Origin: an uncultured Chloroflexia bacterium
GTDB lineage: Bacteria; Chloroflexota; Limnocylindria; Limnocylindrales; CSP1-4
Reading direction: 5' to 3'
Length of the DNA: 64,000 nt
Assembly (NCBI GenBank): GCA_963749705.1
Contig: CAVVNQ010000006.1
Span: forward strand, 128,001 to 192,000
Each line of letters begins with the position of its first letter. Position 1 is the stretch's first letter. The notes under the pieces were generated by a model, which was not told the DNA's origin, made no database searches, and saw only the letters and a program-made list of their open reading frames with translations. This document shows, piece by piece, positions 1 to 64,000 of this stretch. The translations under genes and the position numbers were made by a program.

Positions 1-339
1 CATCGGCACGCCGAACCCGTTGTTCGAGCGGTAGCGCATCCGGGCGGCCTCGGACACCAGCTGGTTGAACGCTGGGTGGATGAAGTCCGCGAACTGGATC
101 TCGGCCACCGGGCGCAGCCCGTTCATCGCGGCCCCGATGGAGGCGCCGATGATCATCGATTCGGTCAGCGGGGTATCGATCACCCGGTCGTCGCCGAACT
201 CGGTCCACAGGCCGTCGGTGGCCAGGAACACCCCGCCCTTCTTGCCCACGTCCTCGCCCAGGACAACGACCGATTCGTCGCGCCGCATCTCCTCGGCCAT
301 GCCGTCGCGGATCGCCTCGATGAACGTGCGAACGGCCAT
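1..339 (-). CDS. 2-oxoacid (branched-chain/pyruvate) dehydrogenase E1 beta subunit, runs off the window start
   Basis: Manual translation MAVRTFIEAIRDGMAEEMRRDESVVVLGEDVGKKGGVFLATDGL...RVIDTPLTES...PVAEIQFADF; ATG overlaps the E1 alpha stop (TGATG). Confidence 0.93.
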   Translation of the reverse strand, partial: MAVRTFIEAIRDGMAEEMRRDESVVVLGEDVGKKGGVFLATDGLWTEFGDDRVIDTPLTESMIIGASIGAAMNGLRPVAEIQFADFIHPAFNQLVSEAARMRYRSNNGFGVPM

Positions 340-1418
340 CAGCCCGCGCCCTCGGCCGGGGCCACGTGCCACGGCGGCGCCGTCTCGCCCGGCCAGTGCT
401 CGGCGTAGACCCAGTCGAGCGCGGTCGCGGGGTCGGGATCCGGCTGCGCCTCGGCGTAGTCGGTGGCATCGGTGACCAGCCCCTTGATCTCGGCGGTCAG
501 CTCGGCCTCGATCGCGTCGGTCAGCACGCCGGCGTCGCGCAGCTGTGCCCGAAAGATGGGCAGCGGATCGTGGGCCTTGCCCTCGGCGAGGTCGTCCTCG
601 GTCCGATACTTCGTCTGCTGGTCGTCCGACGAATGCGCGGTCAGCCGGGTCACCTTGGCCTCGATCAGGGTCGGACCGCCGCCGCTCCGTGCCCGGTCGA
701 CCGCATCGCGGCCGGCCGCATAGCAGGCGAGCACGTCGGTGCCGTCGACCACGACCCCGGGGATGCCGTAGCCCGAGGCCCGGCTCGCGACGTCCCTGAC
801 CGACAGCTCCTTCTCCGCCGGCACGCTGATCGCGTAGCCGTTGTTCTCGACGATGAATACGAACGGCAGGCGATGGATGGCGGCGAAGTTGAGCGCCTCG
901 TGGACGTCGCCCTGGTTCGAGCTCCCCTCCCCCATGATCGCCACCGCCACCTGGTCGGTTCCGCGGGTCTTGGCGGCCAGGGCGATCCCCACCGCGTGGA
1001 GGATCTGGGTCGCGACGGGCGACGACACCGACACCAGGTGATGCTCCGGGTAGCCGTAGTGGCCGGGCATCTGTCGGCCGCCCGACGAGGGATCGTTCGC
1101 GGTGGCGTACTGGGCCGTCATCATGTCGCGCGGCGACATCCCGAACGTCAGGCAGGTGGCGATCGAGCGATAGAACGGCGCGATCCAGTCGTGATCGCGA
1201 CGGAGCGGCCATGCGAGACCGACCTGGGCGCCCTCGTGGCCCTGTCCGCTGATCACGAACGGGATGCGTCCGGCGCGGTTGAGGATCCACATCCGCTCGT
1301 CGACCGCGCGCGCCAGCGCGACCAGCCGGTACATCGCGACGAGGTCGGCATCGGTCAGCCCGACCGAGGCGGCAAGTGGGCTCGTCGCGGCGTTGTCGCT
1401 GTGGCCGGTGACCGTCAT
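339..1418 (-). CDS. 2-oxoacid dehydrogenase E1 alpha subunit (TPP-dependent, branched-chain type)
   Basis: SGQGHEGAQ, GRQMPGH, TPP motif GEGSSNQG..HEALNFA..ENNGYAIS, RLTAHSSDD. Confidence 0.93.
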   Translation of the reverse strand: MTVTGHSDNAATSPLAASVGLTDADLVAMYRLVALARAVDERMWILNRAGRIPFVISGQGHEGAQVGLAWPLRRDHDWIAPFYRSIATCLTFGMSPRDMMTAQYATANDPSSGGRQMPGHYGYPEHHLVSVSSPVATQILHAVGIALAAKTRGTDQVAVAIMGEGSSNQGDVHEALNFAAIHRLPFVFIVENNGYAISVPAEKELSVRDVASRASGYGIPGVVVDGTDVLACYAAGRDAVDRARSGGGPTLIEAKVTRLTAHSSDDQQTKYRTEDDLAEGKAHDPLPIFRAQLRDAGVLTDAIEAELTAEIKGLVTDATDYAEAQPDPDPATALDWVYAEHWPGETAPPWHVAPAEGAG

Positions 1419-1530
1419 CCCGTCCTCCGTGCACCTGGCCGGCTCGCTCGACCGCGCCGGCATCTCCGGCGTCGTGCCGGCGCTGCTGGCCGTGCCGACG
1501 TCGCCGGTCCAGCCGGCGCCGTATCGCCGG

Positions 1531-2973
1531 CTAGAAGTTGATCGACCGTCCGTCGACCGCCATCGCGGTCTCCCCGAGGATCTCCGAGTATGTCGGATGG
1601 GCGTGCGTGGCGGCGCCGATCTCCCATGGCGCCGCCTCGAAGGTCAGCGCCAGGGACGCCTCCGCGATGAGGTCCGTCGCATGCGGCCCGATGATGTGGA
1701 TGCCCAGCGTCTCATCCGTATCGCGGTTGGCGATGATCTTCGCAAACCCCTCGTACTCACCGCCGATGATCGCCTTGCCGACCGCCTGGAACGGCACCTT
1801 CGCGGTCTTGACCGGCAGCCCGCGCTCCTCGCACTGCTGCTCGGTGAGGCCCACCGACGCGATCTCGGGCCGGCTGTACGTCGCGCGAGGCTGCTTGACG
1901 TAGTCCATGGGGTGGACGTCCGGGTCGCCGGCGATCGTGTGGGCAGCGATCATCCCCTCGTGCGCCGCGGTGTGCGCGAGCATCAGGCCGCCAACGATGT
2001 CGCCGATGGCGTACAGGTGCGGCTCGCGGGTGCGCATGTGGCCGTCGACCTTGACGATGCCCCGATCGACCTCCGCGCTCGTGGTGTCCAGCCCCACGTC
2101 CTCGACGTTGGTGGCCCGGCCCGCGGCGACCAGAAGCATCTCGGCCTCGAGCTCGGTGGCCTCCTTGCCATCGGGGCCGACGGTGATCCGGACGCCGTCC
2201 TTGCCCGCCTTGACCGACTTCGCATCGAACCGGGCGCTGGTGATCACCTTGATCCCACGCCGGTTGAACGTGCGCTCCAGCTCCTTCGAGACCTCGCGAT
2301 CCTCGAGTGGGACGATCGCGGGCAGGTACTCGAGCAGGGTGACCGACGCGCCGAGGTCGTGGTACATCGATGCGAACTCGACGCCCACCGCGCCGGCGCC
2401 GATGATGACGATGCTGGCCGGCATCGAGTCCATGCGCAGCACGTCGTCCGAGGTCACGATCCGCTTCCCGTCGGGGGTGATCCCGGGCAGCGACTTGACC
2501 CGGGACCCGGTGGCCAGGATCACGTCGGTCGCGTTGAGGATCCGCTCTCCCCCGGCGCCCGGCGCGCCGTCCTCGGCAGGCTGCATGACCCTGACCCGGG
2601 TCGCACCGTCGAGCCGGCCGCGGCCCTGGACCCAGGTGACGCCGTACTTCTTGACCAGCGTCTGGACGCCCTTCCACATGCGGGTCACGACCTGGTCCCG
2701 GCGCTTGGCGATCTGTGCGTAGTCCACGCTCGTCTCGCCGCCCAGCACCAGGCCGAAGTCGGCCGCGTGGCGCAGCCGCTCGTTGAACGCGGCCAATTCG
2801 AGCAGCGCCTTGGTCGGGATGCAACCGCGGTGGAGGCAGGTGCCGCCGAGCTTGTCCTCGTCCACGAGGGCCACCTTGAGCCCGAGCTGCGCGGCGCGGA
2901 ACGCCGCGGCGTACCCGCCGGTTCCCGCGCCCAGGACGACGAGGTCGAAGTCATTCGAGGAGCCGACGGCCAT
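1531..2973 (-). CDS. lpdA: dihydrolipoyl dehydrogenase (E3)
   Basis: GAGTGG, GGTCLHRGCIPTK disulfide motif, GAGAVG, C-terminal HAHPTYSE. Confidence 0.96.
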   Translation of the reverse strand: MAVGSSNDFDLVVLGAGTGGYAAAFRAAQLGLKVALVDEDKLGGTCLHRGCIPTKALLELAAFNERLRHAADFGLVLGGETSVDYAQIAKRRDQVVTRMWKGVQTLVKKYGVTWVQGRGRLDGATRVRVMQPAEDGAPGAGGERILNATDVILATGSRVKSLPGITPDGKRIVTSDDVLRMDSMPASIVIIGAGAVGVEFASMYHDLGASVTLLEYLPAIVPLEDREVSKELERTFNRRGIKVITSARFDAKSVKAGKDGVRITVGPDGKEATELEAEMLLVAAGRATNVEDVGLDTTSAEVDRGIVKVDGHMRTREPHLYAIGDIVGGLMLAHTAAHEGMIAAHTIAGDPDVHPMDYVKQPRATYSRPEIASVGLTEQQCEERGLPVKTAKVPFQAVGKAIIGGEYEGFAKIIANRDTDETLGIHIIGPHATDLIAEASLALTFEAAPWEIGAATHAHPTYSEILGETAMAVDGRSINF

Positions 2974-3301
2974 CGGTCAGGGATTCTCCGCTGCGGTCAG
3001 CGCCTGGCCGGCGAGCGGCGGTCGCGGCCTTGGCTGGCGTGAAGGGACATCGCGGTCGATCGTACTACGGGCGTCCGCCGATGTCGGACCGGGGCGCGGC
3101 GGGTTGCAGCGACGCGGACGGCGAACCCGTGGGCGCGGCACACGGCCCGGGACATCGTTCGACACCGGATCGGCGGACTCACCCCGGTTCGACCCCGGGT
3201 CGGCGACATCGGAGCATCGTTCGAGCCGCAGCCCGCGACCCGGTGCTAGATTCCGCCCCTGCGGCGGGGACCGGTCCCGCCGCCACCGGAGGTGCTGGAC
3301 G

Positions 3302-3940
3302 GTGAGCGCGGGCGAGCTCCTGGTCGCGATCCTGCTCGCTGTGCTGTCCTACGTCGGCGGCTCCGTCCCGTTCGGGGTCGTCGTCGCGAAGCTCACCGGG
3401 GCCACCGACCCGCGGACACTGGGCAGCGGCCGCACCGGGGGCACCAACGCCCTGCGCGCGATGGGCCGGCGACGGGCGCTGGTCGTGGTCACCGGAGACG
3501 TGCTCAAGGGCGTGCTGCCCGTCCTGGCCGCCCGCTTCCTGACCGGCAATGCCGGCGTCGAGGTCCTGTGCGCGATCGCCGCCATCCTGGGCTCCACCCG
3601 GTCGATGTTCGTGGGCTTCCGTGGCGGACGCGGCGTGGGCACGAGCGTGGGCACGATGCTGGTGATCTTCCCGCCCGCGATCCTCGTCGGGGCGCCCGTG
3701 TTCGTGGTCGTGATCCTGGTGACCCGCTACGTGTCGCTGGGTTCGCTGATGTCGACCGCCGCCGGGGCGCTCCTGGTCGGGATCTGGTGGCTCGCCGCAA
3801 ACGGGACGGTCCCGGTGGCCTACCCGGTGTACGCGACGCTCGGGTCAGCGCTGGTCTGGCTGGCGCACGCGGACAACATCGGCCGACTGATCCACGGCAC
3901 CGAGCGTCGCTTCGACCTGGACCTGCTGTCCCGCGACTGA
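3302..3940 (+). CDS. plsY: acyl-phosphate:glycerol-3-phosphate acyltransferase
   Basis: GSVPFG, GSGRTGGTNALR, DVLKG, FRGGRGVGT, YVSLGS, HADNIGRL; GGAGG upstream of GTG 3302. Confidence 0.92.
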   Translation: MSAGELLVAILLAVLSYVGGSVPFGVVVAKLTGATDPRTLGSGRTGGTNALRAMGRRRALVVVTGDVLKGVLPVLAARFLTGNAGVEVLCAIAAILGSTRSMFVGFRGGRGVGTSVGTMLVIFPPAILVGAPVFVVVILVTRYVSLGSLMSTAAGALLVGIWWLAANGTVPVAYPVYATLGSALVWLAHADNIGRLIHGTERRFDLDLLSRD

Positions 3941-3954
3941 GGGCAGCGGCCGGA

Positions 3955-4068
3955 TGGCGCCAGGGGCCACGGCGATGGCGAGGGGGACGGGCCGGGCGGG
4001 GTTTCGTGGCGCCAGGGGCCACGGCGATGGCGAGGGGGACGGGCCGGGCGGGGTTTCGTGGCGCCAGG
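3955..4068. repeat. 52-bp tandem repeat, 2 exact copies plus a partial copy
   Basis: TGGCGCCAGGGGCCACGGCGATGGCGAGGGGGACGGGCCGGGCGGGGTTTCG at 3955 and 4007, partial at 4059. Confidence 0.95.
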
Positions 4069-4072
4069 AACG

Positions 4073-4105
4073 AAAAGACCGGGCCGCGGCATCCGCGACC
4101 CGGTC
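4073..4105 (-). terminator. intrinsic terminator of the zinc-ribbon gene
   Basis: Hairpin GACCGGGCCGCGG-cat-CCGCGACCCGGTC followed on the minus strand by TTTT. Confidence 0.7.
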
Positions 4106-4119
4106 CAGACTGTCGAGTG

Positions 4120-4488
4120 TCAGCCGCCGCGCTGCGTCCGGAAGCAGTCCGAGCAGTAGACGGGCTTGCCGTTGGTCGGGCGGAACGGGACGCGGGCCTC
4201 GTTGCCGCAGCTCGAGCACGTTGCGGTGAACATCTCCCGCGGTGCGCTGCTCCGGCCGTAGCCGCCGGCCGAGTAGCCGCCGCCACCGCCATAGCCGCCG
4301 GCGTCATAGCCGCCGGCAGATGCGCCGTAGCCGCCATCGCCCGCGGCACGCGCGGCCTTGCGGCTGGCGCGGCATGACGGACAGCGCCGGGGCTCGGTGA
4401 ACCCCTTCTCGGCGTAGAACTCCTGCTCGCGCTCGGTGAATGCAAACTCCATTCCGCAATCGGAACAGGTCAGGGTCTTGTCGGCCAC
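4120..4488 (-). CDS. double zinc-ribbon protein (zf-trcl plus CxxC-x17-CxxC domain) with Gly/Tyr-rich linker
   Basis: DKTLTCSDCG..F.F...EQ.FYAEKGF..PRRCPSCR and EMFTATCSSCG..ARVPFRP..GKPVYCSDCF; GTG start after GGAGG. Confidence 0.9.
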   Translation of the reverse strand: MADKTLTCSDCGMEFAFTEREQEFYAEKGFTEPRRCPSCRASRKAARAAGDGGYGASAGGYDAGGYGGGGGYSAGGYGRSSAPREMFTATCSSCGNEARVPFRPTNGKPVYCSDCFRTQRGG

Positions 4489-4676
4489 GTGCCGATGTCC
4501 TCCAGCTGTCGCCGCCTCTTGCCCGGGGTCCTCGAGTGATAGCCGGAGGAAACCAAGTGTCGAACGTGCGATCGGGTTATGTCCGTGCACGGCGATCCGC
4601 GCACGGGCGCAGTGTACGTAGGAACCCGCCCGATGGCGATACCGTATTTTCGGGTCGATCAGAAGGCCCTTCGGCC

Positions 4677-6176
4677 CTAGCCGGCTGCCCAGCCCTTCGA
4701 CCGCTCCACGGCTCGCTGCCAGTCACGAAGCAGCGCGGTCCGCCGCTCCGGGGTCATGGCCGGCTGGAACCGGCGGTCGACCGTGCGGATCGACGCCAGC
4801 TCGTCGAGGCCCGACCACATCCCCGTCGCGAGCCCGGCCAGCGACGCGGCGCCCCAGGCCGTGGTCTCGGTCACGGTCGGGCGCTCCACCGGCACGCCCA
4901 GGAGATCCGCCTGGAACCTGAGCAGCTCATCGTTGCGAGCCGCGCCCCCGTCCACCCGCAGGTCCGCCAGCGGCGCCCCACGGTCGGCCTCCATCGCAAC
5001 GAACACATCGTGGACCTGGTACGCGATCGACTCGATCGTCGCGCGCGCAATCTCGGGCAGCCCGGTGCCGCGGGTCATGCCGATCAGCAACCCGCGGGCG
5101 TGCGGGTCCCAGTGCGGCGCGCCGAGGCCGGTGAACGCCGGCACGAGGTACACGCCACCGGTGTCCTCGACGCCACGAGTCAGCTCCTCGACCTCGCTCG
5201 ACGATCCGATCGCGCGCAGGCCGTCGCGCAGCCACTGGACGGCCGCTCCCGCGATGAACACCGAGCCCTCGAGCGCGTACGCGACCGGACCGCCGTCACC
5301 AAGCTGCCACAGCGCCGTCGACAGCAGGCCGTGCCCGGAGGCAATCGGCATGTCGCCGACGTTCGCGAGCAGGAACGCGCCGGTGCCATAGGTGTTCTTG
5401 GCGTCGCCCGGCGCGAAGCACGCCTGCCCGAACATCGCCGCCTGCTGGTCACCCGCCACGCCGGCGATCGGGATCGGGCGACCCAGGACATCGGCGTCCG
5501 ACTCGGCCCACACCGCCGACGACGGTCGGACCTCGGGCAGCATCGAGCGCGGCACCTCCATCAATGCCAGCAGCTCGTCGTCCCACTCGAGGCTGCGCAG
5601 GTCGAGCAGCAGGGTTCGCGAGGCATTCGATGCATCGGTCGCGTGGACGCGGCCGCCGGTCAGACGCCAGATGAGCCAGGAGTCGACCGTCCCGAACGCC
5701 AGCTCGCCGCGCGCGGCGCGGGCGCGCAGGCCGCCCTCCTCGAGGATGTGCCGGATCTTCGGACCGGAGAAGTAGGCGTCGAGGGGCAGGCCTGTCCGCT
5801 CGCGGATGAACGGCTCGTGGCCGGCCGCCCGGAGCTGCTCGCAGAACGGCGCGGTGATCCGGCTCTGCCACACGATCGCCGGTGCCACGGGACGGCCCGT
5901 CGCACGGTCCCAGACGATCGTGGTCTCGCGCTGGTTGGTGACGCCGATCGCGGCGATGCTCGCGGGCCCACCGACCGCATCGACGACCTCACGGGCGACA
6001 CGAACCTGGCTCGACCAGATGTCCTCCGGGTCGTGGGTGACGTGCCCGGGCGACGGGTAGCCCTGCGGGAACTCGCGCTGCGCGCTGGCGACGGGGACGC
6101 CGTGACGGTCGAAGGCGATCGCGCGCGAGGAGGTCGTGCCCTGGTCGAGCGCGAGCACGAACGGCCCATCGGACAT
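4677..6176 (-). CDS. glpK: glycerol kinase
   Basis: [54 protein letters not shown]; own RBS GGAGGAG. Confidence 0.96.
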
Positions 6177-6193
6177 CGGAGCTCCTCCCGGCA

Positions 6194-7856
6194 TCAGCCT
6201 GGCGGCGGCACGTCGAACTCGCGGTGCGCGCCCTCGAGGTACGTGCGGACCTCGGCGGCGCGCCGCTCGTCGTCCCAGCCCAGGATCGCGCCCATGATCT
6301 GGGCCACCCTCGGCGCACATCCCGCTCCCCGATCGCGAACCTCGGGCGCCAGCCGGATGCGGCGGGCCAGCATGTCGTCGAGCGACATCGCCAGCTCGTG
6401 CTCGGCGGCCCACGCGACCTCGGCCTCGAGATACGGGAACCCGGGCTCGAGCGGCGCGGACCATGTCCCGGGCTCGACCGAGCGCGAGCACATCCGGCGC
6501 CTCCGTCCCATGGCGATCGACGAGCGACCGGGCTGCCTCGGCGTCGACGTCACCGGTGGCGGTGAGCCGCGAGGCGAGCGCGTCGAGGTCGGCGGAGGCC
6601 GCCGCCCCGATGATCGGCAGGTCACCGGTCGCCGTGCGACGCACGCGGGCGGCGTCGCCCAGGACCGCATCCACGGCATCGCGCGCCATCACCCGGTACG
6701 TCGTGTACTTGCCGCCGCTGACCCGGACGAGACCCGTCGCCTCGACGCTGACCTTGTGCTCGCGCGAGATCCTGACGCTCGACCGCGCCGTCGACGGGGC
6801 GATCAACGGGCGCAGGCCGGCGTACGTGCCCACGATGTCGTCGCGGGACAGCTCGAGGTCGAGCGCCCCGTTGAGCGTGCCCAGGATCTCGTCCACCTCG
6901 GCGGCGCTGGTCGCCGGGCGGTCGATCGGGCCATGGAACGGCTGATCCGTCGTGCCGATCAGCCAGTGCCGCGGCCAGGGCACGAGGAACGCGACGCGCC
7001 CCGGGATCCTCAGCGTCATCCCGCCCAGCGCCGGGATCCGCTCGCGCGGGATCACCAGGTGGCTGCCCCGTGCGGGCAGGACGCTGAACGATCCGCCGCC
7101 GAACGGCCGGTCCGGTTGCGCTCCCCACACCCCGGTCGCATCGAGGACCGTCGCCGCTCGCACGTCGAACGTCGTCCCCGTTACCCGGTCCTCCACCGCC
7201 GCTCCGATGACGCGGCTGCCGTCGAGCAGCGGAGCCGTTGCCCGGACCCGGGTGACCGCCGCCGCCTCGTCGGGCGCATGGGCGATCGCGGTCCTGACGA
7301 CCGCGAGCGCAAAGCGGGCGTCGTCCTCCATCGCGTCGTGGTACAGGAGCGCGCCCCGCAGGTTCTGCCTCCGGAGGTGCGGGGCGTAGTCGAGCGTCGC
7401 TGCGAGCGAAAGGTGCCGGTGCGGGCCGCCGGACCTGGCCGACCCCAGCACGTCGTACATCGTCATGCCCGCTTCGTAGAACGCCCGAGTGATCGCGGGC
7501 GGTCCGTACAGCGGGAACAGGAACGACTCGAGGCGGACCAGGTGGGGCGCCAGTCGCAGCAGCCGGGCGCGCTCCGCGAGCGCCTCGCGCACGAGGCCGA
7601 TCTGCATCTGCTGGAGGTACCGCAGCCCGCCGTGGATCAGGCGGCTTGAGCGCGACGACGTCCCGACCGCGATGTCGTCCTGCTCGACCAGCGCCACGCG
7701 CATGCCGCGGCTCGCGGCATCGAGCAGGGCCCCGGCCCCCACGATCCCGCCGCCCACGATCAGCAGGTCCCAGTGCTCGTTGGCAAGCCGCTCGAGGTCA
7801 TGGCCCCGGCGGGCGAGCGGAGCGTGCAGGAGGTGTGGATGCTGGGGATCGGTCAC
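6194..7856 (-). CDS. glpD: FAD glycerol-3-phosphate dehydrogenase, apparent frameshift near 6460
   Basis: [37 protein letters not shown]; the C-terminus ([19 protein letters not shown]) continues in ORF 6194..6679. Confidence 0.9.
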
Positions 7857-8068
7857 GACGGACCCCTCGTCCCGGGCGAGCGCAGGATCCGCCACAGGAT
7901 GTAGGCGGTGCCGCCGACCAGGATCACGATCAGCAGCGGCGTGTGGAACACCAAGGCCTGGCCGTCGCTCGGGAGCAACGCGGTGACGCCGGCGGCCGCG
8001 AGCACGGTCACCACGACCGCCGCGGCGACCAGCAGCACCTCGCGGATCCCCGGCTGCCGCTCAGCCAC
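7853..8068 (-). CDS. small membrane protein with 2 predicted TM helices
   Basis: Two hydrophobic stretches; overlaps the nnrE stop and the glpD start. Confidence 0.65.
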
Positions 8069-8843
8069 GGTCTGCGTCTCCCGGGATGCCGATGGGTGCG
8101 ACCAGCACGCGCCCGGCGAGCGCGCGGCCGCGGCGCGTCTGCAGGCCGATCTTCGGCCGGTGGAAGGTCACGGTCATGTCCGCCCGGACGACCGGGTCCG
8201 ACGGGTCGCCGGACGTGAGGTCGACGGCCGTCGGGGTGTCGACGGCCAGCACCGGAACCCCGGCGTCGCGGGCTCGACCGATCATCTCGACCGCGGCGCG
8301 CACAGGCTCTCGAAGCCGGCCCTGGACCCCCGTGCCGAGCAGGGCATCGACGATCACGCCGGCCTTGTCCAGCCCCTGGGCGAGGATGGCGATGTCGCGC
8401 GCGACCGGTGCATGGACGCGCGTGACGCCGGTCAGGCCCTCGAGCCGCTTCCAGTTCCGGAGGGCATCGGGCGTCCCCGGGCGCTCCGCGGTGGACACGA
8501 GGACGGCGATCACGGTTCCGCCCCAGCCGGCCAGGCGACGCGCGGCGACAAGGCCGTCGCCGCCGTTGTTGCCGGGTCCGGCGAGGACGAGGACCGGCCG
8601 GTCCGCTCGCCCGTTGTGGGCGGCAAGTGCGCGGGCACCCGCCGCCACGGCCGTACCCGCGTGCTCCATGAGCGTCTCACCGGGGACGCCGAGCGCCTGG
8701 GCCTTGCGATCCATGCCCGTCATCGCCGCGGCCGAGATCGCCGTGCGCGCCGCGGTGTCCGCCCAGCGAAGCTCGAGCTCGTCGAGGCTGAGCTCCGCCA
8801 GCTCTCGATCGTCCGCGGGAAGGAGGGTCGGGGGGTTGGCCAC
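8061..8843 (-). CDS. nnrE: NAD(P)H-hydrate epimerase (stand-alone YjeF-N)
   Basis: LMEHAG, GPGNNGGDG, DALLGTG, VLAVDTPT, APIGIP. Confidence 0.9.
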   Translation of the reverse strand: MANPPTLLPADDRELAELSLDELELRWADTAARTAISAAAMTGMDRKAQALGVPGETLMEHAGTAVAAGARALAAHNGRADRPVLVLAGPGNNGGDGLVAARRLAGWGGTVIAVLVSTAERPGTPDALRNWKRLEGLTGVTRVHAPVARDIAILAQGLDKAGVIVDALLGTGVQGRLREPVRAAVEMIGRARDAGVPVLAVDTPTAVDLTSGDPSDPVVRADMTVTFHRPKIGLQTRRGRALAGRVLVAPIGIPGDADRG

Positions 8844-8980
8844 GGTTCAGAGGGTACCCCGCAAATTGCCGCTCGTCGGGGCGCCTGTCGCAGGGTGGGT
8901 CGTCCTGCGTGAGCGGTTCCTCGGCGCCACGACCGTCGGCGAGGCGCAGCGCCCGACGCGCGGCGCGATCCTTGCCTTGC

Positions 8981-9247
8981 GATCCACGGATGGGGTGCGT
9001 GGTAACGGCGGTGCCGGACGAGCCTTCCTGCGACCGACCGATGGGGTGCGTGGTAACTGCCGCGCGGGCGATTCTCGTCGGCAGCGACCGATGGGGTGCG
9101 TGCTTGGCGAGCTCCATGTGGCGAACCACGCGGGTGGTCGGTACCTGGCCGGATCAGCGGCAGCGCCCACTCTCGCGTCGGTCGAGGACCGGACCCGCGA
9201 ACGCCGCAGCAATGGCGACGGCCGAGATACCACGCGTGTCACCGGTC
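8981..9247. repeat. cluster of degenerate ~22-bp repeats (3 direct, 2 inverted), REP/BIME-like
   Basis: GATGGGGTGCGTG(GTAAC) at 8989, 9040 and 9090; degenerate inverted copies near 9122 and 9226. Confidence 0.75.
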
Positions 9248-9350
9248 AGCGGCCAGGTCCGTGCCGTCGCGAGACCTGTGGCGGACGGCGGCGGATCGAG
9301 GCGTAGGGAACGAGGCGCGGATCGCTGCCGGCCCTCCGGGCGGCGACGCC

Positions 9351-10621
9351 TCACACCAGCTCTGCGATCAACCCGGCCGCGCGGCGGGCGCCATCGGTGG
9401 CAACCGGGTGACTCGGTCACCGGACGCTCGATCTCCTCGGCCATCGCCGCGGCGAGGGCCTCGGGATTGCTGCGGCTCGTAGTCCATCGCCCGCCCGGCG
9501 CCGTATCGCTCCAGCCGATGCCGGACGTGGCGGCTCTGCTCGAAGTGGTTGCGCAGCGGGAAGTACAGGAACGGCCGGCGGGCCGCGACAAGCTCCATCG
9601 TCGTCGTCAGGCCCGCCCTGCACCACGGCCAGGTCGCACACGGCGAGATGGCGATACAGCTCGCGGAACGTAGCCGCGGACCTCCACGCCGGCGCGGCGC
9701 CCAGCGAAGCGGGATCGATCCGGGGCCCCGCGACCGCGACCATCCGCAGCCCGGGGACCCGCCGCCGCGCCTCGGGAAACGCCGCGACAACCCGCCGCAG
9801 CAGCGCTCCGCCCACGCCCGAGCCGCCGACCGTCACGATCGCGATCCGCTCGTCCGGGTGGTAGCCGAGCTCGCCGCCGGAGCTCTTCCCGGCGCTCGAG
9901 CAGCGGGGCGGGATCAAACCCGGTCACGTAGCCCGCTGAACTCATAGTGCCTCTCGGTCCAGTCGCGAATCGCCGGCAGCCCCGGCCCGAACGCGTCGGG
10001 CACAATGTCGGCGGGATCGCCCACGAAGATCGCGCGGTCCCGGATCCGCGGGAAGCGCTCCACGTGCTAGATCATCTCCGCGTTGTGGTCGGCCGTCAGG
10101 AAGGCCTCGCGTCGCCGCCGTCGGGCATCGGCAGCCAGCCCACGAAGTCGGTCATCCACGCGAACGCGGTCCGCTTGAGCTCGGGGTTCTCGTGCAGGAA
10201 GTGGTCGACGTCCCATAATTCGTCGCCGATCACGAGGTCGTATTCGCCATCGGCGACCGCATCGTGGAACACCATGAAGTTCGCGACCAGGATCTCGTCC
10301 ATCCGCCGGATCGCCTGGAATGCGTTGAGGTCGTGCTCGTGCCGCCTCGGCGGCGATATGGCCGGACTCGCTGGCGAGCTCGGCGCTCAGCGGATGGATC
10401 CGCTCGCCGCGTGCCGCGAGGACGGTGGTCACCGGGTGCTGCGCAAGCCAGTCGATCTCGAGGTCGGGACGAGCGGCCCGCAGCTCGTCCGCGATGGCGA
10501 CGTCGCGCTGGGCGTGCCCCAGGCCGATGGGCGACGAAAGGAACAGCGCACGCCGGCGCCGCGCCAGGCCGCGCGTCCATGTCCGCGGGGCGGGCGACGC
10601 GGACGCAGTCATCGCGGTCAT
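9351..10621 (-). pseudogene. GT-B glycosyltransferase with several frameshifts and an in-frame TAG at 10067
   Basis: LFLSSPIGLGHAQRD, VIGDELWDVD, VTVGGSGVG, GLTTTMEL..PFLYFPLRNHFEQ, ending DGARRAAGLIAELV* spread over different frames. Confidence 0.8.
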
Positions 10622-11551
10622 CTGGGTCCCTCACTGGCAGCCGGTCCACGAACGCCCGGATCAGCAGGTTGGTGCGCACCGGCTCCCGCGCGGGCAGGAT
10701 GTGCCCCGAGCCCTCGAACGTGACCAGCTCGCCGCCGGTCGCCGCGCCAGTGCCTCGCCATGCGCGTGGCGGACGATGCGGTCCTCGGATCCGTGCAGCA
10801 CGAGGACCGGGCAGCGGACCTGTCGGGCAAGCGCGGTCAGCTCGTCACGGTCGCCGAGCGTCGGCGCGTCCTCGGTCCGCAGCAGCGTCTCGGCATCGGT
10901 GTCGAGGCCCCAGCCCACGCAGTCCTCGATCGGCTTGGTCGAATGGGGCTCGTAGACGCACTCGGCGAAGAAGAACTCGAGGAAACCCCGGTAGTCGCGG
11001 CGCCAGTAGTGGCGGTTGTACTTGTCCCAGCCCTCGTAGACCTCGAGCTCGTCGTCGAACGAGGCGCCCTTCACGACGGACGGGTCCGGCGGCGCGAGCG
11101 GCAGCGCCGGACCGATGAACACCGCGCCCGCCACCCGCTCAGGATGCGTGGCGGCGAGCAGGAGCGACCACTGCGCCCCCATCGAGAGCGAGACGAGCAC
11201 CGCGCGCGGGGTCGAGGTCGCGTCCATGACCGCCAGCGCGTCTGCGCTGAACTCCCCGACCGCGTACGCCGCGACCGACGCGGGCCGGTCCGAGCGGCCG
11301 TTGCCGCGGCCGTCGAACGCGAGCACCCGGTACGACCGGGCGAGGTACGGGACCTGTGCCTTCCACAGCCGGGCATGCACGATCGACCAGCTCGGCATCA
11401 GCAGGATCGTGGGCGGATCGCCCGGCGCGACGTCGGCCGGCCCGTACCGGTCCCATGCCACGCGGACGCCATCGCGGTCGATGAACCCGCTCTCGTCGGG
11501 CAGGCGGGGACGCGAAACCGGTGGATCGATGGCAGGGGACGCGATCACCAT
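10618..11551 (-). CDS. alpha/beta fold hydrolase with frameshifts near the 3' end
   Basis: FDGRGNGRS, nucleophile elbow SLSMG, VLHGSED; RBS AGGAGG; probable stop overlaps the glycosyltransferase ATG (ATGA). Confidence 0.85.
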
Positions 11552-12295
11552 CGTCGCCAGATTGTCCTCCTGCTGTCACCCCGGTTGCAGCCGTCAGCCC
11601 GGCGACCGCCATCGCGGTTCCCATCGGCCCCGGCAGGCGACCCACCGTCGTCATCGACCGGCATCCCGTGCTGCTCGACGGCCCGAAGCAGGGCGCCGAC
11701 CTTGCGCAGGGCGCTCCGGGTGGGCATCTCGTCCTCGTCGAAGCCCAGCAGGAGCATCGGCTCGGCGCCCACGAACGGGAGGCCCATCAGCGCCCCGACC
11801 TCCGGCGCGGTGAACGGGCCAAGACTCCACCCCGTCCTGCTCGACCCGCCGCGCGACATCGGTGAGCAGCCGGAACCAGCCACCCACCAGCTCGCGGACG
11901 GCGCTCGCCAAGGCCGGGTCGGACCAGCTGGCGGCGACCATCTCCTGGAGCACCCGCACATAGCCGGAGCGCAGGTCTTCGTCGAGGTAGTCGCACGCCT
12001 GCTCCCATTGCCGCCACAGCGGCTGGGGTCCCGCGTACATCTCGGCCTGCCGCTCGAGCAGCCGCTCGTTCTCGGCGGCAAGGATCCGCAGCACGAGCTG
12101 GCGTTTCGAGCCGAAGTGATAATGGATCTGGCTGAGCGGCACCGCTGCGGCGTCGGCGACGCGGCGGGTCGACAGCCGCGCATCGCCATCCTCGAGCAGG
12201 CAGGCTCGGGCAGCGGCCAGGATCGCCGCAGGCGCATCCCTGGGTCGCGCCTCGATGCCATCCGCCGATGGCTCGGTCGTACCCGCTCCGGTCAC
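11545..12295 (-). CDS. TetR/AcrR family regulator, frameshift near 11825; ends approximate
   Basis: HTH ILAAARACL...LSTRRVADAAAVPLSQIHYHFGSK. Confidence 0.85.
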
Positions 12296-12396
12296 GATGG
12301 CCGGGGAGCCCGGAGCGGCGCCGTCCGATCCATTCGCTGCACGCCACGCCCGACTCACCCGATGAGGATACCTGCGCCCATCGGCCGTCCGTCCGG

Positions 12397-13198
12397 TCAG
12401 CTCGCCAGGATCGTGCCGCCGGCAAGCAGCAGCACGACGCCCAGGCCTGCCCAGGCGGCGGCCGCCGGGCCGGTTCTTCTCCACCGCCATCACGACGCCC
12501 GCGCCGAGCATCCAGGCGAGGTTGCCCATCCCGAGCGAGAACAGGACCAGCATGACGGACCAGCAGCGCCGACGCAGTACGCGGCGTGGCGGATCCCGAT
12601 CTCGAACGCCTCCCGGCCCGGCCGGGCGGCATGCCAGTGGCCCATGACGAACATGAGCGGCGAGCGGCACGCCTCGAGGCAGCGGTACTTGAGCAGGCGT
12701 GAACTGGTAGGCGCCGGCAGCGAGCAGGGTCAGTGCCACGACGACATTCGGGTGCGCCGACAGCCACGGGATGGCATCGACCGCGGCATGCACGCCCAAG
12801 TCCATGACGAACAGCGCGAGGCCGACTGCGGTCCAGGTGGCGACGTACCCGCCGACCACGAGCAGGGCCAGCCGGTCGGGATGCGGCCGGCGGCCGACCA
12901 CCGCGCGGAAGGTCGCCAGCAGCGGCAGGCTGGTCGGCAGCATCATCGCCACCGTCATCAGCAGCCAGCCGGCGACGAACAGCGCGATCGTCAGCGGCGA
13001 CAGCCCGTCGGCATCGAGATCGCGATGATCGAGGTAGCGCGCGGCGGGCGAGGTGCTCCACGCCCAGAGCGCGGCCCAGGCGATGCCCACCAGCGCGACG
13101 AGGACCACGAGCAGCAGCCGGCCGCCCCGGACCGCGGGACGCGACGGCGGCCGCGCCCCGCTTCGACCGATTGCCGGGAGGCCTGGAATGGCGGTCAT
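12397..13198 (-). CDS. DUF2182 predicted metal-binding membrane protein, frameshifted
   Basis: W.LMTVAMMLP, AGAYQFTP.K..CL..CRSP, CWSVML, MAVEK. Confidence 0.82.
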
Positions 13199-13208
13199 CC
13201 GGGTCGCC

Positions 13209-13820
13209 CTACGCGGCGAACTTGAAGTGACCCTGGATCGCGTTGTGGTCGCGCAGGTCCTTCACGTCGGGAAGGCCGTGTCGTGAGCCATCGCGGCTGA
13301 AATGGCTGGCCACGGACACGTACGCCGGTGACCCCGGGATGGTGCTGAACGCCGTCTCCTGGAGCACGGTCGGCAGGCCGGTCGCGCCGTGGAGCGGCGC
13401 CAGCTCGGCATCGGCGATGTCGCCGATGCGCAGCATGCCCTTGCCGCCCTCGACGGTGAACGTGATCGGTGCTCGCTCGACGGCGACGACCTCGCCGATG
13501 AGGCCGGCGAGGTCCGCGATGGCTCCGCCCGCCTGACCGGTGAACACCTTGAGCAGCGCGGCCTGCTGCTCATCGGTCGAGCGATCGTCGACGAACACGG
13601 CGGCCTTCCACGAGCCCGGCGTAAGGACGTTGCCCGGGATGTGGACCGACAGGGCGACGGTGAGCCCGGAGACGTCGACGCCTTCGATCGTCCCCTTGTC
13701 GATCCCCCAGGCAAGCGCCGAGTCGCACTTGCCGCCGTCAGGATCCAGCCCGACCCAGCACGGGCAGACCACTGCACACGTGCAGACTTCGAGCAGCCTG
13801 CCTTCGACTTCGTAGGACAT
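13209..13820 (-). CDS. DUF1326 domain protein
   Basis: LEVCTCAVVCPCW...C...W.I..G..EGVDVSGL, D.R..DEQ..AL..VF.G.AGG. Confidence 0.88.
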   Translation of the reverse strand: MSYEVEGRLLEVCTCAVVCPCWVGLDPDGGKCDSALAWGIDKGTIEGVDVSGLTVALSVHIPGNVLTPGSWKAAVFVDDRSTDEQQAALLKVFTGQAGGAIADLAGLIGEVVAVERAPITFTVEGGKGMLRIGDIADAELAPLHGATGLPTVLQETAFSTIPGSPAYVSVASHFSRDGSRHGLPDVKDLRDHNAIQGHFKFAA

Positions 13821-13891
13821 CGGGACGCCTCCGCTGTGTGCGCGGACCTCGGTCGGGACGCCGGCGTTCGCGCGGGGGTTGGTTGCTTCGG

Positions 13892-13944
13892 TCGGTCGAT
13901 CGACCGAATAGGCGCATTGTGCGAATGTCGCGCCACGGTGTCAA
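13892..13944 (-). promoter_or_regulatory. sigma70-type promoter with a perfect 16-bp palindromic operator at the start site
   Basis: TTGACA (13944-13939), 17-nt spacer, CACAAT (13921-13916); palindrome TCGGTCGATCGACCGA at 13892-13907. Confidence 0.75.
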
Positions 13945-13992
13945 GAGGGGACCTTCGAATCCGCGTGGTTCGTCGGCGGACGCCGCGTCCCG

Positions 13993-14912
13993 TCAGCCTT
14001 CCGGCAGACGTGCCTCCGGACCGTGGGGCGTATCGCGGACCTCGAGCAATCCCTCCCCACCGAGCGCGACGAGCGCTTCGCGGACCGAGGCGGGGTCATG
14101 GCCGCCGATCGGGTCTCCAAACGGGATCAGCGCGCCGTCGGCGGCTTCCCGGGTACGCGCGATGATCCGGCCCCGCAGCCAGCGGGTGGTCGATGGGAAC
14201 GCCGCAGCCGGGCGTCGCGCGCTCGCGCCGACGGAGGCCGGTCGGGGCGCCGCCCGCTCCCCCGCCGCGTACCGGCACCAGGCGATCGCCGGGCAATCGG
14301 CGCAGCGCGGGTTCCGCGGCGGCACAACCCCGCCCCGACGTCCATCAGCGCGTGCGTCCAGTCCCCCGCCCGGTCGGGCGGGACCACGGCGTCGGCCAGC
14401 GCCTGGAGCTCCGCGGGCGCAAGCGCCTCGGCCCCGCCGGCCGCGATCCGCCCCAGGACCCGCCGGACGTTGGTGTCGACCGCCCCGACCGGCAGTCCGA
14501 ACGCGATCGCCGCGACGGCCCGCGCCGTATACGGTCCGACGCCGGGCAGGCGCTGCAGCCCCTCCACCGAGTCCGGTACCGAGCCGCCGTGCTCGGCGAC
14601 GATCGCCTTCGCCGCCCGATGGAGATGGATCGCCCGGCGGTTGTAGCCCAGCCCGGCCCACGCTCGAAGGACGTCGGCAGCCGGTGCCGCCGCGAGCGCT
14701 TGGACCGTCGGAAAGCGGGTCATCCACGCGCTCCACGCTTCCGCGGCGCGAGCCGCCTGCGTCTGCTGCGCCATCAGCTCCGAGACGAGGATCGCGTATG
14801 GATCGCGCGTCGCTCGAAAGGCGAGCTGGCGCCCGGCCACCTCGAACCAGGCGAGGATCGCGTTGCGCAGGGCGGTCGGCAACGGCTCGGACGGCGGGTC
14901 GGGATCGGCCAC
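13993..14912 (-). CDS. mutY: A/G-specific adenine glycosylase (short form), frameshift near 14325
   Basis: DPYAILVSELMAQQTQ, WAGLGYNRRA, LPGVGPYTA, VDTNVRRV, ALMDVGA, 4Fe-4S C..RNPRCADCPAIAWC. Confidence 0.9.
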
Positions 14913-14942
14913 ACCCCTACGATACGGGTGAGGAGGCGATCG

Positions 14943-15876
14943 ATGGCGATGCGGTTCGGGGCGGCGTTCTGGATCCAGCGCGTCGGCTGGCCGGAGCTCC
15001 GCGACGGGATGCTGCACGCCGAGGCGGCCGGTTTCGACGACCTGTGGCTCGACGATCACCTGCTGTCGGACGAGGGCGACTGGCCCGATCCCAAGCTCGA
15101 GGGCTGGTCGACGCTCGCCGCTGCGGCAGCCGTCACGACCCGGGCCCGACTTGGCCTGATGGTCGCCGCGAACACGCTGCGCAACCCGGGGCTGACGGCG
15201 AAGATCACGACCACGGTCGACCACATCTCGGGTGGCCGGGCGATGCTGGGCATCGGCGGAGGATGGTTCGAGCGCGAGCACGACGCCTTCGGGTTCGATT
15301 TCGGCAGCGGGTTCGGCGAGCGGCTCGACCGACTGGGCGAGGCGGTGCCGCTGATCCGGCGCCTGCTCGACGGTGAGCACGTCACGCACGACGGCCGCTT
15401 CTACCGGTTCCGGGATGCAGTCTGCGCGCCCCGTCCGGTCCAGGCCCATCTGCCGATCCTGATCGGCGGCTCGGGTCCCCGGAAGACGCTCCCGCTGATT
15501 GCTCGCCACGGCGACATGTGGAATGCCTACGGCACGCCCGAGCAGCTGGCGGCCAGCGACGCGATCCTGCGCGCGGCCTGCGACGCGGCCGGTCGTGACG
15601 AGCGCGAGATCGAGCGGACGGTCAACCTCAACGTCGTCATCCGCGCCACGCGGGCCGAGGCCGAGCGCGACTGGGGCGGCGTACGTGGCGGCGCACCTCC
15701 CCCAGGAGGACGAGCGCGGGCTCGATGCGGGTGGTTCGCTGGACGAGGTCGCCGCGGCGTTGGCGGGGTACCGGGCCGTCGGGTTCGCGCATCCCATCCT
15801 GATCTTCCGCAGCCCGTTCGACTTCGAGACGATGGATCGTCTGCCGGAGCTCCGGGCGATGCTGGGCGAGGGGTAG
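14943..15876 (+). CDS. LLM class flavin/F420-dependent oxidoreductase, frameshift near 15675
   Basis: AEAAGFDDLWLDDHL, NTLRNPG, DHISGGR..LGIGGGW, PILIGGSG. Confidence 0.88.
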
Positions 15877-15983
15877 CCCGCGGTGGTCCGGTGCGTCCGG
15901 GCCGCACGGCACACCCACGCCGCGCATGGCGCTCGCGCCCGCTCCGGCGGACGGCGCCCTTGATCGTCGCCTCCAGGGCTCCC

Positions 15984-16167
15984 GCATACCTGGCAGGTTT
16001 ACGAGAGCGCAAACTCTCGAGGCGAACCGGGTTCGAGGCCGTCTCCGACCCAGTTCCGGTACGGCACATACGTTTCGGGTATCAGGTGCACGACAAGCAG
16101 GTACCCGATGCGCGACAAGCCGACAAGGGGGGCCGTCCAGCCGTCTCGGAAACCTGGCACGCATACG
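15984..16167. other. long imperfect rod-like palindrome in an intergenic gap (candidate ncRNA or MITE)
   Basis: Nested complementary arms CAGGTTT/AAACCTG, CGAGGCG/CGTCTCG, GGCC/GGCC, TCGGGTATC/GGTACCCGA. Confidence 0.45.
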
Positions 16168-16215
16168 CTGGATGGCAGCGCAGCCTCAGGGGCGAACGCG
16201 GCGGGCGGCCCGGCG

Positions 16216-17700
16216 TCAGGCGACCCGGACGGGCTCCCGCGCCCGCTCCTCGATCGCACCGCCCAGGCGCGCGCGCACCCTCGCAGCGGCGGCGTGCGCC
16301 TGCGAGATGCAGTCGGGCAACCCCACGCCGCGGTACGAGGCACCGGTCGTGACGACCGCGGGCCAGGCGGTCATCGCCGCCTCGATGGCCGCGACGCGGT
16401 CGAGGTGGCCAACGGTGTACCTGGGCATGGCGCCCGCGTTCCGGAACACGCGCACCAGCGACGGCGGTCCTGCGATCCGGAGCGTGCGCTCAGCATCGGC
16501 GCGCGCGGCGGCCACCAGGTCCGCCTCGGGCAGCGAGGTCCACGCGCCCTCGTCGCGTACGAACATGCGCAGCAGTAGCGTCTCGGCGGGCGCCCGGTCG
16601 GGCCACTTCTCGGACGACCAGGTACACGCGGCGATCGCGCCGCCCTCGGTCGGCGGGACGAGATAGCCGTGGCCGACGATCGCGCGCCCCACGCTCGCTC
16701 GCGGATACGCGAGCGTGACCAAAATGCTGGTTCCGTGCGGGATCGTCCGCAGCACCCGCGAGGCGCCCGGGACCTCGTCATCGAGCAGCGCCGCCGCAGG
16801 TGGCGCCGGAGTGGCGAGGATCACCGCGTCGAAGCGGCCGGCCGTCCCGTCCGCGAACGTGGCGCTCACGCCCGCACCCGCACGCGCAAGGCTCCGGACC
16901 GCCAGGCCCGTCCGGATGTCCACCCCCGCCTCGGCCAGCGAGGTCGCGAGCACATCGATGAGCGTGTCCATGCCACCCCGGAGGCTCGCGAACACGCCCA
17001 GCGGCTTCGGCATCGGCCCTGGTCCGGCGATCGGCGCCGTCGCCGCGGCAGACCTCGCCGCGGCAGCCCTCGCTGCAGCTGCACGCCGCATCGCCCGGCC
17101 GTCGGCAAGCCCCGCGAGCAGCAGGCTCCGGTGGTCGCGCTCGGCGGCTCGCAGCTGGGGAACCACCGCGTCCAGGCTGAGCTCGTCGATCGGCGTCCCG
17201 TAGACGCCGCCGACCAGGGGCCCGGCCAGCCGGTCCACCAGCGCGTTCCCGAGACGGCGCCGCAGGAACGTGCCCACGGCGACGTCATCGTCATCGAGCA
17301 CGCGGCGCCAGGCGACATCCTTCGCCATCCGCGCCTTCTCGGGCCACGAGAACAGCCGCGTCCGCGCGAACGGCATTGCCCGCGTGGGCAGCACCAGGCC
17401 CAGCCCCTCGGGCATCGGGACCAGGTCGCCGCGGTGGCGGATGTAGACCGCCCGCGGGTTCCTCGTGCCCACCAGCGCGTCGGCCAGGCCGAGCTCGCGC
17501 GCCAGGGCGACGGCCGCGGGGCGCGTGGTCAGGAACGAGTCCGGGCCACGCTCGATCACCAGGCCCTCGACCCGCTCGGTCGACACCTTGCCCCCCAGCC
17601 GGTCGCCCGCCTCGACGAGCGTGACGGGGACACCGTCGCGGGCCAGCTCCCAGGCGGCGGCGAGCCCGGTGATCCCGCCACCGACGATGAGGACGCTCAT
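16216..17700 (-). CDS. hemY: coproporphyrinogen/protoporphyrinogen oxidase (HemY/CgoX)
   Basis: VLIVGGGITGLAAA, ERGPDSF, GVYG...LS, AMPRYTVGH, GVGLPDCI. Confidence 0.93.
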   Translation of the reverse strand: MSVLIVGGGITGLAAAWELARDGVPVTLVEAGDRLGGKVSTERVEGLVIERGPDSFLTTRPAAVALARELGLADALVGTRNPRAVYIRHRGDLVPMPEGLGLVLPTRAMPFARTRLFSWPEKARMAKDVAWRRVLDDDDVAVGTFLRRRLGNALVDRLAGPLVGGVYGTPIDELSLDAVVPQLRAAERDHRSLLLAGLADGRAMRRAAAARAAAARSAAATAPIAGPGPMPKPLGVFASLRGGMDTLIDVLATSLAEAGVDIRTGLAVRSLARAGAGVSATFADGTAGRFDAVILATPAPPAAALLDDEVPGASRVLRTIPHGTSILVTLAYPRASVGRAIVGHGYLVPPTEGGAIAACTWSSEKWPDRAPAETLLLRMFVRDEGAWTSLPEADLVAAARADAERTLRIAGPPSLVRVFRNAGAMPRYTVGHLDRVAAIEAAMTAWPAVVTTGASYRGVGLPDCISQAHAAAARVRARLGGAIEERAREPVRVA

Positions 17701-17728
17701 CGGATTGCGCGCGGCGCCGCGGCCGCGA

Positions 17729-18958
17729 TCAGCCCGCAGCCGCCGCGGCGGCGGGGACGATCCCATACTGCGGGACGTTGCCCGACGGCACGTACGGGCA
17801 CAGCGGGTCGGCCTCGAGCGGATCGCCCGTCCACGCCCACGCGCGCGCCCGCGAGCCCCCGCAGATCCGCGCGTACTCGCACGCCCCGCAGCGACCCTTG
17901 AAGCCCTCGGGGTCTCGCAGGCCGCGCATCACCGGGTGGTCGCGATAGAGGTCGACGATGCTCGCCTCGCGAACGTTGCCCAGCGGGATCGGCAGGAAGC
18001 CCGACGGGTTGACCGTGCCGTCGTGGCTGATGAACACGATCCCGTTGCCGTCGCGGATGCCGAACCCGCGACCGACGGACGAGCCGGCGATCGCGTCCGC
18101 GTCCATCCCGTCGGCCTCCATCGCACGGACGGCGATCCGGCGGTAGTGCGTGGCCTCGGTCGTCTTGACCTGGAACGGCGCCGTCTTCGACAGCCCCCAC
18201 AGCCACTGGTTGAGCTTCTCCGACTCGCCCGGCGACACCTCGCGGAGCGCGGACCCGCGGCCGGTGGTGATCAGCATGAACAGCGCCCAGCGCAGGATGT
18301 CCATGCCCTTGAGCAGCTCGTAGATCGCCGGCAGGTCCGCCAGCGTCTCGTCGGTGACCAGCGTGTTGACCTGGATCGGCAGGCCCGCGGCGCGCGCCCA
18401 CCTCGCCGCCTGGAGCGTCTTGTCGAACGTGCCCGGGACCATCCGAAAGCCGTCGTGGCGCGCGGCGTCGGAGCCGTCGATCGAGAGCGAGATGTTCTGG
18501 ATCCCCGCGTCGCGCAGCGACTCCAGGACCGGCTGGGTCAGGAGCGGAGTGGCCGCAGGCGCGAGCGAGGCGCCGATCCCGCGCGCGGTGGCGGCGCGGA
18601 CGAGGTCGTGGAGGTCGGGGCGGTTGAGCGGGTCGCCGCCGGTGAACACGACGTGCGGGTAGGGGCGGCCGAACCCGGTGATGTCGTCGAGCAGGCGGTA
18701 CCCCTCCTCGGTCGTGAGCTCGAGCGGGTTCCGCTCGGCCTGCGCGGTGGCCCGGCAATGGCGGCAGGCGAGCCCGCAGGCGAGCGTCGTCTCCCAGTAC
18801 ACGAGCATCGGGGCCCGGGCGTAGACGTAGCCCTCGGCGCGAACGGCGCCCACGCCCGTGATGCCACCGGGATGGCCGCCAGGGTGCCCGCCGGGGTGTC
18901 CGCCCGGATGGCCATTTCCGGGGTGTCCGCCGGGTGCACGGTCCGTGATCGTCGTCAT
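17729..18958 (-). CDS. radical SAM/SPASM protein (TIGR04053-like, AhbD/NirJ-related) with N-terminal GGHP repeats
   Basis: YWETTLACGLACRHCRA, FTGGDPL, GIRDGNG, CGACEYARICGGSRARA..DPLC. Confidence 0.88.
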   Translation of the reverse strand: MTTITDRAPGGHPGNGHPGGHPGGHPGGHPGGITGVGAVRAEGYVYARAPMLVYWETTLACGLACRHCRATAQAERNPLELTTEEGYRLLDDITGFGRPYPHVVFTGGDPLNRPDLHDLVRAATARGIGASLAPAATPLLTQPVLESLRDAGIQNISLSIDGSDAARHDGFRMVPGTFDKTLQAARWARAAGLPIQVNTLVTDETLADLPAIYELLKGMDILRWALFMLITTGRGSALREVSPGESEKLNQWLWGLSKTAPFQVKTTEATHYRRIAVRAMEADGMDADAIAGSSVGRGFGIRDGNGIVFISHDGTVNPSGFLPIPLGNVREASIVDLYRDHPVMRGLRDPEGFKGRCGACEYARICGGSRARAWAWTGDPLEADPLCPYVPSGNVPQYGIVPAAAAAAG

Positions 18959-19905
18959 CGGATGTCTCCTCCGGCCGCCGCGGCGACCGTCTCGGGGGCC
19001 AGCGCCGCGGCGGCGAGATCGGCCAGCCCGGCGATGAATGTGGGGTCGGTGTTCATCGAGCGCGCCCGTTCGAGCCGGATGCCCGCCTCGCGGGCGACCG
19101 CCTGCGCCTCGATATCGATGTCGTAGAGCACCTCGAGGTGGTCGGCGACGAACCCGACCGGCCGGATCACGAGGTCGGTGACACCTTCGGCGGCCAGGCG
19201 CCGGATCTCGTCGAGGATGTCCGGCCCAAGCCACGGCTCGCCCGTCCGGCCGGCGCTCTGGAACGCGAAGTCGTAGCGCTCGAGGCCAAGCCGTTCCGCC
19301 ACCAGCCGGGCCGTACCCGCGAGCTCGTCGGGGTAGGGGTCGCCGTCGGCGAGGACGCGGGCGGGCAGGCTGTGCGCGGTGAACATGACCCGTACGGCGG
19401 ACGGGTCGTCGAACCGATCCAGCGCCTCGCGCGTGGTGCGCGCCATCGCCTCGATGAACCGCGGCTGGTCGTACCAGGAATCGACGTAGACGACCGCCGG
19501 AGCGCCATCGCCGAGCGAGGCCAGCGCCGCGTCGACCGCCCGGCGATACCCGGCGGCGTTGGACGACCTCTGGGGCGCCAGGGCGATGGCGACGAGGCGC
19601 TCGACACCGTCCGCCGCCATCCGCGCGACCACGTCGCCGATCCGGGGCTCGATGTGGCGCATCCCCGCGTACACCGGCATGGGCCGACCGCGCGCCGCCA
19701 GGTCCGCCTCGACCGCCGCTCGCTGCGCCTCGACGATCCGCGACAGCGGCGAACCGCCCCCGATGGCCCGGTAGCGGCCCAGGAGCTCCTCGAGCAGGTG
19801 CGGCGGCGGCGGGCTGCCGCGCCGGATGTCGGTGTAGTAGGCCTCCACCTGGTCGAGCCGGTCGGGGCTGCCATAGGCCATCAGCAGGACGGCGTCGTGG
19901 GTCAT
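18955..19905 (-). CDS. hemH: coproporphyrin ferrochelatase (CpfC)
   Basis: LLMAYGSP, YYTDIRRG, FTAHSLP, QSAGRT.EPWLGP, GFVADHLEVLYDID. Confidence 0.95.
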   Translation of the reverse strand: MTHDAVLLMAYGSPDRLDQVEAYYTDIRRGSPPPPHLLEELLGRYRAIGGGSPLSRIVEAQRAAVEADLAARGRPMPVYAGMRHIEPRIGDVVARMAADGVERLVAIALAPQRSSNAAGYRRAVDAALASLGDGAPAVVYVDSWYDQPRFIEAMARTTREALDRFDDPSAVRVMFTAHSLPARVLADGDPYPDELAGTARLVAERLGLERYDFAFQSAGRTGEPWLGPDILDEIRRLAAEGVTDLVIRPVGFVADHLEVLYDIDIEAQAVAREAGIRLERARSMNTDPTFIAGLADLAAAALAPETVAAAAGGDIR

Positions 19906-20981
19906 CGGGACGCTCCATGGTCGTGGACGAGGTCGACGAGGCGGGCGAGGTCGTCGGGATCGGTGCCCGGCAGGACGCCGTGTCCCAGGTTGAAGATGTG
20001 GCCCGGCCGGCCGTCGTTCTGGTCGAGGATCCAGCGGGCGCTCTCCTCGACGGCATCCCACGGGCCGAGCAGCAGGGTCGGGTCCAGGTTCCCCTGGACC
20101 GCGCGGTCGCCGACCAGCTCGCGCCCGTCATCGATGGCGATCCGCCAGTCGAGCCCGATCACGTCGCCGCCCGCTGCGGCCTGCTGGCGGAGGATCCCGG
20201 CCGTGCCGACGCCGAAGTGGATGATGGGCACGTCGAGCGGGGCGATGCCATCGAACAGGCGCCGCATCCACGGCGCGAGTCGGCGCTCGTAGTCGAGCGG
20301 GCTCAGGCCGCCGACCCAGGAATCGAACACCTGGACGGCCTCGGCGCCCGCGGCGACCTGCGCCGACAGGTACCGGATGGTGGTCTCGACCAGCTGGTCC
20401 AGCAGGGCAGCCCACGCCTCGGGGTTCTCGTGCATCAGCCGCTTGGTGTGCAGGAAGTCGCGCGACGGGCCGCCCTCGACGAGGTAGCACGCGAGCGTGA
20501 ACGGCGCCCCGGCGAACCCGATCAGCGGCACAGGTGATTCGGCGCGGACCAGACGGATCGCCTCGAGCAGGGCTGGGACCGCTGCCTCGGGCTGGAAGGT
20601 GCGAAGCGCCCGGACGTCCGCGATCGTGCGCACCGGGTGCTCGATGACCGGGCCGACGCCCTCCCGGATGTCGAACCCGACCCCCATCCCGGCGAGCGGC
20701 GTCGTGATGTCCGCGAACAGGATCGCGGCATCGACGCCCAGGCGCCGGACCGGCTGGAGCGTGACCTCGGCGCACAGGGCCGGGTCGCGGGTGATCTCGA
20801 GCAGGGTGGCCCGTTCGCGGACCTTGCGGTATTCGGGGAGGGCCCGGCCCGCCTGGCGCATGAACCACACCGGCGTTGCGTCCACGCGCTCGCTGCGGGC
20901 GGCGCGCAGGAACCGCGCATCCGGGCGAGGCTCGGGAGCCGGGGCGACGGGGAGCGGCCCTCGCAGCGCCTTCACGGTCAT
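19902..20981 (-). CDS. hemE: uroporphyrinogen decarboxylase
   Basis: PVWFMRQAGR, DAAILFADI, GFAGAPFT, FNLGHG. Confidence 0.96.
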   Translation of the reverse strand: MTVKALRGPLPVAPAPEPRPDARFLRAARSERVDATPVWFMRQAGRALPEYRKVRERATLLEITRDPALCAEVTLQPVRRLGVDAAILFADITTPLAGMGVGFDIREGVGPVIEHPVRTIADVRALRTFQPEAAVPALLEAIRLVRAESPVPLIGFAGAPFTLACYLVEGGPSRDFLHTKRLMHENPEAWAALLDQLVETTIRYLSAQVAAGAEAVQVFDSWVGGLSPLDYERRLAPWMRRLFDGIAPLDVPIIHFGVGTAGILRQQAAAGGDVIGLDWRIAIDDGRELVGDRAVQGNLDPTLLLGPWDAVEESARWILDQNDGRPGHIFNLGHGVLPGTDPDDLARLVDLVHDHGASR

Positions 20982-22291
20982 GCCGCGAACGCCGCTCGGG
21001 CCGCGGCCAGCGTGTGCTCGACCTCGGTGTCGCCGTGCGCGACCGAGATGAACCAGGCCTCGAACTGCGACGGCGGGAGCAGGACGCCCTCGTCCAGCAT
21101 GGCGCCGAAGAACCGGGCATACGCGTCGCGGTCCGCGGCCAGCGCCTCGGCGGCGTTGCGCGGTGCCCCGTCACGGAAGAACACGGTGAGCAGCGACCCG
21201 ACGCGGGAGATCGCGACCTCGCGACGGGCGTCGGACGCGGCTTCGCGAAGCCCCGCCTCGAGCCTGGCGCCGGTGTCCTCGAGCCGTGCGTAGGCGGCGG
21301 GGGTCAGCAGGTCCAGGGTCGCGACGCCGGCGGCCATCGACAGCGGGTGCCCGCTCAGCGTGCCCGCCTGGTACACCGGACCCTCGGGGGCGATGTGGGC
21401 CATCAGGTCGGCCCGGCCGCCGTAGGCGCCGATGGGCATGCCACCACCGATGATCTTGCCCAGCGTGGTCAGGTCGGGCCTGATCCCGAACCGCTCCTGG
21501 GCACCGCCCCGGGCCATGCGGAACCCGGTGATCACCTCGTCGAAGATGAGCAGCGCGCCATTGGCGGTGGTCTGCTCGCGCAGGGCCTCGAGGAAGCCCG
21601 GTTCGGGGGCCAGGACGCCCACGTTGGCGCCGACCGGCTCGACGATGATCGCGGCGACCTGGTCCGGGTGGCTGCGGAACACCTCCGCGATCGCCGGGAT
21701 GTCGTTGTACGGGATCACGATCGTGTCCCGCGCGGCCGCGGCGGTGACCCCGGCCGAGCCCGGCATGGCGAGCGTGGCCAGCCCGGACCCCGCCTCGACG
21801 AGCAGGCTGTCGCCGTGGCCGTGGTAGCCACCCGCGAACTTGACGATGAGGTCGCGGCCGGTCGCCCCGCGCGCGAGCCGGATCGCGCTCATCACCGCCT
21901 CGGTGCCCGACGAGACGAACCGGAGCCGCTCCATCGACGGCATCGCCTCGCGGATCCGTTCGCCGAGCTGGACCTCGCGGGGTGACGTGGCGCCCAGCGC
22001 GAACCCGTCGAGCGCCGCGTCCACGACCGCCACGACGACCGATGGCTCCGCGTGACCCAGGATCCCGGGGCCCCACGAGCCGATGTAGTCGAGGTACCAG
22101 CGACCGTCCGCGTCGCGGACGCGGGGCCCCTCGCCGGCCTCGAGGACCAGCGGGGCCCGGCCGACCGAGCGGAACGCCCGGACCGGGCTGTTGACCCCGC
22201 CCGGGAACAGCGACTCGGCCCTGGCCCGCAGGTCGTCCTGGCGGCTGCCTGCGTTCGGCGAGGCCGATGGCGTCGGCGCGAAGGTCGTCAT
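20978..22291 (-). CDS. hemL: glutamate-1-semialdehyde 2,1-aminomutase
   Basis: PGGVNSPVRAF, SSGTEA, GYHGH, FDEVITGFR, GKIIGGG, YQAGTLSG. Confidence 0.96.
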   Translation of the reverse strand: MTTFAPTPSASPNAGSRQDDLRARAESLFPGGVNSPVRAFRSVGRAPLVLEAGEGPRVRDADGRWYLDYIGSWGPGILGHAEPSVVVAVVDAALDGFALGATSPREVQLGERIREAMPSMERLRFVSSGTEAVMSAIRLARGATGRDLIVKFAGGYHGHGDSLLVEAGSGLATLAMPGSAGVTAAAARDTIVIPYNDIPAIAEVFRSHPDQVAAIIVEPVGANVGVLAPEPGFLEALREQTTANGALLIFDEVITGFRMARGGAQERFGIRPDLTTLGKIIGGGMPIGAYGGRADLMAHIAPEGPVYQAGTLSGHPLSMAAGVATLDLLTPAAYARLEDTGARLEAGLREAASDARREVAISRVGSLLTVFFRDGAPRNAAEALAADRDAYARFFGAMLDEGVLLPPSQFEAWFISVAHGDTEVEHTLAAARAAFAA

Positions 22292-22293
22292 GA

Positions 22294-23335
22294 TCAGGAC
22301 TCCCGGGACCAGGCCGCGAGGTCGCCGGCGGCATAGGTGATCACGAAGCCGGCACCGGCCCGCAGGATGGCGGTCGTGCTCTCGGTCAGGGCGCGGCGCC
22401 GGTCGAGCCAGCCGCGCTGCGGCGGCCGCTTCGATCGAGGCGTACTCCCCGCTCACCTGGTACGCCCCGATCGGGACGTCGAAGCGGCGCCGCGCCTCGG
22501 CCAGGATGTCGAGCGACGGCAGCGCCGGCTTGACCAGCAGCATGTCCGCACCCTCGGCGAGGTCGATCGCCATCTCGCGCATCGACTCCCGCCCGTTGGC
22601 CGGGTCCATCTGGTAGCCGCGCCGGTCCCCGAACGACGGGGTGGATCCTGCGGCGTCACGGAACGGGCCGTAGAACGCGGACGCCGTTTTCGCGGCGTAG
22701 GCGAGGATCGCCGTGTCGTGGTGCCCGACGGCGTCCAGCCCGCGACGGATCGCGGCAACCTGGCCGTCCATCATGCCGCTGGGCGCGACGATGTCGGCAC
22801 CCGCCTCGGCCTGCGAGGCGGCGGTCCGCGCGTACAGCTCGATCGTGGCGTCGTTGTCGACCCGTCCGTCGGCGAGCAGCGGGCCGCAGTGGCCATGATC
22901 CGTGTACTCGCACAGGCACGTGTCGGCGATCAGGACCATTTCGAGGTCCGCGTCGCGGAGCTGGCGCAGCGCCTCCTGGACGATCCCGTCGGCGACCCAG
23001 CCGCCGGTGCCCACGGCGTCCTTCCCGGCCGGGAGCCCGAACAGGATCAACCCGCCGACGCCCAACGCGGCTAGCGCGCGAGCGTCACGCACGGCCTCGT
23101 CAGGGGTCACGCGCTCCACGCCGGGCATCGAGCCGACCGGATCGCGGCGTCCGTGCCCGGGCTGGACGAACAACGGCGCGACCAGCTGCCGGGGATGGAT
23201 CCGCGTCTCGCGCACGAACGCGCGCAGGGCATCTGTTCTACGCGTGCGACGCAGCCGGTGGGCAGGATCCGGGACGGCTGCGGCGCCATCGGCGGGCAGA
23301 TCGGCGACGGCCGGCCGGTCGGCGATGAGGCTCAT
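22294..23335 (-). CDS. hemB: porphobilinogen synthase (Zn-type), frameshift near 22420
   Basis: DTCLCEYTDHGHC, PSGMMDG, FYGPFRDA, YQMDP, VKPALP, AYQVSGEY; shifted frame ends RAGAGFVITY...RES*. Confidence 0.93.
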
Positions 23336-25098
23336 CGGGTTCCTCCGGGAGTGAGGCCGGTGGCGTACGCGACCGGCGGGACGAGGACAGCGGTGTGGGC
23401 GGTCAGCGGTTCGTCGCTCCCCGACACCCCGAGCGAGGCGGCGACGAACCCGGCGAGCTCGGCCGCTGCGGGCGACGGGGCGACGAGGACGGTGGTGAAG
23501 CCGAGCGAGCTCGCGGCCTCCGCGGTGGGCACGCCGATCGCCACGACCGGCGTCGCTCGCAGCCGCTCGTGCGTCTCGGGCGCCGAGGCCAGGGCGAGCA
23601 GCCCGCGCACGGTGGATCCGCTGGTGAGCACCAGGGCGTCGACCGGGCCGTCGTCGAGGGCGCCGGTGAGGAGCACCCGCGAGGCCTCCGGGCCCTCCAC
23701 GGTGCGGTAGGCGATCACCTCGGTGACCGTGGCGCCACGCGCCTCGAGGGCGTCCGGGAGCGCGGGGTCGGCGATGTCGGAGCGTGGCAGCACGACGTGG
23801 TCGCCGGCTGCGATGGGCAGCTCGCGGGCCAGCACTCGCGCACTCGCGGTCGACGGTCGGAACGCCACGCCGATCCCCGCAGCGCCGAGAACGGCGGCCG
23901 TGCCGTCGCCGATCGCACTCCATCGACGGTGGCGAGGATCGATCCCGCTCCGGATGACCGCTTCAACCGCGGCCACGGCGGCGTTGCGACTGGTGATCAC
24001 GAGCCAGTCGCCCGCCCCACCGCCGGCCAGCGCCTTGTCCAGCGCGCCGTCCGGCACGGCCGGCAGGATCTCGATGGCCGGGACGTTGACCGCGGCGACG
24101 CCCGCGTTGTCGAGCGCTGCCAGCAGCGGCTGCGCCTGGCCCGCCGCCCGGGCGACCAGCACCCGCGGAGCCCGGCGCAGCGTCACGATGCGTGCCGCGA
24201 GGCGCTCCGCCAGGGCGACGTGATCGACGGCGGGCGCCTCCCCACGGACGCGGACGACCGGGGACGGGGCGATCGGCGCATCGGGCGTCGGTGTCCATTC
24301 TCGTTCGGCAGCAGCCACCAGCCGGAGCCGCCCGCGCGAGACCGTCCCGATCGCGCCGATCGGCGACCGGCAGCCGCCGCCGGTCGCGTTGAGCAGCGCC
24401 CGCTCGGCCTCGACCGCCACCCGCGTCGCCGGGTCGTCGAGCCGCCCGACGGCCTCGATCGCACGGGCGTCGTCCGAACGCACCTGGATCGCGAGCGAGC
24501 CCTGGCCAGGAGCGGAGACGACATGGCTGGAGGGCAGGATCTCGTCGATACGGTCCGCGCGGCCGAGCCGCGTGAGGCCGGCGACCGCGAGCACCAGCGC
24601 ATCGCTGTCGCCACGATCCAGCTTGGCCAGCCGCGTGTCCACGTTCCCGTGCAGCGGGTGCATCTGCAGATCCGGGCGGAGCGCGTGGAGGAAGGCCGTG
24701 CGTCGCGGGCTGTCGGTGCCGACGCGCGCACCCTCGGACAGCGTGGCCAGGGTCGTCCCGCGGACGCGGCACACCAGCGCGTCGCGCGGATCCTCGCGCG
24801 GCGGATAGGCAGCGATCACCAGGCGCGCGTGCTCGTCCGTCGGCACGTCCTTCGCGCTGTGGACCGCGATGTCCACGGAACCGTCGAGCAGGGCGCCGAC
24901 GATCGCCCCCACGAACGCGCCCTCGCCCCACGCGGTGTCGACAGGTCGATCATCGCCCTCGGTCCGGATGATCACGAGCTCGGCCGGCACGCCGTCCTCG
25001 GCCAGCCGGGCGGCGACCCAGCGCGCCTGGACGAGCGCGAGCGGACTGCCACGGGTGCCGATGCGAAGCGGGACGGTCATCTCGGGATCCACGGGCAT
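23332..25098 (-). CDS. hemC: fused hydroxymethylbilane synthase / uroporphyrinogen-III synthase (HemC-HemD)
   Basis: IGTRGSPLA, AVHSAKD, GNVDTRL, GGGCRSP, then in frame RVLVAR, ITSRNA, IGDGTA, AYRT, LTSGS. Confidence 0.92.
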   Translation of the reverse strand: MPVDPEMTVPLRIGTRGSPLALVQARWVAARLAEDGVPAELVIIRTEGDDRPVDTAWGEGAFVGAIVGALLDGSVDIAVHSAKDVPTDEHARLVIAAYPPREDPRDALVCRVRGTTLATLSEGARVGTDSPRRTAFLHALRPDLQMHPLHGNVDTRLAKLDRGDSDALVLAVAGLTRLGRADRIDEILPSSHVVSAPGQGSLAIQVRSDDARAIEAVGRLDDPATRVAVEAERALLNATGGGCRSPIGAIGTVSRGRLRLVAAAEREWTPTPDAPIAPSPVVRVRGEAPAVDHVALAERLAARIVTLRRAPRVLVARAAGQAQPLLAALDNAGVAAVNVPAIEILPAVPDGALDKALAGGGAGDWLVITSRNAAVAAVEAVIRSGIDPRHRRWSAIGDGTAAVLGAAGIGVAFRPSTASARVLARELPIAAGDHVVLPRSDIADPALPDALEARGATVTEVIAYRTVEGPEASRVLLTGALDDGPVDALVLTSGSTVRGLLALASAPETHERLRATPVVAIGVPTAEAASSLGFTTVLVAPSPAAAELAGFVAASLGVSGSDEPLTAHTAVLVPPVAYATGLTPGGTR

Positions 25099-26317
25099 CA
25101 CAGCGAGAACAGGGCTCGGGCAGCACGTTCCAGGTCGCCGGTCGAGTCGTCGCGCAGCGTGGCCAGCGGGTCGTGCAGCAGGCCCGCCACCAGCCGATGG
25201 CTCATCTGCTCGACCAGCTCCCGCTGGTGGTCGGCGAGGTCGAGCCGACGGAACAGGCGATCCAGCTCCTCCAGCCGCCGCGTCTCCGCGCGGTCGCTCA
25301 GGGCCTGGATCGCCGGGACGCTGTTCCGCGTGGCGACCCACTGGCTGAACTTCGCCTCCGCGGCTTCCAGCACCCGCTCGAACCGCCGGCGGAGCCGCGC
25401 ACGCATCTCGTCGTGCGGGTTTCGGGCAAGGTCGTCGACCGACACGTGCCGCCCGGCGATCCTGGCGCGGAGGTCCGGGTCGAGCGCGGGCGGCGACGAC
25501 AGGTCGGCGACCGGAAGCTCGTTCGCGATGAGCGCGGAACGCGCCGCGGACGACAGCGGCCAGCGGGCACTGATCGCGACCACGACCGCGTCCACCTCCG
25601 GCAGCGGCTCATCCGATCCGAACGCCGCCGGCTCGCCGTTGACGTCATACGCCAGCGCCGCCGCTCGTTCGCTGCTGCGATTGGCGACCAGGACGTGGGC
25701 GCCCTGCCGTGACGCCGAGACGGCTGCCAGCCGGGCCATGCGTCCGGCACCGACGACGAGGACCTTGCGTCCGAGCAGCGGCCCGGTGAACGGGAGAAGG
25801 CGGTCGAGCGCAGCGTCGGCAAGCGAGCGCGGCGGACCTTCGCGCCACGAGCGCGTCTCGCGGCCAAGGTGGAGCGCGATCTGGAACAGGCGCTCGAGAG
25901 CCGGGTGCAGCCCGATGGCATGCGAGCTCGCCGAGCCGATCGGTTCGGGGCATCGTTCGGCGCCCGGAACACGACGATCGGAGAGGCACTCGCGCAGCTG
26001 GTGGAGGATCTGATCCTCGCCCACCACCACCGAATCGAGGCCCGCCGCCACCGTGAACAGGTGCCGGGCCGCGGCGGCCCCCTCGAGCCGGCGACCGCCG
26101 CGCGGCAGGGCAGGCAGGGGTGGCAACGGATGGCCATCGAGGGGTTCATCGACGACGTACAGCTCAGCGCGATGGCAGGTGCGAACGAGGATCGCGCGCG
26201 GATCATCGGCGATCGATGCGGCCGCAGCGGCGAACGCCTCGCGCTCGTCGCTCTCGACATGGCGCGCGTGGAGCACGAGGGCGACTGCAGACGCAGATCG
26301 GCGCGGGGATCGGTCAC
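25098..26317 (-). CDS. hemA: glutamyl-tRNA reductase, divergent; 5' end uncertain (possible indel near 26290)
   Basis: TCHRAELY catalytic motif, HLFTVAAGLDSVVVGEDQI, VVGAGRMA, VANRS, C-terminal LLHDP. Confidence 0.87.
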
Positions 26318-27012
26318 GAAGGGCTCCCGGGATTGGGGTTGGATGCTCGACGCGAGCGTCGGCTGGCCCCCAGCGCCGCGGGCTCCCAGCCGCGAAGGGT
26401 TGCGAGCAGCAGGTCGTCGAGCGCCGTGTTGGCGTCCGTGAACAGCCTGGAGGTAGCGTCGGCATCGAACTCGCGCCGACGGGCGATCGCGCCCAGCTCG
26501 GCGATGAACGGGCGCCGGAAGCGCAGGAACAGGTCGGCCGTCGTTGCCGACCCGAGGCCCTCGCGTCCGGCGATCCGGCCGTACTCGGTGCAGGCGTCCT
26601 CCGCATCCCTGAGGAGCTCGCGCCGGCGGCGCTCATCGGAGGTGTCGAGCGCGGCAACGAGCGCCGTCACGATGCCGCGGCCGTACTGGCGAAAGCGCTC
26701 GCGACTCTCGTCGCTGAGCTCGGCGACCCACGGGATTCGGCTGGGCGTCTCGTCGGCCGCGCGACGGTAGCCCCGTGCCATCCGGCCCGGTGTCTCGCCA
26801 AGGGCGGTGAGCGACGGTCGACCGCTCGGCTGGTCCGGCAGCAATGCCTGGAGCCCGCCTCGCGAGAAGCGGCGGTGACCGCCCGGGGTCACGAATGTCC
26901 GAACCATGCCGCCGTCACCCCAGCGGCGCACCGTGGACGGCGAGACGCCGAGCAATCGGCAGGCCTCGGTGAGCGTGACCCAGTCGGGGTCGGCGGCTGC
27001 TCGGGCTCGCAT
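26314..27012 (-). CDS. MerR/excisionase-like HTH regulator with all-alpha C-terminal domain, first gene of the hem operon
   Basis: WVTLTEACRLLGVSPSTVRRWGDGG..RTFVTPGGHRRF. Confidence 0.85.
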   Translation of the reverse strand: MRARAAADPDWVTLTEACRLLGVSPSTVRRWGDGGMVRTFVTPGGHRRFSRGGLQALLPDQPSGRPSLTALGETPGRMARGYRRAADETPSRIPWVAELSDESRERFRQYGRGIVTALVAALDTSDERRRRELLRDAEDACTEYGRIAGREGLGSATTADLFLRFRRPFIAELGAIARRREFDADATSRLFTDANTALDDLLLATLRGWEPAALGASRRSRRASNPNPGSPS

Positions 27013-27021
27013 CGGGGACGC

Positions 27022-27048
27022 AAAACCTCCCAAATCTACCAAACCTTC
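27022..27048 (-). promoter_or_regulatory. three 9-bp direct repeats overlapping the RBS of the hem regulator
   Basis: AAAACCTCC / CAAATCTAC / CAAACCTTC in an AT-rich patch. Confidence 0.55.
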
Positions 27049-27317
27049 GCGGAAATCAAAGCATAGTAGGTTTCCCTCGGGGGGGTATCGACAGGGCCGT
27101 CCGGTCCGCGTATGGCCCGCCGAAGGCACGGGTCGGCCGGGACTTCTCGCCGCTCGGTGATGAAATCGGTGGGCCACGCCGACGGCCCGGTTGGCCGCAA
27201 CGCGCTACCGTTGGCAGCCTCGGACCGCGGCCCGTAATCGCCGGTGTCGTTCGGCCCTCGGCCTCCCCGACCGGCAGGCGCACGACGTCGCTACCGGCTG
27301 CCATGCAGGAGCGTTCC

Positions 27318-27995
27318 ATGACCAGCCCCGATCCCAACAGCACGGTTCGCTACGCCGTGTGGGCCGTCTATGCACGCGTCGGGTCGCCGCCGGACGGGAC
27401 CGGTGCTGCGACCGAGCTCGAGGCGTGGGCCGCGGCACTCGCCGACGACGATGTCGTCCTCCGCGGCTGGTACGACGTCTCGGGCTTGCGCGCCGATGCC
27501 GACGTGATGCTCTGGCTCCACGGACCGAGCGCCGAATCCCTCCAGGCCGCGCTGCGCGGCTTTCGCCGGACGGCCGTCGGTGCGGCCACTGATATCGCGT
27601 TCTCGATGATGGGCACCCACCGACCGGCCGAGTTCAGCCGTGACCACGTGCCGTCGTTCATGCTCGGAACTCGTCCCCTCGGGTGGCTGTGCGTCTACCC
27701 CTTCGTCCGGTCATATGAGTGGTACCTGCTGCCCGACGACGAGCGGCGGGCGATGCTCGCCGAGCACGGCACGGCGGGCCGGGCATTTGCGCGCGTCCAG
27801 GCGAACACGGTCGCCGCCTTCGCTCTCAACGACTACGAGTGGATCCTGGCCCTCGAGTCTGACGATCTCCACGATCTCGTGGACCTCATGCGCGATCTCC
27901 GCTCCACGGGGGCGCGGCGGCATGTGCGCGAGGAGATCCCGTTCCACACCGGCCGGCGGATCGAGGCCGACGGGGTCATCGACGTCCTGCGGTGA
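27318..27995 (+). CDS. chdC: coproheme decarboxylase (ChdC/HemQ), actinobacterial type
   Basis: RGWYDVSGLRADAD.M.WLH, HRPAEF..DHVP, VYPFVRSYEWYLLP, EHG, F.L.DYEW. Confidence 0.92.
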   Translation: MTSPDPNSTVRYAVWAVYARVGSPPDGTGAATELEAWAAALADDDVVLRGWYDVSGLRADADVMLWLHGPSAESLQAALRGFRRTAVGAATDIAFSMMGTHRPAEFSRDHVPSFMLGTRPLGWLCVYPFVRSYEWYLLPDDERRAMLAEHGTAGRAFARVQANTVAAFALNDYEWILALESDDLHDLVDLMRDLRSTGARRHVREEIPFHTGRRIEADGVIDVLR

Positions 27996-28040
27996 CCAGC
28001 AACCACGACGCCATCCTCCTGGTCTCGTTCGGCGGGCCAC
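27992..28040 (+). pseudogene. remnant 5' end of an actinobacterial-type ferrochelatase
   Basis: GTG overlapping the chdC stop encodes TSNHDAILLVSFGGP, then similarity stops. Confidence 0.6.
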
Positions 28041-28066
28041 CCCCGAGTGGTCGACCCCCCGGGGCG

Positions 28067-29521
28067 CTACTCGCCCGTGTTGATCGTGATGTGCTTGACG
28101 AACGTGTAGTCCTCGAGCGCGTACTTGGAGCCGTCCTTGCCGTAGCCCGATTCCTTCACGCCGCCGTGGGGGGTCTCGGACGACAGCGTGAAGTGCTCGT
28201 TGATCCACACGGTGCCGTACTGCAGCCGACGCGCGACGCGCATCGCCTTGCCGATGCTGCCGGTGAACACCGACGACGCGAGGCCGAACTTGACGTCGTT
28301 CGCCCACTGGACGGCCTGCTCCTCGTCGGAGAACCGCTGGACCGTGACGACCGGGCCGAACACCTCGTCCTGGACGATCTCACTGCCCTGGTCCGGGTTG
28401 GCGATGACCGTGGGCTCGAAGTAGGCGCCCGGCCGATCCGGCCGGTGCCCACCAAGCACCAGCTCGGCCTTGGCCTCGAGCGCTCGATTGACCATGCCCT
28501 CGACCTTATCGGCCTGCGCCTGCGCGATGAGCGAGCCCATGTCGAGGTCGTCGGCGTCGGCGGGGTTGCCCCACTTGATCGTCTTCACCTGGTCGGCGAG
28601 CGCCGCGATGAGCGGCTCGTAGACCTTCGGCCCGGCGATCACGCGGCAGGCCGCGGTGCAGTCCTGGCCGCTGTTCCAGTAGCCGGCCGACTTGAGGATC
28701 TCGGCCGCGAGGTCGACATCGGCGTCGTCGAACACGATCACGGGCGCCTTGCCACCCAGCTCGAGATGGAGCTTCTTGACCGTGCCGGCCGCCAGCTCCG
28801 CGATGTGCTTGCCGGTCACGGTGTCGCCCGTGATCGAGACCATGCGCACCTTCGGGTGGGACACCAGGAAGTCGCCCATCGCGCCGCCCGAGCCCGCCAG
28901 GACGTTGAGCACGCCCGCCGGCAGCTGGTCCGCGATCAGCTCGGCGAACCGGAGCGCCGACAGCGGCGTCCGCGCCGACGGCTTGAGCACGACCGTGTTG
29001 CCCGTCGCGAGCGCGGGCCCGAGCTTCCAGGCCGCCATGTACAGCGGGTAGTTCCAGGGCGCGATCGAGGCCACGACGCCGATCGGGTCGCGGCGGATCA
29101 TCGAGGTGTGGCCGTCGAGGTACTCCGTGACCGCGAGCCCCTCGGGGATGCGGCAGGCGCCGGCGAAGAACCGGAACAGGTCGCTCGAGGTGGCCATCTC
29201 GTCGATGGCGGCCGCGGTCGGCTTTCCCGTCTGGCTCGACTCCAGCCGGCCGAGCTCGTCGCCGTTGGCGTCGAGGATGTCGGCGATCCTGAGCAGCGCG
29301 AGGCTGCGCGTCTGGGGCGTGGTCAGCGACCAGCTCTCGAACGCGTCCGCGGCGGCGTCGACGGCGCGGTTGACGTCCTCCAGGCCTGATGCGGGGACCG
29401 TGGCGACGACCTCGCCCGAGGCGGGGTTCTCGACATCGAGCGTCGCTCCTGAGACGGCGTCCACCCACTGGCCGCCGATGAACTGCTGGTACGACTTGAC
29501 GGGGTTGAGGGTCTCGGTCAC
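28067..29521 (-). CDS. aldehyde dehydrogenase, gamma-aminobutyraldehyde dehydrogenase-like
   Basis: APWNYP, LKPS, SITGD, LELGGKAP, NSGQDCTA, EVFGPV, GVKESGYGKD. Confidence 0.9.
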   Translation of the reverse strand: MTETLNPVKSYQQFIGGQWVDAVSGATLDVENPASGEVVATVPASGLEDVNRAVDAAADAFESWSLTTPQTRSLALLRIADILDANGDELGRLESSQTGKPTAAAIDEMATSSDLFRFFAGACRIPEGLAVTEYLDGHTSMIRRDPIGVVASIAPWNYPLYMAAWKLGPALATGNTVVLKPSARTPLSALRFAELIADQLPAGVLNVLAGSGGAMGDFLVSHPKVRMVSITGDTVTGKHIAELAAGTVKKLHLELGGKAPVIVFDDADVDLAAEILKSAGYWNSGQDCTAACRVIAGPKVYEPLIAALADQVKTIKWGNPADADDLDMGSLIAQAQADKVEGMVNRALEAKAELVLGGHRPDRPGAYFEPTVIANPDQGSEIVQDEVFGPVVTVQRFSDEEQAVQWANDVKFGLASSVFTGSIGKAMRVARRLQYGTVWINEHFTLSSETPHGGVKESGYGKDGSKYALEDYTFVKHITINTGE

Positions 29522-29639
29522 TGGAGCCTCCATCGGCACGGATGCGCGCTCGTCGCTGACGGGATGATCACCCCGGATTGTGCGCCTGCCCGCGGCGGCG
29601 TTCCACCCCGGGCCCACGTCGCGCGACGCCCCGCAACCC

Positions 29640-30953
29640 CTACCGGGTCACCGGCGCGTGCGTCGTCGCCAGCTGTTCGATCAGGTCCGCGGCGCGGGAT
29701 GTCCCGGCGGCCGCCCGCATCCGGGCGGCAATCCCCGCCATTCGATCTCGCAGCGCCGCATCGCCCAGCAGCTCGTCGATCGCCCCGGTCAGCTCCTCGT
29801 CCCGGAATCCGTACGTCGACAGCCGTCGCCCGAACCCGGTCTCGTCGACCCGCTGCGCGTTGTCGACCTGATCCCAGAACAACGGCAGCACGACCATCGG
29901 CTTGCCATGGTGGAAGCATTCGACCACGGTGTTGTTGCCACCGTGCGTGATCACGAGGTCGACCTGCGGCAGGATCGCGGGCTGGGGCAGGAAGGACTCG
30001 CCGGTCATGTTCTCGTGGAGCCGGATCTGGTCGGCCAGCGGACCCTTTGACACCACGACCCGATGCGGCGTCCGGCCCAGGACGTCGACCAGCCGCTGCA
30101 TCAGCTCCACGTCCGCCGAGCCGAGCGACCCGAGCGACAGGTAGATCAGCGCGCCGGGCCGCTCCGCGAGGTGCGCGGGCAGCGTCCAATCGCCGTCCGT
30201 CGCCCGGACCGTCGAGTCCAGCTGGTGCCACGTGGGAGCGAGCGGATTGACCCGTCGGTAGTCCGCCTCGGCCGGGTACGAGTACATGTTGAGGTACGGC
30301 GACTCGTGCATGAAGTCGGGGCCGAGCTCTCCGCTCGCCAGGCCGCCGGCGCCATGATCCCGGCAGAACGCGTCGAAGTCGGACCACAGCGGCTGGTGGG
30401 CGCGACCGTACTCGGCGAGGAACCCGGCCCAGCGCCGCGGATCGGCGGCCGGGTACCCGGACGAGAACGGCGCGATCAGCGGGTCCTTCACCTCGGCCGG
30501 GTTGCAGGACACGATCCGGACCCACGGCCGGCCGCTGGCCATCACGGCCGGGAACGAGACGACGTTGTCCTCCACGATCGCGTCCGGCGCGAGCTCGCCG
30601 ATGATCTCCTCGAGCCGCGGGTTGACGTACTTCGCCCCGTCGATCAGCGCCTGCCAGGTGGGCTGGATGAACTCGCTGATCTGCTCCAGGGTCGACTTGC
30701 GGAACACCGGGGCCGTGTCGCGGATGAAGTCGATCCAGAACTGGCCGGGAACCTCCGGCTCGGCGGGCGGCGGCCCGAGCCGCATGAGCCGCTCCTCGAA
30801 GCCCTTCGCCTCGAGATTGCCGGCGAACGACTCCTCGACGATGAACACGACCCGATGGCCGCGCGCACGCAGCACGCTCCCGATGCCGACGCAGTTGTTC
30901 GTCGGCCCGTAGGCTCCCTCGGGAAAGAACACGATCGTCCGGCCGTCTGCCAC
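29640..30953 (-). CDS. UDP-glycosyltransferase (MGT/GT1-like)
   Basis: GAYGPTNN, IYLSLGS, FLPQ..ILP..D..ITHGGNNT..E...GKPM..LPLFWDQ.DNA. Confidence 0.9.
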   Translation of the reverse strand: MADGRTIVFFPEGAYGPTNNCVGIGSVLRARGHRVVFIVEESFAGNLEAKGFEERLMRLGPPPAEPEVPGQFWIDFIRDTAPVFRKSTLEQISEFIQPTWQALIDGAKYVNPRLEEIIGELAPDAIVEDNVVSFPAVMASGRPWVRIVSCNPAEVKDPLIAPFSSGYPAADPRRWAGFLAEYGRAHQPLWSDFDAFCRDHGAGGLASGELGPDFMHESPYLNMYSYPAEADYRRVNPLAPTWHQLDSTVRATDGDWTLPAHLAERPGALIYLSLGSLGSADVELMQRLVDVLGRTPHRVVVSKGPLADQIRLHENMTGESFLPQPAILPQVDLVITHGGNNTVVECFHHGKPMVVLPLFWDQVDNAQRVDETGFGRRLSTYGFRDEELTGAIDELLGDAALRDRMAGIAARMRAAAGTSRAADLIEQLATTHAPVTR

Positions 30954-31214
30954 CCTCGCACCTCGTGCTGCTCGCGGCAATCCTGCCGCGCCGTGCGGTC
31001 GATCCAGAGGCCGATGATCGCACGGCACCGGACGTCGGTGGCGCCCGTTCCCGATCCCGCGGCCGGGGCCGAACGACCCGGCCCGGTCCGTCCTGCCGGC
31101 CCCTCCGATCCGCCGCGATGGCACGGGCACGAGGTGCGGGCAGAGGTGACACTCTCTGGACCAGCGGTGACGGACGCGTCGCCGCTGCACGCGTGCAACG
31201 GAGGACGACGACTC

Positions 31215-32162
31215 ATGGCACTGGTGATCGAGGGGCTGCGCAAGCGGTTCGGCGAGGTGCAGGCGCTCGACGGAATCTCGCTCGAGGTAGGCCCCGGCCA
31301 GGTGTTCGGGTTCCTGGGTGCCAACGGGGCGGGCAAGACCACGACGATGCGCATCGTGCTGGGCCTGCTGCGTGCCGACGAAGGGACGGTCACCTGGAAC
31401 GGGCGGCCCGCGCGCGAGTGGCCACGCAACACGTGGGGATACATGCCCGAGGAGCGTGGCCTCTACCTGCGGATGCCGGTCATGGACCAGCTCCTGTACT
31501 TCGCGTCCCTGTACGGGATCAGCCGGACGAAGGCGCGCGACGACGCGCTCGCGTGGCTGGCCAGGTTCCGGATCAGCGAGTACGCCGACCGCCGGGCGGA
31601 GACCCTGTCCAAGGGCAACCAGCAGAAGGTCCAGTACATCGCGACGATCATCCACAGCCCGGATGTGATCGTGATGGACGAGCCGTTCTCCGGCCTGGAC
31701 CCGGTCAACGTCGCATTGCTCAAGGCCGCGTTCACCGAGATGCGCGACCGCGGCAGGACCCTGATCTTCAGCACGCACCAGATGGAGCAGGCGGAGGAGC
31801 TGTGTGACTCGGTGGCGATCGTCGACCACGGCCGCATCGTGACCGCCGGCACGACGCGCGACGTCAAGCGGTCGACCGGCCACCAGGTCGTGCGCGTCGC
31901 AACGGCCGGCGACGGGACGGGCGCGTGGCTGCGCGAGCTCCCGCACGTGACCGTGACCCGCGACGGTCGCGACTACACGGAGCTCCTGGTCGATGCGGGC
32001 GCCGATCCCCAGACGGTGCTCCGGGCAGCGATCACGCACGGCGATGACGTCCTGCGGTTCGAGGTCGCCGACTCTTCGCTCGAGGAAGTGTTCGTCGAGC
32101 GGGTCGGAGCGATCGACCGTGGCGAGGAGACTCTCGCAGCGGCAACGGAGGCACGAGCATGA
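31215..32162 (+). CDS. ABC-2 exporter ATP-binding protein (YhaQ/NatA-like)
   Basis: GANGAGKTT, GYMPEERGLY, LSKGNQQK, MDEPFSGLDP. Confidence 0.93.
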   Translation: MALVIEGLRKRFGEVQALDGISLEVGPGQVFGFLGANGAGKTTTMRIVLGLLRADEGTVTWNGRPAREWPRNTWGYMPEERGLYLRMPVMDQLLYFASLYGISRTKARDDALAWLARFRISEYADRRAETLSKGNQQKVQYIATIIHSPDVIVMDEPFSGLDPVNVALLKAAFTEMRDRGRTLIFSTHQMEQAEELCDSVAIVDHGRIVTAGTTRDVKRSTGHQVVRVATAGDGTGAWLRELPHVTVTRDGRDYTELLVDAGADPQTVLRAAITHGDDVLRFEVADSSLEEVFVERVGAIDRGEETLAAATEARA

Positions 32163-33490
32163 CCGGGCTGTCGCGGACCTGGCGCAACATGGCGATCATC
32201 GCGCGCCGCGAGTTCGCCGTTCGGGTCCGGACCCGAAGCTTCCGGTTCGGCACCGCGCTGCTGGTCATCGGCGCCGTAACGATCGCGCTGCTGCCGGTGA
32301 TCATCCAGTCGCTCGACCGCCTGGACCACACGCGCATCGCCGTGGCCGCGGAGTCGCCCCAGATCGCGACGTCCGCGCAACTCACGCTCGATCAGCTGCT
32401 CAACGCACCCGCCGACAGCAGCACGACGAAGAAGGCCGATGCGTTCGAGATCGTCGTCGTCACGGACCCGGCCAAGGCGCGCGACGGGGTCGAGGCCGGC
32501 GACTACGGGGCCGCGCTCGCGATCGACCGGTTGGCGTCGGGCGAGCTCGACTTCGTCCTGTACACGAACGACACCGCCAACGGACGGACCGCGACGCTGA
32601 TCCGCCAGGGTGCGAACGCCATCGCCATCGCCGATCGTCTCGATCGTGCCGGGGTCGCGCCAGCCGACCAGGCAACGATGTTCAAGGCGGCCACGTTCAA
32701 GGTCAGCTGGCCCGACCCGACGCGGACGGATCCGCCGAAGGACTCGATCGCGGCCGTCGGGCAGGACCTGCTGGGCTTCGGGATGACGATCCTGATCTTC
32801 ATGATCATCGTGATGTACGGCAACTGGATCGCGATGAGCGTGGTCGAGGAGAAGTCCTCCCGGGTGATGGAGGTGGTCCTCAACGCGGCCACGCCGTTCC
32901 AGCTCCTGGGCGGCAAGGTCCTCGGCGTGGGCGCCGTTGCGTTCACCCAGTACGCCTCCGTCGTCGTGGCAGGCCTCGCGGGCCTGGCGCTCCAGGGGCA
33001 GGTTGCCGCGATCGTGCTGGGAGAGAACGCCGGTGCCCTCTCGCTGCCCGAGGGGCTGACGCCCGTGCTGCTGCTGGCGTTCGGCGTCTACGGCGTGCTC
33101 GGCTTCCTGCTGTACGCGTCGCTGTACGCGGCCGCGGGCTCGCTGGTGAGCAGGATCGAGGACGTCAATGCCGCGGTGATGCCGATGACGTTCCTGTCGC
33201 TCGGCGGCTACATGGTCGGCGTGTACGCGGCAACCGGCCTGCTCGATGTCGGATCCGGCGTGATCACCGCGATGGCCCAGATCCCGTTCTTCAGCCCGTT
33301 CATGATGCTCGGCCGGATCGCGGTCGGCGGAGCGGAGCCGTGGGAGATCGTGCTGTCGCTCGCCCTGCTCGTGGTCGCGATCGTGATCGCCGTGTGGCTC
33401 GCCTCGCGGATCTATGCCGCCGGCGTGCTGCTCTACGGCCAGCGACCCGGGGCGCGGACCGTGTGGCGCCTGTTCCGGGAAGGGATGTAG
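32159..33490 (+). CDS. ABC-2 exporter permease (YhaP/NatB-like)
   Basis: IARREF..RVRT, VVEEKSSRVMEV, GKVLG, IPFFSPF, RIY..GVL.YG. Confidence 0.9.
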   Translation: MTGLSRTWRNMAIIARREFAVRVRTRSFRFGTALLVIGAVTIALLPVIIQSLDRLDHTRIAVAAESPQIATSAQLTLDQLLNAPADSSTTKKADAFEIVVVTDPAKARDGVEAGDYGAALAIDRLASGELDFVLYTNDTANGRTATLIRQGANAIAIADRLDRAGVAPADQATMFKAATFKVSWPDPTRTDPPKDSIAAVGQDLLGFGMTILIFMIIVMYGNWIAMSVVEEKSSRVMEVVLNAATPFQLLGGKVLGVGAVAFTQYASVVVAGLAGLALQGQVAAIVLGENAGALSLPEGLTPVLLLAFGVYGVLGFLLYASLYAAAGSLVSRIEDVNAAVMPMTFLSLGGYMVGVYAATGLLDVGSGVITAMAQIPFFSPFMMLGRIAVGGAEPWEIVLSLALLVVAIVIAVWLASRIYAAGVLLYGQRPGARTVWRLFREGM

Positions 33491-33524
33491 ACCGAGCGTC
33501 GGTCACCCGCGCCCGAGGATCCGA

Positions 33525-34301
33525 TCACTCGCGACCGGTCACCGGCCGCTCGGATCCGCGCACGCCGGGTGCCCACGGGATGACCATCCGGCGCAGCAGC
33601 CCCACGGCCGCGTACAGGACCAGCGACATCGCCGACGTCACGACCACGGCCGCGAACACGAGGTCCGTGCGAAACGCGTTCTGCGACAGCTGCATCCAGA
33701 TGCCGAGGCCCTCGCGGGCACCGACGTACTCGCCGAACACGGCGCCGATCACCGCGTACACGACGGAGATCCGCAGCCCCGTGAACAGGTTCGGCAGCGC
33801 CGACGGCCAGCGCAGCTTGCGGAAGGTCTGGCCGTCGGTCGCGCCGTAGGAGCGCAGCAGCTCGGCCGACTCCGGGGGCGCGCTGCGGAGCCCGTCCAGC
33901 AACGCCACCACGATCGGGAAGAACGTGACCAGGACCACGACCAGGACCTTGGGCGCCAGCCCGAACCCGAACCACAGCAGGAACAGCGGTGCGAGCGCGA
34001 CGATCGGGATCGTCTGCGACGTGACCAGCAGCGGCTCCACGGCGCGGCGCACCACCGGCGCTCGGTCCATCGCGATCGCCGCGCCGACCGCGAGCACGAC
34101 GGCGATGCAGAACCCGATCACCGTCTCGAGCAGGGTCGGGACCGCGTGACGGACCGCTTCCGCGCGGAACGCCCACAGCGCGTCGAGGATCTGGACCGGT
34201 CCCGGCAGCACGACCGGGCTCACCCCGGCGAGCCGGACGTACGCCTCCCACGCGGCCAGCAGCACGACGACGACGGCGAGGGGCGCAGCACGCGATCTCA
34301 T
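33525..34301 (-). CDS. thiX: ABC transporter permease, ThiX/SsuC-like
   Basis: SQTIPIVALAPL, FFPIV, KLRWPSALP, GAVFGEY; lies in a TPP-riboswitch unit. Confidence 0.8.
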   Translation of the reverse strand: MRSRAAPLAVVVVLLAAWEAYVRLAGVSPVVLPGPVQILDALWAFRAEAVRHAVPTLLETVIGFCIAVVLAVGAAIAMDRAPVVRRAVEPLLVTSQTIPIVALAPLFLLWFGFGLAPKVLVVVLVTFFPIVVALLDGLRSAPPESAELLRSYGATDGQTFRKLRWPSALPNLFTGLRISVVYAVIGAVFGEYVGAREGLGIWMQLSQNAFRTDLVFAAVVVTSAMSLVLYAAVGLLRRMVIPWAPGVRGSERPVTGRE

Positions 34302-34335
34302 CGCGGGCCGCGGCTCGCGGTCCGGAGCCAGCGTC

Positions 34336-35439
34336 TCACGGCAGGAAGTCGTTGGTGAACAGGGCGCCGTAGTCCGGCGGGGCGGCGAGCGGCGTACCGG
34401 ATGCGTCGGTCAGCAGTCCCTGGTCGTACAGGAACCCCGAGTAGCCCTCCCACTTGGCCAGGGTCTGGGTCCCGACCTTGCCCGCCTCGTCCACGAGCAG
34501 ACCCTTGTCCGCCATGTACTGGGCGCTCTCGCGGGGCAGGGCAGGGTTCGCGTCGAACACGCCCGGGTTCTGCGCGATGAGCAGGTCGGCCGCCGCCGCC
34601 GGATCCTCTGCCGCGAACGCGAACCCACGGGCGGTTGCGCCGATGAATGCCTTCGCGGTCACCGGGTCGCGCGCGAGCCAGCCGGCGTCGCACGCGAGGA
34701 CGACCTGGTAGAAGTCGGGAAAGCCGTAGTCCGCGAACTCGAAGGTGCGCAGGGCGATCCCCCGCTCCGCCGCCTCGATCCCTTCCCAGGCGCTGAACGA
34801 GATCACGAAATCGGCTCGCTTTGCGTACAGCGCCTCGTATGCGGCCGTCTCGAGCGTCACGGTGTCGAAGGTCCCCTTGCCACCATCGGCGCGGATCACG
34901 GACTGCAGCGTCGGCACCTCGTTCGGATACCCGAAGCCGGCGTAGGTTTTGCCGTCGAGGTCGCGCGGTCGGTTGATGTCGGACGATGCGAGGACCGCGA
35001 TGTCCTGGGCCGTGTGCTGGAGGATCGCCATCGTGGACACGATCGGGGCGCCGGCCGCCACCGCGAACGTCAGCGCGTCCTGGAAGCTGATCCCGCATTC
35101 GGCCTGATGGGCGGCCAGGATCGCCTCAGGCGCGGTGCCGCCGTAGGGCAGCACGTCGAGCTCGACGCCCGCGTCCGCGTACCAGCCCTTCGCCTGCGCG
35201 ACGTAGAAGCCAAGGTGGTTGGTGTTGGGGGTCCAGTCCAGGGCAAGCCGGACGGGCGTGGGCGGGACCGCCGTCGCAGGCTGGACGGTGGGGCTCGCGG
35301 CGGCCGACGGCGGTGGCGCGCTCGCCGGCGCGTCGAGTGATCCGGTCGCTCCGCTCGACCCGCACCCCGCTAGGACGAGGGCAGCCACGAGCGCGAGCGG
35401 CAGGATGCCGGTGCCACGGGTGCGGGTTCTGGTGATCAC
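34336..35439 (-). CDS. thiY: NMT1/THI5-like HMP/thiamine-precursor binding lipoprotein
   Basis: Lipobox LAGC, LDWTPNTNH.GFYVA..KG, DL.GK.YAG; downstream of the TPP riboswitch. Confidence 0.85.
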   Translation of the reverse strand: MITRTRTRGTGILPLALVAALVLAGCGSSGATGSLDAPASAPPPSAAASPTVQPATAVPPTPVRLALDWTPNTNHLGFYVAQAKGWYADAGVELDVLPYGGTAPEAILAAHQAECGISFQDALTFAVAAGAPIVSTMAILQHTAQDIAVLASSDINRPRDLDGKTYAGFGYPNEVPTLQSVIRADGGKGTFDTVTLETAAYEALYAKRADFVISFSAWEGIEAAERGIALRTFEFADYGFPDFYQVVLACDAGWLARDPVTAKAFIGATARGFAFAAEDPAAAADLLIAQNPGVFDANPALPRESAQYMADKGLLVDEAGKVGTQTLAKWEGYSGFLYDQGLLTDASGTPLAAPPDYGALFTNDFLP

Positions 35440-35509
35440 GGTCGCGTCGATACCTCCTGGCACGAGATCGCCGCCCCCGGGGACCGGGGACGGCGTCGAC
35501 GCGAGCGGG

Positions 35510-35600
35510 CCTGCTTCCTACACCGGTACGAACCGGATCAGGTTCCGCGGGTCTGTGGCGAAGCCACACTCTCAGCGCGCTGGGCGCTCCCCGGAGGCGA
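35510..35600 (-). ncRNA. TPP riboswitch
   Basis: Minus strand GGGGAGCGCC..GCTGAGAG..GACCC..AACCTGATCCGG..TACCGGTGTAGGAAG matches the THI-box consensus. Confidence 0.92.
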
Positions 35601-35621
35601 ATGTTCAGTTGTCGCCGCAGT

Positions 35622-36542
35622 CTACACCGCGGCCGGCGCAACCTCTGCCGGCGCATCGCCCGCCGGCGCAACCCCCGCCGGCGCGTTGGCGCGGATCCAG
35701 GCGACGACCTCGGCCAGGACGTCCTCATGCTCCGGCTCGTGGTGGCATTCGTGGCGCAGGCCGTCGTGGACGCGGCGGGTCACCCCGTCGATCCCCTCGA
35801 GACCCTCGCTCGCGGCCACCGGGACGATGGGGTCCGCGGAGCCATGGAACACGTACGTCGGCACGGGCATCGCCACCAGGCCGCGGATCGCGTTCTTCAC
35901 CCGGTCCTGCTCCGCGAACGCCTCGGCGCCGAGACGGATGGTCGACCTGGACTGGCACAGCGGATCGGCGTCCGCAACCGCCCGCACCTCTGGATCACGC
36001 GACAGGCCGTCCTCCGCCAGGTCGTTGGCGAGGCGCATCCGGGGCACGACGTTGGTCAGCAGCGCCGCCAGCCGGCGCCGCCAGGTCGGGATGCTGGAGT
36101 CGATCCCGGGGGCCGACAGGACGAGCAGGTCGGGCAGCGCGCGCGGGGCGTCGGCGAGGACGTACCCGAGCGCGACCAGCCCACCCATCGAGTGGCCGTA
36201 CAGGATCAGCGGCAGCTCGGGTCGAGCATCGCGAAGCGTCCCGATCCGGGCCTCCAGGTCGTCGTGGTACTGGCTCCAGCGGTCGACGTAGGCGCGTGGC
36301 CCGGCCGATCCGCCGAATCCCCGATGGTCGTAGGCGTGGACCTCGATGCCGGCGGCAGTCAGCGCCCGAGCCACGGGCCCGTAGCGACCGCCGTGCTCGC
36401 CCAGCCCATGGACCACGAGCGCCTGCGCCCACGGCTCCTCGTCCGTCCTCCACGTGAGCGTGCGCAGGAGGGTGCCGTCCGGCATCCGCGCGGTGGACTC
36501 GCTCGGGACACTCGGGTTCGCCGCTGGCTCGGGATTCGTCAT
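35622..36542 (-). CDS. lysophospholipase-like alpha/beta hydrolase
   Basis: VHGLGEHGGRY, DHRGFG, GHSMGG, HGSAD, LRHE. Confidence 0.9.
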   Translation of the reverse strand: MTNPEPAANPSVPSESTARMPDGTLLRTLTWRTDEEPWAQALVVHGLGEHGGRYGPVARALTAAGIEVHAYDHRGFGGSAGPRAYVDRWSQYHDDLEARIGTLRDARPELPLILYGHSMGGLVALGYVLADAPRALPDLLVLSAPGIDSSIPTWRRRLAALLTNVVPRMRLANDLAEDGLSRDPEVRAVADADPLCQSRSTIRLGAEAFAEQDRVKNAIRGLVAMPVPTYVFHGSADPIVPVAASEGLEGIDGVTRRVHDGLRHECHHEPEHEDVLAEVVAWIRANAPAGVAPAGDAPAEVAPAAV

Positions 36543-36605
36543 TGGTGGCTCGCACCTCCGGCTCCCAGCGTAGACCGTCCCGCGCGCCGCCGCTACGATC
36601 CACTG

Positions 36606-37436
36606 ATGACGCACCCCTGGACAGAGATCGGCGACCGCGTGTTCGTGCGCCGCTACCAGTTCCTCGACCAGAACATCGTCGTCGTGCTCGACGGGGACGA
36701 GGCTCTGGTCGTCGATACCCGGACGACCTATCGCCAGGCCCGCGAGATCGTCGACGACCTGCGGTCGCTCGGGAGCCCGCGGGTCAGCGTTGTGGTCAAC
36801 ACGCACGGCCATTACGACCACGCGTTTGGCAATCGCGTGTTCCGCCCGGTTCCGATCTGGGGTCACGAGCGGTCCGTGACGATGATCGAGCGGTTCGGGG
36901 ATCAACAGCGCGCGTCGACCGCAGCCGATGTCCCGGAGCTCGCCGCCGAGCTTGCCGAGGTCGAGCTCGATCCGCCGGACCGGACGTTCGCGGAGCGAGC
37001 GACGGTCGAGATTGGCAGTCGTGCGGTCGAGCTCACCTACCTCGGCCGCGGTCACACCGACAACGACATCGTGATCCGGGTTCCGGACGCCGACGTGATG
37101 TGCGCGGGCGACCTGCTCGAGAACGGCGCGCCGCCGTACTTCGGCGACAGCTACCCGATCGACTGGCCGGCCACCGCGGAACGACTGCTCGAGCTGGTCG
37201 GCGACCGGACCGTCGTCGTGCCCGGCCACGGTGCGTATGCGGGCCGCAGCTTCGTGGAGACGTCGCTGAACGACCTCCGGAGCGTCGCGGCGCTCGCCCG
37301 GCAGGTCGCGGCCGGGGAGCTGGACCTCGAGGTGGCGATGGTCGCCGCTCCGTACCCCTCGGGCGCGGCGCGCGAGCCGCTCGAGCGGGCGATCGCGCAG
37401 GTCCGGGGTGAGCTCGACGCCGCCCCGGATCGCTAG
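36606..37436 (+). CDS. MBL fold metallo-hydrolase
   Basis: NTHGHYDHAFGN, GHTDND, AGDL, VPGHG. Confidence 0.9.
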   Translation: MTHPWTEIGDRVFVRRYQFLDQNIVVVLDGDEALVVDTRTTYRQAREIVDDLRSLGSPRVSVVVNTHGHYDHAFGNRVFRPVPIWGHERSVTMIERFGDQQRASTAADVPELAAELAEVELDPPDRTFAERATVEIGSRAVELTYLGRGHTDNDIVIRVPDADVMCAGDLLENGAPPYFGDSYPIDWPATAERLLELVGDRTVVVPGHGAYAGRSFVETSLNDLRSVAALARQVAAGELDLEVAMVAAPYPSGAAREPLERAIAQVRGELDAAPDR

Positions 37437-38431
37437 CCCGAGACGCGCACCACCCAGCGTCCGCGAGCCTGGCCGGCGACGATCGCGTCCAGCGCCGGTT
37501 CGAGCGTCTCGAGATTCACCTCGGTGACGCCGTCATCAATACCGCCCGGGCGCAGGTCGGTGGCAAGCCGGCTCCACAGCGCGCGTCGGGGCCCGATCGC
37601 CATGTTCGCCGAGTCCATCCCGAGCAGCGCCACGCCACGCAGGATGAACGGAAACACGGTGGTGGCGAGGTCTGCCCCGCTGGCGTTGCCCGATGACGCG
37701 ACCGCCGCACCGATTCGGAGCGTGCGGAGAACGTAGGGCAGGGTCGCCGAGCCCACGGTGTCGACGGCCCCGGCCCACCGGGCGGACTCGAGCGGGCGAC
37801 CCGGAGCCGTCACCTCGTCTCGGGTCAGGAACCCGGCCGCGCCCAGCCTCCGCAGCCGATCGTGCTCGCCGGCCTTGCCGGTCGCGGCCCAGACCTCGTG
37901 GCCGCGCGACGCGAGGATCGCGATCGCCGTCGATCCCACGCCACCCGAGGCGCCCGTCACCAGCACAGGTCCATCGCCGGGGCGGAGGCCGTGGTCCTCG
38001 AGCGCCGCCACGCTCATCGCCGCCGTGAACCCGGCCGTGCCGATCGCCATCGCGTCGCGTGCGGTCAGGGCATCGGGGAGGGGCACAACCCAGCTCGACG
38101 GGATGCGAGCGAGATCCCCGTAGCCGCCATGACGTGCGGTCCCGATCTCGTACCCATTGGCGAGCACCGGCTTCCCCACCGGGAAAGCGGGATCGTCCGA
38201 TGCCGCGATCTCGCCCGCGAGGTCGATCCCCGGCACCAGCGGGTACGAGCGCGCCACCCGCCCGTCCTCGCGAGCCGCCAGCCCGTCCTTGAAGTTGACG
38301 CTGGACCACGTCACCCGAACGGTCACCTCGCCCGGCGGCAGGTCCGACGTGGACAGCTCCCGGAGACCGCGGGTGAATGACCCGCCAGCCGGCTTGTCGA
38401 CGACGTAGGCGCGGAAGGTCTGGTCGCTCAT
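37433..38431 (-). CDS. acuI: acryloyl-CoA reductase-like quinone oxidoreductase (YhdH/AcuI)
   Basis: SSVNFKDGL, PGIDLAG, IGTAGFTA, TGASGGVGS, TVFPFILRGV.LLG.DS. Confidence 0.87.
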   Translation of the reverse strand: MSDQTFRAYVVDKPAGGSFTRGLRELSTSDLPPGEVTVRVTWSSVNFKDGLAAREDGRVARSYPLVPGIDLAGEIAASDDPAFPVGKPVLANGYEIGTARHGGYGDLARIPSSWVVPLPDALTARDAMAIGTAGFTAAMSVAALEDHGLRPGDGPVLVTGASGGVGSTAIAILASRGHEVWAATGKAGEHDRLRRLGAAGFLTRDEVTAPGRPLESARWAGAVDTVGSATLPYVLRTLRIGAAVASSGNASGADLATTVFPFILRGVALLGMDSANMAIGPRRALWSRLATDLRPGGIDDGVTEVNLETLEPALDAIVAGQARGRWVVRVSG

Positions 38432-38500
38432 GGCGCCGATCATAGGCGGGCCGTGCGGTTCGCCGGCTCCCGGTCGCGCGGTGCGCCCCGGATCGCGGTC

Positions 38501-38596
38501 GGGGCACGTCGCCAGTCCGGGGCACGTCGCCAGTCCGAGGCGCGCTTGCCAGTCCCGGGCGCGTCGCCAGTCCGGGGCGCGCTTGCCGCTCCGGGG
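38501..38596. repeat. degenerate 18-19 bp tandem repeat, about 5 copies
   Basis: GGGGCACGTCGCCAGTCC x2, GAGGCGCGCTTGCCAGTCC, CGGGCGCGTCGCCAGTCC, GGGGCGCGCTTGCCGCTCC. Confidence 0.85.
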
Positions 38597-38836
38597 TCCC
38601 GGTCACTGATGCCCCCTGGGCGTCAGTAACCCTCCGCGCCGGTCCTCGTGATGCGGATCGGGCATCACGTCGCGGCAAACAAGCCCCGATCCAGACCGCG
38701 CACCGTTCGATCGATGCCTCGTGGGAGACACCGCGACCACAACCAGCCGAAATTGATGCCCCGGAGGCGTCGGCGGCGGGGTGCACGGCCCCCGCCGCCG
38801 AACCGCCCGCACCGGGCCAGCTCACTCGCCGCCGGT

Positions 38837-38865
38837 TCCCGGCAAACTCACAGCAACCTCTCAGC
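38837..38865 (+). promoter_or_regulatory. OmpR/PhoP-type direct-repeat box upstream of the response regulator
   Basis: TCCCGGC-N4-TCACAGC-N4-TCTCAGC with 11-bp period. Confidence 0.65.
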
Positions 38866-38886
38866 CGCGCGAGGTGAACTGACCGC

Positions 38887-39588
38887 ATGCACGCCGCGTC
38901 CGCGCACGTGCTCGTCGTCGATGACGAGCCCGCGATCACCGACCTCCTTGCCACGGCCCTGCGCTACATGGGCTACCAGGTCACCACGGCCGCGACGGGC
39001 CTGGCAGCGCTCGAGGCCGCCGCCTCCGGGGCACCGGACCTGGTCGTGCTCGACGTGATGCTCCCGGACATCGACGGCTTCGAGGTCTGCCGCAGGCTGC
39101 GGGCCGCGCGCGACTTCGTGCCGGTGATCTTCCTGTCCGCGCGCGACACGGAGGACGATCGGGTCACCGGGTTCGTCCGCGGGGGCGATGACTACGTGAC
39201 CAAGCCGTTCTCGCTCGAGGAGCTGACGCTCCGGATCGGTGCCCTCCTGCGCCGGGTGCGCGGCGGTGACACCGAGGCGGTCCGCCTCCGTTACCGCGAC
39301 CTCGAGATGGACGAGGACCGCCACCAGGTCTGGCGGGCGGGCCGCGAGGTCGCACTCTCCCCCACCGAGTTCCGCCTGCTCCGCTACTTCCTGCTCAACC
39401 CGGACCGGGTGCTTTCCAAGCAGCAGATCCTCGACCACGTCTGGCAGTACGACTTCAACGGCGAGGACAACGTCGTGGAAACGTATGTCAGCTACCTCCG
39501 CAGGAAGCTGGACGACCCGGAGCCGAGGCTGCTCCAGACGGTCCGGGGCTTCGGCTACGTGCTGCGCGCCGAGGGCGACCCATCGTGA
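38887..39588 (+). CDS. OmpR/PhoB family response regulator
   Basis: VLVVDDE, LDVMLPD, DDYVTKPF, LSPTEF.LL, YVSYLRRK, TVRGFGY. Confidence 0.96.
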   Translation: MHAASAHVLVVDDEPAITDLLATALRYMGYQVTTAATGLAALEAAASGAPDLVVLDVMLPDIDGFEVCRRLRAARDFVPVIFLSARDTEDDRVTGFVRGGDDYVTKPFSLEELTLRIGALLRRVRGGDTEAVRLRYRDLEMDEDRHQVWRAGREVALSPTEFRLLRYFLLNPDRVLSKQQILDHVWQYDFNGEDNVVETYVSYLRRKLDDPEPRLLQTVRGFGYVLRAEGDPS

Positions 39589-39637
39589 CCGACCCCTCCG
39601 CCCGGGCCGCCCGGCGTCGCGACGACGGCCCTCGGCC

Positions 39638-41089
39638 GTGACCCTGCGCACGCGGCTGCTGGTGTCGCTGGGGCTGATGCTGGCCGTGGCGCTGGTGGGC
39701 GCCGGGGCACTCGTCGTCGGCCTGACGCGAGCCTCGCTGGTGGACCAGGTGGACCGCGAGGTGCGGTCGGTGGGCACCGACGTCAACCGTCTCGAGCGGA
39801 TCGCGGCCACCCTCGCGACCGACGACCTGACCGGACGCCGGCTGGCGCTGATGCGGCTCGACCGCCAGGGCCGGATCGTGCAATCACTTCCGTCCGGGTT
39901 CGCCAGCAGCCCGGATCCGCTGCCCGCGATGCCGGTCTATCCGGGGGGAATCCCGCCCACCGCCTTCGACAGGGTGATCGAGGTCCCGGCCGAGGACGGC
40001 ACGACGCGCTACCGCGTGGTCATCGAGCACGGTCGGGCGAACCTCGTGTTCGCCGTCGCCGCCCCGCTCGCCGGCGTCGATGACGCAATCCGGACGCTCG
40101 TCCGCAGCCTGGTCCTGGTGGGCGCGCTGGCCATGGTGGCGCTGCTGGCCGTCGCCTGGGTCGTCGTCCGTCGCGGCCTCTTGCCGCTCGAGCGGATCTC
40201 GCGCACGGCCGAGCAGATCACCGCGGGCGACCTGTCCCATCGAGCCGGGATCCCCCACGACGATACGGAGGTTGGGCGCCTGGGCACGGCGTTCGACGCA
40301 ATGCTCGACCAGATCGAGTCGAGCTTCGCGGAGCAGCAGGCCGCCCTGGACGCCAAGGCCGGCTCGGAGGTCCAGCTCCGCCGCTTCGTCGCCGACGCAT
40401 CGCATGAGCTGCGGACGCCGTTGACGGCGATCCTCGGCTACGCGGACCTGTACCACGCCGGCGGCCTCGGCGATGCCGCGGGCCTCGATGTCGCGATGGA
40501 CCGTATCGGTACCGAAGGCCGGCGGATGAGCACCCTGGTTGACGACCTGCTGCTGCTCGCGCGGCTCGACCAGGGCCGCCCGCTCCGCCGCGATCCGGTG
40601 AGCCTGACCCGGATCGTCGAGGACGCCGTCGCCGACGCGCGCGCGCTCGAACCGGAGCGCCCGATCGATGCTGCGATCGAGCCGGACGTCCTCGTCACCG
40701 GCGACGAGGACCGGTTGCGACAGGTGGTCGGCAACCTGCTCGCCAACGTGCGCATCCACATCCCGAGGCGCGCCAGCGTCGACATCGCCGTCAAGCGTGA
40801 CGTCGGGTTCGCGGAGCTCCGCGTCGCCGACCGAGGACCGGGCGTGGATCCCGTCCACGGCGCCCGCGTCTTCGACCGCTTCTACCGGGCCGATCCCGGC
40901 CGGGCGCGCGACAGCGGCGGGACCGGCCTTGGCCTCTCGATCGCGACCTCGATCGTCGCTGCCCACGGCGGCGAGCTGTGGCACGAGCCGACGCCCGCCG
41001 GCGGCGCCACCTTCGTGGTCCGCCTCCCGATCACAGCAACATCACAGCCCGTCCCCGGCCCGGTTTCAGGCGACGCCACGACCATCTGA
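39638..41089 (+). CDS. HAMP-domain sensor histidine kinase
   Basis: Two TM segments, HAMP, ASHELRTPL, NLLAN, DRGPG, FDRFYR, GGTGLGL. Confidence 0.94.
   Translation: MTLRTRLLVSLGLMLAVALVGAGALVVGLTRASLVDQVDREVRSVGTDVNRLERIAATLATDDLTGRRLALMRLDRQGRIVQSLPSGFASSPDPLPAMPVYPGGIPPTAFDRVIEVPAEDGTTRYRVVIEHGRANLVFAVAAPLAGVDDAIRTLVRSLVLVGALAMVALLAVAWVVVRRGLLPLERISRTAEQITAGDLSHRAGIPHDDTEVGRLGTAFDAMLDQIESSFAEQQAALDAKAGSEVQLRRFVADASHELRTPLTAILGYADLYHAGGLGDAAGLDVAMDRIGTEGRRMSTLVDDLLLLARLDQGRPLRRDPVSLTRIVEDAVADARALEPERPIDAAIEPDVLVTGDEDRLRQVVGNLLANVRIHIPRRASVDIAVKRDVGFAELRVADRGPGVDPVHGARVFDRFYRADPGRARDSGGTGLGLSIATSIVAAHGGELWHEPTPAGGATFVVRLPITATSQPVPGPVSGDATTI
41031..41070 (+). promoter_or_regulatory. second PhoP-type box array inside the kinase 3' end, upstream of the secreted protein
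   Basis: TCACAGC-aaca-TCACAGC-ccgt-CCCCGGC-ccgg-TTTCAGG. Confidence 0.65.
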
Positions 41090-41144
41090 TCACCGCGCCG
41101 CAGCGAGATCCCCGCGGCACGCCACTAACCGGAGGCATCCACGC

Positions 41145-41696
41145 GTGAAGCTCAGCAAGACCCTCGTGCTCCCCGTTGCAGCGCTGCTCGTCGTGAGCGC
41201 CGCCGGCGCGGTGTTCGCAACGACCGGCTCCCCCGCCCCGGCCGGGACCGACAACGTCATCCCGGCCGCAGACGCCACGCCGACGCCGGCCGCCTCGACC
41301 GCACCCGCGCCGGTCGCCAAGGACTCGCTCCTGTCGGACGTGCTCGACGGCCTGGTCACCAAGGGCACCATCACGGCCGGCCAGAAGACCGCGATCCTCG
41401 ATGCGCTGGCGACGGAGCGAACCGCCCGCCGGACGCTGCGGCAGCAGGAACGCCAGCAGCTCAAGGATTTCCTGTCCGATGGCGTCATCACGCAGGATGA
41501 GCTCGCCCAGCTGCCCGCTGACAGCCCGATCCGGAAGCTCACCGGGATCCTCGACGACGGCAAGATCACGGTCGACGAGCTTCGTGGCCTCCGGCGTGGA
41601 CTGCTCGGCGGCCGTGGCCCCGGCCGCCTTGGCGGAGGTGGGCTGTTCGGCGGCCCCAGGGCAACCCCCGCACCGAGCACGGGCACCAGCGGCTGA
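41145..41696 (+). CDS. secreted helical protein of unknown function
   Basis: GGAGG RBS, signal peptide ending AVFA, repeated G.IT motifs (LVTKGTIT, LSDGVIT, LDDGKIT). Confidence 0.75.
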   Translation: MKLSKTLVLPVAALLVVSAAGAVFATTGSPAPAGTDNVIPAADATPTPAASTAPAPVAKDSLLSDVLDGLVTKGTITAGQKTAILDALATERTARRTLRQQERQQLKDFLSDGVITQDELAQLPADSPIRKLTGILDDGKITVDELRGLRRGLLGGRGPGRLGGGGLFGGPRATPAPSTGTSG

Positions 41697-41837
41697 GCCG
41701 CTCCCGGCACTCGCGATCCTCATGGCCCGCCGGCAACGGCGGGCCATGCTCTTGCCTCCGCGACGGGGTGTCGCATCACGCGCCATCGCCGCGGTGGGTC
41801 CTCGCGGTGTCCCGGCCAGCCACGACGACGCAGGCGG

Positions 41838-41999
41838 CGTGGCCCGTGGCGCCACGAAGTCGCCGTCGGTGCGCCCGGACTAAGCGTTTGGCCGGGCTTC
41901 GTGGCTCGTGGCGCCACGAAGTCGCCGTTGGTGCTCCCGAATCAGCCCGGATCGAACGGTTTGGCCGGCCTTCGTGGCCCGTGGCGCCACAGAGTCGCC
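41838..41999. repeat. three degenerate copies of a palindrome-containing REP-like unit
   Basis: CGTGGC(C/T)CGTGGCGCCAC(GAA/AGA)GTCGCC at 41838, 41900 and 41973. Confidence 0.85.
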
Positions 42000-42205
42000 C
42001 TTCGGACCCTGCCCGAGCTCGACCGGGGCGGATTCGGGGCCTCGCAGCCAACGGTCTCTGCTGCGCCGCGCAGGCCGCCGCCCCGCGCCGGCCGCCGACC
42101 CGCGCCGACGGGCAACGCCCCCGAGCAGCCTTCCGTTGCGTTTCGGTTGCGACGGCGCCCGGGGGTTGACGCGACCCCACCCGTTGCCCCATCCTCCGGG
42201 GCCTG

Positions 42206-42292
42206 ATGAGTCACACCACCGTCTCCTGGTCGATGTGTATGCGTGGGCGGCCCCGCCGTGCGGAGGATGGGCGCCGAGCAATCCCGCGCTGA
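42206..42292 (+). CDS. putative 28-aa leader peptide MSHTTVSWSMCMRGRPRRAEDGRRAIPR
   Basis: Follows a TTGACG..CATCCT promoter-like pair; contains ATG-TGT-ATG; precedes a terminator and metY. Confidence 0.55.
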   Translation: MSHTTVSWSMCMRGRPRRAEDGRRAIPR

Positions 42293-42332
42293 ACGTCAGC
42301 GAGTGACAGCGGGATCTCGGAGCTGAGGTCCC

Positions 42333-42370
42333 GGGGCCGCGAACCGATGGGTTCGTGGCTCTTTTGTTTC
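42333..42370 (+). terminator. intrinsic terminator (attenuator) in the metY leader
   Basis: GGGGCCGCGAACC-gatg-GGTTCGTGGCTC-TTTTGTTTC. Confidence 0.85.
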
Positions 42371-42460
42371 TCCGGCATACACGACGGGTAGCCGCCGAGC
42401 TCGACCCTTCTGGGGCCCTCGACGCAATCCACACCCGCCGACCAACCGGAGAGACCCGCA

Positions 42461-43799
<1,339 letters not shown>

Positions 43800-43804
43800 G
43801 CGCC

Positions 43805-44944
43805 ATGGCGCCAACCGGCACGCAGTCCCCGGGGCGTACGCGCGCTCCGGGGACCTCGCCCTCGTCGCGGGGACCGGCCTCGCCCCCGCTGGGGACGGGG
43901 CGCATCCAGACCGTCGAACTAGGGGTAGGGGCTTTGGACCTCGACGCGGGCGGCCACCTGCCGTCGGTCACCCTCGCCTACCGCCACGACGGGCCGGGGC
44001 CGGATGCCCCACAGGTCCTCGTGATCCACGCGCTCACCGGCTCCGCCGACGCGGCCGGTGACTGGTGGGCGCCGCTCATCGGGGCGGGGCGCGCGTTCGA
44101 CACCACCAAGGTCGGCGTCCTGTGCGCCAACCTGCTCGGCGGTCGCTACGGCTCCACCGGGCCCACCTCGATCGATCCCGCGACCGGAGCGCCATGGGGC
44201 GCCTCCTTTCCGGTCGTCTCGGCTCGCGACGAGGCCCGCGTGCTGTGGGCGCTCGCCGACGAGCTCGACATCGAGCGGTTCGCCCTCGTCACCGGCGGTT
44301 CGCTGGGCGGGATGATCGCGCTCGAGGTCGCACTGGCGCGGCCGGACCGGGTCGGTCACGTGGTGCCCATCGCGGCGCCCGCGGCAACGACCGGGCTCGC
44401 GCTTGCCTGGAACCACATCCAGGTCGGGCTGGTGGACCGCTTCGGCGTCGAGGGCCTGAGCTTCGCGCGCCAGCTGGCGATGACGACCTATCGCTCGGAG
44501 GCCGATTTCGACCTCAGGTTCGCGCGACAGCAGGAGGAGGACGGCCGGTTCTCGATCGCGTCCTACCTCGACCACCAGGGCGCCAGGCTTGTCGACCGGT
44601 TCGATCCCGACACCTATCGCACCCTGGTCCGGATCATGGACGGGCACGACATCGGCCGCGGTCGGGGCGGAGCCGTGGCAGCGCTGCGGGCGCTGGCCGG
44701 CGCCGGGACGCTGCTGACCGGGCTCGCCGTCGGCGGCGACATCCTGTATGGACCGGACCAGGTCCGGGCGCTGGTCGCCGATGCCACGGCGGCCGGCGTC
44801 GATGCCCGGTATCTCGAGCTCAACTCCACGAAGGGGCACGACGCGTTCCTGGTCGAGTGGGAGCAGCTGACCAGCGTGCTGTCGGCTGCGCTCGCCCTCG
44901 GGCCTGCCCGCACCGGACCGCTCGGCGTCACCGGCGCGGCCTGA
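43805..44944 (+). CDS. metX: homoserine O-acetyltransferase
   Basis: HALTG, GWW-like DWW, GGSLGGM, ARQLAM.TYRS, SYL.HQG, GHDAFL. Confidence 0.9.
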   Translation: MAPTGTQSPGRTRAPGTSPSSRGPASPPLGTGRIQTVELGVGALDLDAGGHLPSVTLAYRHDGPGPDAPQVLVIHALTGSADAAGDWWAPLIGAGRAFDTTKVGVLCANLLGGRYGSTGPTSIDPATGAPWGASFPVVSARDEARVLWALADELDIERFALVTGGSLGGMIALEVALARPDRVGHVVPIAAPAATTGLALAWNHIQVGLVDRFGVEGLSFARQLAMTTYRSEADFDLRFARQQEEDGRFSIASYLDHQGARLVDRFDPDTYRTLVRIMDGHDIGRGRGGAVAALRALAGAGTLLTGLAVGGDILYGPDQVRALVADATAAGVDARYLELNSTKGHDAFLVEWEQLTSVLSAALALGPARTGPLGVTGAA

Positions 44945-45025
44945 TCCGACCACGCGCGACCGGGCATGGTCGCCGGATACGGCTGCTGGAACCGGACGGC
45001 AGGTGCGGTAGAATCGCGCGGTCGC

Positions 45026-45100
45026 TGGCGCGTGGCCTAACGGTATGGCACCTGACTCTGGATCAGGGGGTTCCAGGTTCGAATCCTGGCGCGCCAGCCA
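45026..45100 (+). tRNA. tRNA-Gln(CTG)
   Basis: Acceptor TGGCGCG/CGCGCCA, anticodon arm CCTGA-CTCTGGA-TCAGG, T-loop GGTTCGAATCC, encoded CCA; -10 TAGAAT upstream. Confidence 0.96.
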
Positions 45101-45102
45101 AC

Positions 45103-45150
45103 ACACAACCTGTGGTGCAGCCAACGTGGCTTGACCACCAGATGTTGTGG
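45103..45150 (+). promoter_or_regulatory. tandem 16-bp NrdR-box-like sites that are inverted repeats of each other
   Basis: ACACAACCTGTGGTGC (45103) and CCACCAGATGTTGTGG (45135), 32 bp start to start. Confidence 0.55.
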
Positions 45151-45190
45151 TTTCGACCCTCCTCGGACGCCACGCCGAGGAGGCCGCTCG

Positions 45191-46177
45191 ATGGCTAGTA
45201 CGCCTGACTCCTACCCCGTTCGTTCGCCTGATTCACGTAGGAATCGGCGCGCTTCGCTTGATTCTGTTGCCCCTGATCACTTCTCAGGCGGCGATCCGCT
45301 CGCCGTTGGGCTCGGCACCGCGGTCGATCTGTTCCTCGCGGCAAAGGCCGCCGAGGGCGCGTCGCCGAACACGGTCGAGTGGTACCGGATGATCACCGGC
45401 CGCGCCGTGCGCCGGCTCGGCCCCGGCCGGCCGCTCGACGGCGTCGGGGCGCCCGAGCTGCGCGCCTGGCTGCTCGAGCTGCGCGCGACGCTCTCCCCCG
45501 AGTCGATCGCCGGCTACGTCCGCGGCCTCAAGGCGTTCGGCAACTGGTGCGCGGCCGAGGAGCTGGGCGAGGCCGCCGGCTTCCGGGCGCTCCGGCGGCC
45601 GCGCGTCCCGCGCCGGCTCATCGCCCCCTTCACCGACGCCGAGCTGCAGCGGATGCTCGCCCTCGCCGAGCCCCGCGAGCGCGCCATCGTCCTGCTCCTG
45701 CTCGACACCGGGCTGCGGCTCGCCGAGGCGCAGCAGCTCCGGGTCGGCGACCTGCGGCCCGACGGGACGGTCCGGGTCATGGGCAAGGGCTCGAGGGAGC
45801 GGATCGTGCCCGTCGGCGCCACCGCCCGCCGGGCGGTCGTACGCTACGTCGCGGGGCGCGGCGCCGCCCGCCCGGGCGACGCGCTCTTCGTCGGCGCGCG
45901 CGGGGGGCCGATCCAGAGGCGCACCCTCCAGAGGGCGATCGCGGATCTCGGGCGGCGCGCCGGGGTCGGCACCCGCTGCAGCCCCCACACCTTCCGCCAC
46001 ACGTTCGCCCGCAGCTTCCTCGTCAACGGCGGCGACGTCTTCAGCCTGCAGCAGATCCTGGGCCACACCACGCTCGACATGGTCCGCCGCTACGTCAGCC
46101 TGACTGAGGCCGATCTCGTCGCGAGGCACCGGGCCGCGTCGCCGGCCGACCGGCTGGCGCGGGGCCGCACGGCGTGA
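45191..46177 (+). CDS. tyrosine recombinase/integrase 1
   Basis: DTGLRLAE, VMGKG.RER.VP, SPHTFRHTFA, ILGH, RRY: all catalytic residues present. Confidence 0.93.
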   Translation: MASTPDSYPVRSPDSRRNRRASLDSVAPDHFSGGDPLAVGLGTAVDLFLAAKAAEGASPNTVEWYRMITGRAVRRLGPGRPLDGVGAPELRAWLLELRATLSPESIAGYVRGLKAFGNWCAAEELGEAAGFRALRRPRVPRRLIAPFTDAELQRMLALAEPRERAIVLLLLDTGLRLAEAQQLRVGDLRPDGTVRVMGKGSRERIVPVGATARRAVVRYVAGRGAARPGDALFVGARGGPIQRRTLQRAIADLGRRAGVGTRCSPHTFRHTFARSFLVNGGDVFSLQQILGHTTLDMVRRYVSLTEADLVARHRAASPADRLARGRTA

Positions 46178-46256
46178 CGGCCGAGGGTGCGCGGGGCGCA
46201 GCGCGGCGATGGTCCGGCGTCAGGCGAGCCGGCATCGGAACCCGTGCGCCGCCGCT

Positions 46257-47204
46257 TCAGAGGCGGTCGACAGGCGAGACCCGCCGGTGCACGGCGCGGA
46301 GGTCGTCGTCGAGCAGCCGGACATAGCGGCGCGTCACCTGCAGCGAGGCCGGGCTGTGGCCGAGGATGCGCTGGAGCGAGAAGACGTCGCCCCCGTTGGT
46401 CAGGAACGCCCGCGCGAAGCTGTGGCGGAGGACGTGCGGCGAGCAGCGCCCGGAAAAGCCGGACGCACGGCCGAGGCGCCGGACGAGCAGCTGGACGGCC
46501 CGCGGCGTCAGGCGGGCCCCTCGACGCCCGACGAACAGCGGATCGTCTGCAGAGAGTGGCCCGCGGGCAACGAGCGACATCCGGACGGCGCGCCGCGCCC
46601 GGCCGCCGAGCGGGACCACCCGCTCCCTCGACCCCTTGCCCATGACGCGGCAGCGCCCTTCAATGAGGTCGACGTCCCCGACCGAGAGGGACACGAGCTC
46701 GCCCAGCCGGATGCCCGTGTCGAGCAGCAGGAGCACGATCGCCCGGTCGCGGACCACGGCCTCGGAGCCGCCGTCGACCGCGGCCAGCAGCGCCCGCATC
46801 TGCGCGGCGGTGAGACTCGGGACCAGGACGTCCGGAACCCTGGGCGGCGAGAGCCCCGCGAGGGGGTCCGCGCCCAGCCCGAGCTCCCGCTGCAGCCAGT
46901 GGCCGAACGCGCGCAGCGTGCGGACGCGTCCGGCGACCGAGTTCGGCGCCAGGGGCCGGAGCCTCGCGGCCTGGGCCGCGAGCAGCCAGCGTCGAGCGGT
47001 CACGGGCGACAGGTGGCGCAGGGCTGCTGCCTCGCCGTCACGCGCCGCGAACCCTGCGAAGTCGTCGAGGTACGCGCGGTACCAGTCGATCGTGCGGCGG
47101 CTGCGGCCCGCGACTTCGAGCGCGGCCGTGTACTCCTCGATGAGTTCGCGCAGCGGGAGGTCACCGAGACCCGCGAACGACGGCGCCGCGGCCACCGGCG
47201 CCAT
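46257..47204 (-). CDS. tyrosine recombinase/integrase 2 (paralog of 1, convergent)
   Basis: DTGIRLGE, VMGKGSRERVVP, SPHVLRHSFA, ILGH, TRRY. Confidence 0.93.
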   Translation of the reverse strand: MAPVAAAPSFAGLGDLPLRELIEEYTAALEVAGRSRRTIDWYRAYLDDFAGFAARDGEAAALRHLSPVTARRWLLAAQAARLRPLAPNSVAGRVRTLRAFGHWLQRELGLGADPLAGLSPPRVPDVLVPSLTAAQMRALLAAVDGGSEAVVRDRAIVLLLLDTGIRLGELVSLSVGDVDLIEGRCRVMGKGSRERVVPLGGRARRAVRMSLVARGPLSADDPLFVGRRGARLTPRAVQLLVRRLGRASGFSGRCSPHVLRHSFARAFLTNGGDVFSLQRILGHSPASLQVTRRYVRLLDDDLRAVHRRVSPVDRL

Positions 47205-47308
47205 CACTCCGCGCCCCGCGCGAGTGGGGCGGCGCGATGCCGTCGACCTGCCCAGATGGGTGCCCGAGTCCTTCCTGCTGGCGCTTCGTAGGTCATGGAC
47301 CATGACAA

Positions 47309-48580
47309 CTACCGCCGCCCCGTTAGTTCTGTTAGTTCGGCCCGCCGGCGCAGGTACGAGCCGAACAGGGGCAGGGCGAAGTCATACGTGCCGCGCGTCG
47401 GCCGGTAGACGAGGCCGCGGTCGACGAGCCGCCGCACGACGACGTCGACGTTCGCGAGGTCGGCCAGGGAGCGGCGCAGGCTCAGCGCCGAGAGGCGCCC
47501 CCCGGCGCGGGCCATGGCATCGAGCACCCGCCCGCCGGCCACGCCGGCGACGAGGTAGCGGTCCTCGAAGAACGCGAGGTCGAGCTCGTGGAGCAGGCTC
47601 GACTCGAGCGCCTGGTAGTCCGTGAGCGTGACGTCGGCCCGGCCGACCCGGCTGCACAGGAAGCCGCCGAAGAACTGCAGGAAGTACGGATAGCCGCCCG
47701 TCCGCTCCACGATCTCGCCGACGAGCGGGAGATCGAAGGTGCGACCGCTGCCCGAGAGCGGGATCCCGAGTGCGTCCCACGCATCGCCGCGTTCGAGATG
47801 GCCGATGACCACGTGGCGGAACATCCGCTCGGCATACGTCCGCGCCCGCTTGAGGTTGAGGCTCAGGGTCGGCAGACCGCACAGGACCAGGCGCACCCGG
47901 CTCGACGTCCGCTGCGCCTGTCCGAACCCGGCCAGCAGCGACGAGAGCGGGTATCGCTCCTGCCGTCGGTCGTCGCCGAGCAGGTGGGCTTCGTCGTACA
48001 GGAACAGCACGCCCGGGACGTCCGTCTGCGCGAGCGCACCGTCGAGCGCTGCGAGCGCCGCCCGGATCGTCTCGGCCGCGTCGCGCGACTCGGCCTCGTA
48101 GGCGGGCTCGTAGCCCAGCTCACCGACCGAGAGGCGGCGGGGACGCACGTACTGCCACGCCCGCTCGATCGCGTCGCCCAGGCCCGCGAGCGCGCTGCAG
48201 CGCCGGACCAGGGCGGCGCAGTCGTCGGCGATCGCGTCGGCGAGCCGTGCGTCGTCGCGGTGGCGGTCGCTGAGCTCGCGCCCGAGGCACAGCCAGCCGG
48301 CCCGTTCCCCGCGCGTCGCGAACTCACCCAGCAGCACCGTCTTGCCGGTTCCCCGGATGCCGGTCAGCGTCCAGTTCGCGTGCGGCGGATGGGTCTCGCC
48401 GAGATAGCGCTCGAACTCGCCGAGGAGGACGTCGCGACCCGCGAGGTACGGCGGGGCAACGCCGTTGCCCGGACGGAACGGGTTGGCGAGCTGTTCGGTT
48501 CGAATGGTCGAATTGAGATCTGTCACATTGAGATCCTTGACCGCGATGCGGAAGCTGAGGCGGCTGCCAAAGCGCCCCAT
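47309..48580 (-). CDS. AAA+/STAND-like ATPase with C-terminal winged helix; start uncertain
   Basis: NPFRPG.G..PPYLAGR, Walker A GIRGTGKT, Walker B LFLYDEAH, TGGYPYFLQ, GLVY.PTRG.YDF. Confidence 0.88.
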   Translation of the reverse strand: MGRFGSRLSFRIAVKDLNVTDLNSTIRTEQLANPFRPGNGVAPPYLAGRDVLLGEFERYLGETHPPHANWTLTGIRGTGKTVLLGEFATRGERAGWLCLGRELSDRHRDDARLADAIADDCAALVRRCSALAGLGDAIERAWQYVRPRRLSVGELGYEPAYEAESRDAAETIRAALAALDGALAQTDVPGVLFLYDEAHLLGDDRRQERYPLSSLLAGFGQAQRTSSRVRLVLCGLPTLSLNLKRARTYAERMFRHVVIGHLERGDAWDALGIPLSGSGRTFDLPLVGEIVERTGGYPYFLQFFGGFLCSRVGRADVTLTDYQALESSLLHELDLAFFEDRYLVAGVAGGRVLDAMARAGGRLSALSLRRSLADLANVDVVVRRLVDRGLVYRPTRGTYDFALPLFGSYLRRRAELTELTGRR

Positions 48581-48649
48581 GGGCGCCTTCCAGAGCCGAC
48601 GTGCACCGTGCTGAGCGTGATCTCACCTTCGCTCGAGGTCAATGGCGAC

Positions 48650-48673
48650 TGTGTACGGCAGTGTGTACGCCAG
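48650..48673. repeat. 12-bp direct repeat pair, possible integrase arm-type sites
   Basis: TGTGTACGGCAG TGTGTACGCCAG. Confidence 0.5.
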
Positions 48674-48684
48674 ACAGTTGCGCG

Positions 48685-49069
48685 GCCGAGACCCTGTTCC
48701 GCGACTGGGACGATCTCACGGCCTTCTACGACTACCCGGCCGAGCACTGGATCCACCTGCGCACGAGCAATCCGGTCGAGTCGGTCTTCGCCGGCGTCCG
48801 GCTGCGGACCAACGTGTCCAAGCGGATGCGTCGGCGCGACTCGGCCCTCTACCTGGTCTTCAAGATCACCCAACGGCTCGAGCTCGGCTGGCGACCGCTC
48901 AACGGCGGGCTGACCCTGATGACCCTCCTGCTGCGTGGTGCCCGCTTCGTCGACGGAATCTACATCCCGGCCGACATCGAGCGTCCGGACGACCCCGGAG
49001 AGGAGGTATCCGCGGCCTGATTCTCACGTTCGTTCGGAAGGGTGTTTCCACTCAACTTGACGAGGGCTC
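48685..49069 (+). mobile_element. IS256-family remnant (transposase C-terminus plus right end)
   Basis: L.AFYDYPAEHWIHLRTSNPVES.FA.VRLRT; end motif TCCACTCAACTTGACGAGGGCTC. Confidence 0.8.
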
Positions 49070-49361
49070 GGGAGGAAGCTCCGGCTGGTGTCGCTTGGAC
49101 AGTCCCATGTTCGACCGTCAGTCATCAGCGTTCCGGTGCCTGCGGCCCGACCGGGCGCGTCGACGCTCGGATCCGGGCGTCGCTTCTGGGACGGCGAGGT
49201 CGGAGGCCCAAGTGGGCTTGCGCCTCCTATAGCGACCTCAGCGTGGCGGAGATCCGGCTGGCACCCTCTCGCAGCTGACGGCACACGTCGTCGAGGATCA
49301 GTCGCTCCTGGCATCGCGACACCGCCCTAACCTTGCATTCCCATGCCCCAAATCCTCCGGC

Positions 49362-50498
49362 CTAGCCATGGGCCGCCCTTTCTCCGATCACGGCCGATAC
49401 GGCGTCGACCACCGTCTGCGCTTCACCTTCGTTCAATGTGTCGGGGGTCATGTAGAACATCTCGTCGCCCCCAGCCAAGACCGCGACCCTCGGGTTGCGG
49501 TCCCACAGGGCGTCTACGACATCCTTTGCGCTGAAGCCGAGTTCCAGGCGCGAGACGGTCACGCGCAGCCTCGGAGTCGGTTGTCCTGCCTCATTGGGCC
49601 ATGCGCGCTCCGCGCGCACGCCCGGGAGCTGCGACAGCTGCCCAGCCCATTCGGCCACGGTTGCCTCCCACCGAGCGAGTAGGGCTTCGTGATCCAGCGC
49701 GACGTATCGGCGAACCGCGGCAACGAGACCGGCGATCTCCTCCTTGCCGACCTTCATGGATCGGACGAGTCGCTGATTCGGGGTCCCATTCGCCCGAGCC
49801 GCCGCCACGAGATCGGCGCGTCCAAGGAGCAGCCCGCTCGCCTGAGGGCCCTTCAACGCTTTGCCACCGCTGAACACGACGAGGTCCGCTCCACAATCCC
49901 TGGTGAAGTACCAGAGATTGCTCGCCGGAGGTACCTGCGCCGCCGCATCGACGATGACGGGCACCCCGTGTGAATGGGCAATGGCAACCGTCTTGCGCAA
50001 ACTCAAGCTCGCTGGCGGGAGGTGGCTGCCGGCCACCCACACAACGGCCGCGGTTCGATCGGTGAGTGCACTCTCGAGCTCCCAGTCGAACGTTTGGAGA
50101 ACGTTCCCGATCTCCACGATCTTGCAGCCCACGAGATCAATTGCGCGGTCGTAGGGGATCCGGTGGGCACGGTGCATCACCACGTCCGTTCGCAGTCCCG
50201 TGCCTCCAGGCATCGCGGCGATCGCGGCCGGGTCGCCGCCGGTGACGCACGCGAGGACGCCATGAGCGATCGCCGCCGCGGCGCCACAGGTAACATAAGC
50301 GGACTCGTTGCGGGTCAGACGTGCCAGCTCCTCTCCCGCCAGCACGAAGAGCTCGTTCATGTCCACCTGATAGCGCGACGCATCGGCCATCGCGCGCACG
50401 ACCTCTTCCGGCAGGGTCCCCCCGCCCAACGCGGTCAGAGTCGCTGCGGCGTTCAGCACCTGCCGAGCGCCCAACGCGCCGACTTGCTCGCTAGTCAC
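49362..50498 (-). CDS. SelA-like PLP enzyme (DgaE-like ammonia-lyase family)
   Basis: VLNAA..LT.LGG, VTCGAAAA, IVDAAAQ, FSGGK..GPQ.SG, MKVGKEEI. Confidence 0.85.
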   Translation of the reverse strand: MTSEQVGALGARQVLNAAATLTALGGGTLPEEVVRAMADASRYQVDMNELFVLAGEELARLTRNESAYVTCGAAAAIAHGVLACVTGGDPAAIAAMPGGTGLRTDVVMHRAHRIPYDRAIDLVGCKIVEIGNVLQTFDWELESALTDRTAAVVWVAGSHLPPASLSLRKTVAIAHSHGVPVIVDAAAQVPPASNLWYFTRDCGADLVVFSGGKALKGPQASGLLLGRADLVAAARANGTPNQRLVRSMKVGKEEIAGLVAAVRRYVALDHEALLARWEATVAEWAGQLSQLPGVRAERAWPNEAGQPTPRLRVTVSRLELGFSAKDVVDALWDRNPRVAVLAGGDEMFYMTPDTLNEGEAQTVVDAVSAVIGERAAHG

Positions 50499-50912
50499 TG
50501 GTGAAGGCTCCCTTCGTGTCGCGGCCGCTATCCAAGGCCCGTCCCGGCGTGCCCATCTATAGGCGTCGGCTTGGCTCGTCGTTCGACATTCGGTGCGCGA
50601 ATCCGGAACCTCGGGCCCGCTCGCGACCGCGACAAGCAGCCTCCGATCGCCACCGTGGCTTCAGCGAGTCCATGCGGAGGATCGCCTCGCGGCTTCGCGG
50701 GTTGCGCCGGGTCAGTATCGGACGGCAGGCCCTCGAAATGTCGAGCACCAAATCGACGTTCGATCTGCGTTCGTCTCCGCACCCGAGGAGCCGGACGTCA
50801 TTGGTCAGATCGTCGATCACGTCGGTCACACCGTCGCGGCTGACCTGCGCGCAGTCCTCCCGATCGGCCTCCGGGACGGTGACGGTCGTGAATACCGCCT
50901 GCGAGATGCGCA

Positions 50913-51335
50913 TCACGTCCGCCTTGTGGAGGTACGCCTCGTCGGAACAGCAGCCCCGCCCAGGACGGCGATCGCCTGGATCTCGACGAGAATGCCGGTC
51001 CCCACAATGTGCGCCTGAACGGTGGCGCGCGCGGGAGGATCCGAGGGGAAGAACTCCGCGTAGGCCGAGTTGTAGGCCGCGAAGTCCTCGTCCGCGTGCT
51101 CGAGGAACGCGGTCACATAACACACGTCGGCGAGGGTTCCGCCAACGGAGGCTAGTCCGGTCCCGAGGTTCCGTAGGGCTTGTCGCGTCTGCGTGCCCAC
51201 GTCGTTGCCGACGAGTCGCCGGTCTTCGTCCTGGCCGGCCACGCCGGCCAGGAACACGAAATCACCGACACGGACAACTTGGCTGTAGCAACCGCCGGGC
51301 GAAGGCGCACCCGGGGGATTCATCGCCTGTCTCAT
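50913..51335 (-). CDS. RidA/Rid family imine deaminase
   Basis: YSQ.V..GDF.FLAG, QT.QAL.N, N..Y.EFF...PPARATV, VEIQAIA. Confidence 0.9.
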   Translation of the reverse strand: MRQAMNPPGAPSPGGCYSQVVRVGDFVFLAGVAGQDEDRRLVGNDVGTQTRQALRNLGTGLASVGGTLADVCYVTAFLEHADEDFAAYNSAYAEFFPSDPPARATVQAHIVGTGILVEIQAIAVLGGAAVPTRRTSTRRT

Positions 51336-51494
51336 GTCTACTCCTTTCCCGTCTGGTTTCCGCGGCCCGAGAGATGCCGGCTGCTCTGCTCACCCCGCGA
51401 AGGCCGCGAACGAGATGAGCTGTCAACGTGCCGAAGGGCGCGCGCCCGGCCTCGAGCCGATAGGAACGCTGTTCCAGTGTCCAAGCGCGCACTG

Positions 51495-52337
51495 CTAGCG
51501 TCTTGCGTCAACCCCAGGGGTAACCCCGGACGGACCGACGCCTTCCACGAACGGATTCCCGTGACCATTGGTCACGACCGACAGACCCCCGTCAACCATC
51601 AAGCTGGCGCCGGTGACGAAACTCGCCTCGTCCGATGCCAGGAAGACAGCGGGCCAAGCAATCTCGTCCGGCTGACCTATGCGACCGATCGGGTGGATGC
51701 TGCCTGCCCGTCGACGTTCGGCGTCTGGATCCGCGAATGTTGCCCAATAGTCGCTTGTCTGCTGCGTCTCGACATAGGCTGGACAGATTGCGTTGACTCG
51801 AATGTGGAGTGCGGCGTACTCGACGGCAAGTGCGCGGGTCAGACCAATTAGGGCGTGCTTCGCCACTGGATATGGGAAGGCACCAGGAATGATCTGAAAT
51901 GCGTGACTCGACGCGATGTTGACGATGCTGCCGCCGCCTACCCGAAGCATGTGCCGAATCACTTCGCGGCTCAGCCACCAGGACCCGTCGAGGTCGACCG
52001 AGAAACAGCGTCTCCACTGCTCCTCAGACAGCTTCAGTGGGTCCGCGAATACGTCGACTGCGGCATTGTTCACCAACACGGTGGGTGGCCCGTATAGACC
52101 GACTACTTGCGCCACAAGCTCAACGATCGATTGTCGCTTGCTTATGTCGGCACTCACGAACTGGGCATCGTGTCCGGCTGACCGGAGCGTCGCCGCCTGG
52201 CGTTCGCCGACGCTGGCGGTCCGCTGCGCAATTACGACCCGTGCTCCTTCCTCAGCAAACCGTCGAGTGATCGCCGCCCCTATCCCCTGACCGCCACCCG
52301 TGACGATGGCTACCTTTCCCTTCAGCCTTTCGCCCAT
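51495..52337 (-). CDS. SDR oxidoreductase, sugar (galactose-type) dehydrogenase-like
   Basis: TGGGQGIG, VNNAA, NIASSH, FPYPVAKH, DEASF..G..L.VDGG. Confidence 0.88.
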   Translation of the reverse strand: MGERLKGKVAIVTGGGQGIGAAITRRFAEEGARVVIAQRTASVGERQAATLRSAGHDAQFVSADISKRQSIVELVAQVVGLYGPPTVLVNNAAVDVFADPLKLSEEQWRRCFSVDLDGSWWLSREVIRHMLRVGGGSIVNIASSHAFQIIPGAFPYPVAKHALIGLTRALAVEYAALHIRVNAICPAYVETQQTSDYWATFADPDAERRRAGSIHPIGRIGQPDEIAWPAVFLASDEASFVTGASLMVDGGLSVVTNGHGNPFVEGVGPSGVTPGVDARR

Positions 52338-52817
52338 GACGTACCTCCTCGGACAATGCGTCCCAATCCAGTCGACTCGCGAACCAACCCCACTTCCGAG
52401 GGCGCGCAAACCCGGACCTCCACCCACCGCGTCTCCCAAGGGGAGTCCGCTGGACGGCGTGAAGAGGTTGAGCCATCGGGTGTAGGCCGCCGCCATCTAC
52501 CCGTTCTCGAGGTGAACCGTGGCGCTTTGTATGCCGATGCCCGGAGTTCATTACCTGGGCGACACTTGTCCAATGGGCTACTTTTCGATGCTCTCGGCGA
52601 CGAGGGACCTCCGCCAGATGAGACAACCAGCCGATTTCGGGGTTGCGGGATGAAAGAGTCGTCGATCTGAGGTAGTGCGTCCGAGCCCAGGCAGCGCTCG
52701 GTGCTGATGCGCAGCTCCGACGCTCGAGCGACCAGCTCCTTTAGCGATGTGCGCAATTCGATCGCTGTGACACCAATAGCGACCGCAAGCCTCCCACGCA
52801 TGTCCTCGAATGCCTGG

Positions 52818-53708
52818 CTACCCGGCGAATGTGTCCGTTGGTAGACCCCTTACACCGGGGCGGACAACGAACAGGGCGCCGGCATGTGGCTGACGGTCAA
52901 GTTCCAGTTGCGCGAGCCCATGCGTTGCGGAGGTCACGTACAGGTCGGCTAGGTCGTCACCCCCGAAGACGCAGCTCGTGACCTGTGTCACTGGAAACCG
53001 AACCTCAGCCTCCAGCTTGCCCCTTGGCGAATAGCGCCGAACGGCTGAGCCACCCCACAATGCGACCCAAATATGCCCTTCAGCGTCAACGGTCAATCCG
53101 TCGGGGGTACCCTCGGATTCTGGGATCGTGACCACGTTACGTCGATCGAAGATCCTTCCCGTTTCCGGATCGTGGGAGAACGCGTCGACCTGCTGAGTCA
53201 GCGAATCGATGTAGTAGAAGATCTGGTCATCGGGGCTCCACCCGAGCCCATTCGAAAGCTTCACGTCCAACAGGACCGTCGCAACTTCGCCGTTCTTGTC
53301 GAGTCGGTAGAGCGCGCCAGTTGACCCCTGTTCGTCGACTGCTGTGGTGCCGGCCCAGAATCGCCCAGATCGATCGCACTTCCCATCGTTCATCATGTTC
53401 TCTGGAACGTCTGACTCGACCAACGCCACTTTGGTCAAGGTGGCTCGGTCTGATTCAAGGCACCAGAAACCATCAGCAAGCGCAAGAACGAGTCCGCCAG
53501 ACTGACGAGGTGCGGCCGCACCCACAGGCTGACCCAAATGAAGCGATGTAGATCGGCCTGTTGCAGGGTCGTACCATTGGATGATGCCGCCGAACTGGTC
53601 AACCCAGACAAGCTGACGACCACGTGCGTCCCATGCCGGACTCTCGCCGCAATCAGCGTGAGCGTCGAGGGCGATGCGAGGCAACAGCTCGCTCACCGCC
53701 TCCGCCAT
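52818..53708 (-). CDS. SMP-30/gluconolactonase family sugar lactonase
   Basis: GESPAWD, NDGKCD..GRFWAGT, SNGLGWSPD, PDGLTVD.EG, FGG..L..LYVTS. Confidence 0.92.
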   Translation of the reverse strand: MAEAVSELLPRIALDAHADCGESPAWDARGRQLVWVDQFGGIIQWYDPATGRSTSLHLGQPVGAAAPRQSGGLVLALADGFWCLESDRATLTKVALVESDVPENMMNDGKCDRSGRFWAGTTAVDEQGSTGALYRLDKNGEVATVLLDVKLSNGLGWSPDDQIFYYIDSLTQQVDAFSHDPETGRIFDRRNVVTIPESEGTPDGLTVDAEGHIWVALWGGSAVRRYSPRGKLEAEVRFPVTQVTSCVFGGDDLADLYVTSATHGLAQLELDRQPHAGALFVVRPGVRGLPTDTFAG

Positions 53709-54362
53709 CTAGAAGATGCCGAATGTCCTGAACGCATCAGATGCGCTTGCGCCACCTTCGATCGCCTCCCTCATGCGCTCTTCTTCATGCATCTTCTCCA
53801 GCGCAAGCCCCAGCACCTCAGCTTCGACGATCTTCGGGACGACCAACACGCCGTCGCGGTCACCGACAACAAGATCTCCCGGGCTGACGTCCACACCGTG
53901 GACATCGATCCGCACGCGAAAGTCAACGACCACCGACCTGAACGCGGCGTCCTGCGCATACGACCCACGGCTGAACACCGGCCAGGACTGCTCCAAAATC
54001 CGGTCGGTGTCGCGATGGAAAGCGTTGACGACTGCGCCCACAGCTCCCCGGCGCCGCGCCGCTGCGGTCATCAGCTCCCCCCAGGCGGCGCACGGGAGAT
54101 CTCCACCAGACGCGAGGTAGACGTCGCCCTCTTCCAACTGGTCCAGCGCTGCCGTAAGGTTCGCGAACCCCTGCCCTCTGACCTTTGTTGAGGCCGCCAG
54201 CTGCACCGGCATCGCTCGGCCCACCACCCTCATGCCGGTGTCGATCGCACGAACGTCGGCCGGCAGGAACTGGGTCATGTAGCCCATCGTGTCGAGAATG
54301 TCCCCCAGAACCGCGGTGTAGAGCCTCTCCCGGACGACGAGATCGACGGAGTTGTCAGTCAC
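53709..54362 (-). CDS. RraA-like / HMG aldolase family protein
   Basis: LYTAVLGDILD, GRA, WGELM, GAVV....RD, PGDLVVGD.DGV.VVP. Confidence 0.87.
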   Translation of the reverse strand: MTDNSVDLVVRERLYTAVLGDILDTMGYMTQFLPADVRAIDTGMRVVGRAMPVQLAASTKVRGQGFANLTAALDQLEEGDVYLASGGDLPCAAWGELMTAAARRRGAVGAVVNAFHRDTDRILEQSWPVFSRGSYAQDAAFRSVVVDFRVRIDVHGVDVSPGDLVVGDRDGVLVVPKIVEAEVLGLALEKMHEEERMREAIEGGASASDAFRTFGIF

Positions 54363-54536
54363 GCTGGGACCCCGTTTCTGAAGGTCTTCGAGGGTGTGGG
54401 CGACGTCGACATATTCGATGCCGAGAATGGCAGCAGGCTCCGCTCTGTCGCCCGTATCTCTGTCGCCATCGACGGGTCGCCCGCCTCGATCGCAAATGCC
54501 ACGAGAATCGAGATCAGCAGGGATTCGCTCCTGCAT

Positions 54537-56000
54537 CTTAGCCCGGATCCACCGAACCTCATCGTCTGATGGGTCGATGACGGGCGCGGGGCCCCGATCG
54601 AGCCGTTGGCGGGGCATGGCCGGGCGAAGGACGGTCGATGGACAGCCGAAGCAGGCTCCCACGGCGTCGCCGACCGACGGGGGGTCGATTTCTTCCCACG
54701 CTCCCGCCAGCCCCGGATCGGCGACTGGTGATCGCGCTCAGGTCAGGCGAGGAGCGGCATGGCCCGGAACCGCGCCAGGGCTGCCGTCCAGTCGATCGCC
54801 CAGGGCCAGCGACCCGGCAAGTGCAGCGTGACCCGCCGGGCTGAGCGGGTGAGCCGCCCGACGAGCCCGAACAACCGCCGCCGGAGGGTCTTGGTGGTGA
54901 CGATCCCGGCCCCCAGACCGAGCCGCGCCGTCCAGCGGGCGAGGTTGTGCGCAATGACCTGGACCGCGAGCCAGGCGCCGTTGGCCGCGAACCTCCCGGA
55001 CGGCAGGTGGTTGAGCCCCATGCCGTACTTGAGATCCCGGATCGCGTTCTCGATCTCGGCGTGCCGGCGGTGGTCCGCTTCGAGCTCCAGCATCTCGCCG
55101 TCGCGGTCGGTGATGAACGCGTGGTAGTCGTACAGGGTGAGGAGCGCGAGCTGGCTGCCTGGCGTCGGCTTCACCCGGCGGACGATGAGCCGGACCGGGA
55201 CCGCGTCCTTCTCGTCGGCGAACGGGACATAGCTGGTCTCGGCGACATCCGCCCCGCCCCCGATCCAGTACGGGATCGGCGTCCAGTCTGACTCCGGGAT
55301 CGCCTCGATGAGGCCCCGGAGCTTGCGGCCGTGCAGCCGCGCCGTGATCGAGAAGCGGACATCCATCGCCCGGCAGACGGCGACGACCGCGTGAGCATAG
55401 AAGCCGGAGTCGGCGCGCATCGTGAGCTCGCCCATGGCTCCCGCGGATCGGACCCGCCCGATCGTCTCGCGCAGGAAGTGGGCGGCGCCCCGGACCGTGG
55501 CGGCCCGTCCCTCGCGCAGCCTCGCCATCAGCACGTCGCCCGTGCCGGCCGCGACCGCGAGCAGCGGGTGATAGCCGCGGACGTGGGTGTACCCGTGATG
55601 GATGGCACCCTCCTTGGCCAGGCCGTACGTCTCGCAGATCGTGGAGTCGAGGTCGATCGTGAGGGGTGCATCGCCCGGACCCGCGCCCGCCGCCCACGCC
55701 CGCGCGAGGAGCTCCCGGCTCACCCGGTCGAGCTGGCGGACATGGCCCCAGCGGAAGCTGCGCAGGAAGGTGCCCAGGGTGGAGGGGGCCTTGACGCTGA
55801 AGCCCAGGATCCGGCTGGTTCCGCCGGCGCGCAGGGCGTCCGCGTCGTCGATCGAGTCGCCGCCCGCGAGCGCGGACATGATGAGCGTGAGCAGCTTGTC
55901 GCCCACGTTCGCCCGGCCGGCAGCCCGGCCCAGATCGAGGAACCGATCGACCAGTCCCTTCAGGCCCAGGTGGAGAGCCAGGGTGGCAGGCACGGGTACC
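54537..56000 (-). mobile_element. IS1380-family element, transposase 5'-truncated (ORF ends 54743)
   Basis: IDLDST, GYHPL, RADSGFY, E..HRRHA.IEN.IRDLK, PSGRF.AN.AW, LHLP..WPW; right end TCGGTGGATCCGGGCTAAG. Confidence 0.88.
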
Positions 56001-56049
56001 CAACGGCTCGATCTCTCCACGACCATCCAGATTGTTGGGCCAGAGGCTC

Positions 56050-56997
56050 TCACCCTACGTAATAGTCGTGTTCCTGCAACCATCTAACGGCTTCCTTGAC
56101 AGCGCCCAGCGATGAGTGTCGCGGTTCAAAGCCGATCAGGCGCCTGGCCTTCTCCATGCTGCAATTGGGGCTGTGAGAGATGTGATCCCATGTTGCGGCC
56201 GCGTCTTCCGCGACCACCGTCTTGCGCCAATCTTCCCACGGTAAATACTCGATCTTTGGTTCATGGTCATGCCACGCGAACATCAATTCGGCATAGCCGC
56301 GAAGTGTGAGTGCGGCAGGTGACACGGCGTGGAACGATTGCCCTACGGACGGACCCCAGTTATTGATGGCGGCAATGAAGAGTGAGGCAACATCCTCCGC
56401 GTGGACGTGGTGTACCGTCTCCAGGCCGAAGTTCGGTAGGCAGATCGTCTCGCCGGCAGCCACGCGTCGGAACACCTCGACGTTGACGTTGCCCATGGGA
56501 TTCACGGGAAGCCAGCCAGGACCGACGATGTGGCCCGGATGGACAACAGTCGCCGGGAGACGGCCCGCGCGCAATTCCCGCTCGAGGTATTCGGTGATAG
56601 CAAGTTTCTGGAGGCCGTAGCTGCCAAAGGGTTTCCTGTTGGCGTCCTCGGTCGTTGGAACGGCGCTGCTCGCGCCGTGAATCCAGATTGAGCCGCACAC
56701 AAGCAGGTGCGAGATCGATCCGCGCAGGGCCTCCGCGAGCGCCACCGCGCTCTTGAGCTCAAGGCAAATCATGTCGATCACGATGTCGGCATTGAGCCCT
56801 GAAATGGCCGCGGCAAACGCCGCGTGGTCGCCGGTCCGCTCCAGAGACAAATGGTCGGCGTGCGCAAAGGCGGGATGGTTGCGGTAAGGACGTCGCTTGC
56901 CCCTGCTCACCGCGATGACCAGGTGCCCCGCCTCTTCGAGCATTGGGACCAAATACGTTCCAACGTGGCCGGTTGCTCCGATTACGACAACTCTCAT
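56050..56997 (-). CDS. NAD-dependent epimerase/dehydratase
   Basis: IGATGHVG, YGLQK, HPGHIVGPG, VHAEDVA. Confidence 0.88.
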   Translation of the reverse strand: MRVVVIGATGHVGTYLVPMLEEAGHLVIAVSRGKRRPYRNHPAFAHADHLSLERTGDHAAFAAAISGLNADIVIDMICLELKSAVALAEALRGSISHLLVCGSIWIHGASSAVPTTEDANRKPFGSYGLQKLAITEYLERELRAGRLPATVVHPGHIVGPGWLPVNPMGNVNVEVFRRVAAGETICLPNFGLETVHHVHAEDVASLFIAAINNWGPSVGQSFHAVSPAALTLRGYAELMFAWHDHEPKIEYLPWEDWRKTVVAEDAAATWDHISHSPNCSMEKARRLIGFEPRHSSLGAVKEAVRWLQEHDYYVG

Positions 56998-57279
56998 TGG
57001 TCTCCTCTGCGGCTTCCACGCAGTCTTCGCCCGCTATCGTCTGGCGGACCCCAAGACGATCCGGCTCGAACTGGCACGCGCATGCCGAATTGTTGCGCGC
57101 CCTGGGAAATGCCGCGTGGAGGCTGCCCCTCCCAACCCGCGAAGGACAGGCGCTGGAGACGCGAAAGGAGGGCTACCAGACAAGGTTATCGTGCTCCGTC
57201 GACATCAGCCGCCGCCATCCAACTCCCAAGTGCCACGCCGGTCCACCGAGTCGTAGTACGTCTGGGGCCGCCACCACCG

Positions 57280-57570
57280 AACGTTGGCTTCGGCGAAGAG
57301 TATCCGGCCGAGACGACCCTTGCGACTGCATCATGCATGGCCTGCACGGCGGGCAGGAACCGCCGATTGAATATCGGGGCAAGGATGATCCCCGCCGCAT
57401 CGCAGGCCGCGATCGTCCGATCGACCCGCTGCACCATCACCTCGAGGGGCTTTACGCAGACGACGTGCCTGCCGGAGCGGGCCGCGGCAACTACAGGCCC
57501 AAGGTAGTCGCCACTTCGAGTGCAGACGCTGACAACATCGATGTCCTCCCGCTCCAAGCATGACGTTGTA
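57280..57570 (-). pseudogene. Gfo/Idh/MocA oxidoreductase fragment
   Basis: DIDVVSVCT.SG......AA.SGRHVVC.KPL....RF.P; no intact start or end. Confidence 0.7.
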
Positions 57571-57599
57571 GTCGCTGAAAGACGGAGAACCGGCGGGGT

Positions 57600-57827
57600 T
57601 CCAAACTGCTGTTCCAGGTGCTGACCGAGCGCGGCAAGCAAGCTTCGATCGCGGTCGCCTCCAACGCGCGGTTCTCCGAGTGGGGCCAGGCCTTCACCAA
57701 CCCCAGGCATGCCGCGGCGGTCGTCGACCTGTTCAAGTTTCGGGCCTACATCCTCGAGACGGGCGGCTCGTCCTTCCACCTGCGGACCAGCCAGACTAGA
57801 CGGAAGGAGACACCCCCAGCCGGCTGA
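57600..57827 (+). mobile_element. istB: IS21 helper ATPase IstB C-terminal remnant
   Basis: LLFQVLTER...SIAVASN..FSEW...F..PR..AA.VD.....ETG..SF. Confidence 0.8.
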
Positions 57828-57849
57828 TCACCGACCATATCGAAGGTCA

Positions 57850-58105
57850 AGCCCTCCGGACCAGGCCAAGCGTGAGGCATTCGCGAGGCTCATCGCCGAG
57901 GGCGTTCCCTCGGCCCGGGCGTGCCGGGTTGTCGGGCCCAACCGCGCACCTGCAAGCGGTGGCGCAACGGGCGCCGCATACGTCCGGCGGTCGCGTGCTG
58001 GACTATGGCTCCCGTGATCACCTCCGTTCCCGAGAGGCAGTATTCACCGCGATACCTGTCCGCGAGGACGAGCGCGTGCGCCTGGCCGACCTGCGCCGGG
58101 AGGGA
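57850..58105 (+). mobile_element. degenerate IS30 transposase N-terminal fragment
   Basis: REAFARLIAEGVPSARA..; diverged inverted copy of about 58945-59190. Confidence 0.75.
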
Positions 58106-58123
58106 CGCACGAACGCACCGACC

Positions 58124-59252
58124 TCTGTGGACTTGGGGAAGTAGTCGCGGAGCATCCCGTTCGTGTGCTCGTTGGTGCGCCGCTGCCATGACGAGTGCGG
58201 GTCGCAGAAGTAGACGCCCGTCGAGCCGAGGGCCGCGGCGACCTCGGCGTGGCGGGCCATCTCGGCGCCCTGGTCCCAGGTGAGCGTCCGGCGCAGCCCG
58301 GGCGGCAGCGCGCCGAGCGCCGCCACGACGGCGTCGCGCACGGTCGCCGAGTCCCGCCGCGCCCCGGGCAGGTGGCCAAGCAGCGTGTACCTCGTGGTCC
58401 GCTCGACCAGCGTGACGATCGCCGACACGTGCCCCCTGCCCATGATCAGGTCACCCTCCCAGTGCCCGGGCTGCTCGCGGTCAAGCGCGGACGCGGGCCG
58501 CTCGCGGATCGGGGTCATGCCGGCGACCGGACCGGTCCGGCGGGCCTGCGCGTCGCGCCTGCGGAGCCTCCGCCGGCGCCGGAGGCGCAGCACCCGACCC
58601 GGGAGCTCACGGGGGAGGCCGCCGAGGTCGGGGCGGTACACGGCCTGGTAGATAGTCTCGGCGCACAGCCAGCGACTGGCCTGGCCGGGGAACCGGCGCC
58701 GGAGGCCGCGGGAGACCTGCTCCGGGCTCCAGCGCGCCAGGAGCCTGCCCGCGACCCAGCCGCGCAGCTCGGGGTCCACGGACAGTCGGCTCGGGCGGCG
58801 CAGCCGGCGGCGGCCCAGCGCCTTGCGGTGCGCCTCGAACGGGCGGAACCGGCCGGCGTCGTCCGCGCCGCGCCGGAGCTCCCGGCTCACCGTCGAGGGC
58901 GACGCTGCCATCATGGCGGCGATGTCTCGCGCACGCCGCGCCCCTCGAGGCGCAGGTCGGCGAGCTGGATGCGTTCGTCCTCGGACAGGTAGCGCGGGGA
59001 GTAGTGCTTCTCGGGGACGGGGGTGATCACGGGCGGCAAGTCCAGCACACGGCCGCCGGACGCGAGTCGCCGGCCGTTGCGCCACCGCCTGCCGGTGCTT
59101 GGGTTGACCCCGACCATGCGCGACGCCCGGGCCGAGGGGACGCCCTCGGCGATCAGCCGGGCGAACGCCTCGCGCCTGTCATGGTCGGGACTCTTTCCTC
59201 GGCGGCCCATCGCAACTCCTCGCGGGTGTTGCGACGCTCGCCAGATTCCGCC
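58124..59252 (-). mobile_element. IS30-family element, frameshifted and 3'-truncated
   Basis: RYLSEDER, STVSRELRR, WSPEQ, ETIYQ, PGHWEGDLI, TLVER, TWDQG.EM, FCDPHS.WQR.TNE.TNG.LR.YFPK; left end GGCGGAATC..TCGCAACAC. Confidence 0.88.
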
Positions 59253-59349
59253 TGATCATTCCCACCCGTGCGATTCGAGGGAGATGCGGGGTCCGCATGC
59301 GAGCGTCCCATGGGCACGGCGAGCGGAACACGGTCCTGCTGCCCATCAG

Positions 59350-60222
59350 TCACTGCACCTCCCCGATGCCCGGGCCGGATCGTGGGTCGAGCCGGTCGAA
59401 GATGTTCTGGAGGTGATCACGGCTCTGCGCCATGACCTCCCGCGCCGGCGGGAGGTTGGCCAGATCCCAGCGGCGCTCATATTCGAGCGAGAGGAACCCG
59501 GAGTAGCCGCCAGCATCAAGTTCGGCGGCAATATCGGTCCAGTCCACCGCCCCGGCTCCGATGGGAACGGCCCGCGGAGTGCCCTCAACGAAGACGAAGT
59601 CCTTGGCATGAACGTGCCGCACGTACGCGGCCTGAAGTGCAAATCCAGTCGCGGCTGACGGATCGTTGACCAAGATCAAGTTCGCCGGGTCGAAGATCAC
59701 CCCAAATACCGGATCCTCGAGCGCTTCGAGAATCGCCAGCGTGCTCCCGACCGAGTCAGCAAGTGTGCCTTCATGGTTCTCGATGTTCAGACTTACTCGC
59801 GCAGATTTAGCCTCCGCGGCAACAGCAGCGAGAGAGTCAAGCAGCTTCCCGACACGCGCGCGGCCAGTCTCGGCGGAGCGTCCCGCGAGGATCCTGACGC
59901 CCGAGCAGCTCAGTTCGTGCGCCATGCCGATGACGCGTCTGAGCTGATCGACGGCGGCAATTCGCACTCCCTCGTCGGCAGCGTTGAGCCCATATGTGTA
60001 TGGCGTCAGCCCTGCAATCACCAGACCAGCATCAAGCGACATCCGAGCAACTCTGCGAAGCTGCCCGGGCGATGCACGGTGGCTAATGCCACACTGATAA
60101 CCGTCATCAACGATTACTTCGATCCCGTCGAGATCCAGTTCGCGAAACAGACGGATTGCCGACTCTAGGTCGAGTTCGGGTGTTCCTAGCGTATGGCCAC
60201 AGAACCGAATCGACCTACTCAC
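59350..60222 (-). CDS. sugar phosphate isomerase/epimerase (xylose isomerase-like TIM barrel)
   Basis: DGIE, IENH, FDPAN, HVHAKD, G.G.VDW, SLEYE. Confidence 0.85.
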   Translation of the reverse strand: MSRSIRFCGHTLGTPELDLESAIRLFRELDLDGIEVIVDDGYQCGISHRASPGQLRRVARMSLDAGLVIAGLTPYTYGLNAADEGVRIAAVDQLRRVIGMAHELSCSGVRILAGRSAETGRARVGKLLDSLAAVAAEAKSARVSLNIENHEGTLADSVGSTLAILEALEDPVFGVIFDPANLILVNDPSAATGFALQAAYVRHVHAKDFVFVEGTPRAVPIGAGAVDWTDIAAELDAGGYSGFLSLEYERRWDLANLPPAREVMAQSRDHLQNIFDRLDPRSGPGIGEVQ

Positions 60223-60603
60223 TAGACTCCAGGGATGCAAGGCAATAGATGACCGGAACATCTGGCGATTGACAGTCAGCAGATCGTTCCAGGCCCCGCG
60301 GATGACATCCTCGACGAGTCGTGACCGTCAGCAGAATGTAATCTTACCATTCAACGGTGAACAGCACCTATCGGTTGTCGTCCGACACGACGCCGACCGC
60401 AATCTTGTCGCGCACCGCAAGCCGGTGGCCGTCGACAGACAGGCCGATCGCTCCACCGATGCTCAGCACGAACTGATCCGTCAGTGGGGCGCGAGCACCC
60501 ATACCGCGGCGGTCGAGTCAGCCCGCGCGCCAAGGGGGCCGCTGCCGTCGCCTTCGCCGGCTTGATGGCCCAGCCACTGCAGACAGACCGGGCTGAATGC
60601 GTC

Positions 60604-60848
60604 TGAACCGTACTGTGCGATGGAGGCTCCCTTCCTTGGAGGAAGTTTGAGCCATGGCAGAACACCTCACGTCCCGCCCTGCCCTGCGGCGGTATCCTCC
60701 AGAGTTGAAGGAGCGAGCCGTCCGGCTGGTCGCCGAGACGGCCGCCGAGCACGGCGAGCGCCACGGCGCGGTCGGCCTCGAGGCGAGACGGCTCGGCATC
60801 GGCCTCGAGTCCCTCCGCCTGAGCGCCGGCGATGTCGATCCGTCGTGA
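60604..60848 (+). mobile_element. IS3-family remnant (left end plus truncated orfA)
   Basis: TGAACCG end; RRYPPELKERAVRLV..A..LGIG.ESLR. Confidence 0.78.
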
Positions 60849-62165
60849 CGACGATCCACCGGTCCCCCAGGTCGGGCGCTCGCGCGGCTTCCTCGTGGCT
60901 GGACGTGTTCCGCCACGAGCGCCTGCCGTCGTGGGCGCTGGTGCGCCATGAGATGGACCGCACCGAGATCGACGACATCGACGCGGCCGTGAACGCAGCG
61001 ATGGGCCCGGTCCGCGATCGCCTGCCGCGCGGCGGCCGCGCGTGCGTCGCGCTCGGAAGCCGTGGGATCGACCAGATCGACGAGGTCGCCCGCGCCACCG
61101 TGGGCGCGCTCCGTGCCGCCGGCCTCGAGGTGTTTGCCGTGCCCGCGATGGGCAGCCATGGGGGCGCGACCGCGGACGGTCAGCGCGGCGGTGCTCGCAT
61201 CGCTGGGGATCCGCGAGGACACCATCGGCTGCGAGATCCGCTCGAGCATGGAGACCGTGGAGATCGGCGACGTCCACGGCGTGCCCGTGTTCGTGGATCG
61301 CGAGGCGCTCTCGGGCGCCGACGTGATCATCCCGATCAACCGGGTGAAGCCCCACACGGACTTCTCGGGACCCATCGAGAGCGGGCTGCTCAAGATGATC
61401 GCGATCGGCCTCGGCAAGCAGCGCGGTGCCGACACGTTCCATCGCGAAGGGTTCTCGACGTTCGCGGAGCTGATCCCCGCGGTCGCCGCCCACACGCTCG
61501 CCGCGGCACCGATCCCGTTCGGCCTGGCGCTGATCGAGAACGGCTTCGCGCGCCTCCGGCGGATCGAGGCAGTCCCGGCTGCCGGCATGTACGAGCGCGA
61601 GCAGGCGCTGCTCGCCGAGGCCGACGGGTACCTCGCGCGGCTGCCGATCGCGGCTCTCGACGTGCTGATCCTGGACCGGATCGGCAAGGACGTCAGCGGG
61701 CTGGGCATGGACTCCAACGTCGTGGGGCGCTACTACACGGGCCCGACCGGGCGGGACCCGCTCATCCAGCGGATCGTCGTGCGCGACCTGACCGATGCAA
61801 CCGAGGGCAACGCCGTGGGCATCGGGATGGCCGACGTCGTGCTCCGGCGGGCCGTCGACCGCATGGACGCCGCCAAGACGTACATGAACTGCGTCACGGC
61901 CAAGACACCCGAGGGCGGGCGCATGGCGCTGACGGTTGACACCGACGGGGAGGCACTGGACGTGGCAATCGCGTGCTGCCTCAAGGTGCAGGCGGAGATC
62001 GCGCGGATCGTCCGCATGCTGGACACGAAGCACCTGGAGTGGTTCTACGCGTCTGAGCCGCTGGTCGACGAGCTGCTGGCGACCGGGGCCTGCGAGCTGG
62101 CCGGCCCGTTGACGCCGATTAGATTCGACGCTGCCGGACGGTTCACGGATGCGCTGCCGATCTGA
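60845..62165 (+). CDS. LarA-like/DUF362 domain protein, frameshift near 61185
   Basis: GSRGI, VPAMGSHGGATA.GQ, INRVKPHTDF.GPIESGL.KM..IGLGK..GA, GK.VSG.GMD.NV.GR, GNA.G.G.AD. Confidence 0.85.
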
Positions 62166-62249
62166 TGGCCCGCGGGCAACGAGCGACATCCGGACGGCGA
62201 GCCGCGCCCGGCCGCCGAGCGGGACCACCCGCTCCCTCGACCCCTTGCC
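62166..62249. repeat. 84-bp near-identical copy of integrase 2 internal segment 46557-46640
   Basis: TGGCCCGCGGGCAACGAGCGACATCC...CGACCCCTTGCC, one mismatch, same orientation. Confidence 0.92.
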
Positions 62250-62640
62250 TATGGCGCGATTACAGGCGGCGGTGAAGTGGTAGGATCGGCCTCGGGCACC
62301 GTGTTCGTGAATGTGGCACCTCCCACACCGAGGCAGCACTGCTTGAAGCGTGAACTCTCCACTATGGCGCCGACGTCCCCGGCGGCGGGGCGCTTGTGCT
62401 GCAACGCGGGGATTTCATTGCCAATGACCAGCACCAGTTCGTTCAGTTCCTTAAGTTGAGCGGCCTCGCCTCCATCACTCTCGGAATCGATGGCGCTTCA
62501 CAGCACGTGTCTTTCGGCACTTCACTTTACACGTCCGAAACACTGACCGTTCAAAATTGGTCTTCGGACCCGACCAGCAACACCATCTACTTTGTCTCGA
62601 CACCCGACCAGGAGTTTCCCGACACCATATTTTTTGAGGG

Positions 62641-64000
62641 ATGCGCACCGTGGATGTCTCGTTGAATGCGCCGGGGCAGGAAGCCACTGCCGGACGTCAG
62701 GAGGCGGCAACCAACCGCCTAAGAGAGGTGGCCGCGGAAATCTCCGCGCGCGCCCTCCAAGACATCCACACTCTCGAAGACATGCAACGTGCCCGTCCTG
62801 AACTGCGCCGTCAGTTGCTCGACATGTTGGGACTTGATCCATTGCCGGAGCGGACACCGATGCAGGTCAAGATCACCGGCACATTGGACCGGCCACTCTA
62901 CCGGATTGAGAAGATCGTCTTCCAGAGCCTGCCCGGCCTCTACGTGACCGGCAACTTCTATGTCCCCAGCGATGCGACTCAACCGTTGCCAACAATTCTG
63001 TATCTCTGCGGGCATAGACCGGATCCGCTGGGCGCCAAGGTTGGTTACCAGGACCGGGCGGCGTGGTTTGCCGCCCACGGTTTTGCCTGCCTAATTCTCG
63101 ACACGCTCGAATTCGGCGAAGTGGCTGGCATCCACCACGGACTGCATGATTTGAACATGTGGCACTGGCTCTCGCTGGGATACACGCCGGCGGGAACGGA
63201 AGTCTGGAACGCAATCCGGGCGCTGGATTACCTCGAGACGCGCCCGGAAGTGGATGCGGCCCGAATTGGACTGACCGGCATCTCCGGCGGCGGTGGGATT
63301 ACCTGGTACACGGCCGCGGTGGATGACCGGGTCGCTGCGGCGGCACCGGTGTGCTCGACGATCACGTTCGGTACTCAGGCGAAACACTGGCGCGCCTTCG
63401 GGCAATGTGACTGCATCTACTATCACAACACCTATCAAATGGATTTCCCGGTGGTCGGCGCACTGATCGCGCCGCGGCCCCTGCTGATCCTGAGCGGCCG
63501 CCAGGACCCGGACTTCCCGCCCGACGGTTACCACGAAGTCTTCCGGCGGGCGAAGCGAGTCTTTGATCTGCAGGCCGGTGGAGATTCGGATCGCATCCGT
63601 GAAGTGGACGATGAGGTGGGCCACACCGACGCGCCGTTGTTCCTGCGGGAAGCGAGACAGTGGATGTGGCGCTGGTTGAAAGAGCGGCGGGGAACCCTTC
63701 CCGGAGGACGAGTTCGTGGCGCCTCGTGAAGAGTCGACGGATCTGGCGTGCCTGACCGAGCTGCCGTCCGACGCGATCAACTACAGCATTCACAATCAGC
63801 TCATCCCGCACGTGGAACCCACGATACCCAAATCACTGGCGTCGTGGCAGGTGCGTCGTGGCGAGCTCGTCGAGCAGCTGAAGGGAAGAGTCTTTCGCTG
63901 GTTTCGGTGGGAGCCCGTTCCATTTGCGACCGAGGCCTCCGACAACGGCGCCGGTTGGACGACCAGTTACGCCGACTACGAGGAAGTGACATTTCAAACG
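62641..64000 (+). CDS. acetylxylan esterase-like alpha/beta hydrolase; frameshift near 63690, runs off the window end
   Basis: IEKI.FQS.PG.YVT.N.Y.P, LYLCGH, RA.DYL..RPEVD..RIG.TG.SGGG, LIAPRPLL; shifted frame stays open to 64000. Confidence 0.8.

Follow-up and report, generated by a model that had tools for sequence, protein, structure and literature searches.

INTRODUCTION

In textbooks, genes for methionine synthesis illustrate regulation by SAM riboswitches, by T-boxes or by repressors, MetJ being one. Attenuation through a leader peptide has been described for Trp, His, Leu, Thr, Phe and Ile/Val, and more recently for Cys. Met-tRNA serves both initiation and elongation, which would make a leader that senses Met conceptually special.

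Some of the closest described systems sense cysteine. In mycobacteria, the available part of a preprint describes polycysteine sORFs as the leaderless first cistron of a sulfur-amino-acid operon, in which ribosome pausing senses charged tRNA (Canestrari et al., bioRxiv 10.1101/834739). The consecutive Cys codons lie at the 3' end of these sORFs, a duplex hiding the Shine-Dalgarno sequence is opened and, in the portion available, no terminator is involved (bioRxiv 10.1101/834739); several mycobacterial loci that share this polycysteine logic are grouped there as a 'ribulon'. For Actinobacteria, Seliverstov et al. (2005, PMC1262725) predicted Cys leader peptides ahead of cys/cbs operons; the accessible text reports neither a conserved terminator hairpin for these leaders nor any RNA element found before methionine operons. 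For attenuators in general, rare codons are described as sensitive regulatory codons (available part of PMC1183508).

Here we analysed the leader of metY in a 64,000-nt stretch of DNA from an uncultured Chloroflexia bacterium (hereafter the window). A first-pass annotation, made from the sequence, had proposed a Met/Cys leader-peptide attenuator at this place and called it a rarely described mode of met regulation; no description of leader-peptide attenuation sensing Met was found in the literature searched.

RESULTS

Layout of the metY leader

The elements discussed below are as follows (window coordinates).

42166..42171, + strand, -35-like hexamer TTGACG, read off the sequence
42190..42195, + strand, -10-like hexamer CATCCT, 10 nt 5' of the sORF start
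42206..42292, + strand, leader sORF, 28 codons and a TGA stop, lacking a Shine-Dalgarno sequence
42233..42241, + strand, putative regulatory codons ATG TGT ATG (Met-Cys-Met), in the sORF frame
42246..42267, + strand, 5' strand of helix P1 (GGCGG, CCCG, CGTG, CGGAGGA), overlapping A1, from the RNAalifold consensus
42247..42255, + strand, A1, the predicted antiterminator 5' strand GCGGCCCCG, starting 14 nt after the first regulatory codon
42274..42320, + strand, M hairpin (CCGAG 42274-78, ATCCCGC 42281-87, GCGGGAT 42309-15, CTCGG 42316-20)
42332..42370, + strand, intrinsic terminator, 5' arm 42332-42345 including CGGGGCCGC, loop GATG, 3' arm to 42362
42368..42396, + strand, A', the 3' strand of P1 (TTC-TCCG, CACG, CGGG, CCGCC), 3' of the terminator
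42399..42445, + strand, C-rich, G-poor spacer ahead of the metY ribosome-binding site GGAGAG (42448-42453)
42461..43799, + strand, metY, O-acetylhomoserine sulfhydrylase / cysteine synthase family (Pfam Cys_Met_Meta_PP, E = 1.9e-136)
43805..44944, + strand, metX-like homoserine O-acyltransferase (Pfam Abhydrolase_1; best NCBIfam TIGR01392)

The promoter hexamers, the ORF, its Met-Cys-Met codons and the terminator were all found where the first-pass annotation had placed them. The sORF runs from the ATG at 42206 to the TGA at 42290-42292 and encodes MSHTTVSWSMCMRGRPRRAEDGRRAIPR. The metY product scored 644 bits with TIGR01326 (cut-off 495), and the metX-like product 272 bits with TIGR01392 MetX, under the 500-bit cut-off. 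In the window the metY frame is broken near 42520, where a run of G/C contains one base too many, perhaps through an error of assembly. Separately, a repeat search showed three 45-nt repeats that Tandem Repeats Finder missed.

The leader and its Met/Cys codons are conserved in Limnocylindria

As relatives we used 80 metY loci, the top-scoring ones among at least 593 matches to metY. The element was present in all 10 of the closest of these loci, which belong to Chloroflexota "Limnocylindria" MAGs with 76-80% MetY identity; in one of them (L035) it lies ahead of an OsmC-like gene, which in turn precedes metY. The window belongs with the Chloroflexota, not with the Actinobacteria. Conservation in related sequences shows that chance alone does not account for the leader arrangement. 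A promoter, a chance ORF and a terminator left over or belonging to the upstream gene, at a decaying locus with no regulatory role, would agree with the frequency of long open frames at 70.6% G+C, with the frameshift in the window metY and with the lack, in the window leader, of the stop codon conserved in relatives. We regard this as extremely improbable, however, since the element recurs in 10/10 relatives with invariant Met codons and A1 and with intact metY N-termini (shown for four of the 10), the frameshift consists of a single extra base that may be an assembly error, and the upstream gene ends at 41696 with its own hairpin at 41721-41748, the leader promoter lying between that gene and the terminator.

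The consensus promoter scan found no site and left TTGACG..CATCCT uncalled, because CATCCT fits TATAAT at only 3/6 positions. The pair noted as promoter-like in the first-pass annotation is nevertheless conserved in relatives. The -35 boxes across leaders read TTGACG, TTGCGC, TTGCGT or TTGACA, and the distance from this box to the sORF start codon was 37-40 nt in 11 of the 13 leaders compared (35 nt in L030, 27 nt in L037), these 13 representing about five clades, with counts that are not independent. Spacing was 35-40 nt in 9/10 closest metY relatives, and at the place matching the -10 hexamer the relatives carry CATAAT, CATACT, TATGCT, CACAAT or CAACAT. This conservation supports the promoter assignment and points to a transcription start at or near the sORF start codon, with the sORF probably leaderless or preceded by a 5' UTR of a few nucleotides; no Shine-Dalgarno sequence was found ahead of the sORF start in the window or the related leaders.

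An ORF in the same frame relative to the conserved block was found in 13/13 leaders (22-41 codons), including 10/10 closest relatives. Differences in its length among relatives are multiples of 3, and the N-terminal parts vary in both sequence and length. The window sORF lacks the conserved stop (TCTGA) and is 5-6 codons longer than those of the relatives with the Met-Cys-Met pattern (22-23 codons). A comparison of stop codons in the three frames was uninformative: the stop of the frame-0 ORF had served to define it, and ATGA/GTGA at the start accounts for the +1 stops.

Both ATGs of the regulatory triplet correspond to invariant columns of a 10-sequence met-leader alignment, and L035 also carries ATG TGT ATG. 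Met/Cys codons were in frame in 11/11 met leaders, the same 10 relatives included, as the first-pass reading would lead one to expect; the pattern is M-C-M in seven, M-M-[AS]-M in three and MHCAMCPCMGM in one, the last encoded by the longest variant, ATG CAC TGC GCC ATG TGT CCG TGT ATG GGC ATG. The codons are kept while the nucleotides vary (ATG TGT ATG versus ATG ATG GCC/TCC ATG). In the window sORF a single Cys codon stands between the Met codons, with no consecutive Cys run, and the leader has three regulatory codons only, a point against the model.

A paralogous leader was found before dapB in L001 and L038 (DapB_C, E = 2e-25). There, the Lys codons AAG TCG AAG (K-S-K) or AAG CCG AAA TCG AAG (KPKSK) replace ATG TGT ATG, so that cognate codons occupy the same place in 2/2 dapB leaders, and they are followed by the same CGC TGG CGG CCC, M hairpin and terminator. 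This exchange at the Met-Cys-Met position is the strongest support for the proposed attenuator, and it offers a natural test of the rule that codons set specificity, on a compact scaffold that might be reprogrammed. With regard to further paralogs carrying other codons, an nhmmer search of the 80 best metY loci and the window, together with a search of 25 sources by covariance model R1, found only the two dapB copies and a weak full-length match to the Terracidiphilus leader L056. Two weak R1 matches on the minus strand of the window, at 19028-19118 and 30289-30358, fall within coding sequence and were discarded as noise.

Proposed antiterminator, M hairpin and terminator

The segment following the Met-Cys-Met codons, GCGGCCCC (42247-42254), is the exact reverse complement of GGGGCCGC (42333-42340) in the terminator 5' arm, the complementarity noted in the first-pass annotation. 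An invariant GGCGGCCCC complementary to this arm occurs in all 10 closest metY relatives, and GGCGGCCC is invariant in 13/13 leaders, synonymous positions too. A1 pairs with 42332-42340, the alternatives for A1 being unpaired or terminator 5' arm. Over the 13 sequences, 97.4% of cells in the antiterminator helix were paired, versus 42-55% in slid controls. Two of its pairs vary: a CG pair of 11 sequences is replaced by UA in both dapB sequences, and a GC pair of 10 sequences by GU in three. For this almost invariant helix the shuffle control was weak, with 120/500 shuffles reaching the observed count of pairs changed on both sides, and the single compensatory change, from CG to UA, may be one event shared by both paralogs.

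The arms of the M hairpin flank the stop codon, and the stop lies in the 5' arm in 13/13 leaders. M folds in all 13, with conserved structure and variable sequence (z from -1.0 to -3.8; at most 3/200 shuffles as stable in 11/13 leaders). In the predicted fold it brings A1 beside the terminator 5' arm, so that the long hairpin across the stop codon proposed in the first-pass annotation is structurally conserved. A rough similarity matrix of the M segments was not meaningful and was set aside.

The terminator scan returned a 13-pair stem at 42333-42362 followed by TTTGTTTCTC, with the U-tract TTTTGTTTC at 42362-42370, and two terminator-like sites in 1.5 kb against 0.4 expected; CGGGGCCGC in the 5' arm also pairs with A1. 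In the alignment 92.9% of cells were paired, five pairs were changed on both sides, and 0/500 shuffles matched the covariation score. The strong U-tailed terminator about 90 nt before metY that had been noted earlier is thus present, the metY ATG (42461) lying 91 nt past the U-tract.

For the 181-nt leader the predicted folding energy was -90.1 kcal/mol (z = -2.54; 2/200 shuffles as stable). In modelled transcripts ending ahead of the terminator 3' arm, the antiterminator formed in 13/13 sequences. The antiterminator state was the minimum-free-energy fold in 7/13 and at most 3.4 kcal/mol off in the other six. Masking A1 gave the terminator in 13/13, while masking a ribosome footprint on the stop codon gave it in 9/13, the antiterminator still being thermodynamically preferred in 4/13. 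No conserved upstream partner of A1, whether an anti-antiterminator or a 1:2 pause hairpin, was found among the 13 leaders folded; in the window alone a local hairpin able to sequester A1 is predicted.

Taken as a model, A1 would be mutually exclusive with the terminator and free during a stall on the regulatory codons, in a geometry that assumes a given ribosome footprint size. The last ATG lies 5 nt 5' of A1. With a stall there instead of at the first regulatory codon, the ribosome would hide some of A1 and so promote termination, opposite to the response expected, and the model requires the first codon as the main stall site.

Proposed mechanism

We consider it likely that the leader attenuates transcription of metY-metX by means of a leader peptide and its ribosome, the signal being charged Met-tRNA and probably also charged Cys-tRNA. 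Transcription would begin at, or a few nucleotides before, the sORF start, and a ribosome would load on the nascent 5' end and trail the polymerase. With plentiful Met- and Cys-tRNA, the ribosome would cross A1 and rest on the stop codon within M; with M melted, A1 and the terminator arm would stay apart, the terminator hairpin would form and transcription would end near 42370. Under shortage of Met (or Cys), the ribosome would stall once the first regulatory codon has entered the A site, its front edge then lying just before A1. M could then fold, and A1 would capture the terminator 5' arm on emergence, blocking the terminator and allowing read-through into metY-metX. The idea of the first-pass annotation that stalling on Met/Cys starvation favours the antiterminator is supported computationally by the conservation, the Lys-codon dapB paralog and the folds. 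Three findings that would have spoken against it, namely a SAM or T-box match in Rfam, loss of the ORF in the relatives and loss of its Met/Cys codons there, were looked for and not obtained.

Since no anti-antiterminator was found, an untranslated leader would also read through by default, and failed initiation and stalling would both switch the operon on. Read-through of an untranslated leader would suit methionine because initiation itself needs Met-tRNA.

A long-range helix spans the terminator

Helix P1, which is absent from the first-pass annotation, is also conserved. It is a 21-pair helix that spans the terminator and closes a conserved three-way junction, with 89.8% of cells paired (35-55% in slid controls) and four pairs changed on both sides. 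For several relatives, folding of the complete 5' UTR gave the three-way junction as the structure of minimum free energy, and P1 is absent from L034 and both dapB paralogs. After read-through, A' may displace the terminator arm as the partner of A1 and the next 12 nt, giving the three-way junction.

Such a conserved junction, with its covarying closing helix, could also be the aptamer of an undescribed ligand-binding riboswitch, for instance for SAM, acting alone or in addition, with the ORF incidental, and ahead of metY this position does belong to SAM-I in some other Chloroflexota as well as in further phyla. The searches for known families argue otherwise. At the gathering score no SAM, T-box or other Rfam family matched over 42166-42460, consistent with the earlier reading of the leader; at E <= 10 there was again no SAM or T-box match to the leader, the search of 41700-42600 yielding sub-threshold chance matches alone, which fell mainly on the hairpin at 41721-41748, with weak ones elsewhere, two of them on the minus strand over the terminator and spacer. 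None of the covariance models for SAM-I, I/IV, II, III, IV, V, VI, SAM-SAH and T-box fits the leader, and 10 related Limnocylindria loci scanned whole against Rfam gave no match. Furthermore, the P1 3' strand comes after the U-tract and so has no influence on that terminator, and in L034 as in both dapB paralogs, P1 is missing while the sORF, A1, M and terminator are all retained. Met is conserved as codons, not as nucleotides, and Lys codons on the same scaffold before a lysine-pathway gene are unexplained by a metabolite aptamer. We judge the riboswitch very unlikely.

Downstream of P1, the spacer has C 0.47 and G 0.21, versus 0.36 and 0.35 in the whole window, and eight relatives are skewed likewise. 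P1 and this C-rich, G-poor spacer are both conserved 3' of the terminator, where they could serve a different control step: stalling on the sORF would still sense Met/Cys, but would act on metY translation, or via Rho at the spacer, with the U-tract hairpin constitutive or contributing to RNA stability. Leaderless polycysteine sORFs of mycobacteria work at the level of translation and free a ribosome-binding site, according to the available part of bioRxiv 10.1101/834739, and in the window and L029 UUUCUCCGG is complementary to the metY Shine-Dalgarno region. In the predicted most stable structures of these two sequences, A' is paired to the metY initiation region. When A' was tried as an anti-Shine-Dalgarno for metY, however, RNAduplex pairing with the initiation region was no better than with shuffled regions (38/200 in the window, 24/200 in L029; two sequences only). 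In addition, the terminator is a strong one with a U-tail and covariation, A1 has its conserved partner in the 5' arm of this terminator, and in L034 and the dapB paralogs the terminator alone stands between sORF and gene, all of which makes control at translation or by Rho unlikely. P1, the motif CCCCAGGG..CCCGGGA and the C-rich spacer are not accounted for by the simple attenuator model.

Met/Cys-rich sORFs precede metY in other phyla

Among the best 80 of at least 593 metY loci, Met/Cys-rich sORFs, defined strictly as having at least four M/C including at least two M in seven residues, were found upstream of metY in 17/78 loci, versus 2/75 in a downstream control. A loose criterion (three M/C in seven residues) gave 33/78 sense against 15/78 antisense and was rejected; it also catches the ends of upstream genes. 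The sORFs (for example MAMCMCM, EMCMCMC and MRCMGMMMCMMM) are unrelated to the window leader and occur before metY in four other phyla, and for most of them a terminator was predicted, along with a -35/-10 pair whose end lies some 7-12 nt from the ATG, on its 5' side. In the same best 80 of at least 593 loci, a SAM-I riboswitch lies upstream of metY in 15/80, other Chloroflexota included but no Limnocylindria, and of the 17 loci with Met/Cys-rich sORFs only L007 also carries a SAM riboswitch.

We therefore put forward, tentatively and as somewhat short of probable, that the window element is one member of a widespread and so far undescribed class, in which Met/Cys sORFs with the start codon at the promoter, together with intrinsic terminators, stand in for SAM riboswitches ahead of metY, in five phyla or more (Chloroflexota, Acidobacteriota, Pseudomonadota, Bacteroidota and 'Eisenbacteria'). 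The Limnocylindria scaffold would then be modular, re-coded from Met to Lys before dapB, and its met version would sit inside a three-way-junction RNA, with P1 adding a second control step after the termination decision. That soil phyla which have received little study, Acidobacteriota among them, carry Met/Cys-rich sORFs suggests that ribosome-based sensing is commoner outside model organisms than RNA-family libraries show.

DISCUSSION

Comparison with known systems

The number of regulatory codons in the window leader is not without precedent, as E. coli trpL also has few, namely two Trp codons. With the classical attenuators (trp, his, leu, thr, pheA and ilv of Proteobacteria; trp of Actinobacteria) the leader shares a short ORF with codons for the end product, a terminator before the first gene, an antiterminator overlapping the terminator 5' arm and an outcome set by ribosome position, as described in the available parts of PMC1183508 and PMC1262725. 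In contrast to these systems, the window leader appears to sense Met and Cys, judging by its codons, and has no Shine-Dalgarno sequence, its start codon adjoining the promoter. The classical leaders form a 1:2 pause or anti-antiterminator hairpin, whereas none was found in the leader class of the window, where read-through would be the default. Also unlike the classical arrangement, the antiterminator is a long-range pairing made via the intervening stop-codon hairpin, and an extra long-range helix spans the terminator.

The actinobacterial Cys leaders, as far as the available text describes them, resemble the window leader in having sulfur-amino-acid codons near the stop codon, and differ in that the window has an explicit terminator and antiterminator. 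SAM-I (S-box, RF00162) shares the place in the metY 5' UTR, a terminator and presumably the same physiological output; there is no match to it in sequence or structure, and the proposed signal here is aminoacyl-tRNA, sensed through a ribosome, and not SAM as the ligand of an RNA.

By analogy, and within the portion available of the work on them, the mycobacterial polycysteine sORFs would share with the window a leaderless-type sORF, which is predicted here, and the sensing of charged tRNA by ribosome pausing. The window differs from them in having one Cys between two Met and a covarying terminator. The likeness may extend to the mycobacterial 'ribulon', as described in that portion, given that the dapB paralog reuses the same scaffold with other codons.

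The leader upstream of metY-metX

The first-pass annotation had read the region ahead of metY-metX as a candidate Met/Cys leader-peptide attenuator, and a sequence check of the window recovered every feature it had described at the same position.

Features of the leader in window coordinates (from the sequence check, except the terminator, from a terminator scan, and metY, from the gene position)
42166-42171, + strand: −35-like TTGACG
42190-42195, + strand: −10-like CATCCT
ATG 42206 to TGA 42290-42292, + strand: leader ORF of 28 codons, encoding MSHTTVSWSMCMRGRPRRAEDGRRAIPR
42233-42241, + strand: ATG TGT ATG
42274-42320, + strand: hairpin M, CCGAG..ATCCCGC / GCGGGAT..CTCGG, whose 5′ arm contains the stop codon
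42333-42362, + strand: terminator, a 13-pair stem followed by a T-rich tail
42461, + strand: metY ATG

The segments GCGGCCCC (42247-42254) and GGGGCCGC (42333-42340) are exact reverse complements of each other. The first downstream gene belongs to the O-acetylhomoserine sulfhydrylase / cysteine synthase family (TIGR01326, 644 bits vs a cut-off of 495), and the second encodes a MetX-like acyltransferase whose top match, TIGR01392, lies under its cut-off. The leader matched no Rfam family at curated thresholds or at E ≤ 10, in agreement with the first-pass annotation, which saw no SAM-I/SAM-IV or T-box consensus.

The window copy shows some deviations. The stop codon conserved in relatives within GGGGTCTGA is altered, so that the ORF ends 15 nt further 3′, and a local hairpin able to pair A1 (the antiterminator 5′ strand, 42247-42255) with 42271-42277 is of a type seen only in the window. 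In addition, metY is frameshifted by one surplus base near 42520 (42515-42525), in a G/C run: the frame from ATG 42461 spans 21 residues, after which homology to relatives resumes in the +1 frame. This could be an assembly or sequencing error or a real pseudogene.

Conservation of the leader and its ORF

Related loci were fetched with the MetY protein, taking one genome per species, and the best 80 of 593 confirmed matches were kept. The ten closest of these, with 76-80% MetY identity, come from MAGs titled Chloroflexota, Chloroflexia or Candidatus Limnocylindria, and all ten carry the leader, nine of them immediately 5′ of metY; in the tenth (L035) a profile search located it ahead of an OsmC-like gene inserted before metY. 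These matches place the window in the Limnocylindria lineage of Chloroflexota, not among Actinobacteria. No Rfam match was obtained in these ten loci.

All 11 met leaders (window and ten relatives) have an ORF of 22-41 codons in frame with the conserved block. Its N-terminus varies in sequence and length (e.g. MSHTTVSWS, MTTTLSWP, VNTILVTAN and MNANAFSRRENSRQASSLRGS), the lengths differing by multiples of a codon; L038, for instance, has 15 nt inserted. In-frame Met/Cys codons are kept in 11/11, preserved as codons and not as nucleotides: M-C-M in seven, M-M-A/S-M in three and MHCAMCPCMGM in one. None of these ORFs has a Shine-Dalgarno sequence. When the two dapB copies described below are counted, the first base of the TTGACG-like box lies 37-40 nt 5′ of the start codon in 11 of 13 leaders (35 nt in L030, 27 nt in L037), and the −10-like hexamer (CATCCT, CATAAT, CATACT, TATGCT and similar) lies about 8-11 nt 5′ of it. 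With the usual spacing from −10 to transcription start, a 5′ UTR of 0-4 nt is predicted, and the mRNA would be leaderless or nearly so.

Antiterminator, terminator and hairpin M

Pairing was scored on an alignment of the 13 leaders (A2). The nine antiterminator pairs (A1 with 42332-42340) showed standard pairs in 97.4% of cells, vs 42-55% when one strand was slid. Six of these pairs do not change, one is GC in ten sequences and GU in three, and one shows a two-sided change, being CG in 11 sequences and UA in the two dapB leaders. In the same alignment GGCGGCCC is unvarying even at synonymous positions, which points to a constraint at the RNA level. Covariation was also found in the terminator stem, where five pairs have two-sided changes and the covariation score was reached by 0/500 shuffles. 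The stretch from A1 to the terminator has the lowest sequence conservation, yet the long hairpin M folds in 13/13 leaders (z = −1.0 to −3.8; at most 3/200 shuffles as stable in 11/13), with the stop codon within its 5′ arm in every case.

In the folding model, a nascent transcript ending 5′ of the terminator 3′ arm adopted the antiterminator stacked on M in 13/13. When the whole attenuator was folded, the antiterminator was the minimum-energy state in 7/13 and at most 3.4 kcal/mol off in the rest (window, −61.2 vs −64.1 kcal/mol). Masking A1 gave the terminator in 13/13, and covering the stop codon with a footprint of 30 nt gave it in 9/13. No conserved upstream partner of A1 (anti-antiterminator) was found in the leaders.

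Lys-codon paralogs upstream of dapB

The profile search detected a weaker second leader copy about 3 kb downstream in two loci (L001:6097-6265 and L038:6047-6213), confirmed by the covariance model of the leaders, R1, at 91 and 84 bits. The gene that follows encodes dihydrodipicolinate reductase (DapB_C, E = 2e-25), and no lysine riboswitch was found in either locus with Rfam. These paralogs share with the met leaders the promoter-start spacing, CGC TGG CGG CCC, the stop-holding hairpin and the U-tailed terminator. In place of ATG TGT ATG they carry AAG TCG AAG (L001, K-S-K) and AAG CCG AAA TCG AAG (L038, KPKSK), within the peptides MFIQTHAWPKSKRWRPCREARP and MFVRMLAKPKSKRWRPCREARP, respectively. 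Such a swap of codons from Met to Lys together with the pathway is predicted by ribosome sensing and not by a metabolite aptamer, and the Ser codon in the middle shows that this position need not be regulatory. As judged from these sequences, one predicted RNA scaffold is common to Lys codons with a lysine-pathway gene and Met codons with a methionine-pathway gene, an arrangement suggestive of a family of modular attenuators in Limnocylindria.

Long-range helix P1 and the spacer

RNAalifold on the met leaders gave a 21-pair long-range helix, P1, joining 42246-42267 (A1 plus CGTG CGGAGGA) with 42368-42396 (TTC-TCCG .. CACG. CGGG .. CCGCC). It is paired in 89.8% of cells vs 35-55% in slid controls, and four pairs have two-sided changes. 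Since its 3′ strand (A′) follows the U-tract, M and the terminator would form two arms of a three-way junction. In L032 an extra hairpin is inserted within an internal loop of P1, and L034 has lost CGTG CGGAGGA while retaining A1. Because the downstream strand is missing in L034 and both dapB leaders, P1 is predicted to be an accessory, forming solely in read-through transcripts; stability, processing, translation and Rho are all candidate purposes. A test of whether A′ hides the metY ribosome-binding site gave a negative result for both sequences computed. The spacer ahead of that site (42399-42445), which follows the attenuator, and its counterparts in eight relatives are rich in C (0.39-0.50) and poor in G (0.21-0.31), a composition that we take to resemble a Rho loading site; relatives have the motif CCCCAGGG..CCCGGGA there.

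Met/Cys-rich ORFs and SAM-I riboswitches at other metY loci

Among the best 80 of 593 matches, 78 loci had sufficient sequence for a scan of the 460 nt 5′ of metY, in which we looked for ORFs with four or more Met/Cys, two or more of them Met, in a span of seven residues. These occurred in 17/78 loci, vs 2/75 in a downstream control region, and 16 of the 17 lie outside Limnocylindria.

Loci with Met/Cys-rich ORFs outside Limnocylindria
Acidobacteriaceae or Terriglobales: ten loci, ..MAMCMCM..
Gammaproteobacteria: two loci, CMAMCMCM and EMCMCMC
Thermoanaerobaculia: one locus
Bacteroidota: one locus, MRCMGMMMCMMM
'Eisenbacteria': one locus, MRMTMCMTMAMCMC
Ignavibacteriaceae: one locus (L007)

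A crude scan placed a terminator 3′ of the ORF in most, and most have a −35/−10 pair (TTGACA, with TGATACT as a frequent −10) that ends about 7-12 nt 5′ of the ATG. Fifteen loci with such short ORFs about 100-400 nt 5′ of metY (L039, L041, L044, L050, L055, L056, L060, L063, L073, L079, L009, L017, L072, L078 and L080) are spread over four further phyla; most have a terminator and a start codon next to the promoter, and their ORFs had no Rfam match. R1 matched the metY leader of one of them, from Terracidiphilus (Acidobacteriota; L056:2683-2811), over its full length (21.9 bits, rough E ~1.6e-5), through either distant homology or convergence.

In 15/80 loci (best 80 of 593) a SAM-I riboswitch precedes metY on the same strand. 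L007 alone combines it with a Met/Cys-rich ORF, so that ribosome sensing and SAM sensing appear to be alternatives at metY. In the Ignavibacteriaceae MAG (L007:2482-2824) the ORF, ..CCMMMCM.., is followed by a terminator (2570-2600) and then by a SAM-I riboswitch (2653-2780) with its own terminator, which may be a tandem of both sensing modes.

Other elements around the locus

A 45-nt element occurs as three direct repeats just 5′ of the met promoter (41833-41877, 41895-41939 and 41968-42012), each containing the palindrome GTGGCGCCAC; the core pattern matched these copies and nothing else in the whole window (3 matches vs 0.04 expected). The upstream gene ends at 41696, and just 3′ of it lies a perfect GC-rich hairpin, GGCCCGCCG..CGGCGGGCC (41721-41748), with several sub-threshold Rfam matches and no T-tract; this hairpin is probably a terminator-like structure of that gene. 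The metX 3′ end adjoins a tRNA-Gln (45026-45100), beyond which lie two genes for tyrosine recombinases (Phage_integrase; 45131-46177, +, and 46257-47303, −) and an AAA_16 ATPase-like gene, so the region 45026-47303 is likely an element integrated at tRNA-Gln. A TPP riboswitch is present at 35497-35603 (−; 59.8 bits vs a gathering score of 54.3, Rfam).

Proposed mechanism and comparison with known systems

In the proposed mechanism, a ribosome would load onto the emerging 5′ end and trail the polymerase. With ample Met- and Cys-tRNA it would cross A1 and halt at the stop codon in M, keeping M from folding and leaving A1 and the terminator arm about 75 nt apart, so that the local terminator hairpin would win and transcription would end at the U-tract (42362-42370). 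Under Met (or Cys) limitation the ribosome would pause when the first regulatory codon occupies its A site. A1 starts 14 nt after this codon, and, for a footprint of usual size, the front edge of the stalled ribosome would lie just short of A1; M would then fold and bring the newly made terminator 5′ arm onto A1, blocking the terminator. A weak point is that a ribosome stalled at the last ATG, 5 nt 5′ of A1, would partly cover it. Since no conserved upstream partner for A1 was found, an untranslated leader should also read through, and default read-through fits methionine, as Met shortage limits initiation too. A second signal may enter through the Cys codon, since bifunctional homocysteine/cysteine synthases belong to the enzyme family.

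A methionine-codon leader peptide was not described in the full-text literature searched, whose coverage leaves out most subscription journals, nor mentioned in passages of Naville and Gautheret 2010 (PMC2965389) and Korolev et al. 2016 (PMC4833913). Cys leader peptides reported in Actinobacteria lack terminators, and met operons in that survey have no upstream RNA element (Seliverstov et al. 2005, PMC1262725); leaderless polycysteine sORFs act on translation (Canestrari et al., bioRxiv 10.1101/834739); the Met regulators listed for Proteobacteria are MetJ, MetR, SahR and SAM/SAH riboswitches, beta-proteobacterial metY having no known regulator (Leyn et al. 2014, PMC4239095); and a Xanthomonas met 5′ UTR is similar to SAM-I (PMC6230763).

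Taken together, the comparative evidence, all of it computational, supports the Met/Cys attenuator interpretation of the first-pass annotation and an element that would work like a classical leader-peptide attenuator, from which it would differ in its apparently new amino-acid specificity, its putative leaderless-type start, the lack of an anti-antiterminator and the additional long-range helix.
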